Counted from the stretch's first letter, positions 1 to 32,000 are shown. The stretch is 32,000 nucleotides of DNA from an uncultured Opitutales bacterium (GCA_934660865.1 CAKUIA010000003.1:89703-121702), one strand, 5' to 3'. Numbers and translations are program-made. Notes: a model not told the origin generated them from the letters alone.

Positions 1-1
1 G

Positions 2-736
2 AAAAACACAACGCTTTTAAACGCCTTGTCGCAAGAGCAGGGCAAAGAAACCGCAAAATCGGTTAAGTTTGCCGACAGTATATACGAGCTTTCCGAAACC
101 CTTAAAGTGGCCAGCGGCGAGTTTAATTTGCGCTCGAAAGAGGCCCTTAAATTTGCAAGAACACACGCCGACAACCTAAAGCTGTTTAAAGAGCGTGCGG
201 TTAAATTGAAAGACTTGGGCGTTGGTTTGGCGTCTAGGTTTGCGCTGGCGAGGGAAATTTTGGACAACCTCGACTACCAATTAAAATATTTGTCGGAGTC
301 GGGCAGCGGCATAAAAATGCTGGCTTCAAACGCAAAGTTATACGCCCAAGCCCTAAACGTTAAAGACGAATTTAGCGCGGCCGGCTTTTCCGAAAAAACG
401 CAGCAAACCGCCGATTTTACCGAAGTTCTGCTCGCGCAAATGGGCGGCAAAATTTCGGCATCGGCGGCCGATATGCGCGAATTTTTGCTGTCTATAGACA
501 AATCGGTATACGCAATAGACCTTATTTTAGACAGAATAAACCTTATTACAGAGCGCATTGCCCTGCAGGAGTCGCGCTTCGGCGAAATATCGCGTAGCGC
601 AATTTCGCAGTCGGAGGAGGCCGTGCAAACCATAGGCGTTATAACCGAGCTTTCGCAAAGCGTTTTCAATATAAAAGACGGCGTTGCCTCTTTCGAAAAA
701 TTCCTGTTCGAGCTTGGCGTTTTGCTTAAAAAGTAG
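2..736 (+). CDS. hypothetical alpha-helical protein, 3' part (5' end runs off the window); weak resemblance to the signalling hairpin of methyl-accepting chemotaxis proteins
   Basis: Frame 2 is open from nt 2, with no stop before the TTG at 26 used by the ORF track, so the gene is probably cut by the window edge. IKMLASNAKLYAQAL...AAGFSEKTQQTADF loosely recalls the MCP tip motif NLLALNAAIEAARAGE..GFAVVADEVRKLA but is strongly degenerate. Confidence 0.4.
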   Translation, partial: KNTTLLNALSQEQGKETAKSVKFADSIYELSETLKVASGEFNLRSKEALKFARTHADNLKLFKERAVKLKDLGVGLASRFALAREILDNLDYQLKYLSESGSGIKMLASNAKLYAQALNVKDEFSAAGFSEKTQQTADFTEVLLAQMGGKISASAADMREFLLSIDKSVYAIDLILDRINLITERIALQESRFGEISRSAISQSEEAVQTIGVITELSQSVFNIKDGVASFEKFLFELGVLLKK

Positions 737-801
737 CAAAGTGCCGCTATGTTTTTAGTTTTGCCGCCGAAAATATTTTTGACAAAATTTTTGGTAATAC
801 G

Positions 802-1634
802 ATGCACTATGGCTATATGAAAAATTTTTGTTTTGCAGTAGTTGCAGTGTTTTTTAGCGCAGTTTCGTTTGCGCAAATTCGCGTACATTCGCATAGGGGC
901 GAAAGCGACTTTGCCCCGCAAAATACGGTAGAGGCAATAAAACTTGCCTACGATATGGGCAGCGAAATGATAGAAACCGACTTTTGGCTTACCAAAGAGG
1001 GCACTTTTGTTTGCGTGCACACCCAAAAAGAGCTTAAGCAATTTTGGGGCATAGACAAAAGCCCGGAACTGCTTACAAATGAAGAAATCAAGAATGCGCG
1101 TTTGGTAAACCCCTCGGCTTACGACAAAAAATACGCAAACTGCAAATTGCCAACATTAAAGGACGTGCTGGCTGTAATACCCAAAAACAGGAGTTTCGAG
1201 CTTGAAATAAAACACTACGGCAAAGATTTTGCCGACAAGGTTGAAGCTGGCGCATAGAGGCGGGGCTTGATTATTGGAATATTTTAATAACCTGTTTCGA
1301 CCCCGCTGTAATTAGGGATTTTAAGCAGAAATATCCCGAATATAAAACGCAGCTTATAATAAGCTATAACCCGAAAACCGACACAATAAACAACTTGGTG
1401 CGCCGCGCAAAGCATGCCGAGGCTTCCGAAATTGCCATAGGCAACTACCGCAAAATAGACGCCGCCTACGTTAAGCGCCTGCACGACGAAGGCTTTAAAG
1501 TTGGTTTTTGGCAGGTGGAAAATTTAAACGACCTGGCCTACGCCGCCAAATTGGGTGCAGACCGCGTTTGTTCCAACCACGCCTACCGCCTGCGCGAAGA
1601 CTTTAAACTAATAAAATCGCTAGATTTTAAGTAA
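802..1634 (+). pseudogene. glycerophosphodiester phosphodiesterase (GDPD family), interrupted by a frameshift
   Basis: N-terminal ORF 802-1257 has a signal peptide and the GDPD motif HSHRGES..APQNT..A..MGSEMIETDFWLTKEG..VCVH. My translation of the other frame from 1245 gives ...GLDYWNILITCFDPAVIRDFKQKYPE...GFKVGFWQVEN...GADRVCSNHA, the middle and C-terminus of the same family. The frames switch at about 1243-1256 (TAG at 1255-1257 in the first frame, TGA at 1242-1244 in the second). Confidence 0.75.
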
Positions 1635-1650
1635 AAAACAAAGGCGTTTT

Positions 1651-2649
1651 TTAGTTGAAAAACTTTTCGGCTTCAAAGCGCGAGATGTTGCGCATATTTA
1701 TGTAGCGGCTTTTTAAAAGCATTTGGTTGCTGTGCCCCATATTTAGCTGCAGGCGCGGCAGGTCTTTAAAACGCTTTGCAAAAAAGCTGGCGTAGGTGTG
1801 GCGCAAAACGTCTTGCACCCAGCAGCCGCCAAAGCCCGAGTTGTTGCGTATTTTTTGCCAACGGCGCTGCCAGTTTACAGGGCATATCTTTTGCTGGGGT
1901 TTAGGGTTATAGCTTAGTAAAATGCGCTTTAGTTGCGGCATAATTTCTACTTGGCGCACCCCGCCTGTTTTGGAACACAGCGAGCGCACCGTTATTGTGT
2001 TTTCCTGCAAATCAATATCTTGCCAAGTTAAACGCCTAACTTCGCGCGGGCGAATACCCGCAAAGACCAACAGGGCAACGGCAGGCAAATATATGCCGTT
2101 GTTCTCTTTTTTTGCATTGGCTATAATCTTTTTAATTTCAAACAGCTTTAGTGGCAAAATTTCTTTTTCTATTACCTTTTTTCTTAAAATTTGCTTAATG
2201 GGGTTTTTGTCGCACCACTCGCGCCTTAGGGCAAATTCAAACAACCCGTGCAGCATAGCGCGCCCTTTGTTGTATTGGCTTGGGGTGTTAAACGCGCAAT
2301 TTAGCCACTCTTCGCATTCCGATACACTAAGCTCCGAAAAATTGCGCTTTGCAAATTCGGGTTTAAATTTCATCAACTTGTTGCCCAAATATTTAATGTC
2401 GCTAAACGAAGCTTTGCGCAAATCTTGCTTAGTCTGCAAATAAATATCAAAACCTTTGGCGATAGGCATTTCGTTTTGCCTAAAGTTATTTTTGCCAAAT
2501 TCAATTACTTTGGCGCAAAACTGAAGGGTAGTAAGTTTGGATTTTTTTGGCATAAAATCTGCAATATTGCAAATAAGCCTAGCTGCGTCTAAAATGCTAA
2601 TGTTTTTGCCCTTTAAAAGAGCCATCGCCGATATCAATTCTTTGTTCAT
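1651..2649 (-). CDS. tyrosine site-specific recombinase (phage integrase family)
   Basis: 332 aa. Box I-like AGIRPREVRRLTWQDIDL. Box II-like VLRHTYASFF...LQLNMGHSNQMLLKSRYINM, giving the R..H-x-x-R..H..Y catalytic pattern. The start codon overlaps the left inverted repeat. Confidence 0.9.
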   Translation of the reverse strand: MNKELISAMALLKGKNISILDAARLICNIADFMPKKSKLTTLQFCAKVIEFGKNNFRQNEMPIAKGFDIYLQTKQDLRKASFSDIKYLGNKLMKFKPEFAKRNFSELSVSECEEWLNCAFNTPSQYNKGRAMLHGLFEFALRREWCDKNPIKQILRKKVIEKEILPLKLFEIKKIIANAKKENNGIYLPAVALLVFAGIRPREVRRLTWQDIDLQENTITVRSLCSKTGGVRQVEIMPQLKRILLSYNPKPQQKICPVNWQRRWQKIRNNSGFGGCWVQDVLRHTYASFFAKRFKDLPRLQLNMGHSNQMLLKSRYINMRNISRFEAEKFFN

Positions 2650-2666
2650 GGTATTTAGAATACCAT
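2648..2666. repeat. left inverted repeat ATGGTATTTAGAATACCAT (candidate recombinase core site)
   Basis: Exact reverse complement of 2826-2844 (19/19). Internally palindromic arms ATGGTATT/AATACCAT sit around an asymmetric centre. Confidence 0.9.
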
Positions 2667-2825
2667 TGTCAACCCATTTATTCTAATAATAGCTCGAAAA
2701 TCTTTATTGCACATAAACTTTTTTGATTATGGCAAATTTTAACAATGCAAAAGTTTGGCGTATACGTTTTATTTGCATATTGTTAACATCTTAATTTTCA
2801 TATTGTTGATGATGGATACGCTGTT

Positions 2826-2844
2826 ATGGTATTCTAAATACCAT
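2826..2844. repeat. right inverted repeat ATGGTATTCTAAATACCAT (candidate recombinase core site)
   Basis: Exact reverse complement of 2648-2666. Lies 57 nt upstream of the ATG at 2902. Confidence 0.9.
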
Positions 2845-2901
2845 ACTCCTTTATTAGTAAAATCTATATGATTTTGTTTAACAAAAAACAATAAAGGAAA
2901 A

Positions 2902-3585
2902 ATGAAAGCTATAAGTATCAAAAAAATGTCCAAGGCGCTGTGCCTGTTGGCAACGGTGTTTTTAACCGCATATTTATCGGGTTGCGCAAGCGACGGCAGA
3001 AACCAAAAATATGTTCCCTGGAATATGGAAACATCTACTCCCGTAGTCGAACCCGAAATATCCAGCGTTCAAACCAAAATGTCCAAAAAATCAAACTATT
3101 GGTCGTTCCTGTATTTGTTCGGCGTATACGAAGTAGACGAAAAATATGCGGGTTTTGACATACTGTATTTCCTGGATTTTACAAAAAACTACAATATCAA
3201 CAATGTTGCCTACGAAAACGAAGGCTCTATACTCGACTTCGATTTTATTCCCTCGCGCAGCAACCGCCTAAAGAAATTGACTCTCGGCGAAATGGCAATG
3301 AAATCGCGTTCGGATATAATTATGTCTCCCATGTACAAAGTTGAATCTAACGACTGGTTCTTGTTCCAAAGCTCCGACTGCAAGGCATCGTGCTACGGCG
3401 GAAGGCTTCACGGCTTTAAGGTTAAAGGACAAGGTTATAAAGACGCTTTAATGCCGTCGGACAAGCCCGTTAACACTCCCATTTTGGTAAAGGGCAACAA
3501 TTCCTCCAATTCCACCTCTACATCGTCGGACACAATGTCGGTGGTAAAAGACAGCGTAGGCGCGGTGGTAAATAGCGTTTTATAG
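2902..3585 (+). CDS. hypothetical lipoprotein
   Basis: 227 aa. Signal peptide ending in the canonical lipobox LSGC (..TAYLSGCASDG). RBS AAAGGA upstream of the ATG. Ser/Thr/Asn-rich C-terminus. No family recognised. Confidence 0.8.
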   Translation: MKAISIKKMSKALCLLATVFLTAYLSGCASDGRNQKYVPWNMETSTPVVEPEISSVQTKMSKKSNYWSFLYLFGVYEVDEKYAGFDILYFLDFTKNYNINNVAYENEGSILDFDFIPSRSNRLKKLTLGEMAMKSRSDIIMSPMYKVESNDWFLFQSSDCKASCYGGRLHGFKVKGQGYKDALMPSDKPVNTPILVKGNNSSNSTSTSSDTMSVVKDSVGAVVNSVL

Positions 3586-3610
3586 TCTGTAAAGTAAAAG
3601 CAAAAAACAA

Positions 3611-3646
3611 AAGACGGCATATTAAATATGCCGTCTTTCTTTTTTT
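3611..3646. terminator. rho-independent terminator, bidirectional, between convergent genes
   Basis: Perfect 12-bp stem AAGACGGCATAT/ATATGCCGTCTT with a 3-nt loop, followed by TCTTTTTTT. An A-run lies upstream for the opposite strand. Confidence 0.7.
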
Positions 3647-3660
3647 ACATAGGTTTAATT

Positions 3661-4026
3661 TTACTTTGCCGATTTGGGGATAGCGGCGGGAATGTCGATG
3701 TTTTGTACGGTGTCGCGCTTAATGCGGCTTAGCCTGTGGCGGCGGCGGATTTTGCGGGCAAGCATTACCGCCAGCTCGTCTATAGACTTGTACATATCGT
3801 TCGACTGCGCGCTTACTATCATATCGGGGCCGTTTATTTCTATGCGCCCCTTGGCTATAAATTCGTTCTCTTTGCGTTTGTTCGGGCTATACTCGAGATC
3901 TATCCTCAGTCTGATGATTTTGTCTTCGTGAGTGAATATCTTGGACATCTTGTTTATCACGTCGTCTTTCAGTGCTTGCGTGAGTTCAAGATTATTGCCC
4001 GAGATTATGATTTCGTTATTGTTCAT
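3661..4026 (-). CDS. hpf: ribosome hibernation promoting factor / RaiA family (sigma-54 modulation protein family)
   Basis: 121 aa. Family-typical pattern ISGNNLELTQALKDDVINKMSKI...IRLRIDL...FIAKGRIEINGPDMIVSAQSNDMYKSIDELAVMLARKIRR. Confidence 0.85.
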   Translation of the reverse strand: MNNNEIIISGNNLELTQALKDDVINKMSKIFTHEDKIIRLRIDLEYSPNKRKENEFIAKGRIEINGPDMIVSAQSNDMYKSIDELAVMLARKIRRRHRLSRIKRDTVQNIDIPAAIPKSAK

Positions 4027-4079
4027 TTATTCCCTTTCTATTATTATTTGCAGGTGAAATTTTAAAAAAATTATTTATC

Positions 4080-4892
4080 ATGAATTCGCTTAAACAAAAA
4101 CTACAACAATACGGAGCCGCCGTGATTACCGGCGCAAGTTCTGGAATTGGCAAGGCTCTCGTTGAATCCATAGCCGAAATGGTAGATGAAAACTTTTTTA
4201 TTTGCAACATTTCTCGTACTAAATCGGATATTTTCTTCGACAACAAAACCTTTATAAATGTTCCCGCAAATTTAACGAATATTTGCGAAATAGACGCAAC
4301 TTTCTTATACTTAGAAGAAAACGTTTTTAAAAAACTTAAAAAGGGCCGAAAAATTTTGCTGATAAATAATTCGGGCTTTGGCGCATACGGAGAATTTCCC
4401 GCTCCGAATGCGGCGCGCAATGCCGAAATGATAGACCTAAACGTTAGGGCGCTGACATATATGTGCGGCAAATTTTTGCCCCTTTTAAAGGAAAAGGGCG
4501 GGGCAATTATAAACATTGCAAGCACCGCCTCCTTTCAGCCGTGCCCGTATTTGTCGGTATATGCCGCAACAAAGGCGTATGTAAGCAGCTTTTCGCAGTC
4601 GCTTAGCTACGAGCTTAGGGGCAAAAACGTAGAGGTTTTGTGCATATGCCCGGGGCCTACGGCCACAAATTTCTACAAAAACGCGGGCTTTAGCGAAAGG
4701 CCGTTGCCGAATTCGTACGGGCATACGGCAAAAGAGGTTGCCGAACAAACGCTAAACGCCTTTGCGCGCGGCAAAAGTTTTTACGTTGTGGGCTTTATAA
4801 ACCGTTTGGGCGCATTTTTGGCGTCTAAAATGCCGAGAGCTGCCATATTGAAAATTTCGGGTTTGATATTGTCGAAAATTCGTATAAAGTAG
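4080..4892 (+). CDS. short-chain dehydrogenase/reductase (SDR family)
   Basis: 270 aa. Cofactor motif TGASSGIGKAL and catalytic YAATKAYV (YxxxK), with NNSG upstream. Confidence 0.85.
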   Translation: MNSLKQKLQQYGAAVITGASSGIGKALVESIAEMVDENFFICNISRTKSDIFFDNKTFINVPANLTNICEIDATFLYLEENVFKKLKKGRKILLINNSGFGAYGEFPAPNAARNAEMIDLNVRALTYMCGKFLPLLKEKGGAIINIASTASFQPCPYLSVYAATKAYVSSFSQSLSYELRGKNVEVLCICPGPTATNFYKNAGFSERPLPNSYGHTAKEVAEQTLNAFARGKSFYVVGFINRLGAFLASKMPRAAILKISGLILSKIRIK

Positions 4893-5021
4893 GCGCCGTA
4901 ATTTTTTATGAAAATATTCAGAAAAGAGGCAAAAAAGGCGCATATCGTTATGTGGGTTGTCTACATGGCAATATTGTCGTATTTTTTGTACTACACACTA
5001 ACACACTGCTAATACATTAAA

Positions 5022-6014
5022 ATGAAAACTTTTGAAAAGGCCGCGGTTATCGGCGCGGGAGCTTGGGGAACGTCGCTTTCCATAATACTGTCTAAAAACC
5101 TGAAAAACGTTTCGGTTTGGGCAAGAGAGCCAGAAGTTGTGGCCTCGGTAAACGAAAGGCGCTGCAACGAGCGCTTTTTGCCCGACATTAAAATTCCGCA
5201 AAATGTGGCCTTTACGGGCAACGCCGCCGAGGCTTTAAAAGACGCCGACATTGTCGTTTGGGGCGTTCCCATTCAATTTTTGTCGAAAGTTGCCGAAGAA
5301 TTTTCGCCCTACATTAAAGAGGGTTCCATTCACATAAACGCGGGCAAGGGCATAGAAATTGGCACTTGGAAACGCCCGTCGCAAATTTTAAAGGAAAAGC
5401 TTGCAAAGGGCCATTCCTTCGGCTCGATAATGGGCCCGAACATTGCGTTTGAAGTTGCGCGCGGCAGCTACGCCGAGGCCGTTATTGCCCTAAGCGATTT
5501 TTCCGACGCGAAAGACGCCGCGGCGGTGTTCTCGACAAGCACGTTTAATGTGCGCCCGTCCAACGACGTTGTGGGTGTGGAAATTGGCGCGGCTTTAAAG
5601 AACATTGTAGCCTTGGCCGCGGGTTTTTGCGACGGTATGAAGCTTGGCGCAAACACAAAGGCCATAATTATGGCGAGGGGCTTTCAGGAAATTTACAGAG
5701 CCGCAGCCGCCCTCGGTGCATGGAGCGAATCTTTCATAAAAGAATCCGCCATACTTGGCGACGTGCTTACAACCTGCATGAGCCCCGATTCGCGCAACCG
5801 TTCTACGGGCGAAAGAATGGGCATGGGCTACAGCGCCGCCGAAGCCGTGAAAATGCTTAACGGGCGCGTGTGCGCCGGGCTGGAAACCATACAAATCTGC
5901 AAAATGTTCGAGTCGGTTTACGGCGTAGAGCTTCGCATTATGGGCAGCCTTTGCATGCTGTCGGAGGGTAAAATTTCGCGCGAAGACTGCCTAAAAAGAA
6001 TGCTGGGCGCCTAG
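5022..6014 (+). CDS. gpsA: NAD(P)H-dependent glycerol-3-phosphate dehydrogenase
   Basis: 330 aa. N-terminal Rossmann motif VIGAGAWGTSLS and conserved GVEIGAALKNIVALAAG block. Length is typical for GpsA. Confidence 0.9.
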   Translation: MKTFEKAAVIGAGAWGTSLSIILSKNLKNVSVWAREPEVVASVNERRCNERFLPDIKIPQNVAFTGNAAEALKDADIVVWGVPIQFLSKVAEEFSPYIKEGSIHINAGKGIEIGTWKRPSQILKEKLAKGHSFGSIMGPNIAFEVARGSYAEAVIALSDFSDAKDAAAVFSTSTFNVRPSNDVVGVEIGAALKNIVALAAGFCDGMKLGANTKAIIMARGFQEIYRAAAALGAWSESFIKESAILGDVLTTCMSPDSRNRSTGERMGMGYSAAEAVKMLNGRVCAGLETIQICKMFESVYGVELRIMGSLCMLSEGKISREDCLKRMLGA

Positions 6015-6048
6015 CGCATTAAAGGGCAGCTTTTAAAACCGCAAAAAA

Positions 6049-6084
6049 ATGCCGCACAAAAAAAGTGCGGCATTTTTGCTTTTT
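6049..6084. terminator. rho-independent terminator, bidirectional
   Basis: Stem ATGCCGCAC/GTGCGGCAT with an A7 loop, followed by TTTTGCTTTTT. An A-run lies upstream. Sits between convergent gpsA and the ymdB-like gene. Confidence 0.7.
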
Positions 6085-6101
6085 ATTTGCGGCTAAAATT
6101 T

Positions 6102-6908
6102 TTATCCTGTAGCCTTTTGTCCGCTTTCGAACGATGGCGTTATAAAGGGCGCAATTTTAACCGCCTTTTTTGTGGATTCATCTATGTCTATTATGCAGGC
6201 GCAAATGCGCGGGTCGTCTTCCGCCATAATAAAATTGCGGGGGCGGCCGTCTAAAAACTTTTTAAGTATCGGTTCTACGGCCCGTCCCAAACACGATTTC
6301 CACGGGCCCGTCATTCCAGCGTCGGTCATAAAGGCGGTGCCCTGGTCTAAAATGCGGCAGTCGTTTGTGGGAATGTGCGTATGCGTGCCCACAACCGCCT
6401 GCACGCGCCCGTTTAGATACCAGCCCATTGTGATTTTTTCGGAACTGGTTTCCGCGTGGAAATCCAAAAACATAATGTCGCACTTGTCCTTTAGCTCGTC
6501 GTAAACCCTGTCGGCGCACTTAAATGGGCAGTCGGCCTTAAGCTTCATCAAAGTTTGCCCCAAAAGGCAAAATATGCCGATTTTCAGCGAATTTTTTTCG
6601 ATAACAATGTACTCTTTGCCAGGGTTGCCCTGCGGTATGTTCGCGGGTCTGCAAAGGTTGTCTATTGTGTCTATTTCCGACTCCAAACAGCGCTGGTCCC
6701 ACAGGTGGTCGCCCAAAGTTATGGCGTCTATACCGTAGCGGAAAAGCTCTTGCGCCATATTTTTGGTAATGCCGTTGCCGCCGGCGGAATTTTCGCCGTT
6801 GGCAATGCACAAGTCTATTTTGTTGTCGGCAATAATGCCCGGCAATAGCTCGGACAAAATTTTGCGCCCGGGCTTGCCGACAATGTCTCCGATAAAGAGA
6901 ATTCGCAT
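6102..6908 (-). CDS. ymdB: YmdB-like metallophosphoesterase (TIGR00282-type)
   Basis: MRILFIGDIVGKPGR...ANGENSAGGNGIT...LGDHLWD...GTHTHIPT motifs. I prefer the ATG at 6908 (MRILF...), whose A is shared with the adk stop codon (TAATG), over the track start at 6932. Confidence 0.8.
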   Translation of the reverse strand: MRILFIGDIVGKPGRKILSELLPGIIADNKIDLCIANGENSAGGNGITKNMAQELFRYGIDAITLGDHLWDQRCLESEIDTIDNLCRPANIPQGNPGKEYIVIEKNSLKIGIFCLLGQTLMKLKADCPFKCADRVYDELKDKCDIMFLDFHAETSSEKITMGWYLNGRVQAVVGTHTHIPTNDCRILDQGTAFMTDAGMTGPWKSCLGRAVEPILKKFLDGRPRNFIMAEDDPRICACIIDIDESTKKAVKIAPFITPSFESGQKATG

Positions 6909-7573
6909 TATATAAACTTCAATTCGGCGCAAACGCCCTTAACGTATTCTTTTATGTTCGATACGTCGGCGTCGCCCGAAAGGGTGAAAAGTTTGCCCTG
7001 CTTCTTGTAGAAATCTACAAGGGGCTTTGTGGTTTTTTCGAAAACCGCCAAACGCTTTTTAATGGTTTCGGGGTTGTCGTCGTCGCGCACATAAAGGGGT
7101 GCGCCGCATTTGTCGCAAACATCTTCCTTCGCGGGCGGATTATATTTTACATGGTAGGGTGTTTGGCACTTTGTGCAAATCATTCTGCCTGTAAGTCTTT
7201 CCAAAATAAGGTCTTCAGAAACGTCTATATAAATTACGTTTGTAATGGCCCTGTTCATTTCCTTCAGCATTTTTTCGAGAAGGTCGGCCTGCGGCAAAGT
7301 TCTGGGGAAACCGTCCAGTATGAAGCCTTTTTTGCAGTCGTCTTTTTGAAGGCGGTCTTTTACCATCGAGGCGGTAAGTTCGTCGGGTACAAGCTCGCCC
7401 TTATCCATATAGGCTTTGGCCTTGTTGCCAAGTTCGGTTCCGTTCTTCAAGTTTTCCCTGAAAATATCGCCAGTTGCAACTTGCGGAATGTTCAAGATTT
7501 CGCTCATAGCGGAGGCTCTTGTGCCTTTGCCGCTTCCGGGCGCGCCCAAAAATATGATGTTTAACTCTTTCAT
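6908..7573 (-). CDS. adk: adenylate kinase (long form with zinc-ribbon lid)
   Basis: 221 aa. P-loop GAPGSGKGTRA, ATGDIFR, GFILDGFPRT, and a lid with CTKC...CDKC. Confidence 0.95.
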   Translation of the reverse strand: MKELNIIFLGAPGSGKGTRASAMSEILNIPQVATGDIFRENLKNGTELGNKAKAYMDKGELVPDELTASMVKDRLQKDDCKKGFILDGFPRTLPQADLLEKMLKEMNRAITNVIYIDVSEDLILERLTGRMICTKCQTPYHVKYNPPAKEDVCDKCGAPLYVRDDDNPETIKKRLAVFEKTTKPLVDFYKKQGKLFTLSGDADVSNIKEYVKGVCAELKFI

Positions 7574-7624
7574 CTAAGTAAAAATAGTTTGTAAATTTCC
7601 GATTAGTTTTCAAGTATATTCGCA

Positions 7625-9811
7625 ATGAATGCCCCAATCGAAAATCTGTGCGGAATTTACATTACGCCGCAATGTGAGGCCGAGATTTGCACGGCAAACC
7701 CCGACGGTTCGCGCGCCTACGGCAATGCGGGCTTTGCCCCCTTTTTGTGGGTAAACGCAAACGACGCAATCGACACAAAAAACGCCGCACTGCAGCCCCT
7801 AAACGGCGCGGTAAACTCGTATCTAGATACCATTGCTACTTTCGACGAAATAGGGCACTACGAAGCGTTTGTAAAAAACAACAAATATTCTTCCTTTAGG
7901 CTGGCGAATTTGGAAAACCAGTTTTTAACCGAAAATTGCACAAGGTTTTTTTCGGGTATGAAGTTTTCGCAGTTGCGCCGCATGCAGCTAGACATTGAAA
8001 CCGACTGCACGGGCGATTTTTCGAACCCCGAAAACCCTTTGGACAGGGTTTTGGCTATAGGCATTTCGTGCAACGGCAAAACAAAGATTTTGGAGCTTGC
8101 CGAATTTTCGGACAATGCCGAGCGCGAACTTTTAGCCGAGCTAAACAAAGTTTTTGCCGAGTTCGACCCCGACGTTATAGAGGGCCACAACATATTCAAG
8201 TTCGACTTGGATTATTTGTATAAAAGGTGCAAGCTTTTAAAGGTAAAGCCGCTATGGGGCAGGTTTGGAGGGGCAGTAAAAACCCGAAAAAGCAGGGTAG
8301 GCATTGCCGAGCGCACCTTCGATTTCCCTCGCTTCGACATAGCGGGGCGCAGCGTTGCCGACACCTATATTTTGCTGCAAATGTTCGATGTTTCCAAGCG
8401 CGAGTTGGAGTCTTATTCGCTTAAAAACGCAGCATTGTATTTCGGCATTAGCAAAGAAAGCCAAAGAACCTATATAGAGGGTGCGCACATAAAAGACGCC
8501 TTTGGCAACGACAGGGAAAGCTTTAGAAAATATCTTTTAGACGATCTGCGCGAAACAAAAGGTTTGGCCGATTTATTGTTGCCCACCTATTTTGCCCAGT
8601 GCGCAAATTTCCCCATGACATTTCAGGAATGTATGCTTAGGGGTTCGGGCGTAAAGGTAGAGGCTTTGCTGCTTGAAAAATACTACTTAGCATCGGCAAA
8701 GCTGCCCGATATGGCGCAACAAAGCTACATTTCGGGGGCGATGTCGGAGATTTTCGAAAAGGGCGTTTTTAAGGACGTTTTGCACTACGACATTGCGTCG
8801 CTATACCCGAGTTTGCTGCTTTCGATAAACACGCCGCCTGCAAACGACTATTTGAACGTGTTTTTAAGCAGTTTGGCCGAGCTTAGGCAATACAGGCTAA
8901 AATACAAAAAGCTTGCAAAAGACACCGCCGACAAAGACCTTAAAACCGAATACGACGCGCGCCAAAAAAGCTACAAGATTTTGATAAACTCGTTTTACGG
9001 GTATTTGGGGCTTTCGAGCGCGCGCTTTGGCGACTGCGCCTTGGCCGACAAAATTACGTCTACTGGCAGGCGTTTGCTGGGCGACTTAATTGCTCTTTTT
9101 AAAGCCAAAGGCTGCCTTATATTGGAGGTAGACACCGACGGTATTTACCTTTCGAACGGCGAATATTTTGCCAACCCCGAAAAGCTTTTACAGGCGTCGC
9201 GCAGCGTTTTGCCTGACGGCGTAAGTTTGGAGCACGACGGCAGCTTTGGCGCAATGTTTTGCTACAAGGCAAAAAACTACGCCTTGCTCGACAGCCAAAG
9301 CGGAAAAATATCCGTTAAGGGTTCGGCGTTAAAGAGCAGGGCAATGGAGCCGTTTTTGAGAATGCTTACAAACGACTTTGTATCTATAATGCTCGGCGCA
9401 AAAAAGGGCGATATGAAAGCCATTATTGCCGATATTTCCGAAAAAATAAAAAGCGGCACATGCGATGTTTCGCTTTTGGCAAAGTCGGAATATTTAACGG
9501 GCTCGCTTGCAAACTATTTAAGGGAGGTGCAGACAAACAAAAAGCCCAAAAGGGCGGCATATCAGGCGGCGTTAATGCTTGCCGTGCCTCCGCATACGGG
9601 CGAAAAGGTTTTATACTACATAACAGAATCGCAAAAACGCCAGCCCGACTGGAAAAACGCGCGTCCCGTAGAGTTGTACGACGCGGAAAACTATCCCTAT
9701 TCGAAAAGCTATTATTTGGACAAACTTGACGATTGGATTAAAAGATACTCGGAATTTTTGGGAGGCTTAAAACCCGAAAATTGCGCTCCCGAACAGATGG
9801 AGCTTTTTTAG
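7625..9811 (+). CDS. polB: family B DNA polymerase (Pol II-like)
   Basis: 728 aa. Exonuclease motifs LDIETDC and GHNIFKFDLDYL. Polymerase motif A DIASLYPSLL, motif B KILINSFYGYLG, motif C ILEVDTDGIY. Confidence 0.9.
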   Translation: MNAPIENLCGIYITPQCEAEICTANPDGSRAYGNAGFAPFLWVNANDAIDTKNAALQPLNGAVNSYLDTIATFDEIGHYEAFVKNNKYSSFRLANLENQFLTENCTRFFSGMKFSQLRRMQLDIETDCTGDFSNPENPLDRVLAIGISCNGKTKILELAEFSDNAERELLAELNKVFAEFDPDVIEGHNIFKFDLDYLYKRCKLLKVKPLWGRFGGAVKTRKSRVGIAERTFDFPRFDIAGRSVADTYILLQMFDVSKRELESYSLKNAALYFGISKESQRTYIEGAHIKDAFGNDRESFRKYLLDDLRETKGLADLLLPTYFAQCANFPMTFQECMLRGSGVKVEALLLEKYYLASAKLPDMAQQSYISGAMSEIFEKGVFKDVLHYDIASLYPSLLLSINTPPANDYLNVFLSSLAELRQYRLKYKKLAKDTADKDLKTEYDARQKSYKILINSFYGYLGLSSARFGDCALADKITSTGRRLLGDLIALFKAKGCLILEVDTDGIYLSNGEYFANPEKLLQASRSVLPDGVSLEHDGSFGAMFCYKAKNYALLDSQSGKISVKGSALKSRAMEPFLRMLTNDFVSIMLGAKKGDMKAIIADISEKIKSGTCDVSLLAKSEYLTGSLANYLREVQTNKKPKRAAYQAALMLAVPPHTGEKVLYYITESQKRQPDWKNARPVELYDAENYPYSKSYYLDKLDDWIKRYSEFLGGLKPENCAPEQMELF

Positions 9812-9838
9812 CCCTTTTTGCGGTCGGCAAAGCTAAAA

Positions 9839-10120
9839 TCAGCGTTCTATAATGCCCAAATATTCTTCCACCATGGCGTCTCTTTTGGGGCGCATGGGCG
9901 TCATATACGGCATTTGGCGGTGGCTTTGGTAGGCGGCTTCGTCTACATACTCTTCCACAAACATAAATTCCCTGTCGTTGCGCGTGTTCCTAAAAATGTC
10001 GTACCTAATGCAGCCCGCCTCCTTTCTAGTTTCGTCTACAATTTTGTTGAACAGCCCGAAAAATTCGTTTTCCATGCCGTCTTTTATTCTAAGCGATGCC
10101 AATATAAGTTTTGTAGCCAT
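9839..10120 (-). CDS. antibiotic biosynthesis monooxygenase (ABM) domain protein
   Basis: 93 aa. Pattern ...LRIKDG..NEF...F.KIVDETRKEAGCIRYDIF.......EFMFVEEYVDEAAYQSH is typical of the ferredoxin-like ABM/YgiN fold family. Confidence 0.7.
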   Translation of the reverse strand: MATKLILASLRIKDGMENEFFGLFNKIVDETRKEAGCIRYDIFRNTRNDREFMFVEEYVDEAAYQSHRQMPYMTPMRPKRDAMVEEYLGIIER

Positions 10121-10200
10121 AGTTTGTATTTATCTTTTCCCAGTCTTTTTTGCGGCACAAATTTGTCAAGTTATATAAAAAAGTTCCGATATGGTTTTTG

Positions 10201-10833
10201 ATGAAATACAAAGTAATAGAACTTCCCTACAAATACAACCAGTTGGAGCCGTATCTCGACGAAAGAACGGTGAAAACCCATTACGAAAAGCACCATTTTG
10301 CCTATGCCGAAAAGCTGGACGCGGCCCTGCAGACTATGCCCGAATTTAGGACGCCCAACACTGTAAGAGAGCTTTTGGGCAATTTAAGCGACATTCCCGA
10401 AAGGATTAGAACGGCGGTGCGCAACAACGCAGGAGGGCTGTTTAACCACAATTTTTACTGGCTTTCGCTGACGCCGAAAAAGGCGGCAATCCCCGAAGAT
10501 TTGGATATAAAAATAAAGGCTTCGTTCGGCGATATGGATGGCTTTAAAACCATGTTCGAAACTTCGGCAATGTCGCTGTTCGGAAGCGGGTGGACATGGC
10601 TTTGCCTGAATAAAAGCGGGCTGCTTGAAATTGTAAACACGCAAAACCAGGACAGCGTTATTACCCGAAATTTTTACGACGACCTAACGCCACTGCTTTG
10701 CGCCGATTTATGGGAGCATGCCTATTATCTGGAATACCAAAACCGCCGTGCCGACTACCTGAGGGCGTTTTGGCATATTGTAGACTGGCAAAGGGTGGCG
10801 CTGCGAATGCAAATGCCCGTTGCCGTAAACTAA
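10201..10833 (+). CDS. sodA: Fe/Mn-family superoxide dismutase with Mn-type signature residues
   Basis: Start taken at MKYKVIELPYKYNQLEPYLD (ATG 10201) rather than the track start 10150. Motifs THYEKHH, NNAGGLFNHNFYW, QNQD and DLWEHAYYLEYQNRRADYL. The GG and NQD residues favour a Mn or cambialistic type. The metal assignment is an inference. Confidence 0.85.
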   Translation: MKYKVIELPYKYNQLEPYLDERTVKTHYEKHHFAYAEKLDAALQTMPEFRTPNTVRELLGNLSDIPERIRTAVRNNAGGLFNHNFYWLSLTPKKAAIPEDLDIKIKASFGDMDGFKTMFETSAMSLFGSGWTWLCLNKSGLLEIVNTQNQDSVITRNFYDDLTPLLCADLWEHAYYLEYQNRRADYLRAFWHIVDWQRVALRMQMPVAVN

Positions 10834-10863
10834 GGCGGCTTTTAACCGGAATTTTGCAGACAA

Positions 10864-10889
10864 AAAAGGCGGCATTTTTGCCGCCTTTT
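10864..10889. terminator. rho-independent terminator, bidirectional, between convergent sod and purE
   Basis: Stem AAAAGGCGGC/GCCGCCTTTT with loop ATTTTT. The A/T runs are part of the stem flanks on both strands. Confidence 0.7.
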
Positions 10890-10912
10890 AGCATTTGTTT
10901 TTGCGCAAAAAC

Positions 10913-11407
10913 CTATTCTTCGGGGAACTTTGCGTTTAAGACGTCCTGCGTTTGTTTGGCTCTGAATTTTGCCAAAGTTTCGGCCTTTTGCGTGTCCGAC
11001 AAAGCCAGGATTTGTAGCGCGCCTACGGCGGCGTTTACGGCTCCCGCCTTGCCTATTGCAAGGGTAAATACAGGCATTCCCTTGGGCATTTGCACGGTGG
11101 AAAGCAGCGAATCCAAACCGTCTAAAGCCCAGCCTTTCATAGGCACGCCTATAATGGGCAATGCAGTTTGCGAGGCAAGCACGCCCGCCAAATGCGCCGC
11201 GCCGCCCGCTGCCGCAATTACAACCTTAACGCCTCTTTTTGCCGCGTTTGCCGCCAATTCGGCCGCCAAAGCGGGCGTTCTGTGCGCCGAGGCTATGTGT
11301 TTTTCGTACGAAATTTTAAATTCGTCGAGTTTTTTTGCGCATTCCTTCATGGTGTCCCAATCGCTTGCGCTGCCCATTATTACCAGTACTTCGGGGTTTT
11401 TATCCAT
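10913..11407 (-). CDS. purE: N5-carboxyaminoimidazole ribonucleotide mutase
   Basis: 164 aa. VIMGSASDWDTM, SAHRTP and AAGGAAHLAGV motifs. Confidence 0.9.
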   Translation of the reverse strand: MDKNPEVLVIMGSASDWDTMKECAKKLDEFKISYEKHIASAHRTPALAAELAANAAKRGVKVVIAAAGGAAHLAGVLASQTALPIIGVPMKGWALDGLDSLLSTVQMPKGMPVFTLAIGKAGAVNAAVGALQILALSDTQKAETLAKFRAKQTQDVLNAKFPEE

Positions 11408-11435
11408 AGTGTTTTTTTGTTGTGTTAGAAAGTTT

Positions 11436-12116
11436 TTAGGGGCTTACTATAATTTTGTACGTTCCCTTTTCGAGGCTTTCGGTGCCCGAAATGTTGTTTA
11501 ACGACTTTTGTATTTCTGCGTCGAGTTCGCTGTTTGCCGTTCCGCCCGATATTGCCGAAATTTCGGTCTGTCCGAATTCGTCTACAACAACAAACGCCTC
11601 TATTGGCGCAAACAGCCTTTTGTTGTTGTTTATTTTCATATATTTTTTTTGCAGGCTTTTGCCGTTTGCCAAGTCGAATATTTCGAACGAAACGGGGGTG
11701 TCGGCGGGCGAGCCCTCCTTTTCGGCGGTGTTGGCGAAAACCGAAAACAGCTGTTGCGCACCCGAATACATCGCGCTTTTTTCGCTTGTTTTGTCCGACT
11801 TCGGGCGCGATATTACGGCCCCTTTGTAGTCGAGCTTAAGCGATTTGTCGTCTAGCGGAATTTCGAAATCGAAGCGCTCTTTTACGGGCGAAATTTTATT
11901 GTTTAGGCTTGTAGACAAAAACAGCGGGGCTGCGTCGTACATCTTTATTTGCTCGTAGCGTATTTGGTTGTTTTCGTCTATTATGGAGACAAAAGGGGCG
12001 TCGTTTGCGGTTTGCCGGGTGTCGGGGCTTATTTTGGGAAAGCACAGCACGAGGGCCAGACTTGCCGAAAGCCCGAACAATGCCGAAAGTGCCCAAATGC
12101 CAGCCGACGTTTTCAT
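11436..12116 (-). CDS. hypothetical N-terminally membrane-anchored protein, last gene of the ExbB/ExbD-like module
   Basis: 226 aa. Single N-terminal hydrophobic helix. ATGA overlap with the exbD-like stop. It sits where a TonB/TolA-like partner would be expected but has no Pro-rich linker or recognisable TonB C-terminal motif. Confidence 0.6.
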   Translation of the reverse strand: MKTSAGIWALSALFGLSASLALVLCFPKISPDTRQTANDAPFVSIIDENNQIRYEQIKMYDAAPLFLSTSLNNKISPVKERFDFEIPLDDKSLKLDYKGAVISRPKSDKTSEKSAMYSGAQQLFSVFANTAEKEGSPADTPVSFEIFDLANGKSLQKKYMKINNNKRLFAPIEAFVVVDEFGQTEISAISGGTANSELDAEIQKSLNNISGTESLEKGTYKIIVSP

Positions 12117-12589
12117 TTTGTTTCTTTTTCGGGGCAGGCCGCAATTTGCACGCTTTTAAGCCCCGCATTTTTCGCCGCAGCGCAAACGTCTATTATGGTT
12201 TGCGCATCGCAGTTTTTGTCGGTTTTAAGCAGCAAAGTTTGGTTTTTAAGCAAATCGCCCTTGTCTTTTAATATTTTCTTGAAGGCTTCGAAAGTGTTTA
12301 TTTTGCCGTCGAATATAAACATATTTTTGCCCTGTATGTGCAAAACAACGGCGTCGTAGTTGCATAAAACGGCGCTGTTGGCGTTCATTGTGGGCATTTT
12401 AGGCTCGCCGTTTAAGTCTATGCCAAGCCCGGGGGCAAGTATGAATTTAGACGACAGGGCCATAAACATAATGGTAACTAAAGCCACGTCTATCAGCGCC
12501 GCTCCGTTTAGCGAAATGCCCTCTTTTTCCACTTTCGAAAGCAGGTCTATGCCCCAAAAGCCGCCGCTATTGTTTGTCGTTTTTTGCAT
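12113..12589 (-). CDS. biopolymer transport protein, ExbD/TolR family
   Basis: 158 aa. Single TM helix with LIDVALVTIMFMAL and a periplasmic domain. Follows the MotA/TolQ/ExbB gene. Confidence 0.8.
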   Translation of the reverse strand: MQKTTNNSGGFWGIDLLSKVEKEGISLNGAALIDVALVTIMFMALSSKFILAPGLGIDLNGEPKMPTMNANSAVLCNYDAVVLHIQGKNMFIFDGKINTFEAFKKILKDKGDLLKNQTLLLKTDKNCDAQTIIDVCAAAKNAGLKSVQIAACPEKETK

Positions 12590-13241
12590 TGCTGTCGCCG
12601 TCTAGATATATGTTTTCGTTTTGCGGCATACCTTTGGCTATAAACAATATAAGCTCTGCCGAAGCCCATTCCATATCGTGTATTATAGCCCTCATTTTGC
12701 CGTGCAAAACGTTGTAGAAAAGCCAGAATATAACAAAAAACATAAGCCCTACGGCGGTGCTTATAAGGGCGTTGTATATCTGCCCCGAAAACAGGGTAAT
12801 GTCGGCATAAGGGCCGCTATGGCGCATAATCTGAAAGCACTTAAGCATTGCAAGAACCGTTCCGATAAGCCCTATTATGGGCGACAGCTTTGCTATTAGC
12901 GCCAAACTGGGTATACGCCTTTGCAAAAGGGGTATTTCCAACAAGCCCGCGCTTAGGGCGGCCTGACGCATTTCGTCGGGCGTGCGCTCGCAGTGCAGCA
13001 AAACAGCCTTTACTATTCTTGCCACCGGCCCCGGGGCCTCGTTGCAAATTGTCAGGGCCTCTATAAGCCTTTTGTTTTTCAGCGCGCTTTTTATGCCCGT
13101 TAAAAATTCTACGGCCTTAATCTGCCCCTTGTGCAAATACAGCATTCTTTCGGCAAATATAACGAAGCCCGCAAACGCCAATATCAAAAGCGGAATCATT
13201 ACAGGCCCGCCCAGTTGCATTGTTTTTATAATGTCGCCCAT
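12567..13241 (-). CDS. MotA/TolQ/ExbB proton-channel family protein
   Basis: 224 aa. Three predicted TM segments with a family-typical C-terminal region (..IGLIGTVLAMLKCF.......ISTAVGLMF..). Its start shares one nt with the stop of the upstream TPR gene (TAATG). Confidence 0.85.
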   Translation of the reverse strand: MGDIIKTMQLGGPVMIPLLILAFAGFVIFAERMLYLHKGQIKAVEFLTGIKSALKNKRLIEALTICNEAPGPVARIVKAVLLHCERTPDEMRQAALSAGLLEIPLLQRRIPSLALIAKLSPIIGLIGTVLAMLKCFQIMRHSGPYADITLFSGQIYNALISTAVGLMFFVIFWLFYNVLHGKMRAIIHDMEWASAELILFIAKGMPQNENIYLDGDSNAKNDKQ

Positions 13242-15796
13242 TAGTTTGTCCTTTGAAGTCTTATTTTTGCCTCGCCGCTTCCGGGGAGGTTTTTTTCTAT
13301 CAGCAAATCGTAAATTTTGCGCGCCTGTGCCGGCGATTTGTCGGCGTCGAACGAGCGCGCCAAATACAGCAGCGAGCGGCCTATCCAGTAATCGGCCTTG
13401 CCGTTGCTTTCGCCGTTTTTAAGCAGTTCGTTGGCCGCAATCCACCAAACTTCGCGCGCCTCCTTTTTGCGGCCTACTCTGTCTAGCGCAAAGCCTAGCT
13501 TAAACGCAGCCTCGGCCCTTATGTCGGTTTTTGCCGACGGGGTTGCCCAAAGCTTTTCGTAGTATATTGCCGCTTCCGACTCCCTGTTTTGCTGCGCCAA
13601 ATACGTGTCGGCCAAACCCAGTTTTGCCGTGTCTATTTCGGGGTTGTTGGCGTATTTGTTGATTATGTCTAAATAAAGGTTTTTGGCCTCGTTAAACGCG
13701 TTTAACAGGCGCATTGTTTCGCACTGGAAAATCCTTGCATGGAAAGCCAGCGGGTTGTCGGGGAATTTTTCGCAAAGCTTGTCGAGCAGCAACAACGCGT
13801 TTTTGTACGACGATTCCGCCTGCGTTTTAACATAGTATTGCGCCGCCTGGTAAAGTGCGTAGGGCGCATATTCCGAGTCGGGATTTGAGTTGAACAGCTC
13901 TTCGCAAAGCGAAGCCGCCTTAAGGTAGTTGCCATCCTTTGCGAAAATGTTGGCCTCGCTTATGTATGAAGCCAACGCCGCCTTTGTTTTTGGGAAAACA
14001 TGGCGCAGGTTTTCGAGAACCGCATACGCCCCGTTTTCGCCCGAAATTTTGCCCTCAAGCGACAGGGCCTTGCCCTTTAAAAGCATTGTGTTGCTCGAAA
14101 TCAGAATCTTTAGCGACATATATTCGTCGGGCAGGTTTTCGGCCTTTTGCAGAATTTCGTCGCAAAGCGAAATGCACTCGTCTTTCTTTGCGTTTTCAAA
14201 GCAAAGCATTGCCTTTGCCCACAGCATTCTTACCTGCAAAATTCCGTCAGAATTTACAATCGACGCCTTTATAAAGTGCTCCAGCATTTTAAGGGCGTCC
14301 ATATAGCGGCCGTCTTTTTTGTAGGCGTTAATAAGGTTCCACTGCGAAGCCCAAATGTCGTCGGCCGAAATGTTGCGCTCGGCAACGGCGTCGTCTATAA
14401 GGCGGCACGCCTCGTCTACCTTGCCCGTTTTTATAAGGCAGTCTACAAGGCGGTTTAGCATGGTTCCCCTAAAGCGTTCAAGATTTTTGTTTTTGTAGAG
14501 ATTTTGGTACGAAATTCTCGCAATTTCGTAGTCGCCCTCGAGATACAGGCAGTCGGCCGCCATCAGCTTTATTTCGGCGGCCTTTTTTTCGCTTTTAGTC
14601 ATCGAGGCCATTTTTTCCAAATACTTGCCCGCCTGCGCGTATTGCGGGGCTTCGTTTTCCGACGAAAACGCGCTCCACGCCAAAACCCCCAATGCGTTTT
14701 CCGCATAAATCGAAGCGGGGTACGACGTTAAAAGTTCGTTTGCAAGCTGTACCGCCTTGTCGGTATTGCCCAAGTCTAAATTGATGTGCGCGCATTCCAA
14801 AATAATCCTGTCCCTTAGGGGGCAGTTCGGCTTTTCTAGAACAAGCAAAAGCTCTTTTAGCAGCGCCGCCTTGTCTTGCAGCGAATTTTTAAGCAAAAGA
14901 AGCGCCGTTTCCATATCCGAAACCGACTTTGTTTTCGAAATCAGCGCCGACAGCCTTGCGCGTTTTGCGTCGGGCGCGTCGGAATCCATTATTGCCAGCA
15001 AAAGCGAAAAATCGTCGTATACGATTTCGGGGAGCAGGGGGATATCCAGCTGTTCCTGCAATACGGCCTTTGCCTGCTCTTTTTTGCCCATGGCAAAAAG
15101 GGCAATGGCGTATTCCTTTGCAAGCAAAAAGCCGTCTTCTATGTTTTTGTTCAGGTTTATTTTATCGCGCAAAGAGGCCGCAATTACCTTCAGCTCTTCG
15201 GGGTTTTTTGCAAGCTGTATTTCGCATTCGTATATGTTTGCCTGGGCGGCGGTTATAACGATGTCGTTCGACGAATTTTTTTTGGCGGTTTCGAAAAACG
15301 ATTTCGCCTCGTCGAGCCTGCCCGAAAGCTTGCTTGCCAAGCCCCTGCACAAAAAATACCAGCTTGCCTCGTTCGGCGAAAGCGTTGCAACATTGCATTT
15401 CGACAAAAAGTTTTGGGCCAAATCCAGCCTGTTTTTGTATAGGGCAAGCACGGCCCTTCTAAGGTACATTTTGCCCGTAGTGTCGCCGTCGAAGTCTGCC
15501 ATAAGCTTTTCGGCGGCGTCGGATTTGTCCTGCCCCAAAAGCGAGTCTATCAAAACAAGCTTTATTTCGGCGTTGTCGGTTAGCGACTGGTCTTCGAGCA
15601 GCTTTTCGCAAATATTTTGCGCCAGCTTCGGAAGCCCGTTTTCTAGCGCCGCCTTTGCGGCGGCCGCCTTTACCTTTTGCAATGTGCCCATTTGCGCGGG
15701 CGCGTCGGTCAAAGGCGGCGTTTTTGTTTTTGCATGCGCAAATGTGCACGCGAAAACCAACGCTAAAAACGGCACTGCAAACCTTAAAATAAACAT
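13241..15796 (-). CDS. large secreted tetratricopeptide-repeat (TPR) protein
   Basis: 851 aa. Signal peptide MFILRFAVPFLALVFACTFAHA. Many A/Y/L-patterned 34-residue-like helical repeats throughout. Confidence 0.8.
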   Translation of the reverse strand: MFILRFAVPFLALVFACTFAHAKTKTPPLTDAPAQMGTLQKVKAAAAKAALENGLPKLAQNICEKLLEDQSLTDNAEIKLVLIDSLLGQDKSDAAEKLMADFDGDTTGKMYLRRAVLALYKNRLDLAQNFLSKCNVATLSPNEASWYFLCRGLASKLSGRLDEAKSFFETAKKNSSNDIVITAAQANIYECEIQLAKNPEELKVIAASLRDKINLNKNIEDGFLLAKEYAIALFAMGKKEQAKAVLQEQLDIPLLPEIVYDDFSLLLAIMDSDAPDAKRARLSALISKTKSVSDMETALLLLKNSLQDKAALLKELLLVLEKPNCPLRDRIILECAHINLDLGNTDKAVQLANELLTSYPASIYAENALGVLAWSAFSSENEAPQYAQAGKYLEKMASMTKSEKKAAEIKLMAADCLYLEGDYEIARISYQNLYKNKNLERFRGTMLNRLVDCLIKTGKVDEACRLIDDAVAERNISADDIWASQWNLINAYKKDGRYMDALKMLEHFIKASIVNSDGILQVRMLWAKAMLCFENAKKDECISLCDEILQKAENLPDEYMSLKILISSNTMLLKGKALSLEGKISGENGAYAVLENLRHVFPKTKAALASYISEANIFAKDGNYLKAASLCEELFNSNPDSEYAPYALYQAAQYYVKTQAESSYKNALLLLDKLCEKFPDNPLAFHARIFQCETMRLLNAFNEAKNLYLDIINKYANNPEIDTAKLGLADTYLAQQNRESEAAIYYEKLWATPSAKTDIRAEAAFKLGFALDRVGRKKEAREVWWIAANELLKNGESNGKADYWIGRSLLYLARSFDADKSPAQARKIYDLLIEKNLPGSGEAKIRLQRTN

Positions 15797-15864
15797 AACG
15801 CCAAATCTAACAAAGGGGGTGTTTATTGCAACAAAATATTGCTGCCAAAAAACGGCGTTTTAGC

Positions 15865-16506
15865 CTAAAGCTTTTTAACTAAAATGCTCTTTGCGTCTGA
15901 CTTTTTTACCGCAAGCTCGGCGTTGCCTATCTTAAGCAAAATTCTGCCGTCGAAATCGCAGTTTAATATTTTTATTTGGTCGCCCTCCGAGATTTTAAGG
16001 GTTTTGTCGGGCGTTTTTACCACAACGGCCTTTTCGTTCTCCTTTAAAGAGCAAAGCTGCTGTTTGTTGGGGCAGCTTTTGTCGCATACATCGTTTGCCG
16101 CGCATGCGGCGCACTGGTTTGCGTTTTTTATGAAAAGAACAAGCCTTTCCATAAGGTCGTCGTCTAGCGAGTGCTCCATTTCGCAGGCGGCCAAATTCGC
16201 CTTTTTGGAATCGGCCCCCAAAATGTTTTCAAAAAAGTCCTTTAAAACGCGGTGTTTCGAGCTTATGTTGTCGGCAACGCTGGCGCCCTTTTCGGTGAGG
16301 GTAACGGGGCGGTATTTTTCGTATTCAATGTAGCCCTTTTTAAGCAGCGTGTTAAGCGCGCTTGTAACCGACGGCTTTTTTACGCGCATAAATTCGGCAA
16401 TTTCGCTTGGGTGCGCGTGCCCCTGCGTTTGCGACAGCCACGAAATGGCCTCAAGATAGTCCTCCAAGTTTGAGGACAAAACACCGTCTTTTATATTTTT
16501 TTCCAC
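15865..16506 (-). CDS. DtxR/MntR-family metal-dependent transcriptional regulator with C-terminal FeoA/SH3-like domain
   Basis: 213 aa, GTG start. DYLEAI...PSEIAEFMRVKKPSVTSALNTLLKKGYIEYEKYRPVTLTEKG...HRVLKDFF is the DtxR winged-helix plus dimerisation pattern. There is a Cys-rich linker, and the C-terminus looks FeoA-like. Confidence 0.85.
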   Translation of the reverse strand: MEKNIKDGVLSSNLEDYLEAISWLSQTQGHAHPSEIAEFMRVKKPSVTSALNTLLKKGYIEYEKYRPVTLTEKGASVADNISSKHRVLKDFFENILGADSKKANLAACEMEHSLDDDLMERLVLFIKNANQCAACAANDVCDKSCPNKQQLCSLKENEKAVVVKTPDKTLKISEGDQIKILNCDFDGRILLKIGNAELAVKKSDAKSILVKKL

Positions 16507-16516
16507 GCCGTTAATG

Positions 16517-16530
16517 CTAATGCAAATTAG
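16517..16530. promoter_or_regulatory. palindrome CTAATGCAAATTAG just upstream of the dtxR-family start codon (possible operator)
   Basis: CTAAT-N4-ATTAG inverted repeat 11 nt from the GTG start. It has no close match to the DtxR or MntR box as I remember them, so this is speculative. Confidence 0.2.
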
Positions 16531-16550
16531 TCGGTTCGGTCAAAACAAAT

Positions 16551-16814
16551 TTAAAGTTTATAGTAATTGCCCGAAATTTTGTCTTTTTGCAGAACCTCAA
16601 AGCCCTTTTTCTTTATGTAGTCTATATTCGAAAGCTTGTCTTGCCTGCCTTTTGTATATTCGGAATTTATGTTTACCCTTGAATATATGCGGCGCACTTT
16701 TTTGCCGTTTTCGGGGTGGCGGGTAAGGGCGGGGGTGTCTATAGACTGTTCTGCCTCGAAGATTTCGCCGTCGGAGCCGTCGGGCTCTACAACCTGATAT
16801 GTATATATTGGCAT
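16551..16814 (-). CDS. FmdB-like small protein lacking the zinc-ribbon cysteines
   Basis: 87 aa. The N-terminus MPIYTYQVVEPDGSDGEIFEAEQS...HPENGKKVRRI parallels the FmdB pattern MPIY.Y.C..CG..FE....(CP.CG)...R but contains no Cys. Confidence 0.5.
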   Translation of the reverse strand: MPIYTYQVVEPDGSDGEIFEAEQSIDTPALTRHPENGKKVRRIYSRVNINSEYTKGRQDKLSNIDYIKKKGFEVLQKDKISGNYYKL

Positions 16815-16815
16815 T

Positions 16816-17487
16816 TTAGTTTATCGCGTTTAAGATTAAGTCGCCCAAAAAGTATAGCGCCGACATTATCGAGCCTATTAAAAAGCTTATAAACCTCCGT
16901 ATGGGAGCAAAGTTTATCATAAGCAAAATTATGATAAAGCCGTACGACGAAAGCCTTGCATACGCAAGTTCGCCCATGCCTACGGCGTGTTTTAGAATGC
17001 GCGAGCCGTCTAGCGGGGGGACGGGCAGCATGTTGAACACGAACAGCACAATGTTTATTTCCATTATGATTGCCGGAAGCCCCACATAGTTTTTAAGCCC
17101 CGCGGCATACAGCGCAACGGTAATAAGCAGGCATACCACGGCAAAAACCAGGTTCATAAAGGGACCCGCCAAAGTGCTTATAATGTCGTCGCGCACGCGG
17201 TGTTGCGGGTTTGGTAGCGAAACTCTTACGGGCTTTGCCCACCCGAAAATCATAAAGCCTCCGCCGTACGAAACCGAGCTTATTATCATAAGCAGCGGCA
17301 AAATCACGGTGCCGAGCATGTCTATGTGCACAAGCGGGTTTAGCGAAACCCTGCCGTCCAGGCGCGGCAGAGGGTCTCCGAGGCGGTCGGCGGCGTAGGC
17401 GTGCCCGAACTCGTGCACGGTTAGCGCCATAAGCAATGCAATATATGCAATGCCGCTTTCCGATAAAATGCGTGCTATGTTTTCCAT
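16816..17487 (-). CDS. M50-family (site-2 protease-like) membrane zinc metalloprotease
   Basis: 223 aa, polytopic. HEFGHAYAA (HExxH) in the first TM region and a second conserved NMLPVPPLDGSRIL motif. Confidence 0.85.
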   Translation of the reverse strand: MENIARILSESGIAYIALLMALTVHEFGHAYAADRLGDPLPRLDGRVSLNPLVHIDMLGTVILPLLMIISSVSYGGGFMIFGWAKPVRVSLPNPQHRVRDDIISTLAGPFMNLVFAVVCLLITVALYAAGLKNYVGLPAIIMEINIVLFVFNMLPVPPLDGSRILKHAVGMGELAYARLSSYGFIIILLMINFAPIRRFISFLIGSIMSALYFLGDLILNAIN

Positions 17488-17491
17488 AAAA

Positions 17492-18358
17492 TTATTTTGC
17501 CTTTATTATGTTTTCTATGCGTTGTCTTTCGTCTTTTAGCTGCGGCAAATCCACCAAAGCCAAAGTTTGCAGGGCTTGCTTGTCTTTGTAAAGCTCGGCA
17601 AGAACCCTGGCTTTGCCCAGCAGCGCCGTCTGTTTTTCAAGATTAAGACTGCAAGTTTTTATGTAGTCGTCCCAGGCGGGCAGGGCGTTGCTCCAGTCGG
17701 CCTCGGTTTTCTCGAAAAACGACTTTGCAAAGCGCTCTTTTATCTGTTTATTGCCGTTGCTTAGCAGGACGGCCTTTTTAAAGGAATCGGTAATTTCCCT
17801 GTTAAGGTTTTGGTAGTTTGTGTTTAAAATTACAATGTATTGGTCTTTTAACGCCAAAAGCAGTTCCGCATATTGGTATACATATGTTGCGCAGTCTGCC
17901 TCCAGAGTCATTGCCTCTTTGATATGCCCAAGCGCCTTTTCGGCCATTGCGCAGTCGCCCTCGTACGAGGCAAGCTGCTGGTTAACCACCGCAATGTTCG
18001 GGTTTTTGCTTTGCACCTGCAAAAATATTTTGTAGGCGGGCAGGTCTTCGCCTATGCTTCTTAGAAATTTGCCGTATAAAATTTTGGCTTGCAGATCGTC
18101 TTCGTAGCGGTCTATATACGAATTCCAGCGGGCGTTAAGCTTGCGGTATTTGTCGGCAAGCTCGCCGCTTTTTTCGGAAAGGGAATGTTTTTTTGCGCTT
18201 TCAATCAATGCCTTTTGGTCGTCCAAAATTTCGAAAAGCTCCATCTTTGCCATCGAAAGCGACTGCACGCGCTTGGGCTTTTTATCCGTGTCGGTAGACG
18301 AGCACGCGCATAAAAAAAGCGCGGCAAAAAGGGCGGAAACTGCAAAAAGTCGGTACAT
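17492..18358 (-). CDS. probable lipoprotein with TPR-like helical repeats
   Basis: Start taken at MYRLFAVSALFAALFLCACSS (ATG 18358) rather than the track start 18460, which would overlap the upstream fmdB gene by about 100 nt. The remainder is helical and repeat-like. Confidence 0.7.
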   Translation of the reverse strand: MYRLFAVSALFAALFLCACSSTDTDKKPKRVQSLSMAKMELFEILDDQKALIESAKKHSLSEKSGELADKYRKLNARWNSYIDRYEDDLQAKILYGKFLRSIGEDLPAYKIFLQVQSKNPNIAVVNQQLASYEGDCAMAEKALGHIKEAMTLEADCATYVYQYAELLLALKDQYIVILNTNYQNLNREITDSFKKAVLLSNGNKQIKERFAKSFFEKTEADWSNALPAWDDYIKTCSLNLEKQTALLGKARVLAELYKDKQALQTLALVDLPQLKDERQRIENIIKAK

Positions 18359-18359
18359 T

Positions 18360-18587
18360 CTAACGGTTTCGACAGCAGCGGCAACCGCAATGTTCCGAAT
18401 GTCTGTGCGGGCTTTCGCAGGCGCATTGGCAAGGGGGCTGCTTTTGCGATTTTGCCGCAAAAAGGCTGGGCAGCTTTTTTACCGACCTAGAGCCGCATTC
18501 GGGGCACTTCGGTTTTTCCGAAGCCGTTTTTGTTATGGCTTCGAATTGAGTTTGGCATTTTGAGCATTTAAAATCGAATATCGGCAT
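18360..18587 (-). CDS. FmdB-family zinc-ribbon protein (putative regulatory protein)
   Basis: 75 aa. MPIFDFKCSKCQTQFE...KCPECGS is the CxxC...CxxC signature, with a Cys/His-rich tail. Confidence 0.8.
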   Translation of the reverse strand: MPIFDFKCSKCQTQFEAITKTASEKPKCPECGSRSVKKLPSLFAAKSQKQPPCQCACESPHRHSEHCGCRCCRNR

Positions 18588-18590
18588 TTT

Positions 18591-19778
18591 TTAAAATATA
18601 TCGGCGGGGTTTGCAGACCTTAGCTTGCGCGTTGCAAGCAGCCCCGCTACAGCGCACATAAACAGCGTAAGGAAAAATACTATGGCAAGATTTTCGACCG
18701 ACAAATAAGTCGGCATATAGGCGAATGTTCTGGTTAAATAATACAAAACTTCGGCGAAAAGCGCTCCCGGTATAAAGCCCAAGAACGACAAAATCAGCGA
18801 TTCCTGCAATATTATCTTAACAAAAAAACCGTCGTCGAAGCCTATGGCCTTAAGCGTTGCATATTCGGGAATGTGGTCGCTTACGTCGGTATACAAAATT
18901 TGGTATACTATTACGGCTCCCACGAAAATTGCAACGGCCATTGAAGCGCCTATAACAAAGCCTATGGGGGTTCTTACCGCCCAATATTCCTTTTCGTTTT
19001 TAATGAAGTCGTCGCGGGTCATAACAACGGCGTCTTTGGGGAATATTTTTTTTAGCTCTTTAACCGCCTGCTTTGCCGAGGCGTTCGGCTTTAGCTTTAT
19101 AACGCCAACATTTACGGTTTGCGAAGTGTCGCGCATTATTTTGTCGAAAGTGTCCAAACTCATCAAAACATTGCCGTCGGCGGCAAAGGTTGCCCCAATC
19201 GAAATAAGGCCGCCTATTTTTGTCCTGATTCCCGACAACTCGGTTTCGACAGCGCCTTTTTTTGCAAAAAGTCCGGAAATGTCGCCGTATTGGTCGCGCG
19301 AAAGCCTGTCGAACAAAACATAGTTGCCCTTCTTTAAAACGTTTTGGTTGGCAATTATTTCGGGATCTGCAAAAACCTTTTTGGAAGGGTCGAAAGCTAT
19401 GGTGAAAATGTCGCGTTCCAGCCCCGTAGACGGGTTTTTAAACGACATTCCGCCGAGTTTTACCGCCTGCGCCGATTCTACCGAATCTACCGCATAACAT
19501 TGGTTTAGCCTTACTTTTGGGAAACCCCTGCCGACCCCGAAATATTCGTAGTTGTAGCCTACAACAAAAACATCGCCGTCGAGCAAAAGAATGGGGGCAA
19601 CCACCTGCTTAAAAAGCGCGCCCCTTAGCCCCATTTGGAAGAGCATCATTGTAACGGCAAAGGTAATGCCCGCAATGGCCACAAAAAACCTTTTGCGCTC
19701 GCTTGTAAGCTGAAGCCACGAAAGGGGTATTTGCAGCGGAAATATCCTTTCGAACAGCGGTTTTTTGCGGTGCAACAT
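18591..19778 (-). CDS. devC: ABC exporter permease, FtsX/MacB-like, DevC family
   Basis: 395 aa. N-terminal TM helix, large periplasmic domain and a C-terminal FtsX-type 3-TM bundle. Sits downstream of the DevB-like fusion protein. Confidence 0.75.
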   Translation of the reverse strand: MLHRKKPLFERIFPLQIPLSWLQLTSERKRFFVAIAGITFAVTMMLFQMGLRGALFKQVVAPILLLDGDVFVVGYNYEYFGVGRGFPKVRLNQCYAVDSVESAQAVKLGGMSFKNPSTGLERDIFTIAFDPSKKVFADPEIIANQNVLKKGNYVLFDRLSRDQYGDISGLFAKKGAVETELSGIRTKIGGLISIGATFAADGNVLMSLDTFDKIMRDTSQTVNVGVIKLKPNASAKQAVKELKKIFPKDAVVMTRDDFIKNEKEYWAVRTPIGFVIGASMAVAIFVGAVIVYQILYTDVSDHIPEYATLKAIGFDDGFFVKIILQESLILSFLGFIPGALFAEVLYYLTRTFAYMPTYLSVENLAIVFFLTLFMCAVAGLLATRKLRSANPADIF

Positions 19779-19800
19779 AGCTTGTTTTTGCCCTGAAATT

Positions 19801-20712
19801 CTACTTAAGCAAAATCCTTACGTCTACCTGCGAGCCTATAAGCGATTTTGCCTCTTGCGGGTTGTCCAGCTTTATCTTTACGGGAACAACTCTGGAATTT
19901 GTAAAGTCGCTCGGGTCGCTCGAAAACAGGTTGTTGTTCTTTACATATTGCGAAATTTCAACCACTTTGCCCGACAGTGTTTTGCCGTTTCTGGCGTCGC
20001 TTTTGCACTGGGCTGCAAGGCCAACTTTTATTTTTTCTACATCGCTTTCGTATACCTCGGCGTCTACATACATAGCCGATGTGTCGGCAATTTCGCAAAT
20101 GCCTTCGCTTGCAACCATTTCGCCCGCTTTCGAGTAGGTTTCCACAACAACGCCCGCTATCGGCGAAGTTATAAAATATTCGTTGTAAAGGGCTTTTGCC
20201 TCTTCGTGGGCGGCGGTGGCGGCCGCAACATTCGCGTTTTCGTTGGCGATAACGGCCTTCAGCATTTCGCCTGCAAAGGCTATGTGGCGTTTAAGGGTAG
20301 CTTGCTCGAACTCAAGCTGTTCTTTTTCCCTGCGCGGAGGGTCTTTTTTCTCCAAAACATCTTTGTTTTGCTCGAAATTGCCCTTTAAGTCTTCCAAATT
20401 CTGCCTTTGCCTTAAAATATTTAATGCCGAAAGGCTTTTTGCGCGCTCAAGTTCGGCGGCCGAGCTTTTTAATGTTAAAAGCGCTTTGTCTGTTCCCGTA
20501 AGCTGGGCAATAACTTGTCCTTCTTTTACAAAGTCGCCTTTCTTTACGCACAGCTTGCCCAACAGTGTTGCGCCGGCCGTCGGGCTTGCCGCCGATACCC
20601 TATATACCGTGCCGTCGGGCGAAATTTTGCCCTTGCAGCCCACTGCGTCGATGTCGGCATACGCCGAAAAAACGGTTAAAGACGCCAAAATGCAAAGAAT
20701 GTATTTTTTCAT
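19801..20712 (-). CDS. devB: HlyD-type membrane fusion protein, DevB family
   Basis: 303 aa. Signal or anchor sequence, a biotinyl/lipoyl-like hairpin (KKGDFVKEGQVIAQL ... SPIAGVVV), a coiled coil and a beta-barrel domain. Confidence 0.8.
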   Translation of the reverse strand: MKKYILCILASLTVFSAYADIDAVGCKGKISPDGTVYRVSAASPTAGATLLGKLCVKKGDFVKEGQVIAQLTGTDKALLTLKSSAAELERAKSLSALNILRQRQNLEDLKGNFEQNKDVLEKKDPPRREKEQLEFEQATLKRHIAFAGEMLKAVIANENANVAAATAAHEEAKALYNEYFITSPIAGVVVETYSKAGEMVASEGICEIADTSAMYVDAEVYESDVEKIKVGLAAQCKSDARNGKTLSGKVVEISQYVKNNNLFSSDPSDFTNSRVVPVKIKLDNPQEAKSLIGSQVDVRILLK

Positions 20713-20721
20713 AAGGCGTAA

Positions 20722-20766
20722 ATTATTGAAAATTTTTTGAGGATTTCAATTTTATTATTGAAAATT
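20722..20766. repeat. two direct copies of ATTATTGAAAATT (20722-20734 and 20754-20766) in the devB/devA divergent promoter region
   Basis: Exact 13-nt direct repeat with 32 nt start-to-start spacing. Each copy contains TTGAAA. Confidence 0.6.
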
Positions 20767-20793
20767 AAACTCTAAAAAACGAGTCTATGAAAA

Positions 20794-21492
20794 GTGGACG
20801 CTTTAATAAAGGTAAGGGATTTGCGCCATTCTTATAAAGAGGGCGACGGCATAAAGGAGGTTTTGCACGGCATTAACCTGGATTTTATGCCGGGCGAAAT
20901 CGTAATAATAATGGGGCCAAGCGGCTCGGGCAAATCCACTTTGCTAAAGCTTATAGGCGCGCAGCTTACAATACAAGGCGGCGAAATAGAAATACACGGG
21001 CAGAAACTTAGCGGGGCAACGCAGGGCAAACTGCGCAGCATAAGGCGGAAAGTAGGCTTTATTTTCCAAAGCCACCATTTGCTAGACTCAATTAACGTTT
21101 TGCAAAACGTGCAGCTGCCGCTGGCTTTCGACGAGCGCCATACGGCGCAAACCTCGAAAAAGGCGGCGCAGGAAATGCTGGATATTGTAGGCGTAGGCAC
21201 GCAGTCGCACAAAAAGCCGCTTCACCTGTCGGGCGGGCAGCGCCAAAGGGTTGCCATTGCAAGGGCCTTGGTGCGCAAGCCACAGATAATTTTGGCCGAC
21301 GAGCCCACCGCTTCGCTGGACGAAAAGAACGGCAGGGACATTGTAGAGCTCATAAAAAAAATGTCGCGCGAGCTAAACGTTAGCGTTGTTTTAGTTACCC
21401 ACGACAACCGCATACTGGACATTGCCGACCGCATAATAAAGCTTGTAGACGGCAAATATGTAGGCGAGGAACGCCCGAACAAGCAGGGCTGA
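20794..21492 (+). CDS. devA: ABC transporter ATP-binding protein, DevA/MacB-ATPase-like
   Basis: 232 aa, GTG start. Walker A GPSGSGKST, signature LSGGQRQRVAIARAL, Walker B ILADEPTASLD. Confidence 0.9.
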   Translation: MDALIKVRDLRHSYKEGDGIKEVLHGINLDFMPGEIVIIMGPSGSGKSTLLKLIGAQLTIQGGEIEIHGQKLSGATQGKLRSIRRKVGFIFQSHHLLDSINVLQNVQLPLAFDERHTAQTSKKAAQEMLDIVGVGTQSHKKPLHLSGGQRQRVAIARALVRKPQIILADEPTASLDEKNGRDIVELIKKMSRELNVSVVLVTHDNRILDIADRIIKLVDGKYVGEERPNKQG

Positions 21493-21510
21493 ATTTTGTC
21501 TAAAAGTTTT

Positions 21511-21582
21511 GTTCCCATAGTTTAATGGATAAAACGGCGGTCTCCGGAACCGCAGATCTGGGTTCGATTCCCAGCGGGAACG
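21511..21582 (+). tRNA. tRNA-Arg (anticodon CCG)
   Basis: Hand-folded cloverleaf. Acceptor GTTCCCA/CGGGAAC with one A-C mismatch at 7-66. D stem GTTT/AAAC. Anticodon stem GCGGT/ACCGC with loop CTCCGGA. T arm CTGGG-TTCGATT-CCCAG. CCA is not encoded. Confidence 0.8.
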
Positions 21583-21591
21583 CTTTTTGTT

Positions 21592-22563
21592 TTACTGCTG
21601 TTTTTTGTTTTTGCAAATTTCGCTTGGCGGAATCTTAAAATGCCTTTTAAATGCCCTCGAAAACGAAAATGCGCTGGCATAACCCGTTCCCATTGCGGCC
21701 TCGCCGACCGTTTTGCCCGAATTTAAAACCCGCAATGCCCTGTCCATTTTTGTTTCGAACAGCGTTTTAGAGAGGGTTTTGCCGTTGCATTTTTCGCAAT
21801 ATTTGTCGAGCCTAGCCGAAGGCTTTTTTAGCGATTTTGCAAACGATTTTGCGCTTTTAGGCAGAATCTTGCCGTTTTTTATGGCGTTTAAATGCGCGTC
21901 AAAAAATTTGTCGGGGCTAACGGCCAGGCCGAATTTTTTTGCAAAATGGCGCCTAAAAACGGCGGCTATGGCGGTTGCGCAGCTTTCGCATACGGCAACC
22001 GAAGGGTTGTTTAGGTATATTTCGTCGCGGTAGGCGTGCGCCAAACACAAAATTTGCGAAGCCGCTTCGAAAGGGTAGTAGGCAACCCCGTTTAAGTCGC
22101 GCAAAACGCCGTTCCAGGAATCGTTGAAATGGCACCAAAATATTACGGCTTTGCCCCTTTCGACCGAAATTTGCACGTTTTCGAGATTGTGCGAAATAAG
22201 CAGAATGTCGCCCGCCTTTAGTGTGCTTATGCGGTTTGCATAGCGAAGCCTGATTGCTCCGCTTTCGATTAGCACAAAGTTTGTGTAGTTTGTTTTCCCG
22301 AAAATATGGAAATAGCCCTTTGCCTTTGCGGAAAAACCCGCATAGGTTATGCCGTGCTTTAAAAAGCTTTGCGGGGCGGTCTTTTTGGGCGCAATTATCT
22401 TTTTTGTATTTTTGTCGTTAACAAGGTGCTTCGGCATTAGAATGGTGGGGCGGCTAAGATATTCCTCCGACGTTTCATTTGTCCAAAACACGGTTAAATT
22501 TTCGTTCGAAAGCGTCCACAAATATTCCGATTTTTTGCGCATACCAATTTTTATGTTTTGCAT
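21592..22563 (-). CDS. AraC-family transcriptional regulator
   Basis: 323 aa. Cupin-like N-terminal sensing domain and a C-terminal double HTH (..GYASAFSFSRAFKRHFKIPPSE). Divergent from the putative glycoside hydrolase. Confidence 0.85.
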   Translation of the reverse strand: MQNIKIGMRKKSEYLWTLSNENLTVFWTNETSEEYLSRPTILMPKHLVNDKNTKKIIAPKKTAPQSFLKHGITYAGFSAKAKGYFHIFGKTNYTNFVLIESGAIRLRYANRISTLKAGDILLISHNLENVQISVERGKAVIFWCHFNDSWNGVLRDLNGVAYYPFEAASQILCLAHAYRDEIYLNNPSVAVCESCATAIAAVFRRHFAKKFGLAVSPDKFFDAHLNAIKNGKILPKSAKSFAKSLKKPSARLDKYCEKCNGKTLSKTLFETKMDRALRVLNSGKTVGEAAMGTGYASAFSFSRAFKRHFKIPPSEICKNKKQQ

Positions 22564-22630
22564 ACCATATTTTTATCTTGTTAATGCTGTCAACATAATA
22601 TAAAATTAGAATGTTAAAAGATTTACCACT

Positions 22631-24622
22631 ATGAATATGATGAAAGAAATTGTTATGTTTTCGGCCGCGCTGTGCGCCGCGCCGATTTTCGGGCAGGAAT
22701 ACAAAAGCCGGGTTAACGAAGATAAGATGCCCAGCTTTATTGCGGGTTCTTACATTCCCGACGCCAGCACGGCCTATGTGGGCGCGCCCTTGTACTACTA
22801 CTTTAACATATGCAAGTCGGGCATAGACTGGAACGAGCGCAACTTTATTGTCGGCGACAGGATTGTGCACGCCAATGTGCACTGGCTGCGCGACTACATT
22901 CTCATCTTGAAAAGCCGCCGCTATACCGACGCCGAAATCAAGTCGTTTTACGACCTTGTGCTCGACGAACAAACCCCCGACGGATTTTTCTACGAAATTA
23001 TAACATCGCTAAACGATGTTCACGGCAACGACATTGTTTCGCAAAAGTTTAGGAAGATTTTGCCCAACACGGGTTTTGGCCTGGCACGCTTAGAGATTGA
23101 AGCCGATATAGAATACCTTTGCGTAGAGGGCGCCTACTATATTTGGCAGGCAACGGGCGACGACAACTGGCTTAAAAAGGCGATGCCCAAACTCGAAAAG
23201 GGCTTAAATTATATTATGACCGATCCCACGCGTTGGGACAAATCGCACAACTTGGCAAAAAGAGTTTACACTATCGACACTTGGGACTTTATAAACGCTC
23301 CCTACAGCGGTTTTGATCGAAGCATTATGCCCGACAACCCCATGGGCGCAATGCACGGCGACAATACGGGGCTTTGCAACGCAATGTATTTGATGGGGCA
23401 AATGTACTCGCATTTGGGCGACAAGGCCGCCGCCGAAAAGTGGAACAAAAAATACGGCGAATTTAAGGAGAACGTAAACAAACATTTGTGGAACGGCCGC
23501 TTTTACAAGCACTACCTCGAGCTTGACAAGGCCAACTTAGGAGTAGACTTGGCAAACCAGCTTAGCTTGTCGAATTCGTACAACCTAAACAGGAATGTTG
23601 CAAGCCCCCAACAATGCCGCTTAATATTGCAAAGCTACCGTCGCATGCGCGAAAACTACGGCGGGCTTTACGACGACTTTAGAACATTAGACCCGTCTTT
23701 CCCCGTATTTAACGGCTATAAGGCGGGCAGGTATACCAACGGCGGAGTGGGCTTTTATGTTGCAGGCCAGCTTGCGGTGGGCGCATTCGAAAACGGCATG
23801 GAAGACTACGGTGTAGACATACTAATGCGCACGGGCAACAAGGTGTATAAAACGGGCAAAATTTCGTTTTTGTACGACTATGCCGGCAACGATACCGCCG
23901 GCGGGCCCAGAAGCTGGGTGGGTGCCGAATTGATGTATGCGCAAACACGTGGCTTGGCGGGCGTTGTAGACAACGGCAAGCTTTTTAAAGACATAACGCT
24001 TTCGCCCAGATTCGTCTATACAAAAGAAAGAAAGGCTCGGGTATTCCTGAAATATCCCGTTTCGGGCGCGTTTGTAGACTATTCTTTTGAATGGCAAAAA
24101 CCCGAAAACAAAATTCTGTTTACCCTATATTCAAAGCACGACAAAACAAAGCTTAGAATGCTTATGCCGCCTTGCGCAATCAACCCGAAAATCAGCGTAA
24201 ACGGCAAAACCCTTAAGTCGTCCATAGAAGATGTGTTCGGTAGCAAATATTTGGTGGTAGAAAACTTCCCGTCTAACAGCCGTGCCGTTATAGACTACCA
24301 AATGCCCGTAGAGGTTGTTCCTTTTGCGAATATGTCTCGCAATACACTCTTTACGTATATGATAAACAATTCCGACAAGGATTTGGAATGCGAGCTAGAC
24401 GTTCAACTTTCGGGCTATAAGAGCATTGTAAAACGCAAGTTTACGCTGTTTGCGCACGAAAAGCGCCACGTCGAAATTTTGTCGCTTAAAAACGCGGCAA
24501 AAGACGGCAGTGCCCCGCGCATAATCTTAAAATGCGGCGAAAATACATTCAAAGTTCCCTTTACGCTGTCGGACAAGATAGACCGCAGAACATTTATGCT
24601 TAACGACGAATTCCCGTACTAA
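22631..24622 (+). CDS. secreted putative glycoside hydrolase ((alpha/alpha)6-barrel-like), family not assigned
   Basis: 663 aa with a signal peptide. Trp/Tyr/Asp-rich blocks (YTIDTWDF, MHGDNTGLCNAMYLMGQMY, KHLWNGRFYKHY) resemble six-hairpin glycosidases. An AraC regulator is adjacent. The family cannot be called without a search. Confidence 0.45.
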   Translation: MNMMKEIVMFSAALCAAPIFGQEYKSRVNEDKMPSFIAGSYIPDASTAYVGAPLYYYFNICKSGIDWNERNFIVGDRIVHANVHWLRDYILILKSRRYTDAEIKSFYDLVLDEQTPDGFFYEIITSLNDVHGNDIVSQKFRKILPNTGFGLARLEIEADIEYLCVEGAYYIWQATGDDNWLKKAMPKLEKGLNYIMTDPTRWDKSHNLAKRVYTIDTWDFINAPYSGFDRSIMPDNPMGAMHGDNTGLCNAMYLMGQMYSHLGDKAAAEKWNKKYGEFKENVNKHLWNGRFYKHYLELDKANLGVDLANQLSLSNSYNLNRNVASPQQCRLILQSYRRMRENYGGLYDDFRTLDPSFPVFNGYKAGRYTNGGVGFYVAGQLAVGAFENGMEDYGVDILMRTGNKVYKTGKISFLYDYAGNDTAGGPRSWVGAELMYAQTRGLAGVVDNGKLFKDITLSPRFVYTKERKARVFLKYPVSGAFVDYSFEWQKPENKILFTLYSKHDKTKLRMLMPPCAINPKISVNGKTLKSSIEDVFGSKYLVVENFPSNSRAVIDYQMPVEVVPFANMSRNTLFTYMINNSDKDLECELDVQLSGYKSIVKRKFTLFAHEKRHVEILSLKNAAKDGSAPRIILKCGENTFKVPFTLSDKIDRRTFMLNDEFPY

Positions 24623-24654
24623 CGGCAAATTCGGTTTAAAAAACTTTTGCAACG

Positions 24655-24683
24655 GCGCAGGGCGAACCCCCCTGCGCTTTTTT
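24655..24683 (+). terminator. rho-independent terminator after the hydrolase gene
   Basis: Stem GCGCAGGG/CCCTGCGC with a 7-nt loop, followed by T6. Confidence 0.75.
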
Positions 24684-24720
24684 GCGCCCGCGCATACTTA
24701 TAGTGTGTGCTATAAAAGTC

Positions 24721-24750
24721 TTGCAAAAACAACAATGAGGCGTCTATAAT
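24721..24750 (+). promoter_or_regulatory. sigma70-type promoter TTGCAA-18-TATAAT
   Basis: -35 TTGCAA at 24721-24726 and -10 TATAAT at 24745-24750, about 50 nt upstream of the ATG at 24801. Confidence 0.55.
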
Positions 24751-24800
24751 CTAAACAACTAAGCCGTGCTTTTGCGGCGTTGAATTTTAGGAACAATCAC

Positions 24801-25715
24801 ATGTCTATTATGAGCGGAAAGTCTATAAAACACATATTTCAAACAATGCTTTTGCTGTTGTGCGCCGGTTGCACCATAACGGGCGATTCCTTTTGCCGAC
24901 CGCTGGAAAATTCCGTTGCAAAATACGCAAAAATGCGCAGCGCGGGCGTTGTTGCTACAGGAGTAAATTTTGAGATTGTTTTGGACAAATCTTTTGCCGG
25001 GCAACTTTTCGAAAAACTCGAGGCATTGCCGCTTTTTGCCGATTCTTGTTCGGGCAATAATTCGGCTTTGCAGTTGGCAAATTCCCTTAAAAATGGCGTC
25101 CAATTTTATTCGGATAAAAAATTCGCGTTTTATGTGCGCAATACCGATTTAAAAACAGTTTTGCTTTCTTTGCAGGAAAGCGGAAAGGGAGGGTCGGGTA
25201 TGGGCGTTGGCGACGAGTTTTGCGTGCTCGGCAAAAAAGTTGGCATTTATAGCGCAAAGAGAAAATCTTTGGACGAATGGCCCATGACAGAGGGCGACAA
25301 AAAATACGCGCAGTCGCCCCTAGTGTCCACTTTTTTGGTAAACCCGTATCTTAATTTTATGGTAAAAGGCCCAAATGGCGTAAGCGTTCAATACGAAAAA
25401 CAAAAACAAGATTGCTTTGCGGAACTAACTAGTTATGGGGAAATTTGCACGCGCTCTTTATATCAATGCAAAAACGGCTTTGCCTTTATTAAGTCTATGC
25501 AAACATATGGGTGCGACAACGCCGAAAAAATTTTGCATACGGCAATTTTCCGCAATTATATAGCCTATAAAGACGTATATTTTCCGACCCTTTTGGCGGA
25601 TATTTGCGGGGTGTACGACAACAAATTTAAAGTTCGGATTACGGTTATAGAAAGTTTTAAAAGCGAAAATTTAAGCGACGATGTCTTTAAAATTATGCAG
25701 AAAAGGCAACCTTAA
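24801..25715 (+). CDS. hypothetical exported protein or lipoprotein
   Basis: Start taken at ATG 24801 (AGGA 8 nt upstream). The signal sequence ends LLLLCAGCTITG. No family recognised. The C-terminal half vaguely recalls LolA-like sorting-fold proteins (inference only). Confidence 0.65.
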   Translation: MSIMSGKSIKHIFQTMLLLLCAGCTITGDSFCRPLENSVAKYAKMRSAGVVATGVNFEIVLDKSFAGQLFEKLEALPLFADSCSGNNSALQLANSLKNGVQFYSDKKFAFYVRNTDLKTVLLSLQESGKGGSGMGVGDEFCVLGKKVGIYSAKRKSLDEWPMTEGDKKYAQSPLVSTFLVNPYLNFMVKGPNGVSVQYEKQKQDCFAELTSYGEICTRSLYQCKNGFAFIKSMQTYGCDNAEKILHTAIFRNYIAYKDVYFPTLLADICGVYDNKFKVRITVIESFKSENLSDDVFKIMQKRQP

Positions 25716-25724
25716 TGCGCCATT

Positions 25725-32000: not shown

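Follow-up and report, generated by a model that had tools for sequence, protein, structure and literature searches.

A candidate recombinase-controlled invertible segment upstream of an orphan lipoprotein gene in an uncultured human-gut Opitutales bacterium

In the genome of an uncultured Opitutales bacterium, a short AT-rich segment separates a tyrosine recombinase gene from a predicted lipoprotein gene, and the question raised by this locus is whether the segment is a switch that the recombinase inverts. The stretch of DNA analyzed here, hereafter called the window, is 32,000 nt long (GCA_934660865.1 CAKUIA010000003.1:89703-121702). Two 19-nt sequences, ATGGTATTTAGAATACCAT at positions 2648-2666 and ATGGTATTCTAAATACCAT at 2826-2844, are reverse complements of each other at 19 of 19 positions and lie 159 nt apart. 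The initial annotation had described two exact inverted repeats around an AT-rich segment, and this description holds: the putative invertible segment bounded by both sites (2667-2825, the window-type inner cassette) has a GC content of ~0.31, and the pair is the sole one in the window. A search of the whole 32-kb window for ATGGTATN5ATACCAT, allowing up to two mismatches, returned exactly these two sites, with a chance expectation of 0.05 and two matches in 0 of 100 shuffled sequences. The looser pattern ATNGTATN5ATACNAT retrieved the identical pair and no other site. The window thus displays the arrangement by which invertons are recognized, inverted repeats around a short intergenic segment.

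Each site consists of 7-nt palindromic arms, ATGGTAT and ATACCAT, around a 5-nt asymmetric centre. On the plus strand, the recombinase-proximal core site (2648-2666) reads ATGGTAT-TTAGA-ATACCAT and the cargo-proximal one (2826-2844) ATGGTAT-TCTAA-ATACCAT. Palindromic arms around an asymmetric centre had been proposed before with a 6+7+6 division; the general plan stands, but 7+5+7 describes the sites better. As the arms are palindromic and the centres, TTAGA versus TCTAA, are not, it is from the centre alone that inverted copies can be told from direct ones. The proximal site overlaps the start codon of the recombinase gene by 2 nt (CAT, 2647-2649), and 57 nt separate the end of the distal site from the start codon (ATG) of the lipoprotein gene, both as initially annotated.

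The recombinase gene (1651-2649, minus strand) is an intact ORF encoding a 332-aa protein, the presumed invertase. The protein belongs to the tyrosine recombinase superfamily according to its match to PF00589 (47.0 bits for a gathering cut-off of 27.1, E=3.2e-12), and it also matches the PHROG integrase profile (E=5.9e-32). Residues R200, K227, R283, H306, and Y316 are invariant among 24 homologs. Within the catalytic set R-K-H-R-H/W-Y, the nucleophile and both arginines are kept and the first histidine, that of the HxxR motif, is replaced by an Asp280 that is invariant in the same homologs, according to the alignment to XerA. The AlphaFold model of the protein was too poor for a fold search (mean pLDDT 58.8), and a profile search against PDB sequences was used instead. 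The nearest relatives of solved structure found in this way are all distant: XerA (5hxy, E=2e-9), the Tn1549 Int, IntI4, and XerD. The NCBIfam Xer models score 31-55 bits for cut-offs of 220-335 (XerA, 55 vs 220). These scores, together with the several paralogs per genome and the paired inverted sites, do not fit a role in Xer/dif chromosome-dimer resolution. An integron integrase is likewise rejected, TIGR02249 (IntI) giving 27.3 bits for a cut-off of 265. The FimB/FimE and Bacteroides invertase models of NCBIfam gave no match; at E<=0.01, the NCBIfam matches are just weak ones of the Xer/IntI type.

This recombinase is one of a large family. A protein search in the Opitutales branch returned 1,286 clusters at E<=1e-10, many of them on short broken contigs. 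A second search, seeded with an Akkermansia member sharing 34% identity, added more than 1,000 further clusters, among which the named ones are only "tyrosine-type recombinase/integrase" or "hypothetical protein" of Akkermansia sp. The reference metagenome-assembled genome (MAG) alone carries at least four full-length paralogs (L006-L009) and two 3' fragments (L014 and L015). A metagenome scan with the recombinase yielded nothing beyond fragments and distant matches. Judging from the sources of the recombinase relatives, the window comes from an uncultured human-gut member of the Opitutales (Verrucomicrobiota), represented in Hadza and other gut metagenomes.

On the other side of the segment, the cargo is a single gene (2902-3585, plus strand) encoding a predicted lipoprotein of 227 aa. 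Direct reading of the sequence shows an LSGC lipobox and an AAAGGA ribosome-binding site, which bear out the earlier mention of a lipoprotein gene with a good RBS. The protein has no match in Pfam, NCBIfam, or PHROG, and its homologs form only six clusters. One of these, 72% identical and encoded in another genome (L031), also lies behind a 146-nt segment flanked by inverted repeats. The transcription unit is predicted to be closed by a bidirectional intrinsic terminator (3610-3638) with a 13-14-bp stem and T-runs on both strands, located between the lipoprotein gene and the convergent hpf gene.

The same order, that is, cargo gene, site, 131-162-nt segment, inverted site, and recombinase, is common to every family member examined and recurs over recombinase identities from 94% down to 33%. 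In each of the 10 locus types, the gene lying first past the distal site faces the element. Its start codon lies 12-57 nt from the distal site in eight of them, and at 80 and 128 nt in L033 and L032, respectively, both of the Akkermansia branch. In the Opitutales members the recombinase start codon overlaps the proximal site. Several cargo genes encode surface proteins, such as the PEP-CTERM or pentapeptide-repeat proteins found beside paralogs.

The sites themselves vary with the recombinase. Loci of the 80-94% identity class (L006, L007, L025, L040, and L041) carry the window's own 19-mers, with the identical site at the recombinase start codon. At 65% identity (L008/L029), the proximal and distal sites, written in this order and with lower-case letters for departures from the palindrome, are tTCGTAT-TTATA-ATACGAT and ATCGTAT-TATAA-ATACGAc. 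The L009/L026/L027/L028 class has ATCGTAT-TTTAA/TTAAA-ATACGAT. The site of L031, ATAGTAT-TTCAA/TTGAA-ATACTAT, belongs to an orphan element with no recombinase nearby, the one upstream of the 72% lipoprotein homolog. The Akkermansia sp. loci at 33-34% identity (L012/L017) have AGCATTC-C/G-GAATGCT, L032 has CAGCATT-ATG/CAT-AATGCTG, and L033/L034 have TACAGCATT-CTT/AAG-AATGCTGTA. The third base of the half-site changes jointly on both arms (G/C, C/G, or A/T) which, judged from the sequences, is the signature of a dimer-binding palindrome evolving with its protein. None of the eight site classes has a symmetric centre, and each has its two copies in inverted orientation. A single genome may also carry identical 19-mers at more than one locus, as with L006 and L007, which share a contig. 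Homology between these paralogs and the window is sharply limited: L006 3977-4999 corresponds to window 2673-1651, which extends from the GTTGACA heptamer through the adjoining site to the stop codon of the recombinase ORF and covers nothing else. We detected no similarity between the window segment and that of L006/L007 in either orientation (z<1). The possibility that the latter is a flipped copy of the former was therefore rejected; they are unrelated cassettes.

Inversion was directly observed at a paralogous locus. L028 (sample ERZ27286970) and L027/L009 (Hadza samples) represent one locus: their flanking sequences agree at 100% over 2,325 and 3,516 nt, and the 193-nt stretch that includes both sites matches at 100% between L028 and L027/L009 once it is reverse-complemented. 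As the 19-nt repeats are shorter than any assembler k-mer, each orientation must be supported by reads and is not an assembly artefact. The imperfections of the sites make it possible to locate the crossover. The sites are ATCGTAT-TTAAA-ATACtAT and tTCGTAT-TTTAA-ATACGAT in L026, and ATCGTAT-TTAAA-ATACGAa and ATaGTAT-TTTAA-ATACGAT in L009. Between these two loci, the imperfect inner half-sites have moved with the segment and the outer ones have stayed in place. This places the crossover inside the site centre, as expected for a tyrosine recombinase. The inner segments of L009 and L026 are 86.5% identical in nucleotide sequence, compared with 78% for the recombinase gene, and this higher conservation indicates that the segment carries a function. 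The prediction of inversion initially made from the orientation of the core sites thus gains support from three sides: the layout recurs, the sites co-vary with the recombinase, and a paralogous locus is found flipped.

At the window's own locus the comparison had a different outcome. The comparison of related genomes for a flipped segment, suggested with the initial annotation, succeeded at the paralogous locus but gave 0 of ~10 independent assemblies at the window's own (the window, L002/L036, L003/L038, L001/L004, L007, L025, L040, L041, and the partial contigs L030 and L042). These comprise four close assemblies and extra strains found via look-ups of the lipoprotein and hpf. In all ~10, the GTTGACA end of the segment adjoins the recombinase. 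By homology with the paralogous locus, the window's copy presumably still flips today.

Other rearrangements have nevertheless taken place at this locus, and their end points coincide with the sites. L024 represents this locus as well (98.5% identical toward the lipoprotein gene and 95% toward the recombinase gene), and in it ...AAAGGAGT is joined directly to a single ATGGTATTCTAAATACCAT, followed by GAACAAAG... It lacks exactly the 159-nt segment and one site, a precise deletion of 178 bp. The deletion is real, because the junction k-mers are absent from the window-type genome. In L040, a 491-kb scaffold sharing the flanking genes, the match to the window breaks off at 2825 and picks up again at 2673; in between, the unrelated 145-148-nt segment of the L006/L007 type precisely replaces that of the window. 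The junctions of L030 and L042 are identical to that of L040. Four contigs (L005, L025, L030, and L042) end inside the segment, at the cargo-proximal site, or no more than a few nt from it. That strain breakpoints fall exactly at the sites indicates that these have been recombination-active in the history of the window's locus. As the L040 recombinase is frameshifted and L024 has lost its segment, some copies at this locus are decaying or locked. The cargo is also exchanged. Next to hpf, whose protein is identical in these strains, the cargo encodes either the lipoprotein or a pentapeptide-repeat protein that has an element of its own (L041), or else consists of unrelated genes (L035, L037, and L039). 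In the reference MAG, the region beyond the element of L007 encodes an 87-aa ORF, a radical-SAM enzyme, and a Cys-rich peptide. Homology with strains of different cargo ends at 3633-3636, within the terminator. The recombinase side is syntenic across strains, with genes for a GDPD and a Cache sensor.

We consider that the element is an inverton in which the adjacent recombinase inverts 2667-2825 and the orientation of this segment sets lipoprotein expression, and we assign to this reading a probability of about 0.8. The product of the 1651-2649 gene, which is probably the enzyme acting on the window's sites, would bind the two 19-bp sites as dimers. Strand exchange within the asymmetric 5-bp centres would then invert the 159-bp segment. 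Transcription of the lipoprotein gene, and probably also that of the recombinase gene, would start in the segment or pass through it, so that its orientation would determine lipoprotein expression and lead to phase variation of a surface protein.

We infer that what the window segment switches is a promoter. The main argument is the lack of space: with little or no room for independent promoters outside the segment at either gene, transcription must originate in the segment or cross it. The weak rightward promoter of the initial annotation, TTGGCG-17-TATTGT, is present in the segment, but it scores 8/12, which is below the scan threshold and no better than chance. The accompanying remark that neither orientation holds a strong canonical promoter agrees with our scan: no strong sigma-70 promoter could be assigned on either strand, and the sigma-70-like matches in the segment region, which occur on both strands, did not exceed the shuffled expectation. 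We propose as a hypothesis a split promoter, TTGATG-N18-TATTCT (2805-2834, plus strand), directed toward the lipoprotein gene. Its candidate -35 box would lie in the segment and its -10 box, TGG-TATTCT, in the site, and its score of 8/12 is statistically indistinguishable from the AT-rich background. Every Opitutales site, read outward, offers TGG-TATTCT (or TATTTT), preceded at 16-18 nt by a TTGnnn hexamer in the segment, and TTGnnn-N16-18-TATTCT/TATTTT arrangements are also found at the segment ends of other inner types.

The two ends of the segment are not equivalent. A conserved polar element, GTTGACA (2667-2673, minus strand), marks its recombinase-proximal end. It adjoins the proximal site in three of three unrelated Opitutales inner types, and TTGACG or TTGAC takes this place in Akkermansia-type loci. 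It occurs at one segment end only and is conserved across recombinases sharing 33% identity. In the flipped L009/L027 it is found on the cargo side, having moved with the segment, and L033 has mirrored copies of it flanking the proximal site. A -35 box was considered and rejected for this element, as there is no -10 box 16-18 nt downstream on either flank and given the mirrored copy in L033. More likely, GTTGACA would be an extension of the protein-binding site that biases the direction of recombination. In fimS of Escherichia coli, sequences inside the element beside one inverted repeat bias the direction of inversion by FimE, and GTTGACA may play a similar role.

Several observations at this locus might also be explained without a selected promoter switch. 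The sites might mainly be a hotspot for cassette exchange and rearrangement, with integron- or shufflon-like swaps and deletions between dispersed identical sites, inversion of a promoter not being the selected function. The slot between the GDPD and recombinase genes and hpf does hold the window-type inner segment, the unrelated 145-148-nt one, or none, and its cargo differs by strain (lipoprotein, pentapeptide protein, or radical-SAM cluster). Breakpoints coincide with the sites or with GTTGACA, and one genome offers identical 19-mers at two or more loci for such exchanges (L006 and L007, one contig). We nevertheless regard this explanation as unlikely. A layout of paired, inverted sites 131-162 nt apart, as kept by all members, is not called for by exchange alone, and simple inversion with otherwise identical sequence is what was seen at the paralogous locus. 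Moreover, replacement of the cargo also breaks at the hpf terminator and not at a site, which fits ordinary homologous recombination through conserved flanks. An integron-like mechanism in particular conflicts with the IntI score (27 vs 265 bits), with the finding of no repeated site motif in the window other than the inverted pair, and with the ordinary terminator that closes the cargo side.

It is less probable still that the palindromes are operators of a dimeric DNA-binding protein, possibly of the recombinase acting as autorepressor only, and that the locus is a fixed, fossil switch. Such an explanation could draw on the near-perfect palindrome at the recombinase start codon, the single orientation in all ~10 own-locus assemblies, and the frameshift in L040. 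However, operators would not require the centres to be inverted as they are in eight of eight site classes. Inversion was seen in the paralog, the deletion in L024 and the replacement in L040 end exactly at the sites, and the window's recombinase is intact with all the residues of the catalytic site that are invariant in the family. Finally, the recombinase might serve a mobile element as its integrase, with the repeats forming the ends or att sites of that element, as could be suggested by the multi-copy nature of the family with its many short broken contigs, the PHROG integrase match, and the variable neighbours. We rejected this very improbable reading because homology between paralogs stops at the recombinase stop codon, leaving no element-like flanks, and because neither direct repeats nor att features nor a nearby tRNA gene (the nearest is at 21511) were found. 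The synteny of the recombinase side across strains also argues against it.

In mrpI/mrp of Proteus mirabilis and fimB/fimE-fimS of E. coli, a tyrosine recombinase is encoded beside a short promoter segment flanked by inverted repeats that controls a surface structure. The mrp recombinase gene is divergent from the cargo operon, a layout also found in the window. The inverted repeats of mrp and fimS are simple repeats of 9-21 bp. Unlike these, the window has 19-bp near-palindromic repeats, a site over the recombinase start codon, a multi-copy family, and interchangeable inner segments. Its recombinase has no specific sequence relationship to those of mrp or fimS, with weak Xer/IntI-type NCBIfam matches alone. 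Bacteroides invertase systems are similar in combining a locally encoded tyrosine invertase with a promoter of surface-protein genes in a gut commensal, but their NCBIfam invertase models do not match the window's recombinase. The initial parallel with fimS/FimBE and Bacteroides Tsr is therefore valid as an analogy of logic and not as family membership. With Xer, Tn1549 Int, and the integron integrases, the family shares a core-site plan of palindromic arms around a short asymmetric centre, but its sites are paired and inverted around a short segment instead of forming a single dif or att site.

Invertons have been documented in abundance in Verrucomicrobiota (PMC10028968, PMC13343947, PMC11892184), which show the highest reported intergenic inverton count per genome, 5.55 (PMC10028968). 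In Akkermansia, an inverton controls the cps1 capsule and gut colonisation (PMC13343947). The Akkermansia invertons, among them a "group 138", include an element with 17-nt inverted repeats around a 157-nt segment, of a class enriched near PEP-CTERM proteins (PMC11892184); its dimensions are nearly equal to the 19 and 159 nt of the window. The window and its relatives also resemble the Akkermansia invertons in phylum, gut habitat, palindromic half-sites, intergenic location upstream of surface proteins including PEP-CTERM proteins, and many copies per genome. They differ in the repeat, ATGGTAT-N5-ATACCAT in the window, and in that each element here abuts its own recombinase gene. The repeat motif given for Akkermansia muciniphila invertons, CGGATT..AATCCG (Jiang et al. 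2019, as cited in PMC13343947), is not matched by the window's sites, and the Akkermansia-branch relatives have GCATT-type half-sites of similar form but not identical. In the part of the literature available to us, no recombinase is named for the Akkermansia invertons. Invertases near invertons are generally oriented beyond regulation by the inverton (PMC11892184); here, in contrast, the 5' end of the recombinase gene abuts the element. Verrucomicrobial invertons are thus an already known kind of element, and what is newly linked here is a recombinase family and a site motif.

The data contain hints of cassette exchange and of a recombinase coupled to its own switch. A wider joint reading, which we consider tentative and rather doubtful as a whole, would bring them together. 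Each site would provide an outward -10 box, TGG-TATTCT, and the segment ends would supply different -35 or accessory ends, GTTGACA on one side and TTGnnn on the other, so that a flip would reassign transcription between recombinase and cargo in a self-coupled split-promoter toggle. Loci with the same sites would form a trans-acting network exchanging inner promoter cassettes, a natural form of recombinase-mediated cassette exchange, and the same family might possibly provide the invertase of many Akkermansia invertons. If true, the split promoter would consist of a -10 box fixed in the site and an invertible -35 box in the segment.

For the organism, these results indicate that the orphan lipoprotein is very probably phase-variable and occupies a hypervariable surface-protein slot of an uncultured human-gut Opitutales bacterium. 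At the level of the family, a large group of recombinases (over 1,200 clusters from the Opitutales search and over 1,000 from that of the Akkermansia branch) is tied to its own sites. The compactness of the module, with 19-bp sites, a ~150-bp segment, and a 332-aa enzyme, makes it a candidate genetic tool, and the visible co-variation of recombinase and site offers a testable enzyme-site code for phase variation in Verrucomicrobiota.

The recombinase encoded by the window (1651–2649, minus strand, 332 aa) carries an aspartate at residue 280 (codon at approximately 1810–1812), where the HxxR motif of tyrosine recombinases has a histidine. This aspartate is invariant across the recombinase family, including the Akkermansia branch, in which the translated ORF of locus L012 reads DALRH at the motif.

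Strains sharing an identical hpf protein differ greatly in what lies between hpf and the recombinase, a hypervariable slot (2845–3636 in the window versus L035, L037, L039, and L041, 3400–6366). Depending on the strain, it contains a lipoprotein gene, a gene for a pentapeptide-repeat protein together with an inverton, a set of genes encoding proteins of 585, 118, and 334 aa, or a gene for an HSP70-like protein of 773 aa with a dynamin-like GTPase. In this comparison, homology to the window stops at the hpf terminator (3633–3636). The recombinase gene is also adjoined by a glycerophosphodiester phosphodiesterase (GDPD) gene (802–1634), split in the window into two ORFs by a frameshift near 1249. 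The cause is a 1-nt deletion, GAAGCTG-GCGC versus GAAGCCGCGCGC in L002, another assembly of the same locus, where the gene is unbroken and encodes 272 aa. The GDPD gene is likewise split in the assemblies L003 and L004. The split gene is either a pseudogene or the product of a sequencing error common to the assemblies.

Two further assemblies of this locus contain locked or damaged copies of the element. In L024 (1700–1740), representing one strain, a precise 178-bp deletion has removed the segment and one site, leaving a single site with the lipoprotein gene on one side and the recombinase gene on the other. This is a naturally locked variant. Its origin may lie in the 7-nt arms having served as direct repeats, or in the recombinase having acted on a "wrong" alignment of the near-palindromic sites. 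On the 491-kb scaffold L040 (4364–5363), the recombinase is frameshifted and called as two ORFs of 137 and 201 aa. Both sites and the inner segment are kept despite this frameshift, and the distal site shows a G-to-T change (ATTGTAT).

The reference MAG carries 3' remnants of recombinase paralogs at two loci, L014 (3806–4276) and L015 (3808–4276). Only the final approximately 79 codons are left, with 82–83% identity, preceded at both loci by a sequence of about 195 nt that is 94% identical between them and includes the hairpin TTTCACACGAACCCGTGTGAAA. Possibly the recombinase gene was truncated by a different repeat or mobile element, with this sequence as its end.

The cargo of related elements is diverse. 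At L027, a paralogous locus seen in both orientations, it is a 316-aa protein (1338–2288) whose TIR-like match is weak and does not reach the cut-off (PF10137, E = 1e-3). Next to this protein comes a giant one of approximately 1,889 aa with internal repeats (1–1336). At L007 in the reference MAG (1597–3782), the orthologous recombinase and inverton face an 87-aa ORF, a 369-aa radical-SAM enzyme matching PF04055 and Fer4_12, and a 178-aa peptide with CxxxC repeats throughout. This gene set looks like a RiPP-like cluster, apparently controlled by an invertible switch.
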